A DNA stretch of 45,060 bases from a virus (taxonomy: Duplodnaviria > Heunggongvirae > Uroviricota > Caudoviricetes). Of the stretch, positions 1 through 45,060 are shown piece by piece. The notes under the pieces are model-generated. The model was not told where the DNA came from. It ran no database searches and saw only the letters and a list, made by a program, of their open reading frames with translations. The stretch is taken from the IMG/VR virus record IMGVR_UViG_2718217795_000003, one strand, 5' to 3'. How positions within the stretch are numbered: position 1 is the first letter of the stretch; every line of letters starts with the position of its first letter. The translations under genes were made by a program, and so were the position numbers.

Positions 1-19
1 CTATTTGATAAATATTAAA

Positions 20-1315
20 TTAATTTTTCATTGCTTCGCTATGGGGCATGGTTGGGGCAAACTCGCTTAACTGTGTATTTAACAAAGCTACCTGTGCATT
101 ATTGTTTTCAGACATCCATTTTCCGTATACCTGAAATACCATTTGCGCATCTGCATGGCCCATCTGGTTTGCTATAAATGCCGGGTTAGCACCAGCTGTC
201 AGCGACCAGCAGGCATAAGTATGTCTCGACTGATATGATTTTCGATGGCGGAGTCCGGCACGTTTTATCGCTGCGTCCCACATCTGCCTTATTGAGTCAA
301 CGGTAAAATGGTCACCATAATTTTTTACTCTCGCTGACACTTCAGGTTGAAAAACAAAGGTGCATTTTTGTTTTTCTGTTCTGCCATACTCTCTGAGGTG
401 AACATCAATGATATGCTCTTTGCTCAGTCTCGTTAATGTCATCTGACTCCGGAGAGCGTCGATTGCTGGCTTAATAAGATGAATGACCCGATTGGTTCCC
501 GCCTGTGTTTTTGGTACCGTGAAACGGTCTTTTGCTAAATTTCTCCTGATCATCATTGTTCCATTTTTCAGATCTATGTCCTCCCATCCAAGTGCACACA
601 GCTCACCAGGGCGAACGCCAGTATAAACAGAAACACACCATAAATTTTTTGCTTGCTGATTTCTGCACGCATCGATAAGACGGATAAATTCCTCCCGCGA
701 AAGAGGATCCGGAATGGTTCTTGATTCCTTTAATGGCGAGATCCCCTTAAACGGATTATCTGGCAGGTAACCGTTATCAACACCAAACTGGAACACGGCG
801 TTAAGATTTGTCATGTAATTATTTACAGTTACAGCCGATCTCCCTGGTTGTGTAACAATATAGTTACTTTTGGGGATCTGGTATCCAGTCAGTAGCTCTT
901 TACGAACCTCCAGTAATTTTTCTTTATTAATCGATGAGGCAAGATTTTTTTCACCGATTATGCTCAGGATATTTTTGATGACGGCACGGTATGTGTTGAG
1001 TGATGTTTTGGCGACTTCAGTTTCTTTCAGTGCCAGAAATTTTTCAGCCAGTTCTTTTATGGTTAAATCTTGTCGGGCCTCACCAAATTTTTCCAGATTG
1101 CGTGAGGAGGGAAACTGTTTTGCATAGTCGAAAACACCAGTTTTTATTGCGTAACAAACAGAGGAGCGTAGTTCACCTGCAACGCGCCTGTTTTTTGCTG
1201 TGTCAGGAACCCCCAGATTTTCCCTGACTCTTACGCCTTTATAAACAAACCAGATACGTAATTTCCCTCCATGGTTTTCCACGCCTGTCGGATATTTCAT
1301 TTCAACTTCTCTCAT
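20..1315 (-). CDS. int: Phage tyrosine integrase (site-specific recombinase)
   Basis: 431-aa ORF; C-terminal catalytic region with R..HxxR..Y-type residues (..RHTYACWSL..GHADAQMVFQVYGKWM); followed by an excisionase-like gene, typical prophage end. attL would lie left of position 20 and is not resolvable here. Confidence 0.9.
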   Translation of the reverse strand: MREVEMKYPTGVENHGGKLRIWFVYKGVRVRENLGVPDTAKNRRVAGELRSSVCYAIKTGVFDYAKQFPSSRNLEKFGEARQDLTIKELAEKFLALKETEVAKTSLNTYRAVIKNILSIIGEKNLASSINKEKLLEVRKELLTGYQIPKSNYIVTQPGRSAVTVNNYMTNLNAVFQFGVDNGYLPDNPFKGISPLKESRTIPDPLSREEFIRLIDACRNQQAKNLWCVSVYTGVRPGELCALGWEDIDLKNGTMMIRRNLAKDRFTVPKTQAGTNRVIHLIKPAIDALRSQMTLTRLSKEHIIDVHLREYGRTEKQKCTFVFQPEVSARVKNYGDHFTVDSIRQMWDAAIKRAGLRHRKSYQSRHTYACWSLTAGANPAFIANQMGHADAQMVFQVYGKWMSENNNAQVALLNTQLSEFAPTMPHSEAMKN

Positions 1316-1334
1316 TAGTTAGTGTGGCTTTTAG

Positions 1335-1586
1335 TCAAGTAAGATGACGTCTTGGTCTCGCTGATGCCTGGCGCTCAATCCAGCGATCAATTTCTTCCAG
1401 GTTGTAAAAGCATGGACTGTTATCCCATGGCATACCGTCATGAGCGACATGCTTATATTCCCTTCCTTCCATAAACGATTTTTCCCGGGCCTTTTTTAAC
1501 GTACCTTTTTTTATACCTTTCAGCGCAATTAACTGCTCTTCGGATACCCATTTGCCGGGAGAGACAATCATGATTACTTCGCTCAT
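1335..1586 (-). CDS. xis: Excisionase-like small DNA-binding protein
   Basis: 83-aa basic protein immediately upstream of int on the same strand; size and position typical of lambdoid Xis. Confidence 0.6.
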   Translation of the reverse strand: MSEVIMIVSPGKWVSEEQLIALKGIKKGTLKKAREKSFMEGREYKHVAHDGMPWDNSPCFYNLEEIDRWIERQASARPRRHLT

Positions 1587-1658
1587 CGATTTCTTTATCT
1601 CTTACATCAGACGAGCGCCGGTTGCAGAATACCAGTCACAACCGGCGACAGTTGAACA

Positions 1659-4130
1659 TTAAGAATCAGCCTGACTCGGGATCAGTTTTTGCCAGATAAC
1701 TGAAACGTATTTTGCCTGGTAACGGGCGTCATCAAGTGCATTATGGCGCTCACCTTCGAATGGAATAGCCGTTCTGGCATCGAAGTCTATGGCTTTCCCC
1801 AGCTCAACGATTGTGCGTACATCGCGATCGTTGTAGTAACGCCACGGGCAGGGGATCCCCTGCCGTTCGTATGAACGGCGCAAAATCGTGTTGTCGAAGT
1901 TGGCTCCATTTCCCCAAACCTGAACAAAAAATTCACCGGAGTTTTCGTCGATAAATTCCCGCAATTGTAACAGTGCATCATCTAACGGGATTTCATCGGT
2001 CATAATGGCAGATTGCGCTTCGCGTGATTGCTTAAGCCACCATTTAATGGTGTCCCGATCAATGACTCCGCCAGCAGTTTCCAGATCGATAGTCTTACTA
2101 AATTCCGGTCCCATATCTCCGGTTTGCGGATCGAAAAATATTGCACCTATTGAGATGATCGGGGCATCAGGATTTTTTCCCATGGTTTCAAGGTCGATCA
2201 TTAGATGGTCACACGTCCTGCTGGTGGATGTGATTTCGTGATGACCGTTCACCTTAATTGAGTGATCTGCCGTCTCGCCAGTTTCATTATCGCTATTGTG
2301 ATGCTGATTGCCGCCAGTGTTCTCCTTGTGTGGATGTTCAGCGCCTTCCATTTCCTCCGGATCATCTTCCTGAACTTCAACCTGATACTCTTCATCGAAT
2401 GTTTCTTGGTATGTTGCGTCGCCCATCACCGCGCCACAATCAGGGCAGTTGCCGCCGCCGGTCTGACCGCAGGCGGTGCAGACTTTTTCCACTTCCTGTT
2501 GCGCCACTGGTTCAGGCTGTTTCGTTTCTGGCTCGTTTTGTAACGCATTTGGGCTGTTTTGTTCCGCTTTTTGGTAGTTCCGTTCCGATTCATGCTGGTT
2601 CTGGTTCACAGAATCGCGGGTCTGGATCCCCTTAACCCATTTCGGATCATTCGGGTCACTAATCCCTTCAACAAATTCACCACGTGATGCAGCAAGCAAC
2701 TTATCGGCGTCAGGCTGGCTGATATTGGCTGCCTGCATAATTTTGTTTACTTCGTCAGCGGTAACTTTTATCGGTTCTGGTTGTTCTGAATCTTCAGCGG
2801 TATCTACATTTTGCGGTAAGCCCGTGTATGTGCCATTTTTTCGGGCAAAATATTCTTCTTTTGTGATTTCAGTGGCGCCAGCAGCCAGTGCCTTATCCAG
2901 ACCAGAAAGTTTGTTTGCGCGACCGTATTTTTCTCCGTCCTTATCTGCGAAGAGGAAATAAAACGGCCCCTCACGCTCTACAGATGGTTCAGCTTCCGGC
3001 GCGGTTTCATTTTTTGGGATATCAGATACCTCAGTTTCCACTGCATCAGTTTGTGTTTCTGATGACTGGAGAACATCAACAGTGCCCAGGTCTGTTTCTT
3101 CATTCTCAAACACGCCCTTTGTCGTCAGGTATTCGCAGATATATTTGTTCAGTGCTACGGGATCTTTGTGAATGTCGATCGGACGCTCACGGACAAGGCC
3201 AAAAATAGTTTGGCGGTCGTAGCGAAGGGCATCAGGCTGTTTGCGCATTGATGCCGAGATACGCTTCCAGTCTTCGCGGTCGTTGTCGATAACTTCTTTT
3301 TTTGCCCAGCGATGGATGCTGCCGTCAATGTTTCCGGCATCCACATCACCAGGCCAGAGAGCGTAGGCCAGTTCGTCATCCAGTGTTTTCCATGTCTGCT
3401 TGTATTCGCGATGAATGGCAGCAATGACCGGGCTGATTTTTCCTGTTGAATTTTCAGTGTACTGTTGATTGGCTCTGGCGCGGGCGAGATCAACAACAGA
3501 CGTGTATTTTCCGGTTTCCTTGCGTTCACCTTCGCGACGTTTTTTCCAGATGCGCATCTCTGCCTGAATTTCGGGCCATTTAGCACCAGGAATACATTTA
3601 TGCTTAACCCACCCAATGGCGTGCAACTTAAGCTCCGGATACATGGCGTTAACTTCTGGCATTTTCATCAACGCTTCAACGATATGTCCGTCGAATGTTG
3701 CCATGTCTTCCTGCAACAATTCCTGTGCGCTAATAACCATATCAACGGTGATGTTTTCACATGTGTCGAACTTAACCATGACAGCGTTCTGTACTTCAGG
3801 GGCCAGCTTGTCAAAAGTGACGTTCAACGGATCGGATTCAGTCTCAACCGGGACAAAAGAAGCAGACTCCTCATCCCAGCGGTTTTCCTGCATATATTCA
3901 GCATCCCATGAATCGAGGGCAGGGCGGGGTATGCCAGGTTTATCCTCGCAGACAATAAATTTATAAGCGGAGTCCTGAGCAGCCGGATAATGTTCCAGGA
4001 ACTGCCAGTGAAATTTTGCTCGAGCACGGCGTTCGTCGCCAGCTTCAATGGCTGTGGCTACAGCCACAGCGCCTTCTTCCCTTGTTGCCAGTTCGTCAGG
4101 AATAGCGGCGCAAATAAAGACTTTACTCAT
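1659..4130 (-). CDS. RecE-like exonuclease (exodeoxyribonuclease VIII-like) with C-terminal DEDD-type 3'-5' exonuclease domain
   Basis: 823-aa ORF; C-terminus has DnaQ-like motifs (MIDLETMG..., ...HNALDDARYQAKY); acidic central linker and a CxxC...CxxC segment (CTACGQTGGGNCPDCG). No RecT/Bet-like partner ORF adjacent. Confidence 0.7.
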   Translation of the reverse strand: MSKVFICAAIPDELATREEGAVAVATAIEAGDERRARAKFHWQFLEHYPAAQDSAYKFIVCEDKPGIPRPALDSWDAEYMQENRWDEESASFVPVETESDPLNVTFDKLAPEVQNAVMVKFDTCENITVDMVISAQELLQEDMATFDGHIVEALMKMPEVNAMYPELKLHAIGWVKHKCIPGAKWPEIQAEMRIWKKRREGERKETGKYTSVVDLARARANQQYTENSTGKISPVIAAIHREYKQTWKTLDDELAYALWPGDVDAGNIDGSIHRWAKKEVIDNDREDWKRISASMRKQPDALRYDRQTIFGLVRERPIDIHKDPVALNKYICEYLTTKGVFENEETDLGTVDVLQSSETQTDAVETEVSDIPKNETAPEAEPSVEREGPFYFLFADKDGEKYGRANKLSGLDKALAAGATEITKEEYFARKNGTYTGLPQNVDTAEDSEQPEPIKVTADEVNKIMQAANISQPDADKLLAASRGEFVEGISDPNDPKWVKGIQTRDSVNQNQHESERNYQKAEQNSPNALQNEPETKQPEPVAQQEVEKVCTACGQTGGGNCPDCGAVMGDATYQETFDEEYQVEVQEDDPEEMEGAEHPHKENTGGNQHHNSDNETGETADHSIKVNGHHEITSTSRTCDHLMIDLETMGKNPDAPIISIGAIFFDPQTGDMGPEFSKTIDLETAGGVIDRDTIKWWLKQSREAQSAIMTDEIPLDDALLQLREFIDENSGEFFVQVWGNGANFDNTILRRSYERQGIPCPWRYYNDRDVRTIVELGKAIDFDARTAIPFEGERHNALDDARYQAKYVSVIWQKLIPSQADS

Positions 4131-4223
4131 TTTGTTTTAACCTCATGACAGATTTAAGGATGAACAAATCCCTGCCATTGCTGGCATATAAGAATGAAAC
4201 CGGATATTTATTACGGAACTGTT

Positions 4224-4415
4224 TTAAAGACCTGCCGGGATTTCGATATTATCCTGGTGAATAACTTTATCGACCGGGTAACAGTTACCGGGAATTTTCT
4301 GTTCGGTTGCTGCTGTCATACACTCCTGCATTGTCCTGTGAACACTGACTGCAATATCAACTGGCTCTCCGGAAACAAGAAAAACTGTCAGAACAAGCGC
4401 AAATGCTGAATTCAT
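4224..4415 (-). CDS. Small secreted/membrane hypothetical protein
   Basis: Start chosen at the internal ATG that overlaps the upstream stop codon as ATGA; N-terminus MNSAFALVLTVFLVSG resembles a signal peptide. Confidence 0.4.
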   Translation of the reverse strand: MNSAFALVLTVFLVSGEPVDIAVSVHRTMQECMTAATEQKIPGNCYPVDKVIHQDNIEIPAGL

Positions 4416-4600
4416 TGTGCACATCCTTTTGGCATCAGACGTAAACGAGCCAGCATTGAAACAATGCATATTTTATTTAATAGCTCCCGTTCTTGTTTTC
4501 TCTTGTTAATGGCATCTTCAGTAAATACAGGGTTACTGATAGTGACACCAATTTCAAAACAACCTTCAGACGTATTAACGTTTGGTAATAACGTTTTCAT
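4412..4600 (-). CDS. Hypothetical small protein
   Basis: ATG at 4598-4600 preceded by GAGGA about 8 nt upstream; stop overlaps the next gene start (ATGA). The longer ORF in the track begins with GTG. Confidence 0.35.
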   Translation of the reverse strand: MKTLLPNVNTSEGCFEIGVTISNPVFTEDAINKRKQERELLNKICIVSMLARLRLMPKGCAQ

Positions 4601-5086
4601 TATCGCGTCCTCAACAATGAATTTTGTGATGCAGTGCCTGGTGCCTCCAGGTGACGTTAACCAGTTAACAATTAACGCCGGATACAGAGAATCCACCCAT
4701 AACACTGTTTTTGGTTTTAACTGTTCCGCGTGCGCTTAGCCGCATTCACCGCATCACAAAATTCACTTTAAAAACGGCGGCAGAGCAGTCACGGAGTAAA
4801 ACTGATACCGCCAAACACCACCAGAAAATTGATAACAGAGGGCGTTGCAGCGGGGTTGTCACTTAAGCGTATGGTCAACCTGACAACTCGGTGTCCTCAA
4901 CGGGGAAGGAATAACCCCGCCATACTTACCGCCGCGCCATTTTGCGGGCTGCCACAACCGGAAGCGCACGGTCGAATTAAATTTAACGACACCGTACAGT
5001 GAGACGAACTTCGCCGTGCGCTTTCGTGTTGTGTGCCTGCTTTTAACCACGTCAGGCGAGGTGGTATCCTTAAAATCACCACAGTT

Positions 5087-5662
5087 TTAAGGATTCATTA
5101 AGCAATGTCGCAACCACCAATAAATCCGCTTAAGAACATGAAAATTGATTACTGGTATAAAGCGCTTACAGTTGTTGGCGCTGCGTTGTTTGTCTTTAAT
5201 GGAACGTCTTTTTTTGACAGATATCCCGTTGTTCCATTGGGTTTTTTGTCCTCCGGCATCTTTTTTATTGGTTTGGGGGAGTGGATTAATCACCCTCTCA
5301 AGGTGAGATTTATTGGTCCTGGAGTTTGGACTCGTGGATATAATCGTTCTTCGTGCGCACTCGGTATCATCTTCGACATACTTGGTTGTTTCCTGATTGT
5401 TACAGGAGTCGTCAAGTTCTTCTGATGTAAAACCGCAAATGGGGCACGTAACGGGAATTTTGAAAAGCGTTTCTCCGGGTTCCAGAACAAAATTTTCTGC
5501 GGTCTGATTTTGCTTCTCATATTTGTGCTCCGCGTCATTGTGAGAGCACATTCTTATTCTGAGTGCCTGTTTAAACTCACTGAAGCTGAGAGCTTCTTCG
5601 CCTTCGGCAAGGCCTTCGAAGTATTCTTCGTAAGCCTTTTCCATGATTGTGTCGAAATCCAT
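5087..5662 (-). CDS. Hypothetical early protein with CPICG zinc-ribbon-like motif (3' extent uncertain)
   Basis: ATG at 5660-5662 lies 1 nt after the stop of the upstream 51-codon gene; the N-terminal about 90 aa look protein-like (acidic, PVTCPICGF), the C-terminal part is antisense to the membrane ORF and is low-complexity basic sequence. Confidence 0.35.
   Translation of the reverse strand: MDFDTIMEKAYEEYFEGLAEGEEALSFSEFKQALRIRMCSHNDAEHKYEKQNQTAENFVLEPGETLFKIPVTCPICGFTSEELDDSCNNQETTKYVEDDTECARRTIISTSPNSRTNKSHLERVINPLPQTNKKDAGGQKTQWNNGISVKKRRSIKDKQRSANNCKRFIPVINFHVLKRIYWWLRHCLMNP
5105..5425 (+). CDS. Small multi-pass membrane protein (possible superinfection-exclusion SieB-like function)
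   Basis: 106-aa ORF with AAGGA upstream; three hydrophobic segments; lies opposite to the early-left genes as sieB does in Rac/lambda-like phages. Functional call is by position only. Confidence 0.4.
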   Translation: MSQPPINPLKNMKIDYWYKALTVVGAALFVFNGTSFFDRYPVVPLGFLSSGIFFIGLGEWINHPLKVRFIGPGVWTRGYNRSSCALGIIFDILGCFLIVTGVVKFF

Positions 5663-5663
5663 A

Positions 5664-5819
5664 TCACTCACCTGAGTTTCTTTCCAGCCAGCGACGGGCA
5701 CCATTTTCGGTTTTAAACGTTTTGCTTTTGGTATACGTCATCGCGGTGAACGTGCCGTCCTGGTTGGGGAACACGCCACATACCAGAGATTCGCTGTTGC
5801 CAAGATCGATAGTATCCAT
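5664..5819 (-). CDS. Small prophage protein (YdaF-like, 51 aa)
   Basis: ATG at 5817-5819 with GAGG 4 nt upstream; 51 codons; sequence MDTIDLGNSESLV...GARRWLERNSGE recalled as similar to the Rac ydaF product. Confidence 0.55.
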   Translation of the reverse strand: MDTIDLGNSESLVCGVFPNQDGTFTAMTYTKSKTFKTENGARRWLERNSGE

Positions 5820-6011
5820 GCTGACCTCATTTCCCCTTAACGCCGGGGTAGCGGAACTGTTTGCTGAGAACACCGTGCGGTGTCTTGATGGAGGTAATTT
5901 AGTTTTCTCATTATTTTTCGTCAAGGTTTTTTGATGAGAAAACTCAAGTATTGGCGCAAGATAAAGCCAATACATTGAAATGTAAGGCTTTAAAATTTTG
6001 TGAAGGGATGA

Positions 6012-6419
6012 TTATTGATGCTTGTTGCGTTTGCGAGCCTCTAATAGCTCGGTGAACAGGCGATTAAAATTCTCAACGCGGGCGCGGAGTTCGCTGAGTT
6101 GTGCTTGTTGCTCTGATTTAGGAAGTGCGCGATACAAACGCAGCATCTCTAACTCATCTTCCGATAAGTCTAAGGCACTATCGAGTGAAACAGGGGGAGC
6201 TGGTGTTTTGTCCTCGTCGCCAAACAGTATCCAGGTTGGTGAACATTGCAATACCTCGGCAAGGCGATGCAAATTTTGCCCGCGCGGGGCTGTATGGTCA
6301 CTTTCCCATAATGAAATTGATGAGCCAGATACGCCAGCAGCTTTGCTTAAACCGTTTTGACTTAAGCCTACCTGCTTACGTCTTTCTCTAATGCGTTGAC
6401 CTAAAGTTTTCTCGTTCAT
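6012..6419 (-). CDS. racR: XRE-family HTH repressor (RacR/CI-like prophage repressor)
   Basis: N-terminus MNEKTLGQRIRERRKQVGLSQNGLSKAAGVSGSSISLWE is a canonical XRE helix-turn-helix; divergent from the Cro-like gene. Start set to the internal ATG (6417-6419) so that an intergenic control region exists; the ORF could extend to 6470. Confidence 0.75.
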   Translation of the reverse strand: MNEKTLGQRIRERRKQVGLSQNGLSKAAGVSGSSISLWESDHTAPRGQNLHRLAEVLQCSPTWILFGDEDKTPAPPVSLDSALDLSEDELEMLRLYRALPKSEQQAQLSELRARVENFNRLFTELLEARKRNKHQ

Positions 6420-6496
6420 ATTTAGATATCTTAATAACCCTTGACTTGAGATTCCTTGAGTGATTAGCATTGAGAAAACTCAATATTGGAGGTGCG
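6420..6496. promoter_or_regulatory. Divergent immunity control region with palindromic operator candidate
   Basis: TTGACT at 6441-6446; perfect palindrome ATTGAGAAAACTCAAT at 6469-6484; GGAGGTG RBS for the rightward gene. Confidence 0.45.
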
Positions 6497-6724
6497 ATGT
6501 TTAAATCAGACGTAATTAATTTTTACGGTACGAAAGCCAAAGTAGCGAAAGCTGCTGGCGTTGATCCATCTGCTGTTTCTCAATGGCAAGAGCTGGTTCC
6601 TGAAGGTCGCGCGATGCGTCTACAGGAGGCATCTGGCGGCGAGCTTCTGTATGATCCCAAGGTTTATGACGAATATCGTAAGACGAAGCGGGCGGGGCGG
6701 TTGAACAATGAAAATCACTCCTGA
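6497..6724 (+). CDS. ydaS: Cro/YdaS-like small HTH protein
   Basis: ATG at 6497 with GGAGG 6 nt upstream; 75 aa; divergent from the repressor. Confidence 0.65.
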   Translation: MFKSDVINFYGTKAKVAKAAGVDPSAVSQWQELVPEGRAMRLQEASGGELLYDPKVYDEYRKTKRAGRLNNENHS

Positions 6725-7229
6725 ACAGGCTCGTGAGGCTCTGGATGCCTGGATATGTCGACCAGGAATGACACAGGAGCAGGCGACGATATTAATCACT
6801 GAAGCATTCTGGGCTTTGAAAGAGCGCCCGAACATCGATGTTCAGCGTGTCACAGATGAAGGTGGCGCGGTTGATCAGCGAGCGCTTGGCGTTAATCGAG
6901 TGAAGATATTCGAACGCTGGAAGGCTATCGACACTAGGGATAAGCGTGAAAAGTTCACGGCGCTAGTGCCTGCAATTATGGAGGCTATCCGGATTAATGA
7001 TTTCAGGTTGTATCGTGAAATTAGTGACGGAAAAAGCATCACGTACATGATCGCCGGGTTAAACAAAGAATATGGCGATGTGGTGGAGTCCGGACTGCTT
7101 TTTGCTGATCCTGCCGTAGTGGATCGTGAAACTGACGAACTTATAGAAAAAGCAATTGCTTTCAAACTTGCGTATCGACAGCAATACCAACAAAAAGCTG
7201 GATGGAATTATGAGCCTTCTTTTTGCTGA
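6708..7229 (+). CDS. ydaT: YdaT-like protein (CII-position regulatory/toxic protein)
   Basis: 173-aa ORF overlapping the ydaS-like stop; order repressor / ydaS / ydaT as in Rac. Confidence 0.55.
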   Translation: MKITPEQAREALDAWICRPGMTQEQATILITEAFWALKERPNIDVQRVTDEGGAVDQRALGVNRVKIFERWKAIDTRDKREKFTALVPAIMEAIRINDFRLYREISDGKSITYMIAGLNKEYGDVVESGLLFADPAVVDRETDELIEKAIAFKLAYRQQYQQKAGWNYEPSFC

Positions 7230-8175
7230 ACGCCCACTGGTTATAAACACACAGCTTGCGATGAAGATTGGCTTAAATGAAGCCATTGTGTTGCAGCAGT
7301 TGCATTACTGGTTGAGAGATACCAATTCCGGCATGGAATGTGATGGTGTTCGCTGGATTTACAACACAACGGAACAATGGCTGGAACAGTTCCCATTCTG
7401 GTCAGAGTCAACGTTAAAGCGCGCGTTTGCAAGTCTGAAAACGCTGGGGCTTTTGCGTTGTGAAAAGCTCAATAAATCAAAGCGCGATATGACCAATTTC
7501 TACACGATCAACTATGGGAGCGAGCTTTTAGATGATGGCAAATTGAGCGAATCCATCGGTTCAAAATGCGCCGCTCCATCAGGTCAAAATGACACGATGG
7601 AAGAGGTCAAAATGAAACGCTCCATTGGTTCAAAACGACCCAATGTCATCGGGTCAAAATGGCCCGATGATCCTACAGAGAATACAACAGAGATTACTAC
7701 AGAGAATAAAAACACTTTTCGTCCGGAAGCTTCGCAACCGGACCCGCAGACGGCTGAACAGGATTTTTTAATCCGGCACCCTGGCGCAGTTGTGTTTAGT
7801 GCGAAAAAACGCCAGTGGGGTAGCCAGGAGGATCTGGCGTGTGCGCAGTGGATATGGGGGCGGATCGTGGGTCTCTACGAACAGGCCGCCAGTGATGATG
7901 GCGAGATCATGCGACCAAAAGAGCCTAACTGGACTGTCTGGGCCAATGATGTGCGCACAATGCGGATGCTGGATGGCAGAAGCCACAGACAAATTTGTGA
8001 AATGTTTGGTCGGGTACAGCGGGATCCATTCTGGGTAAAAAACATCATGAGCCCGTCAAAGCTCCGCGAAAAATGGGACGAACTGGTCATCCGCCTGGGG
8101 CGTTCACCTGTACAGCGTTGTGTTAATCATATTTCTGAACCGGATACAGAAATTCCGCCTGGTTTCAGAGGATAA
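7210..8175 (+). CDS. Putative phage replication initiation protein (N-terminal wHTH, internal IGSK repeats, DnaT-like C-terminus)
   Basis: ATG at 7210; 322 aa; three SIGSK/VIGSK repeats; occupies the O-gene position. No P/DnaC-like helicase-loader ORF follows. Confidence 0.6.
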   Translation: MSLLFAERPLVINTQLAMKIGLNEAIVLQQLHYWLRDTNSGMECDGVRWIYNTTEQWLEQFPFWSESTLKRAFASLKTLGLLRCEKLNKSKRDMTNFYTINYGSELLDDGKLSESIGSKCAAPSGQNDTMEEVKMKRSIGSKRPNVIGSKWPDDPTENTTEITTENKNTFRPEASQPDPQTAEQDFLIRHPGAVVFSAKKRQWGSQEDLACAQWIWGRIVGLYEQAASDDGEIMRPKEPNWTVWANDVRTMRMLDGRSHRQICEMFGRVQRDPFWVKNIMSPSKLREKWDELVIRLGRSPVQRCVNHISEPDTEIPPGFRG

Positions 8176-8215
8176 GTTTTGATTTCAGGTCATGAGGTAA
8201 TTTTAAGGGGGACTT

Positions 8216-8617
8216 GTGGCAAAAGTTTTTACACAAGAAGAGCGGGAAAAAATTAAAGGGCAGGTGGTGGAACTCGTGCGCCAGAGCGGTCGTGAGACGT
8301 TACGGCAACTGGAAGCTAAAACAGGTGCGACTAGATATCTGATGAGCGTTCTTGCCAGAGAGCTGGTAGCCAGTGGCGATGTATACAACTCCGGCTACGG
8401 GTTATTCCCGTCTGAACAGGCGCGTAAGGACTGGCAAAACGCCCGCAAAAAACTCTCGAGGGCAAAGGTGAAGAAAACAGCTGTGGTTGATCCGGACGTT
8501 ATCTGGTCGTTACCTGATGGAGAAATACGTCGCTACGACAGTCGCCTAAACATAATCTGTCGCGAGTGCCGGATGAGTGAAGTTATGCAGCGCATACTGG
8601 CATTTTATCAGGGATAA
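8216..8617 (+). CDS. Hypothetical protein with probable winged-helix segment
   Basis: GTG start at 8216 preceded by AAGGGGGA; 133 aa; convergent with the 595-aa gene. Confidence 0.5.
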   Translation: MAKVFTQEEREKIKGQVVELVRQSGRETLRQLEAKTGATRYLMSVLARELVASGDVYNSGYGLFPSEQARKDWQNARKKLSRAKVKKTAVVDPDVIWSLPDGEIRRYDSRLNIICRECRMSEVMQRILAFYQG

Positions 8618-8835
8618 TGTTAGGTATTTTAGACGTTACTAGATTAAAAAGCATTAGTTCAGGAGTGAATTGACATTCTCATTTTTCATGGCACAGGGTA
8701 GATCTGGCGTGGTTGTCCGCTTTGTGCCAAAAGCGGACATCGAATAATTTCAGCAGCACTCAACCTTATTAACCAAATCGCCTCAACTCATATGGACATG
8801 CATCCGGAAGTGCCAACTTCGTAAACTTATTCACT

Positions 8836-10623
8836 TTAAGTCTGAGCCTCACTCTCTTGGCCATAAGTGGCTTGCCAGTATCTCGCCGTAGGGTTCATTA
8901 GAATGTGCAATACAAGCCACCATGCAAAAATGCAGGGAGGTTGGTTGTAGTAACCGGCAGGCACATATCCGTGAGCTAGTTGATTTCGTAAATCACCATA
9001 GATTTTATCTACCAGTAAGGCCTGAAGATTGCCAATTATGTCTACGCCGAAAGCTTCAATAATCAGTGGATTATCTAGTAATCCCTTGAGTCCATTTCGC
9101 TCTTGCGAACCGTCCCCGTGAAGCTGCGATGGTTCCTCACCTTTAATTTTAGCCACATATCTCAGACTATTTTCGAGCTGGGGAATCAACACGTGGCATG
9201 CCGTCATAAAATCTCCATTGAAACCGCAAACCATACCCTTGATGAAAAACTCTTCATGCCCAAACGGGATGAAGGGATGATTGATGAACATATCGCGAAA
9301 AAACGCCTCCGAGATTGGATATTTCATTGTGATCTCATCTGTAGCAGGAATAATTTGCCCAGCTACTGCCAACTCATGGTCGATACGCATTCTCGTCATC
9401 ATTATGGGCCAAATAACTGCCCCATTTGCATCATCAATCCCCAATCCTGCGGGTATGCGAGCAAGTGTCATTCCCTCATGATCAATATGTGTTGATCCAA
9501 ACATCCAAGCTATGCTGTTGGCCTTTTGTTCTATTGCTTGAGCCTTAAGTCTCTCAATGCTGGTTGGCCGACAGACCAGCATCGCAAGTCTGAAAACCAT
9601 ATCAAACAAATCTCTTCCGACTACCCGACTCTTGGCTTGATGGACAATCTCACTAATATCTTGAGGGGGAGACTGAAGGATAGACATCTGGTGACGGGAT
9701 TCGATTTGGTAATCACGCATTTCTTCATACAGCGCAAGACGTTCTATTCGGGTTCCTGGAATATTAGCCAGTGCTTCAATAGCATTCTGCATGCAGGCTG
9801 CCGAAATCATACCGCCATCTTGGAATTTTGACTCTTCCAGATGTGTATCGGCAAGAAGCCGCCAGAATTCAAACTGTGTATCTCTGTCACAGCACCTATT
9901 CGCAATCGGGATTGCGGTTTTACAGGCATCGACGGCAAATGAAAATAATTTTTGAGCCAGATAGTTTTTTGTCAGAAACAGGAGTTCCTGGGCAATAAAA
10001 GATGGCTCACTCACTTTACAGTCGATATCGAGTTGCAGGAGTCGCAGCGGATAAGGTGAATCGCCTTGTTCTCTGGTACGTTCATACTCTGCTAGTAGAT
10101 GTGCCGAAAGCTGATCAAATTCATCCCTGAAATCAGTATGCTTTCGAAAAAAACAACACAGCCTAAGCGCACGCTCTAGGCGTTCTAAAGCACTAACCCA
10201 CGTCCCTTGCGATGTCATAATAGCTATACTGGACGCATAATAAGCACGGACTGCCAGCAAAGGAAAACGGATTCCACCAATTTTACGAACCCAAAGTGTA
10301 TCAGCAATACGAGCTTGAAGTTCGGGTAGCTCTATCGTCGGGCAAAATTGAGAAAGTACCTCCAGCGACAACCCGTTAATGTCATCCGGAATTGCAGATC
10401 TACCTTGGCTGCTTTGAAAGCACGGACCAAATGGTACCTGTGGATTTTCGGGACGAAAGTGAAAACCGCAAATATGGGTTAGCAGTCTTATCTCCGCTCT
10501 TCCATCACCTAGGCTAGAAAGATACTTTGTGATATCAAAGCAGGTAACTGGCAGCTTACTCTGGATTAAGGGGGATAAATCAATAGTGTTAAGTTCGTCG
10601 AGGCTGATATTAATATCGTCCAT
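8836..10623 (-). CDS. Orphan 595-aa protein with C-terminal Rx4H (HEPN-like) motif; candidate defence/abortive-infection effector
   Basis: Long uninterrupted ORF opposite to flanking genes in an AT-richer block; no Walker A motif; motif DLRNQLAHGY (R546..H551, coordinates 8971-8988) about 45 aa from the C-terminus; flanked by 218 bp and about 670 bp of non-coding DNA. Confidence 0.8.
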   Translation of the reverse strand: MDDINISLDELNTIDLSPLIQSKLPVTCFDITKYLSSLGDGRAEIRLLTHICGFHFRPENPQVPFGPCFQSSQGRSAIPDDINGLSLEVLSQFCPTIELPELQARIADTLWVRKIGGIRFPLLAVRAYYASSIAIMTSQGTWVSALERLERALRLCCFFRKHTDFRDEFDQLSAHLLAEYERTREQGDSPYPLRLLQLDIDCKVSEPSFIAQELLFLTKNYLAQKLFSFAVDACKTAIPIANRCCDRDTQFEFWRLLADTHLEESKFQDGGMISAACMQNAIEALANIPGTRIERLALYEEMRDYQIESRHQMSILQSPPQDISEIVHQAKSRVVGRDLFDMVFRLAMLVCRPTSIERLKAQAIEQKANSIAWMFGSTHIDHEGMTLARIPAGLGIDDANGAVIWPIMMTRMRIDHELAVAGQIIPATDEITMKYPISEAFFRDMFINHPFIPFGHEEFFIKGMVCGFNGDFMTACHVLIPQLENSLRYVAKIKGEEPSQLHGDGSQERNGLKGLLDNPLIIEAFGVDIIGNLQALLVDKIYGDLRNQLAHGYVPAGYYNQPPCIFAWWLVLHILMNPTARYWQATYGQESEAQT

Positions 10624-10996
10624 GTCGTCACCTTGATGATTTGTTAATGCGGGGGCAACATTAATAAATGTACTTGAGACCGCAATTTGTCGATGGAGCC
10701 AACATTTATAACTATGTGCTTCTACCCTCTGAATTTTTACATGTGAATTGCTAGCTTGAATAGCTCTATCATTATATACGTGGCACTAAATTATGGCTGT
10801 TTTTCGCTCAAAGCGGACTAGAAGGTTAGCTTGTGTCGGACTTTGCGTATTAAAAGAAGTGCTGGTGGTGACTAGTGGTTGTGCCCCATTTCCACAGAAA
10901 AAATCAGAGAAACTATACCCAATAGTTGTATTGAATCACTGACGAGACAGCCTCATATTCATCAGGACTGGTCTACGTCCAATACAGGAGGTTGTG

Positions 10997-11086
10997 GTGC
11001 TGGTTCTCAAATGTGCGCTGGCTATTACGGCTGTAATGGCGATTTATTGTCTTGCTATTGTTCTTATGGATCGCCTTTCTGACTGA
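10997..11086 (+). CDS. Candidate small hydrophobic peptide (29 aa, GTG start) resembling type I toxin / small membrane protein
   Basis: AGGAGG at 10986-10991, GTG at 10997, ORF M-LVLKCALAITAVMAIYCLAIVLMDRLSD, stop 11084-11086; one predicted TM helix plus charged tail. Not in the ORF track (too short). Confidence 0.3.
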   Translation: MLVLKCALAITAVMAIYCLAIVLMDRLSD

Positions 11087-11297
11087 TTTCACATTGGCGA
11101 GGTAACGGTAGTTAAGTAGAATGGCTGCGGGTGCTTGAGGCTATCTGCCTCGGGCATGAACACCAACGGCAGATAGAGAAAAGCCCCAGTTAACATTACG
11201 CGTCCTGCAAGACGCTTAACATTAATCTGAGGCCAATTTCATGCTAGACATATGTAGGTTAGCCTCTTACGTGCCGAAAGGCAAGGAGAAGCAGGCT

Positions 11298-11453
11298 ATG
11301 AAGCAGCAAAAGGCGATGTTAATCGCCCTGATCGTCATCTGTTTAACCGTCATAGTGACGGCACTGGTAACGAGGAAAGACCTCTGCGAGGTACGAATCC
11401 GAACCGGGCAGACGGAGGTCGCTGTCTTCACAGCTTACGAACCTGAGGAGTAA
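11298..11453 (+). CDS. hok: Hok/Gef-family type I toxin
   Basis: 51-aa product MKQQKAMLIALIVICLTVIVTALVTRKDLCEVRIRTGQTEVAVFTAYEPEE is a canonical Hok family sequence (recalled as HokD/RelF-like); AAGGAG RBS; in-frame upstream extension from 11241 corresponds to the leader/mok region. Confidence 0.85.
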   Translation: MKQQKAMLIALIVICLTVIVTALVTRKDLCEVRIRTGQTEVAVFTAYEPEE

Positions 11454-11522
11454 GAGACCCGGCGAGGGAGAAATCCCTCGCCACCTCTGATGTGGCAGGC
11501 ATCCTCAACGCACCCGCACTTA

Positions 11523-11548
11523 ACCCGCTTCGGCGGGTTTTTGTTTTT
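11523..11548 (+). terminator. Rho-independent terminator after hok
   Basis: ACCCGC-TTCG-GCGGGT hairpin followed by a T-run; a second strong hairpin GGCGAGGGA/TCCCTCGCC lies at about 11461-11482. Confidence 0.6.
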
Positions 11549-11669
11549 ATTTTCAACGCGTTTGAAGTTCTGGACGGTGCCGGAATAGAATCAAAAATAC
11601 TTAAGTAGCGCGCAGGGATAAGAGGGATGGTCCCTTAAAGGGGAGAGCTAATTATCCGGAAGGATTCTG

Positions 11670-11921
11670 ATGATGAACATCGAAGAACTGCGTAAAAATT
11701 TTTGTGAAGATGGCCTCTATGCTGTGTGCGTTGAAAATGGAAATCTTGTTAGTCATTACCGCATTATGTGTTTGCGAAAGAATGGGGCTGCGTTAATTAA
11801 TTTTGTGGATGGTCGAGTGACAGACGGATTTATCTTGCGCGAAGGTGAGTTTGTCACTTCATTACAGGCACTGAAAGAGATCGGAATAAAAGCAGGCTTT
11901 TCAGCTTTTGCAGAAGAATAA
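11670..11921 (+). CDS. Small prophage protein (Rem-like, 83 aa)
   Basis: ATG with GGAAGGA upstream; sequence recalled as similar to the Qin rem product; function unknown. Confidence 0.5.
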   Translation: MMNIEELRKNFCEDGLYAVCVENGNLVSHYRIMCLRKNGAALINFVDGRVTDGFILREGEFVTSLQALKEIGIKAGFSAFAEE

Positions 11922-11987
11922 ACTCATCTACAATCTTGCGCGGGGCTGAACTCCCGCTGAGTAACACCGTGCCACCGGAGAAAACCG

Positions 11988-12266
11988 ATGGCACGCAACG
12001 TAAAATATTACAATTCTGATAATTCGCCCGTTCTTGTCTGCACGCACGAGCGGTATTCTCACGCATTCAAGTCTGAATGGTTCCAACACCCTCCATGCAC
12101 TGAAGAGCAGGCTGAATGGATAATTCAGTGTTACCGCAGGCGCGGATACGAGGTTAAGAAAGCCCTTAGTCTCGACTACCGTCACTGGATAATCTCAGTC
12201 AGATTGCCTTACTCCGAACGCCCACCGCGTCCGTCCCGTACATTCCAGCAACGCATCTGGAGGTAA
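11988..12266 (+). CDS. Hypothetical protein
   Basis: ATG with GGAG 8 nt upstream; 92 aa; ends 1 nt before the DUF968 gene start. Confidence 0.45.
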   Translation: MARNVKYYNSDNSPVLVCTHERYSHAFKSEWFQHPPCTEEQAEWIIQCYRRRGYEVKKALSLDYRHWIISVRLPYSERPPRPSRTFQQRIWR

Positions 12267-12267
12267 C

Positions 12268-13317
12268 GTGCGGGTATTACTTCGACCTGTTCTGGTACCG
12301 GAACTCGGGCTGGTGGTCGTTAAGCCGGGCCGTGAATCCATGCCGGTATTCCACAATACCCGGGTACTGGTGGAGCCGGAACCGAAAAGCATGCGTAATC
12401 TGCCGTCCGGGGTCGTTCCTGCCGTTCGCCAGCCGCTGGTGGAAGACAAAACATTGCTGCCGTTTTTCAGTAACGCACGGGTAATTCGTGCTGCTGGTGG
12501 TGCTGGTGCATTGTCTGACTGGCTGTTGCGCCATATTAAATCCTGCCAGTGGCCACACGGCGATTATCATCACAGCGAAACCGTTATTCACCGATATGGT
12601 ACCGGCGCAATGGTGTTGTGCTGGCACTGCGACAACCAGCTGCGTGACCAGACATCCGAATCACTCGAGCAACTTGCTCATCAAAACCTGTCAGCATGGA
12701 TGATTGACGTCATCGGTCACGCAATAAGCGGTACGCAGGAGCGTGAATTATCTCTGGCTGAATTATCCTGGTGGGCGGTCCGCAATCAGCTGGCGGACGC
12801 GCTACCGGAAGCGGTATTACGTCGCTCGCTGGGATTACCAGCGGAAAAAATCTGCTCGGTGTACCGCGAAAGCGACATCGTACCGGGAGAGCAGACCGCC
12901 ACCAGCATATTGAAACAGCGCACAAAAAATCTTGCACCGTTGCCTCACGCCCACCACCAACAAAACCCATCACAGGAAAAGACGGTGGTAAGCATCACCG
13001 TTGATCCAGAGTCTCCGGAATCTTTCATGAAGCTGCCTAAACGTCACCGGTGGGTTAAGGAGAAATACACACGCTGGGTTAAGACACAGCCGTGTGCTTG
13101 CTGCGGTATGCCAGCCGACGATCCGCATCATCTGATTGGTCACGGGCAAGGCGGAATGGGAACCAAAGCACATGATCTCTTTGTTTTGCCTTTGTGCAGA
13201 AAGCATCACGACGAGTTGCATACGGATACCGTGGCATTTGAAGAGAAGTATGGCTCCCAACTGGAGCTGATTTTTCGATTTATCGATCGCGCGCTGGCAA
13301 TTGGTGTGCTGGCCTAA
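12268..13317 (+). CDS. DUF968-family protein with C-terminal HNH-like Cys/His cluster (YdfU-like)
   Basis: GTG start with GGAGG upstream; 349 aa; C-terminus [43 protein letters not shown]. Confidence 0.7.
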
Positions 13318-13334
13318 TTTTGTGGAGTAAGTTG

Positions 13335-13712
13335 ATGCGTGATATTCAGATGGTTCTTGAGCGTTGGGGGGCATGGGCGGCTAATAATCATGAAGATGTG
13401 ACCTGGTCGTCCATTGCCGCCGGTTTTAAGGGATTAATTCCTTCAAAAGTAAGATCTCGTCCGCAATGCTGTGACGATGACGCGATGATCATTTGTGAAT
13501 GTATGGCTCGCCTGAAAAAAAACAACAGCGATTTACATGATTTATTGGTGGACTATTATGTCGGCGGCATGACTTTTATGGCGCTTGCACGTAAGCATGG
13601 GCGATCTGATTGTTGGGTTGGCAGGATGCTCCAGAAAGCTGAGGGCGTAGTGGAGGGCATGCTGATGGTGTTGGATCTCCGATTGGAGATGGATGCTGAT
13701 TGTTCGAAATAA
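13335..13712 (+). CDS. Q: Late-gene antiterminator Q
   Basis: [24 protein letters not shown]...[18 protein letters not shown] matches lambdoid Q (QuuQ-like) antiterminators; positioned before a strong terminator. Confidence 0.75.
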
Positions 13713-13810
13713 TTAAAGGAAAAGTTGCTGTCTGATTTTCATTAGTCTAACATTTTAAATGTTGGAATCGCAACGTAGTTATTATCATATAACAGCTTGT
13801 TTCCTGATTT

Positions 13811-13840
13811 AGCCAGCCTCCCCAAAGGCTGGTTTTTTTC
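13811..13840 (+). terminator. Rho-independent terminator (probable tR', target of Q antitermination)
   Basis: GCCAGCC-TCCCCAAA-GGCTGG hairpin followed by T7, about 100 nt after Q. Confidence 0.6.
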
Positions 13841-13867
13841 TAATAAGTATCATTTCGGGTGGGGATT

Positions 13868-14392
13868 TTATTGTTTAACCCATAATAGTTCATTGACATT
13901 GAATCCCAACTTTTGAGCGGTACGCACATAGTCTGCTTTTACATTATCTGGAATAGTTTGGGTCCTTGCCAGAATCCATAGGTATTCTCTGTTCGGACCA
14001 CTGACAAGAGCATACTTATACTCATCATCCAGTTTGATTACATTATAGCCACCATAGAAGGGGCCAAAAAACGAAACTTTCAACGCTGCAGTTTTAGTAT
14101 CTCCAGTAAAGTATGCTTTACCTTCGCTCTCGCTCCATTTGTTTTTCGTTGGATCGTATCCACGGTTAAGTACGCGAATCCCTCCGTCGTTCCGTTTTTC
14201 ATAAGTAGCGCTGACCTGTTCCAGACCACGTTCGAACCAGTTCTCGAGGCGAGCTATTTCATACCATTTTCCGAGGTAGCGGTTGGCGTCAAAATTTGTA
14301 ATCGGCTGCACACCTTTAGGTGGTGTCGGGGCCTTACATGCTATAAGAGTGAAAGAGAGTGCAATGCCAGTCAACACAGGCCATAACTTCAT
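13868..14392 (-). CDS. blc: Bacterial lipocalin Blc-like outer-membrane lipoprotein
   Basis: 174 aa; signal peptide with lipobox LIAC; lipocalin signature GKWYEIARL; reverse-oriented moron between Q and the lysis genes. Confidence 0.85.
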   Translation of the reverse strand: MKLWPVLTGIALSFTLIACKAPTPPKGVQPITNFDANRYLGKWYEIARLENWFERGLEQVSATYEKRNDGGIRVLNRGYDPTKNKWSESEGKAYFTGDTKTAALKVSFFGPFYGGYNVIKLDDEYKYALVSGPNREYLWILARTQTIPDNVKADYVRTAQKLGFNVNELLWVKQ

Positions 14393-14584
14393 AATAAATC
14401 CTGTACTTTTGATAGTTGAGAGTAAGTATGAAAGATAGATGAGTACGACCGATCACTTAAAGAACTTTCCTACTATATTAGGAATAGTCAATAACAGAAA
14501 AATTGTCAGTGATGAAGCCAGAAAGGCAATTTAGTCCGTGCACTACAAAGTTTATGTGTTAATGAATTAGTCAAGGGGGAGGAA

Positions 14585-15455
14585 ATGATAAAAAAACCTG
14601 TGATTGGGATCAGCGGTTGTTTGGGCGGTTCTGCTGTTCGTTTTGATGGTGGTCACAAAAGAGATGACTTTTTAATGGACAAATTAGTGGAATGGGTAAC
14701 ATTCAGACCAGTATGTCCGGAAATGGCTATAGGGCTGCCAGTTCCGCGTCCTGCTCTACGACTTGTGCGCTCGAAGCAAGGAAATATACGGATGTGTTTC
14801 AGCCACGACCAGAATGAGGATGTGACAGAGAGAATGACAGAGTTTAGTCGTTCTTATATGGACAAATTAAAGGATGTATCGGGGTTTGTGGTTTGTGCTA
14901 AATCTCCCAGCTGTGGCATGGAGCGCGTGCGTGTCTATGATGAAAATGGTAATCGAGGTCGTAAAGATGGAGTGGGACTATTTACGAGCACTTTGATGGA
15001 AAAGTTTTCCTGGCTACCGGTTGAAGAGGATGGGCGATTACATGATCCAGTGCTTCGTGAGAATTTTATTGAAAGAGTTTTTGCTTTGCATGAGCTCAAT
15101 CATCTTTACAAGGAGAAATTATCAAGAAGAGAGTTATTAGCTTTTCATAGTCGTTATAAGCTTCAGTTGTTGGCGCATAGCCAGGCAGGCTATAAAGATA
15201 TGGGACCATTTGTGGCTGCAATACACGAATGTGCTGATGCATATACAGGGGTATTTTAGTAATTACTTAAGTACACGCCAGCGTAAAGAGTTGAGCGAGG
15301 TTATACTTAACTATCGCTTTGGCACATTGCCTCTTCTTGCGCCGTTGACTCTGCTGAAGCATTATCTGGGTGAGTATCCTAATGATTACTTGCTTACACA
15401 GAATTACTTCGATCCCTATCCGGAAGAACTGGCTCTAAGACTGATGGTGAATTAA
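14585..15455 (+). pseudogene. YbgA/DUF523-DUF1722-family gene interrupted by a frameshift
   Basis: ORF 14585..15259 (MIKKPVIGISGCLGGSAVRFDGGHK..., DUF523-like N-terminus) and ORF 15210..15455 continue each other in different frames; strong RBS AAGGGGGAGG before 14585. Confidence 0.55.
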
Positions 15456-15861
15456 CTGTATGCGATATCATCTGAAAGTGATGAGTTCCTGTATGCAGGA
15501 TATTTACAATCGTAAAAACTACGCTATGATGCCCATAGTGTCAGTTTGTATAAAAATCCTGTTCACGCTAAAGAAAACATTGAGATGCAATTTAATGTTG
15601 GTAAACATACCAGCCCCAAAAGATTTTATTCAATCTGTTTTTATATGAAGATATTTCAAGTGAATATTAAGAGCATATAATATTATTATTGCACGCAGCT
15701 ATTATAATATAACAGATTAGTTTAATGATTTGTTTTTTGTGAGTTAAACACATGGTTTTATAGTTGTGATGCAATGAGATTTTCCTTATTGTTGAACTGG
15801 CGAATATTGATTTTCCACCTATACTTACCTGGTGTAACCCCAATGATATCAGGTGGATAAT

Positions 15862-16575
15862 ATGCCATACATATGTTCTATCATTTTGGTGTTGAACTCG
15901 TTTGGTGTCCGAATTGGTAAAGAAGATATTTTGTTTAAAAAAGGAAATGCTGTCCTCATTGAATACAATTTAAAAGATCTTTTTTCGTCAAATACAGATC
16001 ATCTAATGATCGTAGATGTTGAGGAGAAAACAGTTAATGATTTCTTTAAAAACTACACACTCTCACCTTTTTCTGTAAGAAGGTTTTATCCGTCATACTT
16101 GATAGTAGAATGTGAAGATTTTTCATTGTTAAGGAACTTGGTTGCATGCTTGAATTGTGATAGCAAAACCGTGGATGTAGTTAGAAATCAAATATCACTT
16201 GCATGTCTTGCTGTCTTATCTTCAGAGAAAATAGTGCAAAGTTTTTTGTTCGGAAGTCTTAATAGCTTAGGTTGTAAAGTTAAGGCTATTATTCACTCGG
16301 ATATCTCAGCGTCATGGAGACTTTGTGATATATCTTCAAGATTATATATGAGCGAGAGTTTGTTAAAAAGAAAATTAAAAGACGAAGGATTATCGTTTAG
16401 TAAATTAATTCTTGAAGAACGAATGATGATGGCGCAAAGATTATTGATCTACAGTAACCATACTGTCGGCAAGGTGGCGGGAATATGCGGGTATGACAAT
16501 GCATCATATTTTGTAAGTGTTTTTAGAGGATATTTTGGTGTGCCTCCGCGCCAATATTTATCAAGATTTTCTTAG
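15862..16575 (+). CDS. AraC-family transcriptional regulator (AppY/EnvY-like prophage regulator)
   Basis: ATG at 15862 with AGGTGG upstream; C-terminal AraC-type HTH (...GYDNASYFVSVFRGYFGVPPRQY); very AT-rich gene and flanks. Confidence 0.8.
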   Translation: MPYICSIILVLNSFGVRIGKEDILFKKGNAVLIEYNLKDLFSSNTDHLMIVDVEEKTVNDFFKNYTLSPFSVRRFYPSYLIVECEDFSLLRNLVACLNCDSKTVDVVRNQISLACLAVLSSEKIVQSFLFGSLNSLGCKVKAIIHSDISASWRLCDISSRLYMSESLLKRKLKDEGLSFSKLILEERMMMAQRLLIYSNHTVGKVAGICGYDNASYFVSVFRGYFGVPPRQYLSRFS

Positions 16576-16765
16576 AAGATATGATGTGATGGTATTTTAT
16601 AAAGTTATTTTTTGAAGTGTAAGATTATACGATATTTTTAGCTACGCCAGAATAATTGCTGGCGTTTTTCTTTTTGAATAGATGTTCGGGCCTTACGCTA
16701 ATGTAACTTCTTTCCTTCTTCGAACCAAACCGTGTACACCATCCGTTATCTGCGGAGGTGAGGCT

Positions 16766-16981
16766 ATGAAATCCATGGATAAGTTAACAACGGGCATCGC
16801 CTACAGCACCTCTGCAGGCAGTGCTGGCTACTGGTTTTTACAGTTGCTCGATAAAGTCACGCCCTCACAGTGGGCGGCAATAGGTGTATTGGGTAGTCTG
16901 GTATTTGGCATGCTGACGTATCTGACAAACCTTTATTTCAAGATTAAAGAAGACAGGCGTAAGGTTGCGAGAAGAGAGTAA
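16766..16981 (+). CDS. S: Holin, phage-21 S21 pinholin type with dual-start motif
   Basis: [66 protein letters not shown]; GGAGGTGAGG RBS; two Met codons (MKSM) as in holin/antiholin dual starts. Confidence 0.85.
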
Positions 16982-16985
16982 TCCA

Positions 16986-17537
16986 ATGACTCAAGACTAT
17001 GAACTGGTTGTGAAAGGAGTTCGCAATTTTGAGAATAAAGTGGCGGTAACTGTAGCCTTACGGGACAAAAAACACTTTGACGGTGAAATTTTTGACCTGG
17101 ACATCTCGCTGGACCGTGTTGAAGGTGCCGCGCTGGAGTTTTATGAGGCAGCAGCCAGAAGGAGCATCAGACAGGTCTTCCTGGATGTTGCTGCCGGGTT
17201 ATGTGAAGGGGATGAGCAGTCGCCGGAAAAGCGCCCCATAATTTTAGAGGCGCAGAATGCGTGGATAACCTACAAAGGAAAGCTACCGGGAAGAATTACT
17301 GGTTCTCTGAAGACGCCACCGACGGCATTGCGGTCAGAAAAAGATGATATTGAATCGCCCATTGAAAAACTGGAGGGCAGCGTCGCTGATCTGAATAAAA
17401 AATTGTCGGTGCTGATTCCTTCTGAAGATGAAAAAAAACGCCGCGATGAGCAGTTTGCGGCGTTTTACGATTATTGCATTGAAGTTACTCGCAGGAATTT
17501 TGTGAAGATTTTTGAGGAGGGTAAATCTCTTCAGTAA
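16986..17537 (+). CDS. Hypothetical lysis-cassette protein (YdfR/DUF1327-like N-terminus with C-terminal extension)
   Basis: 184-aa ORF between holin and endolysin; the 3' portion overlaps a - strand ORF, so the true extent is uncertain. Confidence 0.45.
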   Translation: MTQDYELVVKGVRNFENKVAVTVALRDKKHFDGEIFDLDISLDRVEGAALEFYEAAARRSIRQVFLDVAAGLCEGDEQSPEKRPIILEAQNAWITYKGKLPGRITGSLKTPPTALRSEKDDIESPIEKLEGSVADLNKKLSVLIPSEDEKKRRDEQFAAFYDYCIEVTRRNFVKIFEEGKSLQ

Positions 17538-17745
17538 GCTTATTGGCGGACGCTGCAATTAATTCAGGAAGGTCCGCAAGGTCATCTGTCAGTGGATATG
17601 ATGAAAAATCGGCGGCAGTTCTGTTAAGAAGCGCTTTAACTAATTCCTTTTCCTTCTCCGGCAACAAGTTGATTAGAGCTACGACTGCTTGCCTGAGTGC
17701 GATTAAATCAGCAAAAGTTTGTTTAGGTAGATTTGTGTAATCCAT
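17485..17745 (-). CDS. Hypothetical small protein (opposite strand within the lysis cassette)
   Basis: 86-aa ORF with protein-like composition; overlaps the 3' end of the preceding + ORF, so one of the two may be spurious. Confidence 0.3.
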   Translation of the reverse strand: MDYTNLPKQTFADLIALRQAVVALINLLPEKEKELVKALLNRTAADFSSYPLTDDLADLPELIAASANKLTEEIYPPQKSSQNSCE

Positions 17746-17858
17746 AGTCGCCTCTGTGTTTATCAGATTGACATCCTCCTCCCGCCAGTGCCCATCACTG
17801 GTGAGGTAAGATTTAACATATCCGGGGATTTGAAGCCGATAAATCCTGATAAATATCC

Positions 17859-18886
<1,028 letters not shown>

Positions 18887-19249
18887 ATTAATATTAAATC
18901 GGATTATTTTTAGCGCTGAATGTGAAATTTAAATAAAAAGGACTCTTCCATGAGTCAAAATCCTTGAAATCTTAAGGGTAAGATAAAAGATCATTAGACA
19001 GAATGACACGTTTTATTAATAAATAAAGCTATTGTTTCATTCGTGTGTTTTTCTTTACAAAAGTAATCCTTGCTATGGTTGGTTAATCATGCGTTAATGG
19101 TGTTCTGGTTTGTTACAAAATTATCTGAAGCAGTCATTGTTATAATTTTATTATTTGTACCTCTTGAGATTTCCTTGTTGGTTTTTCTCTCTGATATTTT
19201 TTTTCGGACCATTCTGCCCAAGGGCTAACTTCTTCAAAAGGTAATAATG

Positions 19250-19462
19250 ATGTCTAACAAAATGACTGGTTTAGTGAAATGGTTTAACCCTGAAAAAGGT
19301 TTTGGTTTCATCACGCCGAAAGATGGTAGCAAAGATGTGTTTGTCCATTTCTCAGCTATTCAGAGCAACGATTTCAAAACGTTAACTGAGAATCAGGAAG
19401 TCGAATTTGGTATTGAGAACGGACCTAAAGGCCCCGCGGCTGTTCATGTTGTGGCACTTTGA
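19250..19462 (+). CDS. cspI: Cold-shock protein CspA family (CspI-like)
   Basis: [38 protein letters not shown]...; long AT-rich 5' leader (about 18890-19246) typical of cold-shock genes. Confidence 0.9.
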
Positions 19463-19661
19463 GGTAGAAAATATTACAAACCATATTCACTTTAGATGCC
19501 CGTGTTGCCATGGTTCTCAGTATAGAACATCATCTTTTGATGTTTCTGACAGGAATCCTTTCGGGGCAAAATGTATCTTTTGTAAATCAATGATGATTAC
19601 ATTTGATAATATTTCACAATACTTAAATGTTAGCCGTCTATCGTTAGATTTAAGAAAGTGA
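19446..19661 (+). CDS. Small Cys-rich protein (YdfK/YnaE-like cold-shock-associated prophage protein)
   Basis: 71-aa ORF with CPCCHG...CIFCKS motifs directly after csp, followed by a strong terminator; start position uncertain. Confidence 0.45.
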
Positions 19662-19665
19662 AAAT

Positions 19666-19690
19666 GAAGGCTCCTTCGGGAGCTTTTTTG
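19666..19690 (+). terminator. Rho-independent terminator
   Basis: AAGGCTCC-TTCG-GGAGC hairpin followed by T6. Confidence 0.7.
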
Positions 19691-19733
19691 CTTAGTGTCT
19701 AGTCGATGGATACTCACATAATACGGTAACATT

Positions 19734-19964
19734 ATGAAAAAAATAATAGTTTTTTTTAACTCTGAACCAGCAATGGTAGTGCCAGTGATGACCGGAGTTA
19801 ACACCATCATGCGTGAATATCCAAATGGCGAAACAACACACCTCACTGTAATGGCTGCAGGGTTTCCATCTCTGACCGGAGATCATAAAGTCATTTATGT
19901 AGCAGCGGATCGACATGTAACTTCAGAAGAAATTCTGGAAGCAGCAATGAGACTCTTGAATTGA
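19734..19964 (+). CDS. Hypothetical protein
   Basis: 76-aa ORF in AT-rich accessory segment; weak RBS. Confidence 0.35.
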   Translation: MKKIIVFFNSEPAMVVPVMTGVNTIMREYPNGETTHLTVMAAGFPSLTGDHKVIYVAADRHVTSEEILEAAMRLLN

Positions 19965-20133
19965 TTTGATTCTAATGCATTGATAATAAATGATAATCAT
20001 CTTTATCTGTTTGTGTGAAATTTAGACCGTCGTATGTTGATTATTGCGATGTTTCATCTTATCTTTTATACGTTTGCTCCATATAATTGACACTACTGTG
20101 TACCAGGAAAGTCATAACAGACTAAAAGAGGAA

Positions 20134-20310
20134 ATGATGAACATTGAAGAGTTAAAAACAAAAACAGAAGCAGATATTTCTGAATATATAACAAAAAAAA
20201 TCATTGAGCTTAAGAAAAAGACCGGGAAAGAAGTTACCAGTATCCAGTTTACTGCACGGGAAAAAATGACTGGTCTTGAAAGCTATGATATCAAGATTGA
20301 TTTAATCTAG
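20134..20310 (+). CDS. gnsB: GnsA/GnsB-family small protein
   Basis: MMNIEELKTKTEADISEYITKKIIELKKKTGKEVTSIQFTAREKMTGLESYDIKIDLI; AGAGGA RBS. Confidence 0.7.
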   Translation: MMNIEELKTKTEADISEYITKKIIELKKKTGKEVTSIQFTAREKMTGLESYDIKIDLI

Positions 20311-20603
20311 TCTGTTTAGTATTAGCATCAATTTCTCATCAGATGCTATTCAACAATACAAATTACCCATAAACCTCGTTTTTACGGGGTTTTGTTATAT
20401 TTAAACATTACCGAATAGGTATAAATCTCGATTGTCGATGGTATTGGTTGTGTGACAATACCTAGTCTTTCCGGTATGCCTGAAGAGAATACAAACGACA
20501 GATTATGTAAGGGAAACGCGCTGAATCTTTAACTCTTTCATGCTGAGTGATTTGACGTTATATTTTTAGCCGTAAGTGAAGAGCAAACGCATGGAGCGAC
20601 AAA

Positions 20604-20810
20604 ATGCATAAAGATCAATACACTGATGCCCCCTCCCAGGAGCAGGTTCGTGTAAAAACTATGCTTAATAGCACCATTTCGATGAGTTACCCGGATGTTG
20701 TAATTGCATGTATAGAACATCAAGTGTCTCTGGAAGCATTCAGGGCAATTGAGGCCGCGTTAGTAAAGCACGATAAGAATACGAAGGATTATTCCCTGGT
20801 GGTTGACTGA
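20604..20810 (+). CDS. Hypothetical protein
   Basis: 68-aa ORF, weak RBS; AT-rich accessory segment before the terminase. Confidence 0.35.
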
Positions 20811-21372
20811 TCACCATAACTGCTAACCATTCTGACCATTTCACAAGTGACAGAGTCAATATCGTATTCTGTCACTGTCAGGCTAATACAGCAATGCAAT
20901 TCAACTACAGCAATGCCTCGTATTTAGGTGAATTTACAATATCGTCCAGTTCGGATGCCGGCTGCATTTCTGAAGATAAGGCATTTCGGTTCTCGTATTT
21001 TCCCCTCATGCTCGTCAGTCCTGCGCGTAGTAAGAAACAGGACACTCACACTAATTTGTGTGGGCATGCTGTGATGTCCTTCTGAATTATCCCCATGCCA
21101 TTATGTAAAGCTCTGTTACAGATGCTCGTCACGGTTGTCAGGCTGTCGGGTCCTCCCAGTGGGGGGCCCTGCCACGGGGCGGGAGCGTCGCGGAAAAAGG
21201 CTAGTTTTTGCATTTCCATGGCGGCGGCAGCATGTTTGGTAATTTATTGATAATTAAAAGTTATTTCCCTTTTCACCTGTACAATATTTTTTTCTTCCTG
21301 TCATTAGACCAGTTTGCAATTAATTGAAATATATAAATAAACCTGATTTTCACCTGCCAGATGGAGTTGCTT

Positions 21373-21900
21373 ATGTCAAATGTGAGCGGGATCGGTGATG
21401 CTTATTACTGGAGTGTTTTTAAAATCGCCGAGGCCTTTGGGCTTCACCGGGACACAGTAAAAAAACGGCTCCTCGCGGCCAACACTCCTGTGGCTGCGAC
21501 TGTCAGGGGGAACCCCGTTTACGCCCTGCAGCATGTCGGGCCCGCCCTGTTTAGTGTGAAGCATGAGGCAGCAGACTCTGTTCATGATCCATCCCGTATG
21601 GAGCCGAAAGAGAGAAAGGACTGGTACCAGTCTGAAAATGAAAGGATCAAGCTGGAAAAGGAGCAGCGAAAACTCATCCCAGTTGATGAAGTAGTCATCG
21701 TCTATTCGTCCATGAGAAAGGCTGTCGTCCAGGTTCTGGAGACAATTCCGGATGTTCTTGAACGCGATTGCGCTCTGACTCCTCAGGCCGTCGGCGTTGT
21801 ACAGCAGGCCATTGATGACCTGCGATACACTCTTCAGGAAAAATCCTACGAGGCTTGTGCTGCTGAATTAATTCCTGATGAGGAAGGAGAGAGTCTCTAG
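21373..21900 (+). CDS. nu1: Terminase small subunit (Nu1-like)
   Basis: ATG with GGAG upstream (alternative start 21361); immediately precedes the terminase large subunit. Confidence 0.8.
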   Translation: MSNVSGIGDAYYWSVFKIAEAFGLHRDTVKKRLLAANTPVAATVRGNPVYALQHVGPALFSVKHEAADSVHDPSRMEPKERKDWYQSENERIKLEKEQRKLIPVDEVVIVYSSMRKAVVQVLETIPDVLERDCALTPQAVGVVQQAIDDLRYTLQEKSYEACAAELIPDEEGESL

Positions 21901-21908
21901 GAGGAATA

Positions 21909-24008
21909 ATGGGTTTTTCATCAGCCCGAAATTTGGGAAGGGACATATCGGCAGGATTTTCCCCACCACGTCGCATGCCGATTTCGGAGGCTGTTAAAAA
22001 ATTCATGCGTGTTCCCAAGGGGGCTGGTAACTCGGTGCCATGGGATCCTGAACTGACACCCTACATCATTGAGCCCATGAACTGCCTGGCATCGCGTGAA
22101 TACGATGCGGTGATTTTTGTTGGTCCTGCGCGAACAGGGAAGACCATTGGTCTGATCGATGGATGGATTGTCTATACCATCGTTTGCGATCCTTCGGACA
22201 TGCTCGTTGTGCAGATGACCGAAGATAAGGCCCGCGAGCATTCTAAAAAGCGCCTCGACAGAACGTTCAGAAGCAGTGCGGCGGTAAAGAAAAGAATGAG
22301 TCCACGTCGTAACGACAATAATGTCCATGATAAGACGTTCAGGGATGGCTCGTTCCTTAAAATTGGTTGGCCCTCGGTCAACATTATGTCGTCGTCGGAT
22401 TACCGGTTTGTCGCCTTAACCGATTACGACCGTTTTCCGGAGAATATCGACAGCGAGGGTGATGGTTTCTCCCTGGCCTCAAAACGTACCACCACATTTA
22501 TGTCCGCCGGGATGACTCTGGTGGAGAGCTCGCCGGGACGTGACATCTGCGACAGCAAATGGCGACGTAAGTCGCCTCATGAAGCGCCACCGACGACTGG
22601 TATTCTTTCCCTTTACAATCGTGGTGACCGCCGCCGCTGGTACTGGCCATGTCCGCACTGCGGTGAATATTTTCAGCCAGCTATGGATGCCATGACCGGC
22701 TACCGTAATGAACCGGATCCCTTTAAAGCCAGTGAGGCGGCGTATCTACTTTGCCCGCACTGCAGCGGCATTATCACTGCGGAGAAAAAGCGTGAGCTCA
22801 ATAGTGCAGGAGTCTGGTTGCGTGAAGGTCAGGTCATTGATCGTAACGGCAACGTTTCCGGTGAACCGCGCCGCTCCCGTATCGCCAGTTTCTGGATGGA
22901 AGGGCCAGCTGCTGCGTATCAGACCTGGGCGCAACTGGTTTACAAATTACTGACTGCAGAACAGGAGTATGAAGCGACAGGAAGCGAAGAAACACTCAGG
23001 GCGGTTATCAACACCGACTGGGGATTGCCTTATCTTCCTCGTGCCAGCATGGAGCAACGAAAAAGTGAACTGCTTGAGCAGCGGGCAGAGCCAGTTCCTT
23101 CCTGCAGTGTGCCGGATGGCGTTAATTTCCTTGTGGCGACAGTGGATGTGCAGGCGGGACGTCATCGCCGTTTTGTGGTTCAGGTAACTGGCTATGGCAG
23201 TCGTGGCGAACGCTGGATTATTGATCGTTACAATATCACGCAGTCATTGCGCAGTGACTGCGACGGGGAGAGCCAGCGAATTGATCCGGCCAGCTATCCG
23301 GAAGACTGGGATGTCCTGCTGACGGATGTTTTTCATAAAAGCTGGCCGCTGGCCTCCGATCCTTCTCAACAAATGCGACTGATGGCAATGGCGGTGGACT
23401 CCGGCGGTGAAGACGGGGTCACTGATAATGCCTATAAATTCTGGCGTCGTTGCCGTCGTGATGGCCTTGGTAAACGTATTTACCTGTTTAAGGGCGACAG
23501 CATCCGGCGCGCAAAACTGATCACCCGTACATTCCCTGATAACACCGGACGAACGGGCCGACGGGCGCAGGCCGCAGGTGATGTGCCGCTCTGGCTTCTT
23601 CAGACGGATGCACTGAAAGACCGGGTGAATAACGCGTTATGGCGTGACTCGCCAGGTCCCGGCTATGTGCATTTCCCTGACTGGCTGGGGAGCTGGTTTT
23701 ACGACGAACTGACGTATGAAGAGCGGAGCAGTGACGGGAAATGGAGTAAGCCGGGTCGCGGTGCCAACGAAGCTTTTGACCTGATGGTGTATGCCGAGGC
23801 TCTGGTCATTCTGCATGGATACGAAAAGATCCGCTGGCCGGATGCACCGGAGTGGGCGAGCCGGGAAACCTGGCTGGAGTGTGTCCCGGACAGTACCGAA
23901 CCGTCACCCTCACCGGAACCGGTATCCACGCCTGTTAAAAAACAAAAACGGAAGAAAACAGTAACTGACGATGTTAACCCCTGGCTGACTTCCGGAGGAT
24001 GGTTATGA
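21909..24008 (+). CDS. A: Terminase large subunit (gpA-like)
   Basis: 699 aa; AGGAGG RBS; Walker A-like VGPARTGKT; lambda A-type architecture. Confidence 0.9.
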   Translation: MGFSSARNLGRDISAGFSPPRRMPISEAVKKFMRVPKGAGNSVPWDPELTPYIIEPMNCLASREYDAVIFVGPARTGKTIGLIDGWIVYTIVCDPSDMLVVQMTEDKAREHSKKRLDRTFRSSAAVKKRMSPRRNDNNVHDKTFRDGSFLKIGWPSVNIMSSSDYRFVALTDYDRFPENIDSEGDGFSLASKRTTTFMSAGMTLVESSPGRDICDSKWRRKSPHEAPPTTGILSLYNRGDRRRWYWPCPHCGEYFQPAMDAMTGYRNEPDPFKASEAAYLLCPHCSGIITAEKKRELNSAGVWLREGQVIDRNGNVSGEPRRSRIASFWMEGPAAAYQTWAQLVYKLLTAEQEYEATGSEETLRAVINTDWGLPYLPRASMEQRKSELLEQRAEPVPSCSVPDGVNFLVATVDVQAGRHRRFVVQVTGYGSRGERWIIDRYNITQSLRSDCDGESQRIDPASYPEDWDVLLTDVFHKSWPLASDPSQQMRLMAMAVDSGGEDGVTDNAYKFWRRCRRDGLGKRIYLFKGDSIRRAKLITRTFPDNTGRTGRRAQAAGDVPLWLLQTDALKDRVNNALWRDSPGPGYVHFPDWLGSWFYDELTYEERSSDGKWSKPGRGANEAFDLMVYAEALVILHGYEKIRWPDAPEWASRETWLECVPDSTEPSPSPEPVSTPVKKQKRKKTVTDDVNPWLTSGGWL

Positions 24009-24217
24009 ACCAGAATGATATCGAAGCCATGATTCAGCGTTATACGGAAGCTGAAATGGCGGTGCTGGACGGAAAATCCGTCACCTTTAATGGTCAGCAG
24101 ATGACCATGGAAAACTTATCTGAGATCCGGCAGGGACGGCAGGAGTGGGAGCGCCGCCTTGCGGCTCTGATTACACGACGACGGGGGCATCCCGGGTACC
24201 GGCTGGCGAGGTTCTGA
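24005..24217 (+). CDS. W: Head-tail joining protein gpW-like
   Basis: About 70 aa, GGAGGA RBS; overlaps terminase stop and portal start. Confidence 0.65.
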   Translation: MNQNDIEAMIQRYTEAEMAVLDGKSVTFNGQQMTMENLSEIRQGRQEWERRLAALITRRRGHPGYRLARF

Positions 24218-25725
24218 TGGCAATTCTTGATGATGTGATTGGCGTTTTTTCACCAGGATGGAAAGCGGCAAGGCTGCGTTCCCGGGCGGTGATCCAGGCT
24301 TATGAGGCCGTAAAAACGACGCGGACACACAAAGCCCGGCGGGAAAACCGAACTGCCGACCAGTTAAGCCTCTACGGGGCCGTGTCGTTACGTGAGCAGG
24401 CCCGTTACCTTGATAACAACCACGATCTGGTCATTGGTGTATTTGACAAGCTGGAAGAACGGGTGGTGGGGAAAAACGGGATTATTGTCGAGCCACATCC
24501 GGTATTACGCAATGGGGCCATTGCCCGTGATCTGGCAGCGGAGATACGCACCCGATGGAGTGAATGGTCTGTCAGTCCGGAAGTTACCGGGCAGTTTACC
24601 CGTCCGATGCTGGAACGTCTGATGCTGCGTACCTGGCTGCGCGATGGTGAGGTGTTTGCCCAGATGGTTTCCGGGCGCATAAACAGCCTGACGCCTTCTG
24701 CCGGTGTTCATTTCTGGCTGGAGGCACTCGAGCCAGACTTTATTCCCATGACCAGTGATGAGAGCAACAGGCTGAATCAGGGCGTGTTTGTTGATGACTG
24801 GGGGCGTCCCGAAAAATATCTGGTGTATAAAAGTCGTCCTGTATCCGGACGGCAGATGGAAACCAAAGAAGTGGATGCAGAGCGAATGCTGCATCTTAAA
24901 TTTGTTCGCCGTCTGCACCAGATGCGCGGGACGTCTTTATTGTCCGGTGTGCTGATCCGCCTCAGTGCCCTGAAAGAATATGAAGATTCTGAGCTGACTG
25001 CAGCAAGGATCGCTGCTGCTCTGGGGATGTACATCCGCAAAGGCGACGGACAGAGCTATGAAACGGATGGTAATGACAGCAAGGAGAATGAACGCGAGCT
25101 TACCATTCAGCCAGGCATTATTTACGACGATCTGAAACCCGGCGAAGAAATCGGAATGGTGAAGTCGGATCGCCCCAATCCTAACCTTGAAACTTTTCGT
25201 AATGGTCAGTTGCGTGCCGTGGCGGCGGGCAGTCGTCTGAGTTTTTCCAGTACAGCGCGCAACTATAACGGCACTTACAGCGCCCAGCGTCAGGAGCTGG
25301 TTGAATCCACTGATGGCTACCTGATCCTGCAGGACTGGTTTATTGGTGCCGTCACCCGCCCGATGTATCGTGCCTGGCTGAAACAGGCTGTGGCATCCGG
25401 TGTTATCAGGCTACCCCGCGATCTTGACCGTTCTTCACTGTATACCGCGGTGTATTCCGGACCGGTGATGCCGTGGATTGACCCTGTTAAGGAGGCTGAG
25501 GCCTGGAAAATTCAGATTCGTGGTGGAGCGGCGACAGAATCAGACTGGGTACGTGCAGGTGGTCGTAATCCGGATGATGTCAAACGTCGGCGCAAGGCAG
25601 AAATTGATGAAAACCGCAAGCTGGATCTGGTATTTGATACCGATCCGGCCAGTGATAAAGGAGGCAGCAGTGCCGCAACGAAACGACAGGAGCCGCAGCA
25701 CACCGACGACCAGTCCGAAGAATAA
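24217..25725 (+). CDS. B: Portal protein (gpB-like)
   Basis: ATG overlapping the W stop (TGATG); about 500 aa; position and size of a lambda-type portal. Confidence 0.85.
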   Translation: MAILDDVIGVFSPGWKAARLRSRAVIQAYEAVKTTRTHKARRENRTADQLSLYGAVSLREQARYLDNNHDLVIGVFDKLEERVVGKNGIIVEPHPVLRNGAIARDLAAEIRTRWSEWSVSPEVTGQFTRPMLERLMLRTWLRDGEVFAQMVSGRINSLTPSAGVHFWLEALEPDFIPMTSDESNRLNQGVFVDDWGRPEKYLVYKSRPVSGRQMETKEVDAERMLHLKFVRRLHQMRGTSLLSGVLIRLSALKEYEDSELTAARIAAALGMYIRKGDGQSYETDGNDSKENERELTIQPGIIYDDLKPGEEIGMVKSDRPNPNLETFRNGQLRAVAAGSRLSFSSTARNYNGTYSAQRQELVESTDGYLILQDWFIGAVTRPMYRAWLKQAVASGVIRLPRDLDRSSLYTAVYSGPVMPWIDPVKEAEAWKIQIRGGAATESDWVRAGGRNPDDVKRRRKAEIDENRKLDLVFDTDPASDKGGSSAATKRQEPQHTDDQSEE

Positions 25726-25738
25726 TTCCTGGTTCAGG

Positions 25739-27697
25739 ATGCAGGCTGGTCACCAGAGTGACGCGGATATTTATATTTATGACGAGATTGGTTTCTGGGG
25801 TGTTACAGCGAAGCAGTTTATCAGTGATCTGAATGCACTGGGCGATATCACCCACATTAATCTCCATATCAATTCACCGGGTGGCGATGTCTTTGAAGGC
25901 ATCGCCATTTTTAATGCGCTGAAAACACATGGTGCGTCCATTACCGTTTATGTCGACGGTGTGGCGGCGTCAATGGCGTCGGTCATTGCGATGGTGGGAA
26001 ACCCGGTCATTATGCCGGAAAACACCTTCATGATGATTCATAAACCATTTGGCTTTACGGGCGGTGATGCGGAGGACATGCGCACCTATGCCGACCTGCT
26101 CGATAAGGTTGAGGCGGTTCTGTTACCCGCTTATGCACAGAAAACCGGGAAAACCACCGATGAAATTGCTGCCATGCTGGCGGATGAGACCTGGATGTCC
26201 GGTGCCGAATGTCTGGCACATGGATTTGCTGATCAGGTGACGCCAGCCGTTAAGGCAATGGCATGTATTCAGTCAAAACGTACAGAGGAATTTAAAAAGA
26301 TGCCGGAATCCATTCGAAACATGATTACTCCGCCACGCAACAGTGCTCCACGCGTACAGGATGATGAACCTGCAGCCTCCCGGACGCCAGTGCAGGCAGC
26401 AGCACCCGTGGTGGATGAAAACAGTATCCGTGCGCAGGTACTGGCAGAGCAAAAAGCGCGTGTAAACGGTATTAATGATCTGTTTGCCATGTTTGGCGGG
26501 CGTTATCAGACGCTGCAGGCTCAGTGTCTTGCCGATCCTGAGTGTTCGCTGGAGCAGGCCCGCGAAAAGCTGTTGAACGAGATGGGGCGCGAGTCCACGC
26601 CATCCAATAAAAATACACCGGCTCATATTTATGCTGGTAACGGTAATTTTGTGGGGGACGGGATCCGCCAGGCGCTGATGGCGCGTGCCGGATTTGAAAA
26701 AACCGAACGTGATAATGTCTACAACGGGATGACCCTGCGTGAATATGCCCGTATGTCACTGACTGAACGGGGTATTGGGGTTTCCGGTTATAACCCGATG
26801 CAGATGGTCGGTGCGGCGTTCACCCACAGTACGTCTGACTTCGGTAATATTCTGCTGGATGTTGCGAACAAAGCCATTCTGCAGGGCTGGGAAGATGCTC
26901 CTGAAACCTATGAACAATGGACGCGGAAAGGTCAGTTGTCTGATTTTAAAATTGCCCATCGTGTGGGTATGGGGGGCTTCAGTGCTCTGCGTCAGGTGCG
27001 TGAAGGGGCGGAATATAAATACGTCACCACCGGAGATAAACAGGCCACTATTGCACTGGCGACCTATGGCGAGCTGTTCAGTATCACCCGTCAGGCCATT
27101 ATCAATGATGATCTGAATATGCTGACCGATGTCCCGATGAAACTGGGCCGTGCGGCGAAATCCACTATTGCCGATCTGGTTTATGCCATTCTGACGTCTA
27201 ACCCGAAAATCTCCACAGATAATGTAAGTCTGTTCGATAAAGCGAAACATGCAAACGTACTGGAGAGCGCTGCAATGGACGTGGCATCGCTGGATAAAGC
27301 CCGCCAGTTGATGCGCGTTCAGAAAGAGGGGGAGCGTCATCTGAATATTCGTCCTGCGTTCGTACTGGTACCGACGGCGATGGAGTCTGTTGCTAACCAG
27401 GTCATTCGCTCCTCAAGTGTCAAGGGGGCTGACATTAACGCCGGTATTATTAACCCGGTGAAAGATTTTGCGACCGTTATTGCAGAGCCTCGTCTTGATG
27501 ATAACAGCCAGACCACCTTCTACCTGGCTGCGTCAAAAGGCTCCGATACGATTGAAGTGGCTTATCTCAACGGTGTGGATACGCCATATATTGATCAGAT
27601 GGAGGGCTTCAGTGTGGATGGCGTGACAACGAAAGTGCGTATTGACGCCGGTGTCGCGCCAGTTGATCACCGCGGTCTGGTGAAATGTACGGCGTAA
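25739..27697 (+). CDS. Fused prohead protease (ClpP/S14-like), scaffold region and HK97-fold major capsid protein
   Basis: 652 aa from the ATG at 25739; N-terminal ClpP-like segment (INSPGGDVFEGIAIFNALK...MASVIAMVG), central Ala/Gln-rich region, C-terminal capsid-like domain; single uninterrupted ORF. Confidence 0.8.
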   Translation: MQAGHQSDADIYIYDEIGFWGVTAKQFISDLNALGDITHINLHINSPGGDVFEGIAIFNALKTHGASITVYVDGVAASMASVIAMVGNPVIMPENTFMMIHKPFGFTGGDAEDMRTYADLLDKVEAVLLPAYAQKTGKTTDEIAAMLADETWMSGAECLAHGFADQVTPAVKAMACIQSKRTEEFKKMPESIRNMITPPRNSAPRVQDDEPAASRTPVQAAAPVVDENSIRAQVLAEQKARVNGINDLFAMFGGRYQTLQAQCLADPECSLEQAREKLLNEMGRESTPSNKNTPAHIYAGNGNFVGDGIRQALMARAGFEKTERDNVYNGMTLREYARMSLTERGIGVSGYNPMQMVGAAFTHSTSDFGNILLDVANKAILQGWEDAPETYEQWTRKGQLSDFKIAHRVGMGGFSALRQVREGAEYKYVTTGDKQATIALATYGELFSITRQAIINDDLNMLTDVPMKLGRAAKSTIADLVYAILTSNPKISTDNVSLFDKAKHANVLESAAMDVASLDKARQLMRVQKEGERHLNIRPAFVLVPTAMESVANQVIRSSSVKGADINAGIINPVKDFATVIAEPRLDDNSQTTFYLAASKGSDTIEVAYLNGVDTPYIDQMEGFSVDGVTTKVRIDAGVAPVDHRGLVKCTA

Positions 27698-27720
27698 ACG
27701 TCGCAGACAACAACTCTGAT

Positions 27721-27741
27721 GGCCCGTAAGGGCTTTTTTTG
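27721..27741 (+). terminator. Rho-independent terminator after the capsid gene
   Basis: GGCCC-GTAA-GGGC hairpin followed by T7; a second hairpin AGCCCC-TGAA-CGGGGCT lies at about 27751-27770. Confidence 0.6.
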
Positions 27742-27783
27742 TACCTGAAATCAGCCCCTGAACGGGGCTGTGCGGAGACAGTT

Positions 27784-28107
27784 ATGGCAAAGAATTTTGT
27801 AGAAGAAGGAAAAACGGTGGCGATTGTTGCCAGTGCAGCCATCAGCAGCGGAGAGCTGGTGCAGGTGGGTGATGTTTTTGCGGTGGCGCTGACCGATATT
27901 CCACAGGGTGAAACAGGCGACGGCATGACCGAAGGTGTGTTTATGCTGCCTAAGCTGAAAACGGATGACATGAAAACGGGTAAGAAGGTTTATCTGAAGT
28001 CCGGAAAAGTTCAGCTGACTAACAGCGGCTCTGATCCGCTGGTCGGGGTTGTCTGGGCAGATGCCGGAACCAGTGCAGAAGAAGTGCCGGTAAAACTCAA
28101 TGTCTGA
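27784..28107 (+). CDS. Head-associated protein (possible decoration/DUF2190-like)
   Basis: 108 aa after GGAG RBS; lies between capsid and head-completion genes. Confidence 0.5.
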   Translation: MAKNFVEEGKTVAIVASAAISSGELVQVGDVFAVALTDIPQGETGDGMTEGVFMLPKLKTDDMKTGKKVYLKSGKVQLTNSGSDPLVGVVWADAGTSAEEVPVKLNV

Positions 28108-28375
28108 TCCCTTTTCCCGGCTGGCAGCGCGTATGGATGCGATCACGGTCAGAAAGATGGGAAAGACAGCCTCGATTAATGATGTCGATATGACTGTGAT
28201 CCCGGGAGAAACACTGGCAGAGCTGAATGCTCTGTCCGGACCTGCGGTCTCTCTGGTGGTGTTTTCTTCGGGATACCGCCCACGGCGCGGGGATCGCGTT
28301 GTTTATGACGGACAACAATGGACGGTCACACGGCATGAACGCTTTAACGGTAAGCCAATGATCTTTATTGAGTAA
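28100..28375 (+). CDS. Head-tail connector protein FII-like
   Basis: 91 aa; ...RRGDRVVYDGQQWTV... resembles the lambda FII C-terminal motif. Confidence 0.6.
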   Translation: MSDPFSRLAARMDAITVRKMGKTASINDVDMTVIPGETLAELNALSGPAVSLVVFSSGYRPRRGDRVVYDGQQWTVTRHERFNGKPMIFIE

Positions 28376-28386
28376 AGAGGTGTGGG

Positions 28387-28977
28387 ATGAAGGGGCTTGA
28401 GAATGCCATCCGCAATCTGAACAGCCTTGATACCCGTATGGTGCCACAGGCCAGCGCATGGGCGATAAACCGTGTGGCACAGAAAGCGGTCTCGGTTGCC
28501 ACCCGGCAGGTTGCCGGGAATACCGTTGCGGGAGATAACCAGGTGAAAGGGATCCCCCTGAAACTGGTACGTCAGCGTGTCCGGGTGTTTAAAGCCAGTC
28601 CGTCAGGAAAAATGACGGCCAGGATCCGCGTTAACCGGGGCAATCTGCCCGCCATCAAACTGAACACAACACGGCGGCGTGCTGGTGAAGGACTGAGAGT
28701 GGGAAAATACTTTTTCCGGGGGGCATTTGTTCAGCAACTGGCGAATGGCCGCTGGCATGTTCTGAGGCGTCTTCCTGAAGCGCGTTTTGCAACAGGGCAT
28801 GACCATCAGGGCAGGCCAAGAAAAAATCGTCTTCCTGTGGAGGTAGTGAAAATCCCGCTGTCCGGACCGCTGACACAGGCATTTGAAGATGCCCGCGACC
28901 ACATCATTGCTGCGGAAATGCCGAAACAGCTGGGGTATGCACTGAAACAACAACTGAGGTTATGGCTGACCCGATGA
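28387..28977 (+). CDS. Z: Minor tail protein Z-like
   Basis: 196 aa, position and composition of lambda gpZ. Confidence 0.7.
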   Translation: MKGLENAIRNLNSLDTRMVPQASAWAINRVAQKAVSVATRQVAGNTVAGDNQVKGIPLKLVRQRVRVFKASPSGKMTARIRVNRGNLPAIKLNTTRRRAGEGLRVGKYFFRGAFVQQLANGRWHVLRRLPEARFATGHDHQGRPRKNRLPVEVVKIPLSGPLTQAFEDARDHIIAAEMPKQLGYALKQQLRLWLTR

Positions 28978-29375
28978 ACCGACATACACAAATCCGCCAG
29001 GTCGTACTGGCACGCCTTCGGGAACAGTGTGGAGACAGCGCCACGTTTTTTGACGGGCTTCCGGCATTTATTGATGCGCAGGAACTGCCTGCCGTGGCGG
29101 TGTGGCTGAGTGATGCTCAGTACACCGGAAAAATGACGGATGAAGATGACTGGCAGGCTGTTCTGCATATTGCCGTCTTCATCCGGGCACAGGCACCGGA
29201 TTCAGAGCTGGATATGTGGATGGAGAGCACCATTTTCCCGGCCCTGAATGATGTACCGGCACTTTCCGGACTCATCGACACCCTGAACCCACTCGGTTTT
29301 AACTATCAACGTGATAATGAGATGGCCACCTGGGCGATGGCGGAAATCACGTACCAGATCACGTACACGAATTAA
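28962..29375 (+). CDS. U: Tail terminator protein U-like
   Basis: 137 aa, overlaps Z stop; precedes the major tail protein. Confidence 0.7.
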   Translation: MADPMNRHTQIRQVVLARLREQCGDSATFFDGLPAFIDAQELPAVAVWLSDAQYTGKMTDEDDWQAVLHIAVFIRAQAPDSELDMWMESTIFPALNDVPALSGLIDTLNPLGFNYQRDNEMATWAMAEITYQITYTN

Positions 29376-29385
29376 GGAGGTGGTA

Positions 29386-30129
29386 ATGACCACACCAAAT
29401 CCACTGGCAAAGACGAAAGGTGCGGGGACGACGTTCTGGATGTATACCGGCAACGGCGATGCGTTTGCGAACCCTTTGTCGGACACTGACTGGCTGCGTC
29501 TTGCGATGGTGAAGGATCTGCAACCTGGCGAAATGACCGCTGATGCAGAAGATGACACTTATCTCGATGATGAAGATGCAGACTGGAAAACGACAACCCA
29601 GGGGCAGAAATCCGTTGGTGATACTTCGGCGACGCTGGCCTGGCGTCCGGGTGACAGCGGGCAGAAAAAACTGGTTCAGTTGTTCGACTCCGGTGAAGTC
29701 TGCGCGTTTCGTATCAAATATCCCAACGGCACTGTTGATGTTTTCCGTGGCTGGCTGAGCTCACTGGGTAAAACCATTGCCTCAAAAGACGTGATGACCC
29801 GCACTGTGAAAATCAGCGGTGTGGGGCGTCCGTATCTGGCAGAGGAAGGCACTGAAACCGTGAGCGTTACCGGGCTGACAGTATCACCGGCGTCTGCCAG
29901 TGTAAAAGTGGGAGCAACCACCACGCTGACCTTTACAGTAAAACCTGACGGAGCCAGTGACAAAGCGATCAGTGTGCATTCGTCAGATCCACAGACTGCC
30001 ACGGTTACCCTGAACGGACTTGTGGCCACGGTAAAAGGCGTGAAGCAGGGCAGTGTCAGCATTGTGGGCATGACCGCTGACGGGAATTTTGTGGCTGTGG
30101 CTGCGGTGACTGTCAGCGCCGCAGGTTAA
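29386..30129 (+). CDS. V: Major tail protein V with C-terminal Ig-like (Big_2) domain
   Basis: AAGGAGG RBS; 247 aa; C-terminal VSVTGLTVSPASASVKVGATTTLTFTVKP Ig-like domain; followed by a terminator. Confidence 0.85.
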   Translation: MTTPNPLAKTKGAGTTFWMYTGNGDAFANPLSDTDWLRLAMVKDLQPGEMTADAEDDTYLDDEDADWKTTTQGQKSVGDTSATLAWRPGDSGQKKLVQLFDSGEVCAFRIKYPNGTVDVFRGWLSSLGKTIASKDVMTRTVKISGVGRPYLAEEGTETVSVTGLTVSPASASVKVGATTTLTFTVKPDGASDKAISVHSSDPQTATVTLNGLVATVKGVKQGSVSIVGMTADGNFVAVAAVTVSAAG

Positions 30130-30149
30130 CAGGACGATACTCATCATTT

Positions 30150-30174
30150 GCCCCGGTTATCCGGGGCTTTTTTG
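30150..30174 (+). terminator. Rho-independent terminator after V
   Basis: GCCCCGG-TTAT-CCGGGGC hairpin followed by T6. Confidence 0.7.
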
Positions 30175-30186
30175 CAGGTGGAGAAC

Positions 30187-30576
30187 ATGATGTTTCTGAA
30201 ACAGGGCACGTTTAATTATGAAAAACAGTCCGTGGTGCTCAGTGAGCTGTCCGGGCTGCAGAGAATTGAATATCTGGCGTTTGTTCAGCAGCGAACGGCA
30301 AAGTTTGATGCCGGTGAGGGAGAACTGCCGGAGGCTGAACGACAGATTGCTTTTCTGCGGATGGGGATGGATATCAATGCCTGGCTGGTTTCCCGCTCAC
30401 TGTGGAATGCGGATCAGTCTAAGGATGTAGAGACGCTTTGCGCATCCGTTATTACAACATGGTCGTATGATGCCCTGGGTGCGGGGGCGGAGATGGTTCT
30501 GTCGCTGAGCGGTATGGGGGCCATTGATAATGCCGGGGATGATGAGCATGAGGCGCTGACGCCGGAAAAGTCCTGA
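30187..30576 (+). CDS. G: Tail assembly chaperone G
   Basis: MMFLKQGTFNYEKQSVVLSELSGLQRIEYLAFV... lambda G-like; GGTGGAG RBS. Confidence 0.8.
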   Translation: MMFLKQGTFNYEKQSVVLSELSGLQRIEYLAFVQQRTAKFDAGEGELPEAERQIAFLRMGMDINAWLVSRSLWNADQSKDVETLCASVITTWSYDALGAGAEMVLSLSGMGAIDNAGDDEHEALTPEKS

Positions 30577-30584
30577 CGCGGGAA

Positions 30585-30914
30585 ATGCAGTTTGTCATGC
30601 GGCTTGCCCGGGAGTTCCGACGGGCAGACTGGCGGCGGATGCTGTCGGAAATGTCGGCCACTGAGCTTGGTGAGTGGGGCGATTATTTCCGGATGCAGAG
30701 CTTCAGTGATGTGTGGATGGATGCGCAGTTTGCCTCGCTGAAGGCATTGATCGTGAGAATGGTGTCCGGCAGCAGTGATGCTGCGGTGGCTGATTTCAGC
30801 CTTTTACCGGAAGAGAACGGGATACCGGAGCGAACGGACGAAGAACTGATGCATCTTGGGGAAGGTATTTCCGGAGGTGTGCGTTATGGACCAGATAGCC
30901 AACCTGGTCATTGA
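30585..30914 (+). CDS. T: T segment of the tail assembly chaperone (expected G-T fusion via -1 frameshift)
   Basis: ORF in the -1 frame relative to G, open across the G stop; lambda-like G/T arrangement. Exact slip site not identified. Confidence 0.55.
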   Translation: MQFVMRLAREFRRADWRRMLSEMSATELGEWGDYFRMQSFSDVWMDAQFASLKALIVRMVSGSSDAAVADFSLLPEENGIPERTDEELMHLGEGISGGVRYGPDSQPGH

Positions 30915-33900
30915 TTTGGGGATTGATGCGGCAGAGTTTAAAAATGAAATCCCCCGTATCAAAAACCTTCTGAATGGTGCAGCCAGCGATGCAGAACGGT
31001 CTTCTGCCCGTATGCAGCGTTTTATGGAGCGTCAGACTCAGGCCGCCCGGCAGACAACGCAGGCGGCGTCTTCGGCTGCAACAGCCGCATCCGTCCATGC
31101 GCAGACAGTGGAGAAGAACGCACAGGCTCATGAACGCATGGCCCGCGAGGTGGAGAAAACCCGCCAGCGCATGGAGGCGCTGAGCCAGAAAATGCGCGAG
31201 GAACAGGCGCAGGCCATGGCTCTGGCGGAGGCTCAGGATAAAGCGGCTGCTGCGTTTTATCGTCAGATTGACAGTGTGAAACAGGCCAGTGCGGGGCTGC
31301 AGGAATTACAGCGTATTCAGCAGCAGATCCGACAGGCCAGAAACAGTGGCGGGATTGGTCAGCAGGATTATCTGGCGCTGATTTCTGAGGTTACGGCGAA
31401 AACCCGTGTTCTTACACAGGCTGAGGAAGAGGCTACCCGACAGAAAGTGGCGTTTATCCGTCAGCTTAAAGAGCAGGCAACCCGCCAGAATCTTTCTTCT
31501 TCTGAGTTGCTTCGTGCTAAGGCTGCCCAGCTGGGGGTAAGCAGTGCTGCAGAAGTGTATATCCGCAAAATGGAGCAGGCAGGAAAAGCCACGCATTCGC
31601 TGGGTCTGAAAAGTGCAGCGGCCCGTCAGGAGATAGGCGTTCTGATAGGTGAACTGGCCCGCGGAAATTTAGGTGCGCTGAGGGGATCCGGAATAACGCT
31701 GGCTAACCGTGCCGGGTGGATAGACACATTGATGTCACCGAAAGGCATGATGCTTGGCGGGGTTATTGGCGGTATTGCCGCGGCTGTCTATGGTCTGGGT
31801 AAAGCCTGGTATGACGGTCAGAAGGAGGGGGAAGAATTTAACCGCCAGCTGTCGCTGACGGGGCATTATGCCGGAGTCACTGCCGGGCAGCTGTGGACGC
31901 TCAGTCGTGCTATTTCCGGGAATGGTATCACGCAACATGCTGCAGCCGGTGCGCTGGCTCAGGTGGTGGGTAGTGGTGCATTTCGTGGAAACGATATCGG
32001 TATGGTGGCGAGAGCTGCCGCACAGATGGAGCGATCGGTTGGCCAGTCGATCAGCGATACCATAAATCAGTTTAAGCGGCTGAAGGATGATCCTGTAAAT
32101 GCCGCGAAGGCTCTGGACAATGAGCTGCATTTTCTTACTGCCACTCAGCTTGAGCAGATACGTGTCCTTGGGGATCAGGGACGGTCCAGTGATGCTGCAC
32201 GGATAGCCATGTCTGCACTGGCAGAGGAAACCGGTCGGCGTACTGCGGATATTGATAATAACCTCAATGCGCTTGGTAGTACGCTGAAGTATCTGTCTGA
32301 TTTGTGGAGTCGTTTCTGGGATGCGGCCATGAATATTGGTCGTGAAGACTCGCTGGATGAACAAATTGCCGCTTTACAGGAGAAAGTGTCGCGGGCGAAA
32401 AGACTCCCCTGGACGGCATCATCTTCTCAGGTTGAATACGATCAGCAGCGTCTTAACGATCTTCAGGAGAAAAAACGCCAGAAGGATTTGCAGGATGCAA
32501 AAGAGCAGGCAGAGCGGAATTATCAGGAGCAACAGAAACGCCGTAATGCTGAAAATGCTGCACTGAACCGGATGAATGAAACTGAAGCAGCACGGCATCA
32601 GCGTGAAATTGCGCGTATTAATGCCATGCAGTACGCCGATCAGGCTGTCAGGGATGCGGCGATACAACGTGAAAATGAACGTTACGAGAAAGCCCTGGCA
32701 TCCGGTAAGAAAAAAACACGCGAAACCCGTAATGATGAGGCCACCCGGTTATTGCTGCAGTACAGTCAGCAACAGGCACAGGTGGAAGGGCAGATTGCTG
32801 CTGCAAGACAGTCAGCAGGCATTGCCACTGACAGGATGACAGAAGCGCATAAACAGCTTCTGGCTCTGCAGCAGCGCATCAGCGACCTGGACGGGAAAAA
32901 ACTGACGGCAGATGAAAAGAGTGTGCTTGCCCGTAAAGATGAACTGATTCAGGCATTGACGCTGCTGGATGTAAAACAGCAGGAGCTTCAGAAACAGACG
33001 GCACTCAACGAGCTGAAGAAAAAAACAATTCAGCTGACCAGTCAACTGGCTGAAGAAGAGCGCGCTCAGCGTCAGCAACATGACCTGGATATCGCCACGG
33101 TGGGTATGGGTGATCAGCAGCGGCAGCGATATCAGGTACAACTGAGTCTTCGCCAGAAATACCAGCAACAGCTGGAGCAGTTGAGGCGGGATAGTGAGCG
33201 GAAAGGGACATATAACACGGATGACTACAGAAAGGCCGAGCAGGCGCTGACGGAGAGCCTGAACCGACAACTGAGTGAGAATCGCCGTTACTGGCAACAG
33301 CTTGAAATTGCTCAGGGTGACTGGAAAAACGGAGTCCTGCGTGCACTCCAGAATGTCACTGAGAATGCGGATAACACAGCCGGGACAGTGGAACAGTTGT
33401 TCACGTCTGCGTTCAGTAGCATGAGTGACTGGCTGGCGACATTCTGTACTACAGGCAAACTCAATTTCAAATCCTTCACCTCTTCTGTGCTGTCAGATAT
33501 GTCCAGAATCATGGCTCAGATAGCTTTAATGAAAGCGGTAAAAGGCATTGCTTCCGCGCTGCCTTTTGATTTTGTAGCTAATGCTGATGGCGGTGTTTAT
33601 CAGTCGGCTGATTTGAGTCGCTACAGTGGCACGGTGGTTAACCGTCCGACGTTTTTTGCTTTTGCAAAAGGCGCGGGTGTGATGGGGGAAGCTGGGCCTG
33701 AAGCCATTCTGCCACTGCGTCGTGGTGCTGACGGTAAGCTGGGGGTTGTGGCGGATATTGGTGGTTCAGGTATGGCGATGTTTGCCCCGCAGTACAACAT
33801 CGAGATCAATAACGATGGCACGAACGGGCAGATAGGTCCGGCTGCCCTGAAGGTGGTTTATGACCTTGGGAAAAAAGCGGCAGCGGACTTTATGCAACAG

Positions 33901-33942
33901 CAGGCCCGTGATGGTGGTCGGTTAAGTGGAGCATATCGGTAA
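30886..33942 (+). CDS. H: Tail tape-measure protein (gpH-like)
   Basis: ATG at 30886 with GGAGG upstream; about 1018 aa, coiled-coil-rich, Gln/Ala/Arg-rich repeats. Confidence 0.9.
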   Translation: MDQIANLVIDLGIDAAEFKNEIPRIKNLLNGAASDAERSSARMQRFMERQTQAARQTTQAASSAATAASVHAQTVEKNAQAHERMAREVEKTRQRMEALSQKMREEQAQAMALAEAQDKAAAAFYRQIDSVKQASAGLQELQRIQQQIRQARNSGGIGQQDYLALISEVTAKTRVLTQAEEEATRQKVAFIRQLKEQATRQNLSSSELLRAKAAQLGVSSAAEVYIRKMEQAGKATHSLGLKSAAARQEIGVLIGELARGNLGALRGSGITLANRAGWIDTLMSPKGMMLGGVIGGIAAAVYGLGKAWYDGQKEGEEFNRQLSLTGHYAGVTAGQLWTLSRAISGNGITQHAAAGALAQVVGSGAFRGNDIGMVARAAAQMERSVGQSISDTINQFKRLKDDPVNAAKALDNELHFLTATQLEQIRVLGDQGRSSDAARIAMSALAEETGRRTADIDNNLNALGSTLKYLSDLWSRFWDAAMNIGREDSLDEQIAALQEKVSRAKRLPWTASSSQVEYDQQRLNDLQEKKRQKDLQDAKEQAERNYQEQQKRRNAENAALNRMNETEAARHQREIARINAMQYADQAVRDAAIQRENERYEKALASGKKKTRETRNDEATRLLLQYSQQQAQVEGQIAAARQSAGIATDRMTEAHKQLLALQQRISDLDGKKLTADEKSVLARKDELIQALTLLDVKQQELQKQTALNELKKKTIQLTSQLAEEERAQRQQHDLDIATVGMGDQQRQRYQVQLSLRQKYQQQLEQLRRDSERKGTYNTDDYRKAEQALTESLNRQLSENRRYWQQLEIAQGDWKNGVLRALQNVTENADNTAGTVEQLFTSAFSSMSDWLATFCTTGKLNFKSFTSSVLSDMSRIMAQIALMKAVKGIASALPFDFVANADGGVYQSADLSRYSGTVVNRPTFFAFAKGAGVMGEAGPEAILPLRRGADGKLGVVADIGGSGMAMFAPQYNIEINNDGTNGQIGPAALKVVYDLGKKAAADFMQQQARDGGRLSGAYR

Positions 33943-34271
33943 TGGAGACGTTTCACTGGAAAGTGCGCCCGGATATGAATGTGGTATCAGAGCCGAAAGT
34001 GGTGACAGTGAAGCTGGGCGATGGTTATGAACAGCGTCGTGCGGCGGGACTGAATAACCAGTTGTCGACTTACAGCGTGACGATACGTGTTCGTAAATGT
34101 GAACACCCATCTTTAAAAGCCTTTCTGGAACGGCACGGTGGCGTCCGCGCATTTCAGTGGACGCCACCTTATGACTGGAAGCCGATCAGGGTGGTTTGTC
34201 GTAAATGGTCGGCAAGCGTGGGGGCGCTGTGGGTAACCATAACGGCAGATTTTGAACAGGTCGTGGCATAG
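33942..34271 (+). CDS. M: Minor tail protein M
   Basis: 109 aa; ATG overlaps the H stop (TAATG); lambda M-like. Confidence 0.85.
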   Translation: METFHWKVRPDMNVVSEPKVVTVKLGDGYEQRRAAGLNNQLSTYSVTIRVRKCEHPSLKAFLERHGGVRAFQWTPPYDWKPIRVVCRKWSASVGALWVTITADFEQVVA

Positions 34272-34280
34272 GAGGCCCTG

Positions 34281-34979
34281 ATGCAGGATATTCCACAGGA
34301 AACACATCATGAGACGACACGCCTTACTCAGTCAGCCCAGGTGGTGCTCTGGGAAATCGATCTGACAGAGGTCGGTGGTGAACGTTATTTTTTCTGTAAT
34401 GAGCAGAACGAAAAAGGTGAGCCGGTCACCTGGCAGGGGCGGCAGTATCAGGTATACCCTATTCAGGGGACGGGATTTGAACTGAACGGTAAGGGTAGTG
34501 CTGCCCGTCCGACACTGACGGTCTCTAACCTGCACGGCATGGTCACCGGGATGGTGGAAGACCTGCAGAGTCTGGTCGGCGGAACGGTGGTCAGGCGTAA
34601 GGTTTACGCCCGTTTTCTGGATGCGGTGAACTTCGTCAACGGAAACAGCGACGCCGATCCGGAGCAGGAGGTGATCAGCCGCTGGCGCATCGAGCAGTGC
34701 AGCGAACTGAGTGCGGTCAGTGCCTCCTTTGTGCTCTCCACACCGACGGAAACGGATGGTGCTGTTTTTCCGGGGCGCATCATGCTGGCCAACACCTGCA
34801 CCTGGACCTATCGCGGTGATGAGTGCGGTTATCATGGTCCGGCTGTCGCGGATGAATATGACCAGCCGACGTCCGATATCACGAAGGATAAATGCAGCAA
34901 ATGCCTGAGCGGCTGTAAGTTTCGCAATAACGTCGGCAACTTTGGCGGCTTCCTTTCCATTAACAAACTTTCGCAGTAA
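34281..34979 (+). CDS. L: Minor tail protein L
   Basis: 232 aa; lambda L-like including C-terminal Cys cluster (CSKCLSGCKF). Confidence 0.85.
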   Translation: MQDIPQETHHETTRLTQSAQVVLWEIDLTEVGGERYFFCNEQNEKGEPVTWQGRQYQVYPIQGTGFELNGKGSAARPTLTVSNLHGMVTGMVEDLQSLVGGTVVRRKVYARFLDAVNFVNGNSDADPEQEVISRWRIEQCSELSAVSASFVLSTPTETDGAVFPGRIMLANTCTWTYRGDECGYHGPAVADEYDQPTSDITKDKCSKCLSGCKFRNNVGNFGGFLSINKLSQ

Positions 34980-34983
34980 TCCC

Positions 34984-35727
34984 ATGACACAGACAGAATC
35001 AGCGATTCTGGCGCACGCCCGGCGATGTGCGCCAGCGGAGTCGTGCGGCTTCGTGGTGAGAACGCCGGAGGGGGAAAGATATTTTCCCTGCGTGAATATC
35101 TCCGGTGAGCCGGAGGATTATTTCCGGATGTCGCCGGAGGACTGGCTGCAGGCAGAGATGCAGGGTGAGATTGTGGCGCTGGTCCACAGTCATCCCGGTG
35201 GTCTGCCCTGGCTGAGTGAGGCTGACCGGTGGCTGCAGGTGCAGAGTGATTTGCCGTGGTGGCTGGTCTGCCGGGGGGCGATTCACAAGTTCCGCTGTGT
35301 GCCGCATCTCACCGGGCGGCGCTTTGAGCACGGGGTGACGGACTGTTACACGCTGTTCCGGGACGCTTACCATCTGGCGGGGATTGAGATGCCGGATTTT
35401 ACGCGGGAGGATGACTGGTGGCGTCACGGTCAGAATCTCTATCTGGATAATCTGGAGGCCACAGGGCTGTATCAGGTGCCGTTGTCAGCGGCGCAGCCGG
35501 GCGATGTGCTGCTGTGCTGTTTTGGTTCATCGGTGCCGAATCACGCCGCAATTTACTGCGGCGACGGCGAGCTGCTGCACCATATTCCTGAACAACTGAG
35601 CAAACGAGAGAGGTATACCGACAAATGGCAGCGACGCACACACTCCCTCTGGCGTCACCGGGCATGGCGCGCATCTGCCTTTACGGGGATTTACAACGAT
35701 TTGGTCGCCGCATCGACCTTCGTGTGA
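34984..35727 (+). CDS. K: Tail assembly protein K (MPN/JAB plus NlpC/P60 domains)
   Basis: MTQTESAILAHARRCAPAESCGFVV...HSHPGG... matches lambda K closely. Confidence 0.9.
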   Translation: MTQTESAILAHARRCAPAESCGFVVRTPEGERYFPCVNISGEPEDYFRMSPEDWLQAEMQGEIVALVHSHPGGLPWLSEADRWLQVQSDLPWWLVCRGAIHKFRCVPHLTGRRFEHGVTDCYTLFRDAYHLAGIEMPDFTREDDWWRHGQNLYLDNLEATGLYQVPLSAAQPGDVLLCCFGSSVPNHAAIYCGDGELLHHIPEQLSKRERYTDKWQRRTHSLWRHRAWRASAFTGIYNDLVAASTFV

Positions 35728-36266
35728 AAACGGGGGCTGAAGCCATCCGGGCGCTGGCCACACAGCTCCCGGCGTTTCGTCAGAAACTGAGCGACGGCTG
35801 GTATCAGGTACGGATTGCCGGGCGTGATACAGGTGAAACGGAATTATCAGCCCGTCTTAATGAACCGCTGGCAAATGGTGCTGTGATCCATATCGTGCCG
35901 CGTCTGGCAGGAGCCAAAAGTGGCGGTGTGTTTCAGGCTGTGCTGGGGGCGGCTGTTATGGCGGTTGCTATATGGATGCCGGGGGTAGGAATTATGGCGA
36001 GTAATCTGCTGTTTTCTCTCGGTGCCAGTATGACGCTTGGCGGTGTTGCACAGATGCTGGCCCCTAAACCCAAAACCCCCCGCACACAGACAACGGATAA
36101 CGGCAAACAGAACACCTATTTTTCTTCACTGGATAATATGGTTGCCCAGGGCAATGTTCTGCCCGTTCTGTACGGTGAAATGCGCGTGGGATCACGTGTG
36201 GTATCTCAGGAGATCAGCACAGCAGATGAAGGTGATGGTGGTCAGGTTGTGGTGATTGGTCGCTGA
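35625..36266 (+). CDS. I: Tail assembly protein I
   Basis: MAATHTLPLASPGMARICLYGDLQRFGRRIDLRV... matches lambda I; overlaps the K 3' end. Confidence 0.85.
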   Translation: MAATHTLPLASPGMARICLYGDLQRFGRRIDLRVKTGAEAIRALATQLPAFRQKLSDGWYQVRIAGRDTGETELSARLNEPLANGAVIHIVPRLAGAKSGGVFQAVLGAAVMAVAIWMPGVGIMASNLLFSLGASMTLGGVAQMLAPKPKTPRTQTTDNGKQNTYFSSLDNMVAQGNVLPVLYGEMRVGSRVVSQEISTADEGDGGQVVVIGR

Positions 36267-36326
36267 TGAAAAACGTTTTATGTGAAACCGCCTCCGGGCG
36301 GTTTTATCGTTTATGGAGCATGACGA

Positions 36327-39300
36327 ATGGGTAAAGGCAGCAGTAAGGGGCATACCCCGCGCGAAGCGAAGGACAACCTGAAGTCCACGCAGCTGCTGAG
36401 TGTGATCGATGCCATCAGCGAAGGGCCGGTTGAAGGTCCGGTGGATGGATTAAAAAGCGTGCTGCTGAACAGTACGCCGGTGCTGGACAGTGAGGGGAAT
36501 ACCAATATATCCGGCGTCACGGTGGTGTTCCGGGCCGGTGAGCAGGAGCAGACTCCGCCGGAGGGATTTGAATCCTCCGGTTCCGAGACGGTGCTGGGTA
36601 CGGAAGTGAAATATGACACGCCGATCACCCGCACCATCACGTCGGCAAACATCGACCGTCTGCGCTTTACCTTCGGTGTGCAGGCACTGGTGGAAACCAC
36701 CTCAAAGGGGGACAGGAATCCATCGGAAGTCCGCCTGCTGGTTCAGATACAACGTAACGGTGGCTGGGTGACGGAAAAAGACATCACCATTAAGGGTAAA
36801 ACCACCTCGCAGTATCTGGCCTCAGTGGTGGTGGATAACCTGCCGCCGCGCCCGTTTAATATCCGGATGCGCAGGATGACGCCGGACAGCACCACAGACC
36901 AGCTGCAGAACAAAACGCTCTGGTCGTCATACACCGAAATCATCGATGTGAAACAGTGCTACCCGAACACGGCACTGGTCGGCGTGCAGGTGGACTCGGA
37001 GCAGTTCGGCAGCCAGCAGGTGAGCCGTAATTATCATCTGCGCGGGCGTATTCTGCAGGTGCCGTCGAACTATAACCCGCAGACGCGGCAATACAGCGGT
37101 ATCTGGGACGGGACGTTTAAACCGGCATACAGCAACAACATGGCCTGGTGTCTGTGGGATATGCTGACCCATCCGCGCTACGGCATGGGGAAGCGTCTCG
37201 GTGCGGCGGATGTGGACAAATGGGCGCTGTATGTCATCGGCCAGAATTGCGACCAGTCGGTGCCGGATGGCTTTGGTGGCACGGAGCCGCGCATCACCTG
37301 TAATGCCTGGCTGACCACGCAGCGCAAGGCGTGGGATGTGCTCAGTGATTTCTGCTCGGCGATGCGCTGTATGCCGGTATGGAACGGGCAGACGCTGACG
37401 TTCGTGCAGGACCGGCCATCGGATAAGGTGTGGACCTATAACCGCAGTAATGTGGTGATGCCGGATGATGGCGCGCCGTTCCGCTACAGCTTCAGCGCCC
37501 TGAAGGACCGTCATAATGCCGTTGAGGTGAACTGGATTGACCCGAATAACGGCTGGGAGACGGCGACAGAGCTTGTGGAGGACACGCAGGCCATTGCCCG
37601 TTACGGTCGTAACGTCACGAAGATGGATGCCTTTGGCTGTACCAGCCGGGGGCAGGCACACCGCGCCGGGCTGTGGCTGATTAAAACAGAACTGCTGGAA
37701 ACGCAGACCGTGGATTTCAGCGTCGGCGCAGAAGGGCTTCGCCATGTACCGGGCGATGTTATTGAAATCTGTGATGATGACTATGCCGGTATCAGCACCG
37801 GTGGTCGTGTGCTGGCGGTGAACAGCCAGACCCGGACGCTGACGCTCGACCGTGAAATCACGCTGCCATCCTCCGGTACCACGCTGATAAGCCTGGTTGA
37901 CGGAAGTGGCAATCCGGTCAGCGTGGAGGTTCAGTCCGTCACCGACGGCGTGAAGGTAAAAGTGAGCCGTGTTCCTGACGGTGTTGCTGAATACAGCGTA
38001 TGGGGGCTGAAGCTGCCGACGCTGCGCCAGCGACTGTTCCGCTGCGTGAGTATCCGTGAGAACGACGACGGCACGTATGCCATCACCGCCGTGCAGCATG
38101 TGCCGGAAAAAGAGGCCATCGTGGATAACGGGGCGCACTTTGACGGCGAACAGAGTGGCACGGTGAATGGTGTCACGCCGCCAGCGGTGCAGCACCTGAC
38201 CGCAGAAGTCACTGCAGACAGCGGGGAATATCAGGTGCTGGCGCGCTGGGATACGCCGAAGGTGGTGAAGGGTGTGAGCTTTATGCTTCGCCTGACCGTG
38301 GCAGCGGATGACGGCAGTGAGCGGCTGGTCAGCACGGCCCGGACGACGGAAACCACATACCGCTTCAGGCAGCTGGCGCTGGGAAGCTACAGGCTGACAG
38401 TCCGGGCGGCAAATGCCTGGGGGCAGCAGGGCGATCCTGCATCGGTATCGTTCCGGATTGCCGCACCGGCAGCGCCGTCGCGGATTGAGCTGACGCCGGG
38501 CTATTTTCAGATAACCGCCACGCCCCATCTTGCCGTTTATGATCCGACGGTACAGTTTGAGTTCTGGTTCTCGGAAAAGCGGATTGCGGATATCAGGCAG
38601 GTTGAAACTACAGCCCGCTATCTTGGCACGGCGCTGTACTGGATAGCTGCCAGTATCAATATCAAACCGGGCCATGATTATTATTTTTACATCCGCAGTG
38701 TGAACACCGTTGGCAAATCGGCATTTGTGGAGGCTGTTGGCCAGCCGAGTGATGATGCATCCGGCTATCTGGATTTTTTCAAAGGCGAGATAGGGAAAAG
38801 CCATCTGGCTCAGGAGCTGTGGACGCAGATTGATAACGGTCAGCTTGCGCCTGACCTGGCTGAAATCAGGACGTCCATTACGGATGTCAGCAATGAAATC
38901 ACGCAGACCGTCAATAAGAAACTGGAAGACCAGAGTGCGGCAATCCAGCAGATACAGAAGGTTCAGGTTGATACAAATAATAACCTGAACAGCATGTGGG
39001 CTGTGAAGCTGCAGCAGATGCAGGACGGACGCCTTTATATCGCGGGTATTGGTGCCGGTATTGAGAATACCCCTGACGGTATGCAGAGTCAGGTGCTGCT
39101 GGCGGCGGACAGGATTGCGATGATTAATCCTGCGAATGGCAACACAAAACCGATGTTTGTTGGTCAGGGCGATCAGATATTCATGAACGAAGTGTTCCTG
39201 AAATATCTGACGGCTCCCACCATTACCAGCGGCGGTAATCCTCCGGCATTTTCCCTGACACCGGACGGGCGGCTGACGGCGAAAAATGCCGATATTAGCG

Positions 39301-39806
39301 GTAACGTGAATGCGAACTCCGGGACGCTCAACAACGTCACGATTAACGAGAACTGCCGGGTTCTGGGAAAACTGTCCGCGAACCAGATTGAAGGCGATCT
39401 CGTTAAAACAGTGGGCAAAGCTTTCCCCCGGGACTCCCGTGCACCGGAACGGTGGCCATCAGGGACCATTACCGTCAGGGTTTATGACGATCAGCCGTTT
39501 GACCGGCAGATTGTTATTCCGGCGGTGGCATTCAGCGGCGCTAAACATGAGAGAGAGCATACTGATATTTACTCCTCATGCCGTCTGATAGTGCGGAAAA
39601 ACGGTGCTGAAATTTATAACCGTACCGCGCTGGATAATACGCTGATTTACAGTGGCGTTATTGATATGCCTGCCGGTCACGGTCACATGACGCTGGAGTT
39701 TTCGGTGTCAGCATGGCTGGTAAATGACTGGTATCCCACAGCAAGTATCAGCGATCTGCTGGTTGTGGTGATGAAGAAAGCCACCGCAGGCATCAGTATC
39801 AGCTGA
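36327..39806 (+). CDS. J: Host specificity / central tail fibre protein J
   Basis: 1159-aa ORF after I; lambda J-like N-terminus; followed by a terminator. Confidence 0.9.
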
Positions 39807-39824
39807 ATTTTATAACCCATATAC

Positions 39825-39850
39825 GGGCGCCAGAAATGGCGCCTTTTTTA
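39825..39850 (+). terminator. Rho-independent terminator after J
   Basis: GGGCGCC-AGAAAT-GGCGCC hairpin followed by T6. Confidence 0.7.
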
Positions 39851-39873
39851 TTGCAGAAAAGCGAGAGGTAATT

Positions 39874-40473
39874 ATGCGTAAAGTTTGTGCCGCCATTTTT
39901 TCCGCAGCCATTTGTCTGGCCGTATCCGGTGCGCCTGCATGGGCATCTGAACATCAGTCCACGCTGAGCGCGGGGTATCTTCATGCCTCGACGAACGTTC
40001 CCGGCAGCGATGATCTGAACGGGATTAACGTGAAATACCGTTATGAGTTTACGGACACACTGGGGATGGTGACGTCATTCAGCTATGCAGGAGACAAGAA
40101 TCGCCAGCTTACCCGTTACAGCGATACCCGCTGGCATGAAGATTCCGTGCGTAACCGCTGGTTCAGCGTGATGGTGGGGCCGTCTGTGCGCGTGAATGAA
40201 TGGTTCAGCGCGTATGCGATGGCGGGTATGGCTTACAGCCGTGTTTCGACTTTCTCCGGAGATTATATCCGCGTAACTGACAACAAGGGGAAAACGCACG
40301 ATGTGCTGACCGGAAGTGATGACGGTCGCCACAGCGACACGTCTCTGGCATGGGGGGCTGGCGTGCAGTTTAACCCGACCGAATCCGTGGCCATTGATAT
40401 TGCTTATGAAGGTTCCGGCAGTGGCGACTGGCGCACTGACGGTTTCATCGTTGGTGTCGGTTATAAATTCTGA
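39874..40473 (+). CDS. lom: Lom/Ail-family outer-membrane beta-barrel protein
   Basis: 199 aa; signal peptide; C-terminal ...GVGYKF typical beta-barrel end; lambda lom position. Confidence 0.9.
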
Positions 40474-40498
40474 TTAGCCAGGTAACACAGTGTTATGA

Positions 40499-40527
40499 CA
40501 GCCCGCCGGTTCAGGCGGGCTTTTTTG
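40499..40527 (+). terminator. Rho-independent terminator after lom
   Basis: GCCCGCC-GGTTCA-GGCGGGC hairpin followed by T6. Confidence 0.7.
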
Positions 40528-40537
40528 TGGAGTGGAT

Positions 40538-42943
40538 ATGGCAGCAGTAAAAATCTCAGGTGTGCTGAAAGATGGTGCGGGAAAACCAATACAGAACTGC
40601 ACTATTCAACTGAAGGCAAAGCGTAACAGCACCACGGTACTGGTGAACACGGTGGCTTCTGAAAATCCGGATGAAGCCGGACGTTACAGCATGGATGTTG
40701 AGTATGGCCAGTACAGCGTCACCCTGCTGGTTGAAGGTTTTCCGCCTTCACATGCCGGGACCATTACCGTCTATGAAGGCTCCAGACCAGGTACGCTGAA
40801 TGATTTTCTCGGTGCCATGACGGAAGATGATGTCATGCCGGAGGCATTGCGTCGTTTTGAGGCAATGGTGGAAGAAGTGGCACGCAACGCCGAAGCCGCC
40901 TCTCAGAGCGCAGCGGCGGCAAAGAAATCCGAAACTGCAGCGGCATCATCAAAGAACGCGGCGAAAACCTCAGAAACGAATGCAGCTAATAGTGCACAGG
41001 CGGCAGCGACCTCAAAGACTGCATCGGCAAACTCCGCGACAGCAGCCAAAAAATCAGAAACCAACGCGAAAAATAGCGAGACAGCCGCAAAGACGAGCGA
41101 AACCAACGCAAAGTCCAGCCAGACGGCAGCGAAAACCAGCGAAACGAATGCCAAAGCCAGTGAAACTGCGGCAAAAAACAGCCAGGTTGCAGCAGCCCAA
41201 AGCGAGAGCGCGGCAGCCGGTTCTGCGACTTCAGCAGCTGGATCAGCAACTGCTGCGGCTAACAGCCAGAAAGCTGCGAAGACGAGTGAAACTAACGCAA
41301 AGTCCAGCCAGACGGCAGCGAAGACCAGCGAAACGAATGCCAAAGCCAGTGAAACTGCGGCGAAAAGCAGTCAGGATGCAGCGGCCCAAAGCGAGAGTGC
41401 CGCAGCCAGTTCTGCAAGCGCGGCGGCTGCTTCTGCCACTGCATCAGCCAACAGTCAAAAAGCAGCAAAAACCAGTGAAACCAACGCAAAGGCGAGCGAG
41501 ACTGCGGCGGCGAACTCGGCGCAAGCATCGGCAGCAAGCCAGACAGCAGCTAAAGCAAGTGAAGACGCAGCCAGAGAGTATGCAAGCCAGGCAGCGGAGC
41601 CGTATAAACAAGTTTTGCAGCCGTTGCCCGATGTGTGGATACCGTTTAATGATTCACTGGATATGATTACGGGCTTTTCGCCATCATATAAAAAAATTGT
41701 TATTGGCGACGATGAAATAACAATGCCTGGCGACAAGATTGTAAAGTTTAAACGCGCATCGAAAGCAACTTACATTAATAAATCTGGTGTGCTGACAGAG
41801 GCTGCCATTGACGAGCCACGATTTGAACGTGATGGCCTGCTTATTGAGGGGCAAAGAACTAACCTGCTAATCAATTCAACAAATCCGACTAAATGGAACA
41901 AGTCGTCAAATATGATCTTAAGTGCATCAGGTGTAGATGATTTCGGATTCCAGTACGCAAAATTTACATTAAAACCAGAAATGGTAGGGCAAATTTCAGC
42001 GATTAACATAGTAACCGTTTCCGGCAGTAAAGGTTTTGATGTAACAGGCGGAGAAAAGTATGTAACCATATCATGCAGGGTGCAAAGTGGCACTCCAAAT
42101 TTAAGATGCCGATTACGATTTGAAAACTATGATGGTTCTACCTACACATTCTTAGGTGACGCTTACTTAAATACGACAGATTTATCTATTGATAAGACGG
42201 GTGGTGCCGCTAATCGCATTACTGCAAGGGCTGTTAAAGATGAAGCAAGCAAATGGATCTTTTTTGAGGCGACAATTAAGGCACTTGATACAGAAAATAT
42301 GATAGGTGGAATGGTTCAGTATGCCCCGGCAAAAGGAGTGGGCACTGGCGCGGATGATTATATTTATATTGCGACCCCTCAAGTTGAAGGTGGGGCGTGC
42401 GCTTCATCGTTTATTATAACAGGCGCATCCCCTGTAACACGCGCCAGCGATATTGTAACGGTCCCCATTTCTCTAAATTGGTGCAATCCCGCTATTAGTT
42501 CATTAGCAGAAGTTAATACCAATTGGGATGAATCGCCAAACAAAGAAGGTAGCGCACGTATTCTTAATATTTCCACTACGGGAGATACAACTGAAATTGC
42601 AGATGAAAGTTATATGTATTTGGGGTATACATCTTTGGGAGCACGCGCAATCATTACAAATGGTAAAGGCACTAAAATAGAATATAAAAGCGTTATAGAA
42701 CGACCAGAGAGAAAAAGCATTATCGGCTTTAGATTCACAGAAAGTCGAGAATTGTGTGTTGTGGTTAACGGTAATATTGGTGCTAAGGTGGTTTCTCCTT
42801 ATAAAAAACACAAATATACAGGAGGCTTCATTAATATTGGTGGTCAATCATCATCCGGCAACCGTCACCTATTTGGACACGTTCGAAATCTGCGTATTTG
42901 GCACAAGGCATTGACTGATGCTCAGATGGGGGAGTCAATCTAA
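40538..42943 (+). CDS. stf: Side tail fibre protein with Ala/Ser/Thr-rich repeat shaft and distinct AT-rich C-terminal (LamG-like) receptor-binding region
   Basis: N-terminus MAAVKISGVLKDGAGKPIQNCTIQLKA... lambda Stf-like; internal tandem repeats; composition switches to AT-rich near 41600; C-terminus ...GHVRNLRIWHKALTDAQM. Confidence 0.85.
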   Translation: MAAVKISGVLKDGAGKPIQNCTIQLKAKRNSTTVLVNTVASENPDEAGRYSMDVEYGQYSVTLLVEGFPPSHAGTITVYEGSRPGTLNDFLGAMTEDDVMPEALRRFEAMVEEVARNAEAASQSAAAAKKSETAAASSKNAAKTSETNAANSAQAAATSKTASANSATAAKKSETNAKNSETAAKTSETNAKSSQTAAKTSETNAKASETAAKNSQVAAAQSESAAAGSATSAAGSATAAANSQKAAKTSETNAKSSQTAAKTSETNAKASETAAKSSQDAAAQSESAAASSASAAAASATASANSQKAAKTSETNAKASETAAANSAQASAASQTAAKASEDAAREYASQAAEPYKQVLQPLPDVWIPFNDSLDMITGFSPSYKKIVIGDDEITMPGDKIVKFKRASKATYINKSGVLTEAAIDEPRFERDGLLIEGQRTNLLINSTNPTKWNKSSNMILSASGVDDFGFQYAKFTLKPEMVGQISAINIVTVSGSKGFDVTGGEKYVTISCRVQSGTPNLRCRLRFENYDGSTYTFLGDAYLNTTDLSIDKTGGAANRITARAVKDEASKWIFFEATIKALDTENMIGGMVQYAPAKGVGTGADDYIYIATPQVEGGACASSFIITGASPVTRASDIVTVPISLNWCNPAISSLAEVNTNWDESPNKEGSARILNISTTGDTTEIADESYMYLGYTSLGARAIITNGKGTKIEYKSVIERPERKSIIGFRFTESRELCVVVNGNIGAKVVSPYKKHKYTGGFINIGGQSSSGNRHLFGHVRNLRIWHKALTDAQMGESI
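41040..41480 (+). repeat. Tandem approximately 189-bp coding repeat within stf
   Basis: AAGTCCAGCCAGACGGCAGCGAA(A/G)ACCAGCGAAACGAATGCCAAAGCCAGTGAAACTGCGGC recurs at 41111 and 41300 (offset 189 bp); protein repeats of KTSETNAK(A/S)S(E/Q)TAAK. Confidence 0.8.
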
Positions 42944-43224
42944 TGAAAGATTTAACACTCAAATTTGCCGACAGGGCCGATTTTTCGGCCTTTATGGGAA
43001 GTATTGGCTATTATAATGACGAGTCGATGCAGGATGATATTCTGATTGATGTGATAGGTAACGTGTACAAAGAAACCGGAGAGCTGACTGAAGATGGCGA
43101 ACCGGTATGTGTTAAGGAAGATGGATATTTTGTAAACGTGCGCATCATTAAGGATACGCAAATATCGTCATTATTCGATGAATACGCGGTTGCTGTTGAG
43201 CATCAACTTCGTGGCTGGATGTGA
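42943..43224 (+). CDS. Hypothetical protein (possible fibre-associated chaperone)
   Basis: 93-aa ORF, ATG overlapping the stf stop; acidic; not Tfa-like. Confidence 0.4.
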   Translation: MKDLTLKFADRADFSAFMGSIGYYNDESMQDDILIDVIGNVYKETGELTEDGEPVCVKEDGYFVNVRIIKDTQISSLFDEYAVAVEHQLRGWM

Positions 43225-43233
43225 GGTAGAGAA

Positions 43234-43938
43234 ATGGCTACATCAACAGTAATTCCGGGAGACATCACCACGCTGAAGGGAGATGTTAGTAAAGCAAAGG
43301 AAGATATTTCCTCTATTAACGGAAAAGTATCAACGCTTCAGACTGATATGGCCAGTGCAAAGCAGGATATCAGCACCAGATACACAAAAACTGAAGTTGA
43401 TAATAAGCTGAAAAACAAAGTGGAAGTGAACGATCTGGAAAGTGGTCGTTATGGCGGAGATTTTTACCCGCTGACTGGCCGTGAAGCGTTTTATTTATGG
43501 GGATTGGGCACAACTACAGCGGCGGCAAATCTTTATCTTAATCCTGACCCTGCAATTTCGTCTGTGCTGCGGTCAACATCGTCTATCCGCTATAAACATT
43601 CAGTAGAGACGATAGATTCAGAGCACGCCGATCTCATTTTCAGGATGCGCCCTGTGTGGTACAGGTCGCAATGCGAAAATGACAGGCGTGACTGGGGATT
43701 CTATGGATTGATTGCCGAGGAAGTTGGAGAAATTGCCCCTCAGTTTGTTCACTGGCGACCAGCCAACGAAGATGATGCACCGGAAACCATTTCCAGCAAT
43801 GGCCTTGTTGCCGAAGGTGTAATGTACGAACGTCTGGTTGTTCCACTGATTCACCATATCCAGAAGCTGACTGAAAGAGTTGATGAACTTGAGTCAGAAT
43901 TAAAGTTGTTATCCGTTTCCCGAAGCGATATCGGATAA
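43234..43938 (+). CDS. Short fibre-like protein with C-terminal intramolecular-chaperone (peptidase S74-like) domain
   Basis: 234 aa; N-terminal coiled-coil; motif S-S-I-R-Y-K (Ser..Arg.Lys spacing as in the SDxRxK autoproteolysis motif of endosialidase-type chaperone domains) followed by GLIAEEV...NGLVAEGVMYERLVVPLIHHIQKL. Confidence 0.55.
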   Translation: MATSTVIPGDITTLKGDVSKAKEDISSINGKVSTLQTDMASAKQDISTRYTKTEVDNKLKNKVEVNDLESGRYGGDFYPLTGREAFYLWGLGTTTAAANLYLNPDPAISSVLRSTSSIRYKHSVETIDSEHADLIFRMRPVWYRSQCENDRRDWGFYGLIAEEVGEIAPQFVHWRPANEDDAPETISSNGLVAEGVMYERLVVPLIHHIQKLTERVDELESELKLLSVSRSDIG

Positions 43939-43948
43939 AGGAGGCGTA

Positions 43949-44242
43949 ATGGATATAACACCTTTCCTTCATGCACTTTGTGCTGTGGCTGCGCAGGTAC
44001 TGGTTGGTCTTTTTACCGGAAACTGGGCTTACGGGGCGATAGCTGGTTGTACGTTCTTCATTGCGCGTGAACATACCCAGGCAGAATATCGCTGGATTGA
44101 AATGTTCGGGCATGGCAAGCGTATGAATATGCCGTGGTGGGGCGGTTTTGATCCGCGTGCGTGGGATGTGGCAAGCCTGATGGATTTTGCTGTGCCGGTG
44201 GTGGCGTGTCTGCTGGTCTGGCTGTTGGTTAATCGTGGGTGA
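43949..44242 (+). CDS. Small membrane protein (possible Cor-like superinfection-exclusion function)
   Basis: 97 aa with two hydrophobic segments; positioned directly downstream of the tail-fibre genes. Functional call is by position only. Confidence 0.45.
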   Translation: MDITPFLHALCAVAAQVLVGLFTGNWAYGAIAGCTFFIAREHTQAEYRWIEMFGHGKRMNMPWWGGFDPRAWDVASLMDFAVPVVACLLVWLLVNRG

Positions 44243-44469
44243 AAAAAGGTGAGCTGTATATGCAACGGAGGAAGAAACCTCGTTGCGGGAAGCCTTGAAG
44301 AAGTATCGGGTGTTGCTGAACCGTGTTGATACGTCAACTGCACAGGATATTGAATGGCCAGCACTGCCGTAGGGTAAAACATATAAATTCTATAATTAGA
44401 TGTATCTTTCCATTTACGGCAAGGAAGGGGGCTTGGAAGACGTAAGGCATCTCACACCGAGATTATTTT

Positions 44470-45060
44470 TTATATGTCAGGTGTCTGAAGTTTTGCTTTG
44501 GCTCTTAAAATGGTTTGCCGCGAGGTTTTGAATTCCCGGGCAATGGCACTTATACTTACACCTGACTTAATCCGTTCGAATACCACCTGTTTCTGTTCTT
44601 CATTTAACACAGGTGGTCGACCAAAACGTTTCCCTGCGCCCCGGGCTCTTACTATCCCGGAATGAGTGCGTTCAAGTAAAAGGTCTCGTTCAAATTCAGC
44701 GACTGCTGAAATTACTTGCATCATCATTTTTCCTGTTGGACTGGTCAGGTCAATGCCCCCCAATGCTAAGCAATGCACTCTGATACCTGTTTCGGTCAGT
44801 TGTTCCACTGTTTTCCTGATATCCATTGCATTACAACCAAGGCGATCCAGTTTTGTCACAATCAATTGATCACCACATTTCAGGCGAGCAAGCAACCGGT
44901 TAAAACCAGGACGCTCACTGGTTGCTGCTGAGCCGCTAATGTGTTCTTCGATTATTTGCTGAGGTTTGATTTTAAAACCTGCACTTTCGATTTCCCGGCG
45001 TTGATTTTCGGTGGTCTGATCCAGCGTTGATATCCGACAGTAAGCAAAAATTCGAGACAT
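44470..45060 (-). CDS. pin: Serine recombinase, Pin/Gin/Hin-family DNA invertase
   Basis: [20 protein letters not shown]... N-terminal resolvase catalytic domain with Ser in YCRIS; C-terminal HTH; starts exactly at the window edge (45060). Confidence 0.9.

Follow-up and report, generated by a model that had tools for sequence, protein, structure and literature searches.

A prophage cassette encoding a predicted HEPN ribonuclease of the DUF7380–DUF4209 family in Escherichia coli

The gene and its cassette at the DUF977/hokD junction

The window, which is the whole stretch of DNA analysed (45,060 nucleotides; IMG/VR virus record IMGVR_UViG_2718217795_000003), contains a protein-coding gene on the minus strand at 8836..10623 (ORF list; stop codon included) that starts with ATG and encodes a protein of 595 aa. 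The gene was found exactly where the first-pass annotation had placed an antisense ORF, and its immediate neighbours lie on the plus strand, at 6470-8617 on the left (cro-like to DUF977) and at 11241-13712 on the right (hokD to Q). The product corresponds to RefSeq entry WP_021514655.1, annotated as 'DUF4209 domain-containing protein', and the gene at 8836..10623 carries the same annotation in E. coli CFSAN061763. Of 5,426 complete E. coli genomes, 148 carry the ORF in intact and essentially identical form; the identity figure of ~100% refers to the 20 best-matching records of this 148-genome set. The region had also been described as an AT-richer block, which was borne out to a modest degree: the GC content is 0.441 in the cassette described below and 0.450 in the ORF, compared with 0.480 on the left, 0.499 on the right and 0.489 in the whole window.

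Expression signals were read from the sequence. A Shine–Dalgarno sequence with a good match (AAGGTG, 10629..10634, minus strand) is placed 5 nt before the ATG. The upstream region that is internal to the cassette spans 10624..10803 (minus strand), and we infer that a promoter belonging to the gene itself must lie there. A consensus scan returned no minus-strand promoter in 10624..10803 and no terminator for the gene; two weak promoter candidates in this region are TTCAGA (10733-10728) followed after a spacing of 17 nt by TATAAA (10710-10705), and a perfect TATAAT at 10776-10771 without a −35 element.

The limits of the cassette were set by the breaks in homology to sister Qin-type prophages, which ends at 8738-8743 and restarts at 10799-10804. 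They define a one-ORF exchangeable cargo cassette of about 2.06 kb (8739..10803), located at the DUF977/hokD junction of an E. coli Qin-type prophage. The cassette flanks are present in 1,084 and 1,773 genomes, and the full cassette in only 148-151. The long non-coding flanks noted in the first pass thus belong in part to the cassette, while 8618-8738 on the left and 10800-11240 on the right are prophage backbone common to hundreds of genomes without the 595-aa gene. A hairpin with a stem of 9-10 bp (GTCCGCTTT / AAAGCGGAC; 8715..8738) ends exactly at the left breakpoint, and the 9-mer AAAGCGGAC is repeated at 10810-10818, just within the right backbone. The hairpin was considered as a terminator and dropped, since its folding z-score is only −1.2 and it has no T-tract.

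The neighbour on the left backbone is a DUF977 family gene (8216..8617, plus strand), which closes the replication module; the Pfam match to DUF977 (E 6e-27) is that of a near-identical neighbour gene at another homologue locus (L014) and not of the copy in the window. The right backbone carries a complete hok/sok type I toxin–antitoxin locus (11129..11453, plus strand; Rfam and annotation), consisting of a sok/mok regulatory leader at 11129-11303 (RF01794, 112.7 bits against a gathering score of 59) and the annotated hokD CDS at 11298-11453. The right flank of the cassette includes part of the hok/sok leader, and homology to K-12 on this side starts only at 11284.

Sister prophages carry other cargo at the same junction. 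The K-12 Qin prophage has relBE there, so that the position of relBE next to hok given in the first pass was correct; strain E14 has a different protein annotated as HEPN, and E371 a GmrSD_N/NsnA-like gene with a Schlafen-AlbA_2-like partner. No similarity was found by BLASTP between the 595-aa protein and the E14 cargo, which indicates that the two were acquired independently. Isolate 2-101 carries a PD-T7-1 gene a few kilobases upstream of hokD; the left backbone is missing there, and therefore this gene is not strictly at the same junction. The occupants of the junction are toxin–antitoxin or defence genes, which supports the earlier view of the site as a hotspot for addiction and defence cargo. 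The cassette in the window (8739-10803) has no second ORF that could encode an antitoxin or partner; the adjacent antitoxin that characterizes type II toxin–antitoxin systems, for example an MNT nucleotidyltransferase, is thus absent from it.

Domain architecture and the predicted HEPN domain

The protein was divided into three parts. The N-terminal domain (aa 4-166; 10126..10614, minus strand) matches DUF7380 (PF24098) with a Pfam E-value of 3.4e-34 (118.6 bits, cut-off 27); R105, D108, W111, Y128 and R151 are nearly invariant in the homologue alignment, and the structure model of this domain is helical with a small β element. It is followed by a central α-helical repeat of solenoid or TPR-like type (aa 167-395; 9439..10125, minus strand), which is presumed to act as a scaffold or sensor. 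The C-terminal domain (aa 396-595; 8839..9438, minus strand) was modelled separately and holds the HEPN fold; within it DUF4209 (PF13910) was matched over aa 484-573 (8905..9174, minus strand; E 3.2e-8, 33.9 bits, cut-off 22.3; translation checked). Both Pfam models score above their curated gathering thresholds. DUF4209 is the C6orf70/ERMARD-type HEPN family, which was placed in the HEPN superfamily as a predicted-active member with a conserved Rx4-6H motif and occurs in operons related to restriction–modification (R-M) (Anantharaman et al. 2013, PMC3710099).

The catalytic motif is of the Rx4H form (R546-N-Q-L-A-H551; 8971..8988, minus strand; read from the translation) and is followed by an invariant G552. 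A second invariant motif (Q482-L-E484-N-S-L-R488; 9160..9180, minus strand; translation) lies on a long helix of the HEPN domain (aa 472-493); Q482, E484 and R488 are invariant in the homologue alignment, and the motif varies in distant members (e.g. QxEHSxR and QxDNSLR). The bare Rx4-6H pattern, on which the first-pass annotation had drawn, is not above chance: it occurs four times in the protein against a mean of 2.9 in composition shuffles, and at least one occurrence is found in 95% of the shuffles. It is the conservation that exceeds chance. Among the motif occurrences only R546/H551 is invariant, in 39 of 39 homologues down to 23% identity, and Rx4HG was found in 143 of 144 further family representatives; in 141 of these 143 the residue after the arginine is N (118), H (22) or D (1).

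The structure model of the 595-aa protein is confident throughout. The C-terminal domain forms a compact α-helical bundle with a four-helix up-and-down core and carries an Rx4-6H motif with a polar residue after the arginine, as is characteristic of the HEPN superfamily; its structural neighbours include Csm6-type HEPN proteins, the likeness being limited to the generic HEPN core. The first-pass annotation had made its claim depend in part on an HEPN-like fold and on conservation of the arginine and histidine among homologues, and the claim withstood both checks.

As noted in the first pass, ATPase motifs and other hallmarks are absent, and Pfam finds no ATPase or other enzymatic domain. The protein has no match in NCBIfam, and neither Pfam nor NCBIfam places an ATPase domain in it; a CARF or other nucleotide-sensor domain was likewise missing from the Pfam search. 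Sequence searches of the PDB with the whole protein and with a C-terminal profile gave chance matches only, and in PHROGs only families of unknown function were matched. The gene is real and its product ends in a genuine, strictly conserved domain predicted to be an HEPN ribonuclease.

Family, gene neighbourhoods and prior cataloguing

The gene had been called an orphan; an exhaustive search instead yielded a family of 8,061 representatives at 50% identity with two Pfam domains. These approximately 8,000 clusters are spread over Proteobacteria, Cyanobacteria, Chloroflexota, Verrucomicrobiota and others, and nearly all of the 69 homologues recovered by a word-indexed search carry both DUF7380 and DUF4209. 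Across phyla the family occurs patchily and in association with mobile elements. Among 80 homologue loci there is no universal partner gene, the exception being a PIN gene confined to a single clade of Cyanobacteria. At two loci (L032 and L052) a distant homologue is embedded on the same strand among hsdM, hsdS and hsdR of a type I R-M system, while the majority of the 80 loci show no link to R-M. At individual loci homologues of other phyla adjoin MADS, Eleos, PbeA, DUF4238, ArdC, RhuM or integrases, and others occupy the Q-to-lysis moron site of other prophages or the gpA–gpQ (old/tin) position of P2. Many homologues have purely housekeeping neighbours, as in V. cholerae (between tauE and carB) and in Nostoc (leuCD). 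A 160-aa ORF beside the V. cholerae homologue was considered as a partner and rejected, having no Pfam or PADLOC match and no conservation elsewhere.

The family was also found to have been catalogued, so that the description of the gene as undescribed does not hold. PADLOC assigns the protein to PDC-S39 through a full-length match over aa 43-581 (PDLC05012, E 2.9e-102, profile positions 54-602 of 615), together with a second model (PDLC05011, E 2e-101). PDC-S39 is one of 145 untested candidates of the 'guilt-by-embedding' survey (Payne et al. 2024), put forward on the grounds that members sit inside BREX, DISARM or type I R-M loci. This embedding is a trait of some family members, and PADLOC membership does not require it. 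Table S5 of DefensePredictor 2026 includes WP_021514655.1 itself as a 'Predicted novel defense gene', with a mean log-odds of 4.34 that is modest next to the values of 7.4 and 8.1 for other E. coli DUF4209 proteins; the screening list (Table S6) does not contain the protein. Two independent defence predictors, PADLOC and DefensePredictor, thus flag the 595-aa protein.

The authors of DefensePredictor reported a remote HHblits link to the C-terminal domain of AbiJ (probability 72.8, query coverage 0.23). In the present analysis Abi_C had no Pfam match at E ≤ 1 and no Abi model was matched in PADLOC. The searchable literature on PDC-S39, DUF4209 and DUF7380 consisted of listings, with no experiment on the family, and no literature on ERMARD as an HEPN enzyme was found. 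Because the family is already catalogued as a defence candidate (PADLOC PDC-S39), the protein is a good test target and not a discovery.

Proposed function and comparison with known systems

The 595-aa gene is probably an anti-phage gene. The first-pass proposal of a defence or abortive-infection module is supported in part: the hotspot was confirmed, the HEPN-like fold and the conserved arginine and histidine did not refute it, and the parts that fell were 'orphan' and 'undescribed'. The reading that we favour, at somewhat better than an even chance, is that the gene encodes a single-polypeptide, sensor-coupled and self-inhibited HEPN RNase, carried as lysogeny-expressed cargo of a Qin-type prophage and acting by abortive infection.

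We infer autoinhibition, dimerisation, a trigger and an RNA target as follows. The effector would be a 'moron' of the Qin-type lambdoid prophage built from three parts, in which DUF7380 and a helical-repeat scaffold together make up about 400 aa and a DUF4209/C6orf70-type HEPN domain forms the C-terminal end. The gene would have a promoter of its own and be transcribed against the phage early-right operon, and its product would therefore be made in the lysogen. Since no antitoxin gene is present, the HEPN RNase may be held inactive by the N-terminal scaffold itself. On sensing a phage-derived cue the scaffold would release the HEPN domain or allow it to dimerise; HEPN enzymes form one composite active site from two Rx4-6H motifs. 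The active enzyme would then cut cellular and/or phage RNA (tRNA, rRNA or mRNA), translation would be halted and the infection aborted, protecting the lysogen population together with the prophage.

A wider proposal, put forward tentatively and as one that may well prove wrong, is that DUF7380–DUF4209 proteins are a large family of single-protein immune sensors, in which the helical repeat recognizes a phage component directly and unleashes the HEPN RNase. The nuclease module would be common to eukaryotic C6orf70/ERMARD, a human gene that would then have bacterial immune ancestry, and in cyanobacteria a C-terminal antitoxin-like tail would couple the sensor to a PIN toxin, giving two nucleases.

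It is unlikely that the RNase instead serves the prophage or itself, as a toxin of addiction or of competition between elements or as an RNA-processing or regulatory enzyme of the prophage life cycle. The junction also hosts addiction modules (relBE in K-12 and the adjoining hok/sok), eukaryotic DUF4209 proteins (C6orf70/ERMARD) were predicted to act in RNA processing and not in immunity (PMC3710099), and some homologues sit among housekeeping genes. However, the cassette carries no antitoxin partner, a life-cycle gene would hardly alternate with GmrSD-like, relBE or other HEPN cargos, and both the patchy distribution and the two predictors speak against it.

PrrC, which has an HEPN-type nuclease domain, is encoded inside the EcoprrI hsd operon, and by analogy the RNase could be a guard that is silenced by a partner immune system, e.g. 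a type I R-M system, and activated when a phage inhibits this partner. It would then form a second line of defence and would not itself sense a component of the phage. The homologues among hsdM/hsdS/hsdR, the grounds on which PDC-S39 was nominated and the record of the family in R-M-related operons (PMC3710099) fit such a guard. We consider it improbable for the protein studied here, as neither the cassette nor the annotated prophage genes next to it include an R-M gene, an R-M link is lacking at most of the 80 loci and the ABC-ATPase domain of PrrC/RloC is missing.

A phage-borne enzyme with Csm6-type structural neighbours might also act against defence and help the prophage by cleaving a signal or RNA component of host immunity, e.g. 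cyclic oligoadenylates, guide RNA or retron RNA; this is very improbable given that the structural likeness stops at the generic core, that Pfam detects no CARF or other nucleotide sensor, that its orientation, antisense to lytic transcription, points to expression in the lysogen, a better fit with defence than with counter-defence, and that homologues in R-M loci point to a host-side role. That the cassette is inert, a catalytically silent or decaying gene without current function, is equally hard to credit: ydfB, ybgA and ydfR pseudogene fragments indicate that the host prophage may be partly defective, but the ORF is intact and essentially identical across the 148 genomes, every catalytic-motif residue is intact and the model is confident throughout.

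Should the favoured reading of a sensor-coupled, self-inhibited HEPN RNase be confirmed, PDC-S39 would leave the list of 145 candidates and become a validated system, a compact single-gene HEPN defence would be established in a common E. coli prophage (148/5,426 complete genomes), and the DUF977–hokD junction would be a defence hotspot usable for mining further cargo, its boundaries being sharp. The trigger and RNA target would be worth learning, given the size of the family and the eukaryotic DUF4209 link. The conceptual gain would be small, as sensor-fused HEPN effectors and prophage hotspots are both well-established themes.

Compared with known systems, the protein is a member of PDC-S39, a family of DUF7380 and DUF4209 proteins of about 600 aa, and differs from the basis of its nomination in that the copy in the window stands alone in its cassette at a prophage hotspot, outside any R-M, BREX or DISARM locus. 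It resembles the C6orf70/ERMARD family in its PF13910 score above the cut-off, its conserved Rx4-6H motif and its predicted catalysis, whereas the eukaryotic proteins are membrane-anchored, carry TPR or WD40 fusions and were proposed to act in RNA processing (PMC3710099). HepT toxins of HEPN/MNT type II systems (SO_3166, PDB entry 5yep; 7ae2; 8xdj) share 7-11% sequence identity with it; they have about 130-140 aa and are neutralized by an adjacent MNT nucleotidyltransferase, while the 595-aa gene has no MNT partner and encodes a large N-terminal scaffold. PrrC and RloC are similar in their HEPN-type nuclease and in the type I R-M operon in which some DUF7380–DUF4209 members are likewise embedded, but their N-terminal ABC-ATPase is replaced here by DUF7380 and helical repeats.

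Tha of S. aureus prophages is a single HEPN RNase effector encoded antisense to the lytic genes and is activated by a protein of the incoming phage, with non-specific RNA cleavage as the result (PMC11087260). The prophage location, the single HEPN protein and the antisense orientation are shared with the 595-aa gene; the host and the protein family differ. On induction Tha is shut off by ith, a small gene that overlaps it in antisense, and no ORF of this kind with convincing conservation was found over the 595-aa gene. A 130-aa plus-strand ORF was rejected as an ith-like gene, being broken in an 83%-identical Brenneria homologue; a 101-aa antisense ORF stays open against Brenneria, which as a single comparison at 84% nucleotide identity does not count as evidence.

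Two further single-protein defences, HEC-08 (DUF3644 HEPN with Zn ribbons; Payne 2024) and DS-11 (CBS and HEPN; DefensePredictor 2026), are abolished by mutations of the HEPN catalytic residues. They have been validated experimentally and differ from the predicted system in HEPN subfamily and accessory domains; like it, they join an HEPN nuclease and a module for regulation or sensing within a single polypeptide.

The gene and its protein family

The 595-aa gene lies at 8836..10623 on the minus strand, precisely as the first-pass annotation had placed and sized it, and has an ATG start with a ribosome-binding site rated as good (AAGGTG) 5 nt upstream. It was also correctly described as opposed to the flanking prophage genes, the immediate neighbours all being on the plus strand (cro-like, YdaT-like, replication and DUF977 genes at 6470-8617 on the left; hokD, rem, ydfU and Q at 11241-13712 on the right). 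The AT-richer block is real but modest, since the GC content of the cassette is 0.441 versus 0.480 to its left and 0.499 to its right. In many complete genomes the product carries the accession WP_021514655.1 and is labelled 'DUF4209 (or DUF7380) domain-containing protein'.

Pfam DUF7380 was matched at aa 4-166 (3.4e-34) and DUF4209 at aa 484-573 (3.2e-8), both exceeding the curated cut-offs, and the PADLOC family PDC-S39 was matched across the whole protein (E 2.9e-102). No match was obtained in NCBIfam or among PDB sequences, and in PHROGs only function-unknown families were matched. An exhaustive profile search returned 8,061 representatives at 50% identity (E <= 1e-3), 3,202 of them at E <= 1e-30; nearly all of the best 150 of the 8,061 are 550-720 aa long and match end to end. 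The family is thus large and uniform, and it extends over Gamma- and Alphaproteobacteria, Cyanobacteria, Chloroflexota, Verrucomicrobiota, Armatimonadota and Acidobacteriota. A 99%-identical copy was also seen on a 5-kb contig labelled 'MAG: Bacillota bacterium' (L014, JAEWTL010000124.1) together with the DUF977 gene of the E. coli prophage; the contig is enterobacterial and was almost certainly mis-binned.

The HEPN call had been made from the Rx4H motif RNQLAH, found in the translation at aa 546-551. The motif is present, but its bare match carries no information: Rx4-6H occurs four times in the protein and on average 2.9 times in composition-preserving shuffles. What stands is the conservation, R546/H551 being the sole such pair invariant in 39/39 full-length homologues of the alignment, the most distant at 23% identity. 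The invariant residues of the homologue alignment are G384, Q482, E484, R488, R546, H551 and G552. Among 144 further representatives Rx4HG is found in 143 (with N after the arginine in 118, H in 22 and D in one), and the motif QxE(N/H/S)SxR is kept with conservative variation. The fold comparison list contains the stand-alone HEPN proteins 2hsb, 1wwp and 1ufb, Csm6 (6.9 and 6.3) and AbiA (6.7), with HI0074, ST0689, MtlR and kanamycin nucleotidyltransferase lower down.

The cassette and its insertion site

The window is E. coli DNA, a 2.6-kb region of it being identical in many complete genomes, and the host element is a Qin-type lambdoid prophage with its integration site adjoining rspB. At the same site K-12 Qin carries ydfW, flxA, ydfV, relB and relE between dicC/ydfX and hokD, and nucleotide homology to the window ends at 6987 and restarts at 11284; the placing of relBE next to hok in Qin-type prophages was therefore right. 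When the flanks of the gene were searched separately, ~1,084 genomes matched the initial 121 nt on the left and ~1,773 matched the final ~325 nt on the right, whereas full flanks and gene together occur in only 148-151. Most of each 'non-coding' flank is therefore prophage backbone and not cassette. Pairwise comparison with three sister prophages placed the breakpoints at 8738-8743 and 10799-10804, and the mobile unit is therefore ~2.06 kb, with a single ORF, ~97 nt downstream and ~180 nt upstream of it.

Other cargo is found at this position in related prophages. Strain E14 carries a 310-aa protein annotated as HEPN (without a Pfam or PADLOC match and without BLASTP similarity to the 595-aa protein), strain E371 a GmrSD_N/DUF262 protein (PADLOC NsnA, 4e-28; PD-T4-2_A, 3e-18) with a Schlafen-AlbA_2-like gene, and K-12 flxA-ydfV-relBE. 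In isolate 2-101 hokD is directly preceded by a 326-aa hypothetical gene, and a PD-T7-1 gene (7e-157) lies ~3 kb further upstream; the left backbone is absent there, so that the junction is strictly speaking a different one. Such variation marks the DUF977-hokD junction as a sharp hotspot of cargo exchange in which toxin and defence genes are enriched, and a full census of the ~1,100-1,800 flank-bearing E. coli genomes would probably reveal further cargo types. The left breakpoint coincides exactly with the end of a hairpin (8715-8738; stem of 9-10 bp), and the 3' arm of this hairpin, AAAGCGGAC, is repeated at 10810-10818, 7-12 nt inside the right backbone, these being the only two forward copies across the 45-kb window. 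The repeat could serve cassette exchange as a site of recombination or microhomology. The hairpin was rejected as a canonical terminator, as it has no T-tract and is energetically not unusual.

The right backbone contains a complete hok/sok type I toxin-antitoxin locus (11129-11453, plus strand; Rfam sok at 11129-11303, 112.7 bits, and hokD). In K-12 Qin, hokD is without the sok/mok leader, homology beginning at 11284, where relE abuts hokD. Just 3' of hokD, a weak match to the Hfq-binding sRNA isrK (11462-11543; 25.7 bits, gathering score 50, E 0.013) is probably chance or a diverged relative. A second reverse cargo gene, a Blc-type lipocalin (13868-14392, minus strand; by correspondence with L001), directly follows the Q antiterminator gene; after the lipocalin gene come a frameshifted ybgA-like gene and an HTH gene, and its position is another moron site of the same prophage.

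Neighbours of homologues and earlier nominations

Neighbours within two genes were surveyed as raw occurrences at 80 loci from different species, and no universal partner gene emerged among them. Type I R-M subunits, MADS, Eleos, PbeA, PDC-S46, PDC-S05 and phage integrases were found, which favours a defence role; many homologues, however, have housekeeping neighbours, which counts against it. Family members at L032 and L052 share the strand of the hsdM, hsdS and hsdR genes around them, an arrangement recalling prrC, which sits inside EcoprrI. Tightly linked genes include ArdC, RhuM, an FRG-domain protein and a weak Mrr-like nuclease match. DUF4238, itself a reported defence gene (Rst_DUF4238), lies immediately 3' of the family member in two lineages that are very distant from each other: at L009 (9761-10927), with a 4-nt overlap with a 24%-identical homologue, and at L015 (4403-5407), a Brenneria locus with 83% identity, where an upstream ArdC anti-restriction gene suggests a conjugative element. 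In prophages of Enterobacter and Buttiauxella the gene is linked to that of the phage antiterminator Q, which places it at the Q-to-lysis moron site. P2-like phages (L094; AM157366.1, P2-EC46) encode distant DUF4209 proteins, with 22-24% identity across the C-terminal two-thirds, that of vB_EcoM-569R9 (L094, 3041-4972) being encoded between gpA and gpQ, where P2 has its old/tin hotspot.

A cyanobacterial subclade (L047, L056, L057, L059, L065, L068, L072, L075, L081, L087 and L093) has a conserved C-terminal extension of ~45 aa, DPWVKFAGMFKDDPLFDEFVEDMAAYRRELD, which resembles antitoxin tails. A PIN-domain (VapC-like) gene of ~140 aa overlaps the HEPN stop codon by 4 nt at 10/11 of these loci and begins 5 nt past it at L081, so that the large HEPN protein takes the 'antitoxin' position of a VapBC-like operon. 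This suggests one sensor coupled to two nucleases.

The PADLOC nomination was based on members embedded in BREX, DISARM or type I R-M loci, matched here by the embedding among hsd genes, and its authors speak of '145 untested phage defence candidates' (bioRxiv 10.1101/2024.01.29.577857). DefensePredictor (Science 2026, PMC13092281) lists WP_021514655.1 from an ECOR strain as 'Predicted novel defense gene' (mean log-odds 4.34) and records that HHblits links it remotely to the C-terminal domain of AbiJ. Neither WP_021514655.1 nor 'DUF4209' appears in its Table S6 of transcription units chosen for screening, from which we infer that the protein was left out of screening. No experiments on the family were found in the searchable open-access literature, outside which most subscription-only papers lie. 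The family was flagged independently on three occasions (Anantharaman et al., 2013, PMC3710099; Payne et al., 2024; DefensePredictor, 2026) and is therefore already described; the call of a HEPN defence candidate was correct and well reasoned, but 'undescribed' does not hold for a member of Pfam DUF7380 + DUF4209 and PDC-S39. Context and prediction point to a defence role, and the gene, with its cassette and hotspot precisely delimited, is a candidate ready to be tested.

Proposed mechanism and known systems

With no antitoxin in the cassette, and with the gene kept stably in 148 genomes as an intact and essentially identical copy, the predicted RNase must be latent. A 'guard' logic like that of PrrC, suggested by the R-M-embedded relatives, is the main rival to the model below but a poorer fit for a solo prophage copy. 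PrrC/RloC itself is ruled out by the lack of an ATPase in the protein, a HEPN/MNT toxin-antitoxin by the absence of an MNT gene and an Abi_C protein by profile. In the simplest model, intramolecular control, the HEPN RNase would be held in check by DUF7380 and the helical-repeat region, which would double as the sensor. Release from inhibition, or HEPN dimerization, would be triggered by a phage cue, and RNA cleavage would lead to translation arrest and abortive infection. The antisense orientation to the pR early-right operon fits expression in the lysogen, and may also cause transcriptional interference upon induction of the prophage itself.

By analogy, we infer that the protein works like other sensor-fused HEPN effectors. 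No convincing antisense gene like Ith, which overlaps the S. aureus prophage system Tha, was found at the 595-aa gene. There are precedents: Tha is a HEPN RNase that prophages encode antisense to lytic genes (PMC11087260), and HEC-08 and DS-11 are HEPN defences made of one polypeptide and dependent on its catalytic residues.

Follow-up and report, generated by a model that had tools for sequence, protein, structure and literature searches.

A reading frame of 29 codons located upstream of the hok/sok locus in an Escherichia coli prophage is very probably a real, still uncharacterised protein-coding gene with its own promoter, as judged from the comparison of its sequence across related loci. 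The frame lies in a stretch of 45,060 nucleotides assigned to Caudoviricetes (IMG/VR record IMGVR_UViG_2718217795_000003), referred to below as the window, which is part of an E. coli Qin/Rac-like lambdoid prophage and presents 100% identity to the chromosome of CFSAN061763.

Location and structure of the small gene

The order of features near the frame is DUF977, the 595-aa gene, an intergenic region of 505 nt, hok/sok, rem, a small hypothetical gene, ydfU (DUF968), and the antiterminator Q gene. The frame described here, the small gene in what follows, and the elements around it are placed as follows.

8836-10623, minus strand: 595-aa gene (DUF4209/EMARD_N and DUF7380)
10795-10818, no strand assigned: left edge of the module, a hairpin remnant, seen in the alignment of 29 representative haplotypes
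10879-11082, plus strand: TTG-initiated Gly/Cys-rich ORF of 67 aa, judged not to be a gene
10912-10939, minus strand: promoter-like site GTGATT-16-TATAGT, back to back with the promoter of the small gene
10931-10936, plus strand: predicted –35 hexamer TTGAAT of a σ70-type promoter of the small gene
10954-10959, plus strand: predicted –10 hexamer CATATT of the same promoter, present in 87 of 87 haplotypes
10986-10991, plus strand: Shine-Dalgarno (SD) sequence AGGAGG, 5 nt before the GTG at 10997
10997-11086, plus strand: small gene, 29 codons and a TGA, with the predicted product MLVLKCALAITAVMAIYCLAIVLMDRLSD and one predicted transmembrane (TM) helix
11086-11115, minus strand: weak antisense promoter-like site TTAACT-18-TGAAAT, with TAAAAT in some relatives
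11094-11122, plus strand: hok promoter TTGGCG-17-TAGAAT, conserved in 77 of 88 haplotypes
11129-11303, plus strand: hok mRNA leader and sok region (Rfam RF01794, 112.7 bits, E = 3e-26)
11241-11453, plus strand: mok from 11241 and hokD at 11299-11453 (ORF list; RefSeq hokD in the identical record; Pfam HOK_GEF)
11522-11549, plus strand: intrinsic terminator of hok, the first terminator downstream of the small gene

The SD sequence, the GTG at 10997 and the 29-codon frame had been described in an earlier note on this DNA, and all of them were recovered base for base; read from 10997, the frame gives M-LVLKCALAITAVMAIYCLAIVLMDRLSD over 29 codons and closes with the TGA at 11084-11086. Two GTG codons occur near the SD sequence, one at 10994 (in frame, 2 nt after the SD) and the other at 10997, and the latter was taken as the start because the former is only 2 nt from the SD and is missing in most relatives, which carry GTC, GCC or another triplet at this position. 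The motif AGGAGG-N4-9-RTG is not significant by itself, with 7 occurrences in the window versus 3.2 expected.

The small gene is found between the 595-aa gene of the minus strand (8836-10623) and hok (11299-11453). Its description as immediately upstream of hok must be qualified, since its stop is 7 nt before the hok –35 hexamer and 212 nt before the hok ATG. The RefSeq record that matches the window at 100% identity indeed has no annotation of the frame, as had been claimed, and the NCBI pipeline usually leaves this region devoid of a gene call, but the claim fails elsewhere, as the ORF was called as a CDS in several records. For example, it is a called CDS in strain AH01 (WP_000960667.1), and in REL606 and BL21 (ACT39199.1 and ACT43394.1) older annotations named it “membrane protein” or “conserved hypothetical protein”.

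Similarity between the window and other E. coli prophages begins at about 10793-10804, irrespective of the cargo gene found upstream. This edge is marked in other loci by the hairpin GTCCGCT-N10-AGCGGAC, of which the window keeps intact only the loop and the right arm, CGCTCAAAGCGGAC. At least 40 different and unrelated genes were found as the upstream neighbor when 70 distinct contexts were compared (plus strand in 55, minus strand in 15), including FRG, DUF4145, acetyltransferase, QueH, SIR2, DUF2326, and alpha/beta-hydrolase genes. The small gene is the conserved right-hand flank of this hypervariable cargo slot. The 595-aa gene is one cargo of many and, therefore, not the partner of the small gene; the earlier suggestion of such a partnership was abandoned, as no consistent co-occurrence emerged from the 70 contexts and their 40 or more upstream genes.

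Evolution of the reading frame

The comparative analysis was based on 120 loci from viral contigs, 7 loci from species-representative genomes and further loci found by BLAST, comprising 137 occurrences, among which one was an unrelated chance match and two were cut by contig ends. Apart from those found by BLAST, the loci were sampled with a degenerate pattern that fixes the 21 nt at the 5′ end of the ORF; these 21 nt were left out of the variant counts, and copies with a damaged 5′ end were missed by this sampling. The frame was open in all 131 related copies uncut by a contig end, with 29 codons in each of them except one with 31, and it was also intact in the 10 of 10 BLAST-found loci spanning it. 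In total, 34 nucleotide haplotypes of the ORF were obtained, corresponding to about 25 peptide variants.

The distribution of the 35 variant alleles over codon positions 1, 2 and 3 was 9, 6 and 20 (chi-square p = 0.0095), and 19 of these 35 changes were synonymous in the peptide frame versus 29% expected (p = 0.0015), both p-values being approximate, as the haplotypes are related and not independent. The only other frame supported was, as expected, the antisense frame sharing the wobble positions. Moreover, dN/dS values of 0.10-0.20 (simulation P 0.003-0.019) were obtained between three deep lineages, represented by the main prophage type, by the L012 type, with a nucleotide identity of 77%, and by the copy found on the Shigella pINV, with 79%. 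Per-site diversity was 0.058 for the first codon position, 0.048 for the second and 0.135 for the third; outside the ORF, it was 0.19 in the leader, 0.24 in the promoter spacer and about 0.04 in the –10 hexamer. Considering close relatives, the alignment of 29 haplotypes revealed no indel within the ORF, against five or more in the 130 nt that precede it.

The earlier note had proposed that the peptide frame be compared with the alternative frame in relatives and that the SD and the start be inspected in homologous loci. Synonymous-site conservation favored the peptide frame, and both signals proved to be conserved: the SD was AGGAGG, GGGAGG or AGGAGA, 5-6 nt before the start, in essentially all haplotypes, and the start codon was GTG in the family and ATG on pINV and in the variant L148.

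Two divergent variants found by BLAST, L147 and L148, look relaxed, with dN/dS values of 0.4-0.7 that were not significant. In L147 (FT130), the stop is lost through an 11-nt deletion, which makes the peptide six residues longer, and K5 is replaced by T; L148 (XJ6.1) lacks one codon, with the frame preserved, and has acquired an Arg and a Ser in the helix. Each of these variants was present in 16 of 5426 genomes, and jointly they account for less than 2% of the carriers.

Regarding the product, the 29-aa peptide has a GRAVY of 1.74 and a net charge of 0. The hydropathy analysis confirmed the single hydrophobic helix with a short charged tail that had been proposed before, since the best 19-residue window (mean hydropathy 2.58) places a TM helix at residues 6-24, preceded by K5 and followed by the tail D-R-L-S-D in the window, or D/E-R/H-L-S-D across variants. 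No variation was seen at L8, A9, I10, I16, Y17, L19, L23, and D29, and almost none at C6 and C18. The comparison of the peptide with the Pfam, NCBIfam, PHROGs, and PADLOC profiles returned only noise at E values up to 10. A phmmer search with a 30-aa version of the peptide against 1.84 billion representatives recovered nine clusters, all of them near-identical to the query (at least 83% identity), and revealed no relative below 83% identity, no distant relatives and no new contexts. The family is, by prediction, one of uncharacterised and narrowly distributed small membrane peptides.

Predicted promoter and leader

In 86 of 87 haplotypes, the distance from the first base of the predicted –10 hexamer to the start codon is 43 nt, and TTGAAT or TTGAAG is found at a 17-nt spacing from this hexamer in 75 of 87, with the spacer occurring in 17 versions. 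Several upstream sequences that are unrelated to each other lead into these same two hexamers in the alignment of 29 haplotypes. The predicted promoter matches the consensus at 8 of 12 positions, just below the scan threshold, and it is the conservation pattern, rather than the consensus match, that argues for a functional promoter. The –35 hexamer was lost in nine haplotypes, in which the imperfect repeat TTGAATCAATGATGAGA is found as the perfect palindrome TCTCATCAATGATGAGA, a change that looks like a template-switch mutation.

From the position of these hexamers, transcription would start at about 10964-10967, giving rise to a leader of about 31 nt. The fold of the leader and transcript at 10968-11128 was not unusually structured (z = –0.04), and those of the initiation region in five lineages presented z-scores from –1.0 to +2.3 and no common structure. 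A structured RNA in the conserved 10800-10970 segment was also considered and rejected (z about 0 on both strands), and so was a terminator-like hairpin within the ORF (11021-11040), which is weak and not conserved on pINV.

The promoter-like site of the minus strand at 10912-10939 was present in 69 of 88 haplotypes, and its version on pINV is CTGACT-16-TATAGT. Its role as a divergent promoter for the upstream cargo gene was rejected as a general rule because 55 of the 70 cargo genes are on the plus strand. An operator for LexA or another repressor within the promoter of the small gene was discarded as well, as the alignment, inspected by eye, shows no convincing conserved palindrome.

Distribution and the copy on the Shigella plasmids

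The promoter and the ORF were found, at a coverage of at least 80%, in 1878 of 5426 complete E. coli genomes (about 35%), and most of the copies were 90-95% identical. The carriers include ATCC 25922, LF82, the REL606/BL21 lineage, E. coli C, and ATCC 8739, in addition to E. albertii, E. ruysiae and Shigella chromosomes. In REL606, the copy is located on the minus strand at 1,619,908-1,620,168 of NC_012967. The K-12 strains match the window only from 11284 onward, and relBE replaces the segment there. The small gene has never been studied, probably because K-12 is devoid of it. In fact, full-text searches with the peptide strings and accessions found no paper describing it, and the ORF is absent from the papers on Hok diversity, hokW-sokW, the Pas sRNAs, the icsP promoter, and the CFT073 small proteome, two supplements excepted.

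A copy with about 79.6% identity was found on 135 plasmids from all four Shigella species and enteroinvasive E. coli. In pCP301, it is located at 219878-220013, about 290 nt upstream of icsP/sopA. The pINV fragment corresponds to 10886-11185 of the window. It contains the promoter TTGAGT-17-CATATT, the AGGAGG, an ATG start and an intact 29-codon ORF, MLVLKGTLAIAAVMTIYCLIVVLMERFSD; next come the hok promoter and the first hairpin of the hok leader, the latter in a decayed state, after which the similarity stops. The regulatory region of icsP, which has been much studied in Shigella, thus includes a fragment of phage origin in which the small gene is intact and the hok promoter has decayed. A homolog upstream of ompT, the icsP paralogue of K-12, was considered and rejected.

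In the Prokka annotation of M90T pWR100 published with PMC7132871, the ORF appears as CP037924_00134, complement(90908..90997). The dRNA-seq start-site table for the same plasmid lists icsP starts at 90709 and 90726 (PMC7132871), and no start in it has the promoter of the small gene, the remnant hok promoter or the divergent site within its upstream 100 nt. No start is listed at the predicted promoter and, therefore, the Shigella copy may be silent. Moreover, the pINV copies are all identical and, therefore, the coding-type divergence and the selection signal may predate the capture of the fragment. The pINV copy may be a silent fossil.

Relationship with hok/sok

The hok locus in the window is intact, and its 5′ end (11126-11134) is complementary to its 3′ end (11510-11518). 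The stop of the small gene is 42 nt before the 5′ end of the hok mRNA (about 11129). The small ORF is not part of the native hok mRNA because it ends upstream of the hok promoter. The terminator scan found no terminator between the stop of the small gene and the hok promoter and, for this reason, the transcript of the small gene probably continues through the hok promoter up to the hok terminator.

In 78 of 87 haplotypes, hok comes after the small gene. In nine haplotypes (L003, L012), a hairpin and a DUF1971 gene in convergent orientation come next, with no hok, and this hairpin is oriented as the terminator of the convergent gene. On the other side, hok is accompanied by only the last 7-12 codons of the small ORF in O157:H7 and in some QueH-carrying prophages (L010, L011). 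The small gene and hok are genetically separable. An origin of the small gene as a relic of hok duplication was rejected, since the comparison of 10793-11128 with the hok locus revealed only chance-level matches of 9-11 nt and no protein similarity.

Proposed function

The reading favored here, with moderate confidence in the statement as a whole, is that of an autonomous prophage gene coding for a small peptide with the inner membrane as its site of action, with a transcript that probably continues into hok. The σ70-type promoter TTGAAT-17-CATATT (10931-10959) would start a transcript near 10965, the leader of about 31 nt would expose the AGGAGG, and translation would begin at the GTG of 10997. 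The helix at residues 6-24, with a lysine at its N-terminal end and a short acidic/basic tail, would direct the insertion of the peptide into the inner membrane, where it might bind some other membrane protein or change the membrane itself, and the transcript would read on through the hok promoter to the hok terminator. Translation, membrane insertion and a physiological role are what we infer from these predicted elements. As to this role, our guess is a membrane modulator or exclusion factor expressed in the lysogen, rather than a tightly silenced toxin.

Alternative explanations

The small gene could encode the toxin of a new type I pair, causing inner-membrane damage and being restrained by a cis-antisense RNA (11086-11115) or by a distant sRNA, which was considered unlikely. 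The 29 aa, the single hydrophobic helix and the charged tail of the peptide would match those of TisB, ZorO and DinQ-type toxins (PMC2887945, PMC3919570), a hydrophobic peptide of less than 60 aa with a TM helix is indeed predicted, as in type I systems, and another type I system adjoins the gene. The most plausible antitoxin would be a cis-antisense RNA transcribed from the minus-strand site that overlaps the hok promoter. This site, at 11086-11115, overlaps the spacer of the hok promoter and the stop of the small gene, and an RNA started there would cover the whole small gene. As TTAACT-18-TAAAAT, a minus-strand site scored above the threshold in 38 of 88 haplotypes, which speaks for a toxin; the version of the window, however, is weak and below the threshold, as its –10 hexamer is devoid of the A at position 2, and the site is missing where hok is absent. 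The search for an antisense promoter near the ORF, suggested in the earlier note, ended with no conserved one (38 of 88 haplotypes).

In the RNAalifold prediction, the SD pairs over 7 bp with CCUUUCUG, located at the 3′ end of the ORF, but this pairing is devoid of compensatory changes and has a covariation term of –1.68, and the upstream segment is complementary to the start region over only 8-9 nt (by eye). A structured and translationally inert primary transcript, as expected for a type I toxin, was not found: the leader is short, the consensus SD is exposed, and the folds are no more stable than those of shuffled sequences, differently from the known type I toxin mRNAs. No Rfam family was detected over the small ORF, the peptide has no match to any known toxin family, and the pINV copy has an ATG and a perfect SD with no obvious partner. 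The second small toxin listed as an option in the earlier note would, thus, agree with type I toxins in size and helix, and no toxin-family match, conserved antisense promoter or unusually structured leader was found. A consensus SD and a short leader fit a protein meant to be made better than a silenced toxin.

Doubtful to a comparable degree is the broader proposition that the small gene is a third player at prophage hok loci, whether as a type I-like membrane toxin with an antisense RNA that starts within the hok promoter region or as a small membrane peptide that modulates Hok killing, phage exclusion or prophage release through its product or its read-through transcript. If this were true, it would represent a new small-protein family, found in about one-third of the strains of E. 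coli and left as a relic in the Shigella icsP control region.

It is improbable that the ORF is a product of chance or a decaying and functionless sequence, kept open because it is short, young and hitch-hiking with the widespread hok module. Such an origin would be in line with the AGGAGG-to-start motif not being significant alone, with the narrowness of the family (nine clusters with identities of 83% or more in a set of 1.84 billion representatives), with a Shigella start-site table that has no entry at the predicted promoter, with the relaxed aspect of the two lineages L147 and L148, and with the ORF being usually uncalled by the NCBI pipeline. Nevertheless, it is opposed by the codon-position bias, the low dN/dS, and the absence of indels in the ORF versus several in the 130 nt upstream, by promoter hexamers that remained fixed while the spacer diverged, by the switch of the start codon from GTG to ATG, and by the codon deletion of L148, which stays in frame. 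Chance, one of the options listed in the earlier note, was, thus, set aside on account of the conserved frame, start, SD, and promoter and of the coding-type substitutions observed across diverged lineages.

Even less credible is that the segment works as a cis-regulatory element for hok, by means of transcription or uORF translation into the hok promoter, with the peptide sequence itself being unimportant. The stop placed 7 nt before the hok –35 with no terminator between them and the presence of hok as the next gene in 78 of 87 haplotypes would suit this role, but the amino-acid sequence shows signs of purifying selection, the small gene persists where hok is absent or decayed, and the hok loci of O157 prophages work without the small gene (hokW-sokW study, PMC8621323).

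Finally, that the real gene is the overlapping 67-aa TTG ORF (10879-11082), which is present in the ORF list in another frame, as had been noted, or an antisense ORF can practically be dismissed: some pipelines call both as hypothetical proteins, but only 6 of the 35 changes are synonymous in the 67-aa frame versus 30% expected and 7 of the 35 in the frame of the 39-aa antisense ORF versus 24% expected, and the 67-aa ORF is devoid of an SD and has its 5′ half in sequence that is replaced in other lineages.

Implications

Small membrane proteins are systematically overlooked by annotation. If active, the autonomous gene for a membrane peptide favored here would be an extra component of the widespread prophage hok region, which borders a cargo hotspot with many candidate defense genes; if inactive, it would be an example of how comparative evidence alone can mislead for ORFs of 29 codons. 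Its presence in laboratory and reference strains makes the small gene easy to test.

Comparison with known systems

The short type I toxins, such as TisB (29 aa), ZorO (29 aa), DinQ (27 aa), and ShoB (26 aa), are similar to the predicted peptide in size, in the single hydrophobic helix and in the few charges, and they are also encoded by small stand-alone loci, that of the small gene adjoining another type I system in a prophage. However, they share no sequence similarity with the peptide, and no conserved RNA partner was found for the small gene. Moreover, these toxins have a long and translationally inert leader, in contrast with the short and unstructured leader and the consensus SD of the small gene.

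The Hok/Gef and mok components are neighbors of the small gene in 78 of 87 haplotypes, and Hok is likewise a small membrane peptide with Cys in or near the helix. In contrast to Hok/Gef, the small peptide has no PF01848 match and no BLASTP alignment to the HokD of the window. Unlike mok, which is translationally coupled to hok, the small ORF presents no such coupling, lies outside the hok mRNA and also occurs in the absence of hok.

The prophage morons provide another analogy. HK97 gp15 is a superinfection-exclusion protein, a small membrane protein encoded by a prophage moron. Similarly to such morons, the small gene would encode a small membrane protein from its own promoter, predicted to work independently of the operons of the phage, and it is inserted among conserved phage modules in a subset of related phages. 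It differs from them in having no terminator of its own in the hok context, and there is no homology between them.

The small inner-membrane regulators of K-12, such as MgtS (31 aa), AcrZ (49 aa), KdpF (29 aa), and YohP, share no homology with the peptide, and the small gene, differently from them, is carried on a mobile element and is absent from K-12. Nevertheless, a length of about 30 residues, a single helix and ordinary expression signals, with a promoter of their own and a good SD, are common to these regulators and, by prediction, to the small gene, and they constitute the class that its anatomy resembles the most.

Break-points within the small gene and the adjacent cargo slot

Some hok loci retain only the last 7–12 codons of the small ORF, joined to differing upstream cargo, and in L011, a QueH-carrying prophage, this remnant begins right after the QueH stop codon. 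These truncated remnants with their differing cargo show that break-points inside the ORF, produced by recombination or deletion, are recurrent. The small gene also exists in two rare variants, found in 16 genomes each. One has lost its stop codon, together with part of the hok –35 region, through a deletion of 11 nt bounded by short direct repeats. The other starts with ATG, lacks one codon with the frame kept, and has Arg and Ser substituted into its helix.

Truncated and variant forms of the small gene in related loci
L010 (O157:H7), 1190–1235: remnant of the small ORF
L011 (QueH-carrying prophage), 1199–1222: remnant of the small ORF
L147 (FT130), 1547–1654: rare variant
L148 (XJ6.1), 1511–1597: rare variant

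Between DUF977, a gene of the replication module, and the small gene lies a slot (window 8836–10830) that is a hypervariable cargo hotspot. The comparison of the equivalent position in the related loci L002, L005–L009, L012, and L146–L148, together with viral loci, revealed at least 40 unrelated genes across 70 contexts, including those for SIR2, FRG, DUF4145, DUF2326, DUF4209/EMARD_N, QueH, an acetyltransferase, and an alpha/beta hydrolase. The right boundary of the slot is a conserved hairpin, GTCCGCT-N10-AGCGGAC, and the slot resembles a defence or moron island whose junction on the right is fixed.

Promoter region of the small gene

Two further features were placed in the promoter region of the small gene:
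10912–10939, minus strand: promoter-like site GTGATT-16-TATAGT, divergent from the adjoining promoter of the small gene
10929–10946: position of the palindrome variant found in viral loci (e.g., L037 and L048)

The minus-strand site was found in 69 of 88 haplotypes and would drive a leftward transcript of the conserved segment of about 100 nt at 10800–10904. Its counterpart in the Shigella virulence plasmid pINV reads CTGACT-16-TATAGT, and the start-site listing of Shigella M90T contains no start at this counterpart. Where other haplotypes read TTGAATCAATGATGAGA, nine have the perfect palindrome TCTCATCA-A-TGATGAGA. This change destroys the –35 hexamer of the small gene and looks like the outcome of a quasi-palindrome template-switch mutation.

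A phage-derived fragment upstream of icsP

In Shigella, the regulatory sequence upstream of icsP includes about 300 nt derived from a phage (L140, pCP301, 2886–3240, plasmid coordinates ~219760–220120; pWR100, CP037924, ~90800–91160). Within this fragment the small gene is intact, the hok promoter (TTGGCG-18-TAGAAT) can still be recognised, and the hairpin of the hok leader has decayed. The region upstream of ompT, the icsP paralogue of K-12, carries no such fragment.

RNA features

RNAalifold paired the SD region CAGGAGG (10986–10992) with CCUUUCUG (11076–11082) at the 3′ end of the small ORF, over 7 bp including G-U pairs. Since only one-sided changes maintain this predicted pairing, it is not yet evidence of function. 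The fbi region and terminator, which form the 3′ end of the hok transcript (11462–11543), matched Rfam isrK, an Hfq-binding RNA of a Salmonella prophage, at 25.7 bits (E = 0.007), below the gathering score of 50.

Follow-up and report, generated by a model that had tools for sequence, protein, structure and literature searches.

The hok/sok locus (parB) of plasmid R1, which has a proven role in post-segregational killing, is made up of an ordered set of elements: tac, ucb, a GAGG Shine-Dalgarno (SD) sequence for mok (PMC9841398), dcb, the hok SD, a 3' protective hairpin and fbi, with the Sok RNA antisense to the mok start. Among characterised loci, the closest to the one described here is hokW/mokW/sokW of the Stx2 phages 933W and Sp5 (VT2-Sakai), whose annotation dates back to the 933W record (AF125520) and whose function was tested by Takada et al. 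in 2021 (PMC8621323). These authors showed experimentally that hokW-sokW is a toxin with an RNA antitoxin, probed sokW on the minus strand, and reported that HokW shares 44% with R1 Hok. Replacement of TAGGTTA, the complement of TAACCTA, in hokW-sokW using primers YO-421/422 gave a 'pro-less' mutant in which antitoxin activity against HokW was lost, and protection returned when sokW was supplied in trans. After mitomycin C treatment, the sokW RNA of Sp5 disappeared and HokW was found in the inner membrane, in a RecA-dependent manner, and without hokW-sokW the phage yield was halved, Hok aiding lysis. On the E. coli chromosome, hokC/mokC/sokC (gef) also has an in-frame Mok of 69-70 aa, and the intact hokA, hokB and hokC loci are reported to be without post-segregational killing, as summarised in bioRxiv 10.1101/2025.08.07.668861. 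The same preprint describes the HokD peptide as toxic on expression.

The window analysed here, a 45,060-nt stretch of viral DNA (IMG/VR record IMGVR_UViG_2718217795_000003), is a lambdoid E. coli prophage belonging to the Qin family. Its early-right region very probably carries as cargo a complete type I toxin–antitoxin module, hok/mok/sok, which is of hokD/hokW type (Table 1). An earlier note, made from the DNA letters alone, had proposed a type I toxin locus of the Hok family whose mRNA is folded and includes a leader ORF, and Pfam, Rfam and RNA folding all bear this out. Its extent of 11150-11550 takes in most of the locus but begins 21 nt into the mRNA, so that the hok promoter and tac are left out. 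Going beyond that note, the comparisons show that the locus is the complete and common form of the module, not an unusual variant; it is an ordinary, very common and already known element.

The hok-frame product matches the Pfam HOK_GEF family over all 42 model positions with a score of 82.9 bits (cut-off 22), which places it among the Hok/Gef toxins, a family of proteins of about 50 aa that have an N-terminal transmembrane helix and a conserved C-terminal part. The NCBIfam Hok models scored 48.5 against a curated cut-off of 73 and were not used for naming. RefSeq genomes with 100%-identical DNA have the gene annotated as hokD, and the protein is the same as K-12 HokD, the sole coding difference being synonymous. 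PGAP annotation of the locus is confined to the hok CDS, with neither mok nor sok labelled, and a literature search for 'sokD' returned only unrelated matches. Just upstream, a 30-aa ORF (10994-11086) had no match in Pfam, PADLOC or NCBIfam.

An upstream mok frame with its own SD overlaps hok and ends at the same stop codon. Its length and layout are those of the annotated mokW of 933W, with an identical position relative to hok, and K-12 mokC is laid out in the same way. Its SD motif is the same as that of R1 mok. By homology, translation of hok is probably coupled to that of mok.

Table 1. Features of the hok/mok/sok locus in the window (MFE, minimum free energy fold; positions on the minus strand are given in the direction of transcription).
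Feature	Position	Strand	Details
hok mRNA promoter-like site	11094-11122	+	TTGGCG, 17-nt spacer, TAGAAT; consensus scan
Full-length hok mRNA	~11129-11548	+	420 nt; both ends predicted
tac (translational activator)	11129-11140	+	GGGUGCUUGAGG; pairs with 11503-11515 in full-length MFE
ucb (anti-SD box)	11183-11189	+	GCCCCAG; pairs with mok SD region 11227-11233 in full-length MFE
Sok-target hairpin	11190-11226	+	Between ucb and mok SD
mok Shine-Dalgarno	11229-11232	+	GAGG; 8 nt 5' of mok ATG; read from the sequence
mok ORF	11241-11453	+	ATG at 11241; 70 codons; in frame with hok; stop codon common to both
dcb (downstream complementary box)	11262-11266	+	GCCUC; pairs with GAGGC 11229-11233 with the tac/ucb stem enforced and the RNA truncated at 11495
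hok Shine-Dalgarno	11283-11288	+	AAGGAG; 9 nt 5' of hok ATG; read from the sequence
hok toxin gene	11298-11453	+	51 aa, MKQQKAMLIALIVICLTVIVTALVTRKDLCEVRIRTGQTEVAVFTAYEPEE; PF01848, E 1.2e-23; PGAP name hokD
G+C-rich 3' hairpin	11461-11482	+	9 bp; seen in MFE; likely 3' end protector of processed mRNA
fbi (fold-back inhibition)	11503-11515	+	CCUCAACGCACCC; pairs with tac, C11509 bulged
Intrinsic terminator of hok mRNA	11522-11548	+	Hairpin 11522-11539, then T run; terminator scan
Predicted Sok antisense RNA	11249->11179	-	~71 nt; coordinates from the sokW misc_RNA of AF125520
Sok promoter	11284->11256	-	-35 TTGCCT (11284->11279), 17-nt spacer, -10 TAACCT (11261->11256)

Overall, the hokW locus of 933W has 92% identity with the window locus, rising to about 96% over the stretch that begins with the hok -10 box and ends with fbi. 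Its architecture and lengths are equal to those found here (mok 213 nt, hok 156 nt, Sok about 71 nt), and its annotated features map directly, with sokW at 11249->11179 (-), mokW starting at 11241 and hokW at 11298-11453. The tac, ucb and fbi elements, both SD boxes, the Sok promoter with its TAACCT box and the hok -10 box TAGAAT are identical in the two. Both loci lie in lambdoid prophages, although their genome positions and neighbouring genes differ. The remaining differences are at the Mok start (MLDIC in the window, MLNTC in 933W), in the Hok C-terminus (FTAYEPEE in the window, FVDYESEK in HokW, the two proteins being 90% identical), in the 3' hairpin, where the changes are compensatory, and in the terminator, which is unrelated. 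In addition, 7 of the 22 nt covering the Sok 5' tail and mok codons 2-4 differ. As Sok lies opposite the target that it recognises, this last difference bears only on cross-reaction.

The elements of R1 hok/sok recur here in the same order, with Sok antisense to the mok start and with the same fit to Rfam and the same fold-back logic. The R1 tac and fbi (GGCGCUU/AAGCGCC) differ from those of the window by compensatory changes, the Sok-target hairpin is longer in the window than in the R1-type copy, and the R1 locus is plasmid-borne whereas this one is in a prophage. The Hok proteins of the two are only distantly related, to judge from the 44% that HokW, close to the Hok of the window, shares with R1 Hok. 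The hokC locus is more distant, with about 75% nucleotide identity; its leader aligns over the full length but is without an 18-nt hairpin extension found here, and its Sok -10 region reads ACTCT. In K-12, an IS186 element just downstream of hokC removes fbi. As the earlier note had proposed, alignment to characterised hok/sok loci was used in placing the antisense promoter (from sokW and sokC). Of the position numbers published for R1 (PMC9841398), only those for tac and ucb were transferred. G4-T6 and A70-C72 fit the R1-type plasmid copy that was fetched but G105/A106 were 5 nt off, which suggests an indel between this copy and the R1 construct.

An antisense Sok-like RNA had been expected at about 11180-11300, and this was close. 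Transfer from sokW gives the RNA and promoter listed in Table 1, and the annotated K-12 sokC aligns there, its start corresponding to the homologous G at 11249. The first 15 nt of the predicted RNA (11249->11235) form a single-stranded 5' tail with complementarity to the region of the mok start; the long hairpin that follows (11234->11182) leads into a U tail. The Sok strand folds at -30.5 kcal/mol (z -5.5), compared with -19.9 kcal/mol for the complementary sense segment. Support for the strand also comes from 37 non-identical hok leaders from Escherichia, Kluyvera, Photorhabdus, Pantoea, Citrobacter, K-12 and an R1-type plasmid, in which several of the hairpin pairs switch between A-U and G-C. 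Read on the Sok strand, 96.3% of the hairpin pairs are canonical with 69 G-U cells, whereas the same hairpin read on the mRNA strand is 80.7% canonical with one G-U cell. This asymmetry between G-U and A-C is independent evidence that a minus-strand RNA is the structure under selection.

The hexamers of the Sok promoter are weak, matching the consensus at four of six positions (TTGCCT) and three of six (TAACCT). A generic sigma-70 consensus scan of the minus strand found no promoter, the Sok site falling below its threshold, and the site was placed through homology to sokW and sokC and through the published promoter mutation. The -10 box found here, six nucleotides of spacing before G11249, is the box validated by mutation in sokW, and the window and 933W have the same 47 nt at 11254-11300. 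In most of the 37 loci, the hokC-type group excepted, the -35 box keeps its TTG and the -10 box its T-A...T. Promoter, 5' tail, hairpin and U tail of a cis-encoded antisense Sok are thus all recognisable in the DNA, which is the level at which the assignment is made.

The 5' end of the hok mRNA was placed 7 nt past the -10 box, which coincides with position 1 of the Rfam model at 11129, and the 3' end was placed from the T run of the terminator. The leader (11129-11303) matches RF01794 over its full length on the plus strand with 112.7 bits (gathering score 59, E 5.6e-25), and the 420-nt RNA has an MFE of -172.1 kcal/mol (z = -6.8 relative to dinucleotide-shuffled sequences). In a comparison of more than 50 hok loci, homology begins at 11108-11121 and ends at 11515, so the hok -10 box and fbi form the two ends of the conserved unit; the terminator lies outside it and is not conserved between the window and 933W. 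Strong 3' hairpins, described in the earlier note, were found at 11461-11482 and 11522-11539. By analogy with the 3' stem-loop of R1 (PMC9841398), the former is likely to protect the 3' end of the processed mRNA.

In the full-length mRNA the two ends are joined by 12 tac-fbi pairs (duplex -21.5 kcal/mol), and the mok SD is sequestered by ucb, a closed form which has been described for R1 hok mRNA (PMC9841398). The long-range pairing is backed by compensatory changes at tac positions 4, 11 and 12 among Escherichia, Kluyvera, Photorhabdus and Citrobacter loci. Photorhabdus and Pantoea have C4-G in place of the U4-A pair, Citrobacter youngae has A11-U for G11-C, and Kluyvera and Photorhabdus have A12-U for G12-C. 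In 58 distinct mRNAs, each coding for the identical 51-aa Hok, tac is invariant and ucb and fbi are invariant or nearly so, as both SD boxes are in the alignments. The ucb box corresponds to A70-G71-C72 of the R1-type sequence. Its partner is tac both in the consensus structure of Rfam and in a second, 'open' fold; pairing of the SD with dcb also belongs to the consensus structure, as in the R1 model, and was seen in the open form with the RNA trimmed to 11495. Compared with the Rfam consensus, the Sok-target hairpin is longer by 18 nt (about 11199-11216), which appear as an insertion in the alignment. This extension is common to hokD/hokW-type and Kluyvera loci and carries compensatory changes.

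Constrained folding places the open tac/ucb conformer 13.2 kcal/mol above the MFE in the full-length RNA and only 1.1 to 1.3 kcal/mol above it after 3' trimming to 11495-11502. Spontaneous release of the mok SD in 3'-truncated mRNAs was expected and did not occur in the predictions, as the MFE keeps the SD paired with ucb. After truncation the open form is therefore near-isoenergetic and not favoured when constrained and unconstrained folding are compared. In the unconstrained MFE of the trimmed RNAs, tac is taken up in a local 5' hairpin which resembles the metastable structure reported for R1. Both the closed pairing (ucb-SD) and the open pairings (tac-ucb with SD-dcb) can be formed, and a truncation-driven switch between them is energetically plausible in these models, but not proven.

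The prophage shares synteny blocks with K-12 Qin at int, dicB/dicF, dicC, hokD-rem-ydfU and essQ-rrrQ-rzpQ-cspI. In both, hok holds the same position, upstream of rem-ydfU-Q and by the dicB/dicF region. K-12 Qin lies beside rspB, and a 541-nt query from the window has a 100%-identical counterpart in the chromosome of strain CFSAN061763, in which the prophage is likewise integrated beside rspB. The K-12 hokD (relF) segment is 99.3% identical to 11284-11700 of the window and encodes an identical Hok. Homology across the K-12 relE-hokD region starts only at 11284, 14 nt before the hok ATG; upstream of this point the sequences are unrelated and K-12 has the end of relE, which stops 71 nt before hokD. 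K-12 hokD has kept the hok SD, the ORF and the 3' UTR but is without promoter, tac, ucb, mok start and Sok gene, and of the Sok promoter only the first T of the -35 box remains. That relBE adjoins hokD in Qin and is absent here had been stated in the earlier note, and alignment and tblastn confirm it. Searches with relB, relE, ydfV and flxA gave no tblastn match with E < 1 in the whole 45-kb window, and the K-12 type of relBE-hokD operon does not occur in it. In place of relBE, ydfV and flxA the window has replication genes, a PDC-S39 candidate defence gene and the full hok leader.

A leader of the window type (at least 80% query coverage) is present in 4286 of 5426 complete E. coli genomes (79%), at a median of two and up to nine places per genome, a count that may take in paralogous loci down to about 85% identity. 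The relE-hokD junction is found in 1167 of these genomes (21.5%). The K-12 relBE-hokD arrangement is a derived, minority and truncated one in which the whole RNA control region has been replaced, and K-12 hokD is therefore a poor model for the gene as usually found. Since identical DNA is annotated as hokD in thousands of E. coli genomes, the locus has little weight as a discovery.

By homology with the characterised loci, both RNAs would be transcribed, the mRNA processed at its 3' end, hok translation coupled to that of mok and the antisense duplex cleaved by RNase III. The modest promoter upstream of tac would give rise to an mRNA of about 420 nt that is translationally silent at full length, with tac paired to fbi and the mok ribosome-binding site held by ucb. 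Slow 3' trimming, to a predicted new end somewhere within 11483-11502 and a length of about 380 nt, would remove fbi, allowing tac to take ucb and freeing the mok ribosome-binding site, and translation of mok from 11241 would bring ribosomes into hok at 11298 to make a 51-aa membrane-depolarising peptide. A short, unstable Sok, made from the promoter that overlaps the hok SD region, would use its 5' tail to pair with the processed mRNA around the mok start, blocking mok/hok translation and marking the duplex for RNase III. Should Sok synthesis stop, the pool of stable mRNA would be translated into Hok; prophage induction, loss of the element or a shut-off of transcription are possible causes. 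Sense read-through from the early-right region, shutting the convergent Sok promoter by transcriptional interference, could explain the RecA-dependent disappearance of sokW. For the biological role, hokW-sokW would by analogy be the best guide, and prophage retention or defence against other phages are possible roles. The report that intact hokA, hokB and hokC do not mediate post-segregational killing makes the role of this locus uncertain.

The same report invites the view that the locus is an intact-looking but inert copy which hitch-hikes in the prophage with neither killing nor benefit, as has been proposed for hokA, hokB and hokC. K-12 does tolerate its hokD stump without any sok, and the predicted truncated mRNA has no clear preference for the open form. 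We nevertheless consider an inert copy improbable, and the outcome of an inactive relic, which the earlier note had allowed for, is unsupported. Every control element is present and intact in the sequence, and these elements are invariant or covary across dozens of loci. The identical 51-aa peptide is encoded by at least 80 IMG/VR viral contigs, 77 of which have an intact leader upstream (two have the relE junction and one has other sequence), and a locus 99.8% identical, annotated 'MokW protein', is carried by the sequenced temperate phage mEp460_ev081. The toxicity of the HokD peptide and the activity of the close allele hokW-sokW, which raises phage yield, also speak against inertness. A somewhat less probable reading is that hok is expressed mainly from long early-right transcripts as an accessory lysis gene, with the hok/sok RNA switch idle, much as K-12 hokD lies on the relBE transcript. 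It would suit the orientation of hok, which is the same as that of the dicC, replication and Q early-right genes, the production of HokW after RecA-dependent induction, and the retention of hokD in K-12 after loss of its own promoter and leader. A passenger ORF, however, would have no need of the promoter, tac, fbi and Sok that are so strongly conserved here, a gene on the opposite strand (8836-10623) cuts hok off from the early genes upstream, and in hokW-sokW mutation of the sokW promoter by itself unleashes toxicity.

The Rfam 'sok' match on the plus strand could be taken to mean that the regulatory RNA is made from that strand and that the minus strand has no functional RNA. The K-12 match to RF01794 falls on the strand of the hokC mRNA, with the annotated sokC on the other strand. 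Since the model finishes in the hok AUG, what it represents is the sense-direction hok leader; the plus-strand match was accordingly rejected as an antitoxin gene. Together with the pairing of the hairpin that is maintained on the minus strand, and with sokW being both annotated and probed there, the sequence comparisons refute a plus-strand regulator, to which we attach a negligible probability. Because the Rfam 'sok' family reports the hok-mRNA strand and not the Sok strand, it can mislead strand assignment.

The one less familiar point of the locus is the hypervariability of the Sok tail beside an identical toxin, of which a non-systematic look at the hok/sok literature found no mention. 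We propose, tentatively and at slightly less than even odds, that the Sok 5' tail and its target (11235-11249) are under diversifying or mosaic evolution while the toxin and the structural switches are frozen, with control of each copy separately as the benefit. If so, co-resident prophage copies of the hokD/hokW type would each be held by their own Sok only, and a prophage that is lost or induced would set off its own Hok and no other. A variable tail beside a frozen toxin would in any case provide a natural data set on antisense specificity among co-resident type I systems. Across the 58 mRNAs the mean entropy is 0.13 bit per site, with 0.00 bit in tac, 0.017 bit in the hok CDS and 0.03 bit in fbi. 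The 15 nt of the tail and its target reach 0.83 bit per site and occur in at least 12 sequence variants, a pattern that fits diversification of antisense specificity. The leaders of the window and 933W likewise differ almost exclusively in the Sok-tail segment. Different tails also occur on distinct loci of a single assembly, as in ECMA0423 (L009 and L017), and within S. flexneri SFBU1023 (L012, L014 and L018).

Among 58 distinct hok mRNAs, all encoding the same 51-aa Hok, the segment that holds the 5' tail of the predicted antisense RNA Sok and the mok start region (11235-11249) shows 0.83 bit per site compared with a mean of 0.13, and occurs in at least 12 variants. The control elements flanking this hypervariable tail are, in contrast, invariant. 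The closest characterised locus, hokW/mokW/sokW of the Stx2 phage 933W (AF125520), differs from the window at 7 of 22 nt across the Sok tail and mok start. The Sok tail may be hypervariable because co-resident copies have diversified in their antisense specificity.

The hairpin formed by Sok and its target carries an 18-nt extension (11199-11216) relative to the Rfam consensus. Loci of the hokD/hokW type and several from Kluyvera share the extension and show compensatory changes in it; loci of the hokC type, of the R1 type and from Photorhabdus lack it. Because of this extension the predicted Sok is about 71 nt long, whereas K-12 sokC is annotated as 59 nt. The Rfam model RF01794, labelled 'sok antitoxin', matches the window at 11129-11303 (+) and L003, a K-12 sequence with hokC/sokC, at 502-654 (-); in K-12 the match falls on the strand opposite to the annotated sokC. 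RF01794 is a sense-direction model of the hok mRNA leader, and strand calls based on it are therefore inverted relative to the real Sok gene.

Within hok, the Tyr47 codon UAC (11436-11438) lies inside UUACGAA, and its UACG context resembles the tRNA-Arg anticodon loop. A-to-I editing by TadA at such sites, which recodes Tyr to Cys, is reported for hokB, hokC, hokD and hokE (bioRxiv 10.1101/2025.08.07.668861). The corresponding context in 933W is CUACGAA, flanked by a 4-bp stem.

Features around hok and elsewhere in the prophage
Feature	Coordinates	Strand	Details
DicF sRNA, full-length	4775-4826	-	72.2 bits
PDC-S39-type protein, 595 aa	8836-10623	-	DUF7380 + DUF4209 domains; PADLOC match
Unannotated hydrophobic-peptide ORF, 30 codons	10994-11086	+	product VLVLKCALAITAVMAIYCLAIVLMDRLSD
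Promoter-like site TTGAAG-18-TAGAAT	11562-11591	+	between hok terminator and rem
cspA-type thermoregulator leader + cold-shock gene	19092-19508	+	109.8 bits; gene is cspI by synteny

The gene that directly precedes hok lies on the opposite strand, and its product matches PDC-S39, a candidate defence family of PADLOC, with E 2.9e-102. The place of this gene is occupied by ydfX/ydfW/flxA/ydfV/relBE in K-12 Qin and by another gene in phage mEp460, and the site looks like a cargo hot spot. The 30-codon ORF has AGGAGG, 5 nt and then a GTG start; it is also open in L060, a contig of a metagenome-assembled genome, despite amino-acid and synonymous changes, and the portion examined of a further comparison sequence, L061, is identical to the window there. 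Its peptide had no family match in Pfam, PADLOC or NCBIfam, and is possibly a small membrane protein. Directly past the hok terminator, the promoter-like site upstream of rem (11670-11921) suggests that rem has a promoter of its own. Further away, DicF and the cspA-type leader with its cold-shock gene are typical cargo of the Qin family.

Copies of the E. coli prophage hok locus, 89-96% identical, were also found on very short contigs of non-enterobacterial assemblies, namely Acinetobacter idrijaensis (L022, 275 nt), Xanthomonas pisi (L027, 431 nt) and the 'Candidatus Scatousia' MAG (L060, 2995 nt), and are most likely assembly contamination.

Follow-up and report, generated by a model that had tools for sequence, protein, structure and literature searches.

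A probable composite lysogenic-conversion cassette of blc, rudS and an AraC-family regulator gene in the Q-to-S interval of a Qin-site lambdoid prophage

What occupies the interval between the antiterminator gene Q and the holin gene S of this prophage, where did its genes come from and what could they do for the lysogen? The window, meaning the whole stretch of 45,060 bases that was analysed, is 100% identical over all its bases to Escherichia coli CFSAN061763 and represents a lambdoid prophage at the Qin site, apparently complete, with a gene set running from the integrase through to the tail fibre genes. The interval very probably holds a composite lysogenic-conversion (moron) cassette. It is an ordinary locus, common and described before, and the blc moron, the viral RudS and the prophage AraC regulators of acid resistance have each been published already. 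The first of these has been listed among the common morons of lambda-like phages, and more than half of those from the infant gut carry it.

The Q-to-S interval and its cargo

The order of elements is Q, a leader with a tR'-like terminator, blc in reverse orientation, rudS, a long AT-rich spacer, the araC gene with its terminator and the holin gene essQ, which is the first lysis gene and encodes a P21-type holin (Table 1). RefSeq annotation of the identical sequence agrees with this, including a 'YbgA family protein, frameshifted'. The original prediction had placed a moron island here at 13713-16600, and Pfam and NCBIfam matches confirmed that its three gene families were correctly named and located. 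Its extent proved slightly wider, at 13695-16745, as homology with prophage DLP12 ends at 13694 and resumes at 16746. The comparison with DLP12 also upheld the idea of a variable cargo site, since Q is 86% identical there and the holin region 88% (DNA) with nmpC reversed between them. Both these borders, with nmpC in place of the cassette, and the deviant G+C content (38% for the cargo versus 48.9% for the window) are features of a moron. The low G+C, the conserved promoter-like element and the terminator around the regulator are all compatible with this reading.

Table 1. Features of the Q-to-S interval and its flanks (window positions)
Feature	Position	Strand	Details
Q antiterminator, QuuD-like, 125 aa	13335..13712	+	PF06530, 171 bits
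Candidate late promoter (pR') region	13684..13760	+	Putative; two candidate sites
tR'-like intrinsic terminator, 3' of Q	13811..13841	+	9-bp stem (5 G-C pairs), 6-nt loop, T7 run
blc paralogue, outer-membrane lipocalin lipoprotein, 174 aa	13868..14392	-	Pfam and NCBIfam
Divergent blc/rudS intergenic region	14393..14584		34% G+C; conserved among phage alleles
rudS (TudS/DUF523-DUF1722 tRNA s4U desulfidase) pseudogene	14585..15455	+	89-bp deletion junction 15222/15223
Promoter-like element, TTTACA-16-TATGAT	15503..15530	+	10/12, best of the region; ~330 nt 5' of araC start
AraC/XylS regulator, PatE/AppY/YdeO/GadX group, 237 aa	15862..16575	+	PF12833, PF00165
Intrinsic terminator, araC/holin gap	16644..16675	+	ACGCCAG-loop-CTGGCGT then TTTTTCTTTTT
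Class II (S21-type) holin essQ, right border of module	16766..16981	+	PF04971, 116 bits; RefSeq essQ

Deposited genomes of 12 viable phages have the same Q-blc-rudS-araC-S module at this site, and DLP12-type prophages carry it too. The homology of phages 1H12 and IdasGreatGrand with the window stops at 16982, and Q, leader and cargo were found together in every phage examined. All three cargo genes are under purifying selection (dN/dS of 0.10-0.23 for blc and about 0.22 for araC), the dS of araC being 2-6 times higher. Other cargo is known from this position: nmpC lies downstream of Q in DLP12, reverse-oriented like blc, the first gene of the cassette, and the K-12 prophage Qin (cspB/cspF) and the Stx phages (stx) have other genes at the same insertion site. 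Unlike these, the cassette appears composite, its three genes having come from two separate sources. None of Blc, RudS and AraC matched the PADLOC defence models. A search of Rfam, over the whole window at the gathering threshold and over 13500-17000 at E<=1, left the cargo empty save for a weak, sub-threshold match of the tR'-like terminator hairpin to a small-RNA family.

The AraC-family regulator

The AT-rich regulator had been likened to AppY and EnvY, and this was true in part. Its gene has 33.8% G+C versus 48.9% for the window, and its C-terminal double helix-turn-helix domain matches PF12833 (60.5 bits) and PF00165 (42.3 bits), the best PDB match being the DNA-binding domain of GadX (3MKL, E 3e-21). 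AppY is a full-length homologue (30% over 238 aa, E 4e-42) and EnvY (31%) aligns over partial length. Of the characterised regulators compared, the closest by sequence is neither of these but PatE: Sakai ECs_0287, which we take to be PatE (Z0321) as the only AraC gene of the corresponding Sakai prophage, is 47% identical over its full length (237 aa). The similarity to both ECs_0287 and AppY is collinear and includes the N-terminal domain. Sp6, the Sakai counterpart of OI-50, showed no AraC homologue by annotation or tblastn. The NCBIfam equivalogs scored below cut-off (YdeO, the best, 112.9 versus 348 bits; GadX, 89.7 versus 500), and the protein belongs to a separate subfamily, phrog_1450, present in about 900 genomes.

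The promoter-like element upstream of the gene is kept in four of four aligned alleles, the rest of the spacer being diverged or deleted, and it would be a candidate for the araC promoter. Two spacer ORFs between rudS and araC (62 aa and 44 aa) were rejected as genes for want of conservation in phage 1H12. In a lysogen, araC would use a promoter of its own and its product would plug into host stress regulons. PatE, PsrB and AppY are described as AraC-type regulators from prophages that control acid resistance system AR2 and act on gadE/hdeAB. They share AT-richness and a prophage location with the cassette regulator, although PatE and AppY sit beyond the tail-fibre genes whereas the cassette regulator lies between Q and S.

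The protein could instead be a local regulator of blc/rudS or of phage genes, which we consider unlikely. This reading gains from the fact that araC invariably accompanies blc/rudS in the phages of E. coli and from Enterobacter, where a dedicated MlrA/MerR-type regulator lies between blc and rudS, so that the pair would normally be locally regulated. Moreover, the N-terminal half is just 35% identical to PatE and thus the signal and the targets may differ. However, identity to PatE reaches 65% in the C-terminal DNA-binding half, whose first recognition helix is nearly identical, the characterised prophage relatives AppY, PatE and PsrB are all regulators of host genes, and the divergence history of araC differs from that of blc and rudS. 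Action on host stress regulons is most likely, judging from these relatives, and fits the architecture of the cassette. In commensal E. coli the phrog_1450 regulator could be a further route by which prophages feed into the network for acid resistance.

The rudS pseudogene and its partner blc

The gene is split into two + strand ORFs, 14585-15259 and 15210-15455; PF04463 was detected in the first only, and positions 51-117 of PF08349 in the second. The prediction of a DUF523/DUF1722 gene broken within 15200-15260 was right as to the domains and the place, but the lesion is not a shift of one or two bases. Alignment with an intact 960-bp allele gave one 89-bp gap with ACACGA direct repeats at both sides, and the loss is a microhomology deletion between these repeats. 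With codons 216-245 missing and the reading frame changed after them, the product has no tRNA-binding DUF1722 domain and consists of 215 native residues and a 9-residue tail (224 aa). TudS and a complete DUF1722 in one polypeptide, a feature of RudS, are present in the intact allele and not in the window copy.

The name 'YbgA-like' had to be abandoned. YbgA of E. coli (b0707), whose gene shares an operon with phr for photolyase, has 48.7% identity with the intact allele in the DUF1722 half, but it has DUF1722 only, without the TudS domain of the RudS fusion, and it leaves tRNA s4U unchanged, so the label understates the cassette gene. Over 319 aa the intact allele shares 92% identity with RudS_vir (gp66 of Escherichia phage 1H12), which is the same gene in the same place of the same module, with the same Cys12, Cys44 and Cys110; the window copy differs from it by the absence of the 89 bp and of a working DUF1722. 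A lowered tRNA s4U content was measured for RudS_vir, whereas stand-alone TudS left tRNA s4U unaffected (Jamontas et al., NAR 2024, PMC11417400). Binding of tRNA by RudS requires residues of DUF1722, and as this domain is broken the window copy is expected to be dead for the removal of tRNA s4U. Intact RudS would turn tRNA 4-thiouridine back to uridine and so cut the growth delay induced by UVA, an activity that most E. coli would lack.

Contrary to the statement that E. coli lacks RudS (PMC11417400), rudS was found in 1135 of 5426 complete E. coli genomes (~21%). With a phage-borne gene in so many strains, the resident prophages may cause strains to differ in the s4U content of their tRNA and in their response to near-UV. 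Most of these copies are intact and full length, some other strains have IS1 inserted in the gene, and the exact 89-bp junction occurs in 4 of the 5426 genomes.

The 224-aa product might still be alive as a stand-alone desulfidase acting on free 4-thiouracil or 4-thio-UMP, but we regard this as distinctly improbable. PF04463 is complete over residues 7-149 and the product keeps Cys12, Cys44 and Cys110 (RudS_vir positions, PMC11417400 Table 1), Glu46 (C-P-E) and Ser107/Ser109 (S-P-S-C); stand-alone TudS enzymes are known, and among the RudS enzymes tested it was RudS_vir that allowed growth on 4-thiouracil after the shortest lag (PMC11417400). Against this, the deletion allele is rare (4 of ~1135 rudS carriers), which points to recent decay rather than to a selected form, about 65 residues of broken DUF1722 and the out-of-frame tail may destabilise the protein, and the IS1 insertions indicate a dispensable gene. 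An artefact of sequencing or assembly in a strain whose gene is really intact, as had been envisaged, is scarcely credible in spite of the RefSeq wording, merely 'frameshifted', and of the majority of unbroken copies, since the break is a single clean gap edged by a 6-bp direct repeat and not a homopolymer slip, and recurs identically in four independent complete assemblies (from a cheese source and two human ones), which makes re-sequencing for error moot.

The partner of rudS is the reverse-oriented lipocalin lipoprotein gene, found as predicted. Its product matches Lipocalin_2 (PF08212) with 146 bits, passes the NCBIfam Blc model NF007786 (312.6 bits, cut-off 267), aligns to PDB Blc 3MBT with an E of 8e-67 and is 58.6% identical to K-12 Blc and 96% to gp65 of 1H12. 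The signal, read by eye from the translation, is MKLWPVLTGIALSFTLIAC/K, with the lipobox L-I-A-C at residues 16-19 and Lys at +2, and this non-Asp residue would agree with the outer-membrane sorting of Blc. E. coli Blc (b4149; PDB 1QWD, 2ACO and 3MBT), a binder of lysophospholipids or fatty acids, has the same fold family, length and type of lipoprotein signal. As an outer-membrane lipoprotein the cassette Blc would likewise handle lipids. It differs in being phage-borne, and it is less close to K-12 Blc than to the product (mostly 75-80% identical) of a second blc that Enterobacter, Leclercia and Citrobacter have in linkage with rudS.

That second blc, divergent from rudS and upstream of it, lies at the chromosomal rudS loci of Enterobacter, Leclercia and Citrobacter sedlakii, which have no araC homologue. 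The sequences suggest that blc and rudS were probably captured jointly from an enterobacterial chromosome, and that araC likely has a separate history and was added independently. The cassette would then clearly exemplify how the Q-to-S hotspot can bring together a chromosomal unit of two genes and a regulator unrelated to it. The blc/rudS intergenic region did not align with the chromosomal loci of Citrobacter and thus gives no evidence that the native regulatory region was captured as well, and no promoter-like site for either gene passed a promoter scan of this region; in a lysogen blc would use its own promoter. Elsewhere the surroundings of rudS vary: in Klebsiella oxytoca and Citrobacter amalonaticus it closes a cluster of genes for cyclopropane-fatty-acid synthase, DUF1365 and amine oxidase, and in none of 64 chromosomal loci was the K-12 photolyase gene beside it.

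It is tempting, though speculative and on balance doubtful, to see blc/rudS as a mobile module of protection from near-UV and photo-oxidative stress that came from an enterobacterial chromosome and was spread by lambdoid phages. If true, roughly one-fifth of E. coli strains would gain a phage-supplied eraser of tRNA s4U, and, with a PatE-like regulator coupled to the pair, a single prophage locus could adjust survival of both light and acid, outside and inside the host.

Late transcription across the cassette

The late promoter pR' and the Q-binding site of lambdoid phages lie directly 3' of Q, and cargo such as stx is Q-dependent. The Q protein of the window is 86% identical to K-12 QuuD and 97% to gp64 of 1H12. 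Two candidates for pR' were located: TGGAGA-18-AATAAT at 13684-13713 (9/12) and TTGCTG-17-TAACAT at 13725-13753 (7/12, found by eye). This stretch (13684-13760) is conserved in 1H12 and IdasGreatGrand but unalignable with DLP12, and the poor alignment of the leader with DLP12 is of no help in placing pR'. The tR'-like terminator is also kept in 1H12 and IdasGreatGrand. After induction, Q-modified RNA polymerase would initiate just 3' of Q and pass both terminators, reading antisense over blc and sense over rudS and araC into the lysis genes.

Alternatively, the cargo could lie outside the Q-dependent late transcript, its genes being autonomous and the lysis genes using a promoter just 5' of the holin gene. 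The late promoter is placed only as candidates, blc is oriented opposite to late transcription and a promoter-like site does occur at 16558-16585. However, that site precedes the strong terminator in the araC/holin gap, so its transcripts would end before S unless antiterminated, and the sequence shared with DLP12 begins again a mere 20 bp ahead of the holin start, too little to accommodate a promoter common to both. Together with the joint occurrence of Q, leader and cargo in the phages and the lambdoid precedent, this makes autonomy of the cargo very unlikely. Q-dependent transcription through the cassette is in keeping with its architecture, as the two + strand terminators between Q and S fit read-through by a Q-modified polymerase.

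Prophage setting of the cargo cassette

The window is identical (100% across 45,060 bases) to positions 2,389,376-2,434,435 of the E. coli CFSAN061763 chromosome. This lambdoid prophage occupies the Qin site, adjoining rspB, and its gene order is integrase, dicB/DicF, hokD/sok, rem, ydfU, Q, lysis genes, cspI cluster, terminase, head and tail genes and pinQ. The original prediction of three cargo genes between Q and the lysis genes was essentially right: open reading frames and domain matches place all three where expected (Table), and the RefSeq labels on the identical sequence agree (lipocalin family protein, frameshifted YbgA family protein and helix-turn-helix domain-containing protein). 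Three points need correcting: the type of lesion, what the "YbgA-like" gene is and which regulator is nearest. The locus is an ordinary one, a common and already annotated moron cassette with parts from published families.

Table. Features of the window
Feature	Position	Strand	Remarks
DicF small RNA	4775-4826	-	Rfam 72 bits, above gathering score
DUF4209 protein, 595 aa	8836-10623	-	PADLOC PDC-S39, E 3e-102
sok antitoxin RNA, hokD locus	11129-11303	+	Rfam 113 bits, above gathering score
Q antiterminator, 125 aa	13335-13712		PF06530
Candidate late promoters	13684-13713 and 13725-13753		conserved in phages; weak matches
Intrinsic terminator, directly after Q	13811-13841	+	
Lipocalin lipoprotein (blc), 174 aa	13868-14392	-	Pfam Lipocalin_2, 146 bits; NCBIfam Blc subfamily, 312.6 bits (cut-off 267)
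DUF523/DUF1722 gene (rudS), split in two ORFs	14585-15259 and 15210-15455	+	
Promoter-like TTTACA-16-TATGAT	15503-15530		kept in four alleles, rest of spacer diverged
AraC-family gene	15862-16575	+	
Intrinsic terminator, between araC and holin gene	16644-16675	+	
Holin, S21-type	16766-16981		PF04971
Two extra genes, holin to endolysin	16965-17745		
ORF inside rzpQ, out of frame	18540-18836	+	lipobox LTSC, proline-rich tail
Second cargo cluster, after Rz	19092-21000	+	

The G+C content is 38% in the cargo, 33.8% in araC and 31.5% in the spacer before it, against 48.9% in the window. Homology to prophage DLP12 ends at 13694, the end of Q, and restarts at 16746, 20 bp ahead of the holin gene; DLP12 carries a reverse-oriented nmpC where the window has the cargo. 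Homology to phages IdasGreatGrand and 1H12 spans 13293 to 16982, and therefore Q, leader, cargo and holin gene move as one block. Phage 1H12 has the same Q-blc-rudS-araC-holin arrangement. Given the two + strand terminators, a holin gene expressed from upstream would depend on antitermination, in keeping with Q-dependent read-through of the cargo. The promoter-like element ahead of araC is the best candidate for the promoter of that gene.

Some other genes were noticed in the window. The reverse-oriented DUF4209 protein of the early-right region, matching a candidate defence family, may be a prophage-borne anti-phage gene. Of the extra genes after the holin gene, one is a YdfR/DUF1327-like ORF of 190 aa with an end-to-end match to phrog_2091, labelled an incomplete pseudogene in RefSeq, and the other a reverse-oriented ORF of 86 aa (phrog_2572). 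The ORF inside rzpQ resembles an Rz1 o-spanin and is without annotation in the matching RefSeq record. The second cargo cluster consists of a cspA-type thermoregulator leader (Rfam RF01766, 110 bits) followed by cspI, ymcF, ynfN and gnsB.

The rudS gene and its deletion

The label "YbgA-like" was not borne out, as the gene encodes a TudS(DUF523)-DUF1722 fusion whereas YbgA of E. coli (169 aa) has DUF1722 alone. This fusion architecture has been named RudS, and gp66 of Escherichia phage 1H12 ("RudS_vir") was among the enzymes tested (PMC11417400). Every RudS enzyme tested reduced tRNA 4-thiouridine in E. coli, while stand-alone TudS or YbgA did not lower it; moreover DUF1722 residues contribute to binding of the tRNA anticodon arm, and RudS_KT shortened the UVA-induced growth delay (PMC11417400). 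In strain EC0026B the gene is intact (960 bp), and this allele encodes a protein 92% identical to gp66, with Cys12, Cys44 and Cys110 in both.

Aligned with this intact allele, the window gene shows no substitutions and one 89-bp gap, bounded in the intact gene by an ACACGA direct repeat (positions 639 and 728, exactly 89 bp apart), a pattern typical of deletion by microhomology or slippage. A 42-base query, built to seed matches nowhere but at the deletion junction, had hits in two CFSAN and two human isolates, 4 of the 5426 complete E. coli genomes. The gene rudS itself was found in 1135 genomes (near full length in 1063). From these results the lesion is real, rare and recent. The suspected frameshift is thus a repeat-bounded deletion common to four genomes, and a base-calling error is ruled out. 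The predicted product has 215 native residues and a nine-residue tail (CADAYTGVF), and the second ORF represents the last 77 codons, kept out of frame. From this truncation we infer that the tRNA activity has been lost; the product may have residual activity on free 4-thiouracil.

The lipocalin and the AraC-type regulator

The lipocalin, which has a LIAC lipobox with Lys at +2, shows 58.6% identity to K-12 Blc and 96% to 1H12 gp65. Over half of the infant-gut lambda-like phages of Mathieu et al. (2020) are listed with blc as a moron.

The predicted resemblance of the regulator to AppY/EnvY holds in part: AppY is a full-length homologue (30% identity, E 4e-42), but EnvY gives only a partial match and the nearest regulator is Sakai ECs_0287, which we take to be PatE (Z0321). 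Identity to ECs_0287, the sole AraC gene of Sakai prophage Sp1 (the counterpart of OI-8), is 47% over the full length, with 35% in the N-terminal half and 65% in the DNA-binding half. The top NCBIfam model is YdeO, scoring far under the cut-off, and among solved structures the GadX DNA-binding domain matches best. PatE, PsrB and AppY are described as prophage regulators that all activate gadE/hdeAB acid resistance, and by analogy a role of this kind is the most likely one here.

Distribution and origin of the cassette

The cassette was matched in 1153 of the 5426 complete E. coli genomes, and in 880 of these the match covers 80% or more of the cassette. There are two main araC alleles, one at 99% identity or more (329 genomes) and one at about 89% (567 genomes). 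The whole cassette is also present in DLP12-type prophages and in 12 deposited phage genomes, always in the Q-to-S position. The three genes have dN/dS values of 0.10-0.23, and araC exceeds blc and rudS 2-6-fold in synonymous divergence. All three proteins have end-to-end PHROG matches, to families whose listed function is unknown.

When one genome per species was scanned, RudS proteins with 66-76% identity turned up on the chromosomes of Citrobacter, Enterobacter, Klebsiella, Leclercia, Kluyvera, Pectobacterium and others. Most of the Enterobacter and Leclercia loci, and that of C. sedlakii, have a divergent blc paralogue upstream of rudS; its identity to the window lipocalin is mostly 75-80%, higher than that of E. 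coli's own Blc. The blc/rudS spacer is of similar size in C. sedlakii (187 bp) and in the window (192 bp). Enterobacter has an MlrA/MerR-type regulator and a transthyretin-like gene between blc and rudS. Amine oxidase, DUF1365, cyclopropane-fatty-acid synthase, DUF2878 and DUF3833 genes form a cluster with rudS at its end in K. oxytoca and C. amalonaticus. As no araC homologue was found in the chromosomal rudS loci examined, the cassette is composite; judged from these gene neighbourhoods, it is a putative captured blc/rudS pair joined to an unrelated AT-rich regulator.

Cassette copies of other E. coli strains carry IS1 within rudS and IS3 near or in araC, so cargo decay is independent between lineages. 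In the BL21 derivative Nico21(DE3) a 147-bp phage rudS remnant (NZ_CP053600.1, 1589699-1589845), annotated as a 2-thiouracil desulfurase family protein, is the sole part kept. A 93% match to the first 418 bases of araC in E. coli 042 (NZ_CP042934.2, 813380-813796), annotated "PH domain-containing protein", may be a recombinant or truncated allele. Finally, contamination during binning almost certainly explains two short contigs (L064 and L069) of a MAG labelled Candidatus Nanosynbacter, one with Q, blc and rudS and the other with rudS, araC and the holin gene, whose proteins are 92-98% identical to those of this E. coli phage cassette.

Follow-up and report, generated by a model that had tools for sequence, protein, structure and literature searches.

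Why does a lambdoid tail-fibre locus carry, at the place where tfa is usually found, three small genes of another kind followed by a DNA invertase gene that has no obvious segment to invert? We addressed this question in a stretch of 45,060 nucleotides (IMG/VR record IMGVR_UViG_2718217795_000003, hereafter the window), which is a near-complete Qin-type lambdoid prophage in E. coli, inserted in ydfJ. The RefSeq annotation of an identical locus reads int...J, lom, stf, the cassette, a tfa pseudogene, pinQ, ydfK, ynfT and a truncated ydfJ, and the prophage gene set is otherwise almost complete. We found an ordinary mosaic fibre locus adjoining an orphan invertase, a layout that is real, common and largely explained. 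[quoted passage not shown]

The four reading frames of the preliminary description, namely three accessory ORFs and a convergent serine recombinase gene, were recovered as described, with the coordinates and domain matches of Table 1, and the cassette occupied the usual stf-tip/tfa site, as had been stated. The three accessory ORFs have the same orientation as stf and are tightly packed, with the TAA of stf overlapping the start ATG of the 93-aa gene and an AGGAGG upstream of the 97-aa gene.

Table 1. Features of the fibre locus in window coordinates; the 234-aa ORF, shown in two parts, spans 43234-43938 in full.
Feature	Position	Strand	Basis
Stf, side tail fibre, 803 aa	40532..42943	+	PF08400, repeats, NCBIfam GTA_spike_fiber
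93-aa acidic accessory protein, phrog_1361	42943..43224	+	ORF and position between fibre and S74 genes
234-aa fibre protein, predicted mature part, residues 1-115	43234..43578	+	Shared N-terminus, helix/heptads, tip
234-aa fibre protein, S74 chaperone domain, residues 116-234	43579..43938	+	PF13884, S116/K121, AF2, Foldseek
97-aa predicted inner-membrane protein, phrog_1443	43949..44242	+	Hydrophobic segments, PHROG match
3' remnant of tfaQ, last 36 codons plus stop	44262..44372	+	K-12 TfaQ comparison, PGAP pseudogene
pinQ, serine recombinase of DNA invertase type, 196 aa	44470..45060	-	Resolvase and HTH_7

Stf itself is built from a lambdoid N-terminus (attachment domain PF08400, 224 bits, residues 5-134), an Ala/Ser-rich repeat shaft (tandem repeats at 41038-41509), a conserved joint at residues ~351-450 and a hypervariable lectin-like tip at ~451-803. 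The NCBIfam GTA_spike_fiber domain was located at residues 437-638, the protein matched the RcGTA head spike fibre 6tb9 in sequence (E 5e-5), and the last ~60 residues gave a sub-threshold match to Laminin_G_3. At the level of sequence, these comparisons showed that the tip is related to the RcGTA head-spike fibre, hypervariable and lectin-like. Joint and tip differed sharply in conservation: residues 351-450 were 86-94% identical to the lateral tail fibre of the virulent phage PeterMerian, whereas residues 451-800 were only 18-64% identical even to the Stf tips of lambdoid relatives. The joint region, up to 94% identical between this fibre module of E. coli prophages and virulent T1-like phages, shows where natural recombination swaps fibre tips.

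By homology and gene order, a three-gene lateral-tail-fibre module can be delineated; it comprises the 93-aa and S74 genes together with the variable tip of stf, and is present among virulent Drexlerviridae as well as lambdoid phages (such as PhiR49_1 and Tritos). [quoted passage not shown] The window thus contains the syntenic set of the Drexlerviridae type, a GTA-spike-like fibre tip, a ~92-aa protein and a ~230-aa S74 protein, but here the module is mounted on a lambdoid Stf N-terminus and repeat shaft and is followed by the 97-aa gene, a tfa remnant and pinQ. The order of stf, 93-aa, S74 and 97-aa genes recurs in PhiR49_1, IdasGreatGrand, Tritos, HannyBb, PhiR63_1 and PhiR46_1; pin follows in Tritos, and HannyBb and PhiR63_1 also have a recombinase gene after the cassette. 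Unlike the window, Tritos and PhiR46_1 have a 346-aa S74 allele, and PhiR49_1 has other cargo instead of pin. The cassette had been labelled non-canonical, which goes too far: the module is standard in the lateral-fibre loci of Drexlerviridae and is carried by many lambdoid phages, and 722 of 5,426 complete E. coli genomes (13%) were found to contain the three accessory genes over 80% or more of their length.

The stretch between the 97-aa gene and pin is explained because it holds a remnant of tfa, which the preliminary description had missed. Instead of the intact tfa found 3' of stf in the lambda-type Stf/Tfa arrangement, only its last 36 codons are left; PGAP calls them a tail fiber assembly pseudogene, and their 36-aa translation aligned to the C-terminus of K-12 TfaQ. 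The K-12 Qin prophage (stfQ-tfaQ-pinQ) occupies the same ydfJ site, and its pinQ-ydfK-ynfT end is 98.6% identical in DNA, a homology that begins at 44260 and runs to 45060 in the window. Whereas K-12 Qin has a canonical stfQ tip, a full tfaQ and heavy deletion, the window has a swapped fibre module in a near-complete prophage; the two are alike in having no local invertible segment. The module-replacement junction was placed at 44243-44260 and is identical in Tritos. Recombination would thus have exchanged the usual Stf tip and nearly all of tfa for an incoming lateral-tail-fibre module of the T1-like (Drexlerviridae) kind, with the right junction inside the tfa 3' end.

The same remnant accounts for the gix-like element that had been reported between the membrane gene and pin, which lies exactly at 44271-44292 and encodes ...EEETSLREA... 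within the tfaQ codons. We scanned the window with a 12-2-12 site matrix made from few sites, namely hixL, gixL and the pix sites of e14 as they read in K-12. No 26-mer starting at 44255-44284 scored above 0 bits, compared with 28-32 bits for true sites, and the best score in the whole 45-kb window was 10.6 bits against a mean top score of 11.4 in shuffled windows. The earlier statement that the element has no convincing partner was correct, since a search of both strands for another copy of the 22-mer gave at best 16 matching positions of 22, as in shuffles. The element was therefore rejected as a recombination site, being tfa coding sequence with a score below 0 and no partner.

The chaperone signature noted in the 234-aa protein was borne out by three kinds of evidence. 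Pfam Peptidase_S74 (PF13884) matched residues 116-172 at 27.2 bits (cut-off 22), and S116 and K121 of the SSIRYK motif, a Ser with a Lys five residues downstream, were invariant in 33 of 33 aligned homologues. Structure prediction, which had been proposed as a check, returned the chaperone fold: the AF2 model reached a pLDDT of 80-95 over residues 120-230, with low confidence at residues 62-111 of the monomer, and its best Foldseek matches were MyRF ICA 7dc3 (E 2e-5, prob 1.0), then 3gw6 and 3gud, in line with a resemblance to MyRF ICA, endosialidase and GA-1 chaperone structures. S116 is the predicted autocleavage site and K121 its predicted partner. In its Pfam domain, S...K dyad and predicted fold the protein agrees with K1F endosialidase, the GA-1 neck appendage, T5 pb1 and 8hqz_d, but unlike these known cases the S74 protein here has a small gene to itself, placed after that of a fibre with a lectin-like tip of its own, and known S74 fibres keep hundreds of residues after cleavage, against a predicted 115 aa here.

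The predicted mature part consists of a conserved N-terminal stretch of ~20-30 residues, a coiled-coil stalk (predicted helix at residues 11-47) and a small conserved tip. Its heptad region matched the P22 tail needle gp26 and repeats of 8hqz_d (deposited as 'L-shaped tail fiber assembly'), a chain whose shaft repeats resemble the TKTEVD-type repeats of the 234-aa protein and whose C-terminus phmmer matched to that of the 234-aa protein. The N-terminal 32 aa are common (66%) to the otherwise unrelated 346-aa Tritos protein and occur also in phrog_4563 and phrog_19752, and the conservation of residues 82-115 extends to longer bona fide fibres that have this tip and chaperone module at their ends. 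The allele of Tritos and PhiR46_1 has an S74 domain of its own (52.8 bits), and because it sits between 93-aa and 97-aa genes that are still 93-98% identical, the S74 gene is, as far as sequence comparison goes, a swappable unit of the cassette. Among the E. coli genomes, a class with two-piece cassette coverage of ~48% was also seen. For a fibre that binds receptors, 115 aa with a conserved tip would make an unusually small mature part.

These features suggest how the replaced locus could work. The lectin-tipped Stf would fold without Tfa, while the 234-aa protein would trimerise via its coiled coil with the C-terminal chaperone as template and cut itself at S116 to yield a mini-fibre of ~12 kDa. 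This mini-fibre may dock on the fibre via its conserved N-terminal residues, giving the fibre a second, exchangeable distal element. The 93-aa protein, which is acidic (pI 4.19), strongly conserved and always encoded between the fibre and S74 genes, may serve as assembly factor or adaptor. Extended to its full form, a two-part side fibre made of a hypervariable lectin-tipped Stf and a plug-in, self-cleaving mini-fibre with a 93-aa adaptor, accompanied by the 97-aa protein as a new envelope factor, the proposal is tentative, and we regard it as possible rather than likely. If true, a lambdoid phage would have two independently exchangeable receptor-binding elements and no Tfa, and the ultra-conserved 97-aa protein would add a phage/host envelope factor of a new kind, linked to this fibre type.

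The 234-aa protein could instead be a free chaperone or assembly cap that acts in trans, trimerising the lectin-tipped Stf in place of Tfa and staying out of the virion fibre. Its gene in the tfa position, the name given to the PeterMerian homologue by BASEL, a chaperone domain that makes up more than half of the protein and its co-occurrence with GTA-type fibre tips in both Drexlerviridae and lambdoid phages would all fit such a role. However, the S74 gene and the Stf tip are exchanged independently of one another, the conserved N-terminal peptide fits a docking fibre, and the same tip and chaperone module terminates the longer fibres mentioned above. Known S74 domains (endosialidase, GA-1, T5 pb1) act in cis on their own polypeptide and are then cut off. 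A prophage at the icd site, in an element disrupted by IS, moreover has a GTA-type stf with 92-aa and 97-aa genes but no S74 gene. Taking both sides together, we consider a trans-acting chaperone unlikely.

The 97-aa protein is predicted from its sequence to be an accessory inner-membrane factor, with hydrophobic segments at about residues 3-24 and 72-96 and a weaker one at 25-39. It matched phrog_1443 (E 4e-59), a PHROG family of unknown function, and no family in Pfam, NCBIfam or PADLOC. Its homologues form 583 clusters. Between Escherichia, Aeromonas and Comamonas the protein keeps ~60% identity, and 27 positions are invariant, among them the loop AREHTQAEYRWI...NMPWWGGFD; the homologues include a non-prophage chromosomal copy in Aeromonas and a gene after gpJ in a Comamonas prophage. 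In lambdoid versions of the locus this gene is the last of the fibre operon. By analogy with Cor or Llp, whose position it shares as a small membrane protein gene directly after receptor-binding genes, it might encode a factor that the prophage expresses to exclude superinfecting phages or to mask receptors, the more so as it is present in lambdoid (temperate) versions, has no counterpart in PeterMerian, the single virulent Drexlerviridae locus looked at, and also persists in degraded prophages. Such a factor seems improbable, given that the database searches returned no similar family, that no promoter-like signal above chance was found ahead of the gene, which is tightly coupled to the late operon, and that its conservation and the Aeromonas chromosomal copy are unlike fast-evolving exclusion proteins.

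Could the cassette simply be decaying debris, with the 234-aa ORF a C-terminal fragment of a longer fibre gene and the small ORFs functionless? The 234-aa protein does align only to the end, positions 1147-1384, of the 1385-column profile phrog_3299, a tfa pseudogene is adjacent and the K-12 Qin prophage is defective. Yet the same short ORFs occur at full length in propagated virulent and temperate phages with 57-97% identity, no homologue of the 234-aa protein longer than 409 aa was found, and the conserved start MAT.T.IP.DI..LK comes with ribosome-binding sites of the ORFs' own. With the 93-aa and 97-aa proteins strongly conserved and the prophage gene set nearly complete, we judge decay to be very unlikely. 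The 93-aa protein, the proposed S74 mini-fibre and the 97-aa protein, all three small and conserved, are candidates for roles in fibre assembly or host interaction, of relevance to engineering lambda-type particles with new host ranges.

There remains the invertase. In the Mu G, P1 C and e14 P switches of the Gin/Hin/Cin/Pin enzymes, a serine invertase gene likewise adjoins tail-fibre genes, and in P1 the cin gene adjoins an invertible C segment with alternative fibre genes. Unlike in these switches, crossover sites, inverse-stored fibre tips and inversion isoforms were all lacking here; that no fibre tips are stored in inverse orientation and that no invertible segment is obvious had been noted beforehand. 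The stf-pin ORFs with family matches are all co-oriented, and minus-strand ORFs between stf and pin were short overlaps with no support. No pix/gix-like site was found in the window or 8 kb beyond, the AAACC..GGTTT core pattern occurred at chance level and not at all in the stf-pin region, and no inverted repeat of note flanked any part of the region. An artificially inverted query rose above the 52% baseline in 0 of 5,426 complete E. coli genomes, where an inversion with an endpoint inside stf would likewise rank above it, while the direct arrangement with pin was present in 281.

The window protein has Resolvase (PF00239, E 2.5e-36) and HTH_7 (PF02796) domains, has Gin as its best solved relative in the PDB (E 3e-29) and differs from K-12 PinQ at 2 of 196 aa. 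Experiments have shown that K-12 PinQ acts in trans to invert the P segment of e14 (Kirigo et al. 2025, PMC12529663), and the authors saw inversions only in e14 and none in Qin or Rac. The invertase is therefore no puzzle: it equals PinQ but for 2 aa, and trans action of PinQ on another prophage has already been demonstrated. That PinQ works locally, on sites unlike pix, gix and hix, to flip the cassette or part of stf is the least credible reading of all, for although PinQ is only 38% identical to PinE and could in principle prefer other sites, and although P1 offers a precedent, the region has no notable inverted repeat, no matrix site above chance despite the use of e14 pix sites by PinQ, no alternative coding sequence on the opposite strand, no inverted cassette relative to pin in any of the 5,426 genomes and no inversion reported outside e14. 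We thus regard the gene as the PinQ orthologue and, probably, as an orphan invertase with no local substrate; it would act only in trans, at pix/gix-type sites of other prophages, in the way K-12 PinQ acts on e14. The apparent anomaly is thereby resolved into a known trans-acting PinQ and a supposed gix site that is a tfa remnant marking a module swap. Of the 5,426 genomes, only 170 carry the e14 P region complete with pinE and oriented as in K-12.

The ORF list and the sequence bore out the four genes of the preliminary description, which had placed a 93-aa acidic protein, a 234-aa protein with an S74-type intramolecular-chaperone domain and a 97-aa membrane protein between the fibre gene stf and an oppositely oriented pin-type invertase gene. 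No gaps separated stf and the three plus-strand genes that follow, the stf stop overlapping the next ATG, and an AGGAGG motif lay upstream of the 97-aa gene. This gapless packing indicated that the three accessory genes close the late operon. Scanning 42500-45060 for promoters and terminators yielded none above chance.

Genes of the fibre cassette and the adjoining invertase, with window positions
Gene or product	Position	Strand	Properties
stf, 803 aa	40532-42943	+	directly upstream of the three accessory genes
93-aa protein	42943-43224	+	pI 4.19
234-aa protein	43234-43938	+	Peptidase_S74 at residues 116-172 (Pfam, 27.2 bits, cut-off 22)
97-aa protein	43949-44242	+	hydrophobic stretches at ~3-24 and 72-96 (strong) and 25-39 (weaker)
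serine recombinase, 196 aa	44470-45060	minus	Resolvase and HTH_7 (Pfam)

The segment 42600-45060 had full-identity (100%) matches in many E. coli chromosomes of RefSeq (e.g. NZ_CP042899), in which the matching locus is annotated as a near-complete lambdoid prophage. There, int beside rspB is followed by terminase, head and tail genes and then by J, lom and stf, while a “tail fiber assembly protein” pseudogene, pinQ, ydfK, ynfT and a truncated ydfJ lie 3' of the cassette. The insertion site is the Qin site of K-12. Whereas K-12 carries only a heavily deleted prophage at the same ydfJ site, the window holds a near-complete Qin-type one, its gene set (1-45060) comprising int, xis, exo, dicB/dicC, Q, lysis, terminase, head and tail genes, J, lom, stf and pinQ. 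The minus strand at 8836-10623, with the replication genes on one side and hokD on the other, also encodes a 595-aa protein that combines the domains DUF7380 and DUF4209; its gene may be a moron or a defence gene.

Translation of 44262-44372 gave 36 residues that aligned with the 36 C-terminal residues of K-12 TfaQ, the product of the tail fibre assembly gene in the K-12 Qin order stfQ-tfaQ-pinQ. DNA homology to K-12 Qin (98.6%) started at 44260 and extended across pin up to the window end, and the recombination junction lies at 44243-44260. The crossover-site-like (gix-like) element that had been proposed between the membrane protein gene and pin, which spans 44271-44292 exactly, belongs to the tfa coding sequence immediately to the right of this junction. 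The preliminary description was largely right in what it observed and partly right in how it interpreted it, the S74 chaperone fold standing and the gix-like element falling on both counts.

To score invertase crossover sites, we used a 12-2-12 matrix derived from the two pix sites of the e14 prophage, taken from the K-12 sequence, together with hixL and gixL in what we take to be their sequences. Real sites scored 28-32 bits, whereas all 26-mer windows starting at 44255-44284 scored 0 bits or less. Across the whole window the best score was 10.6 bits, against a mean of 11.4 for the top scores of shuffled windows, and a scan of the 8 kb beyond the window was likewise at chance level. The core pattern AAACCNNGGTTT occurred at chance frequency in the search and was absent between stf and ydfK, no meaningful pair flanking any segment emerged from an inverted-repeat search, and the best match for a second copy of the 22-nt gix-like element was 16/22, the same as in shuffles.

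The recombinase itself, whose closest solved relative is Gin, matches K-12 PinQ in all but 2 of its 196 residues and is the already characterised PinQ. The P segment (1797 bp) of e14, a different prophage, is inverted by K-12 PinQ at the very sites that entered our matrix, and database searches found inversions in e14 only, not in Qin or Rac; phage Tritos is listed among the PinR/Q carriers (Kirigo et al. 2025, PMC12529663). We then searched 5,426 complete E. coli genomes with an artificial query in which 42943-44400 was flipped between stf and pin. None exceeded the baseline of 52% that the direct arrangement should give, and this arrangement was present with pin in 281 genomes; an inversion reaching into stf would give ~69% coverage and rank first in the same search. 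Since no inverted isoform occurred in these genomes, PinQ is an orphan invertase at this locus, without a local substrate. In the same set, pinQ-like sequence was present in 5,207 genomes, but only 170 had the entire e14 P region together with pinE in the orientation seen in K-12, indicating that e14 is not the substrate of most PinQ copies.

Stf combines a lambdoid N-terminal domain and an Ala/Ser-rich repeat shaft with, from residue ~437, a domain related to the RcGTA head-spike fibre (NF048003; PDB 6tb9) and a sub-threshold ConA/LamG-like signal at the C-terminal end. The shaft is encoded by tandem repeats at 41038-41509 (periods 21, 42 and 189 nt), which also produce spurious long reading frames, both in the alternative frames and on the complementary strand. 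Residues 351-450 (41582-41881) shared 86-94% protein identity with the lateral tail fibre of phage PeterMerian, while the flanks were far more divergent and residues 451-800 showed 18-64% identity even among lambdoid relatives. By these comparisons Stf reads as a conserved joint with a hypervariable tip beyond it. This tip presumably binds glycans and would be the main specificity determinant, and the joint looks like a recombination handle by which fibre tips are swapped between temperate and virulent phages.

The 234-aa protein has the chaperone fold in a confident AF2 model of residues 120-230, whose best structural matches were the ICA domain of MyRF and the chaperones of endosialidase and GA-1. 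In sequence, its shaft repeats and chaperone domain matched chain 8hqz_d (“L-shaped tail fiber assembly”), and its heptads matched P22 gp26. A long N-terminal helix was predicted, and residues 62-111 were poorly predicted. S116, the predicted autocleavage site, and its partner K121 were invariant in 33 homologues, and cleavage there would leave 115 aa of 12.4 kDa and split off a chaperone part of 13.8 kDa. The protein could be a small structural fibre or a chaperone acting in trans. The second reading is less favoured, as the chaperone domain, together with the ~35 residues that precede S116, also ends longer fibre proteins. Moreover, in Tritos and PhiR46_1 this position is taken by a 346-aa protein that has an S74 domain of its own and shares only its first ~20-30 residues with the 234-aa protein, although the flanking 93-aa and 97-aa genes are 93-98% identical. 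An exchangeable body behind a conserved N-terminal peptide is typical of docking fibre subunits. We therefore favour, from sequence comparison, a role as a small structural fibre. A fused Stf-234-aa “Rosetta stone” protein, hinted at by phrog_3299, was dropped, no homologue longer than 409 aa having been found.

The 93-aa family is narrow, its members being nearly all short stand-alone proteins, and the predicted structure (pLDDT 85) forms an alpha+beta sandwich with uninformative structural neighbours. The family of the 97-aa protein has many members and is strongly conserved, with 27 invariant positions including AREHTQAEYRWI...NMPWWGGFD. Searches of the protein against Pfam, NCBIfam and PADLOC, and relaxed Pfam scans of 24 homologues, returned no match. 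Homologues with 57-60% identity occur in an apparently non-prophage region of an Aeromonas rivipollensis chromosome (6001-6309 of the examined stretch) and, in a Comamonas testosteroni prophage, immediately downstream of a giant gpJ (6001-6303), contexts that were uninformative. Superinfection exclusion is a possible function of this membrane protein, though one that its conservation pattern does not favour.

DNA and protein matches to the module (phrog_1419 for stf, phrog_1361 for the 93-aa and phrog_1443 for the 97-aa protein) fell in two phage groups, lambdoid phages and virulent Drexlerviridae. The order stf, 93-aa, S74 and 97-aa gene is common to PhiR49_1, IdasGreatGrand, Tritos, HannyBb, PhiR63_1 and PhiR46_1. 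In many virulent Drexlerviridae the lateral tail fibre locus likewise consists of a fibre, a ~92-aa protein and a ~230-aa S74 protein, as in PeterMerian (bas05_0031-0029), whose last gene is annotated “putative lateral tail fiber chaperone” and whose products share 46%, 45% and 57% identity, respectively, with those of the window; unlike the window, this PeterMerian locus has no 97-aa gene. Lateral-fibre loci are highly diverse and may comprise one or several proteins (BASEL paper, PMC8594841). In the literature we found no experiments with the accessory genes, no papers about the phages Tritos, PhiR49_1, IdasGreatGrand or HannyBb and nothing on a stand-alone S74 protein in Drexlerviridae, and a lambda STF-engineering preprint does not touch this fibre module. 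The locus is a mosaic in which a lateral-fibre module of Drexlerviridae type has replaced the Stf-tip/Tfa pair of a Qin-type prophage, leaving a tfa stub. Fibre module and PinQ are both of known kinds.

Of the 5,426 genomes, 722 carried 80% or more of the 1.3-kb segment that spans the three accessory genes, at several chromosomal positions. An icd-site prophage of NZ_CP098219, which carries sitABCD, has a GTA-spike-type stf and an IS66-family insertion (129-5307 of the examined stretch). This IS-disrupted variant retains 92-aa and 97-aa genes and lacks the S74 gene, and the class to which it belongs, matching in the 97-aa gene only, made up ~40% of the genomes matching the cassette query.
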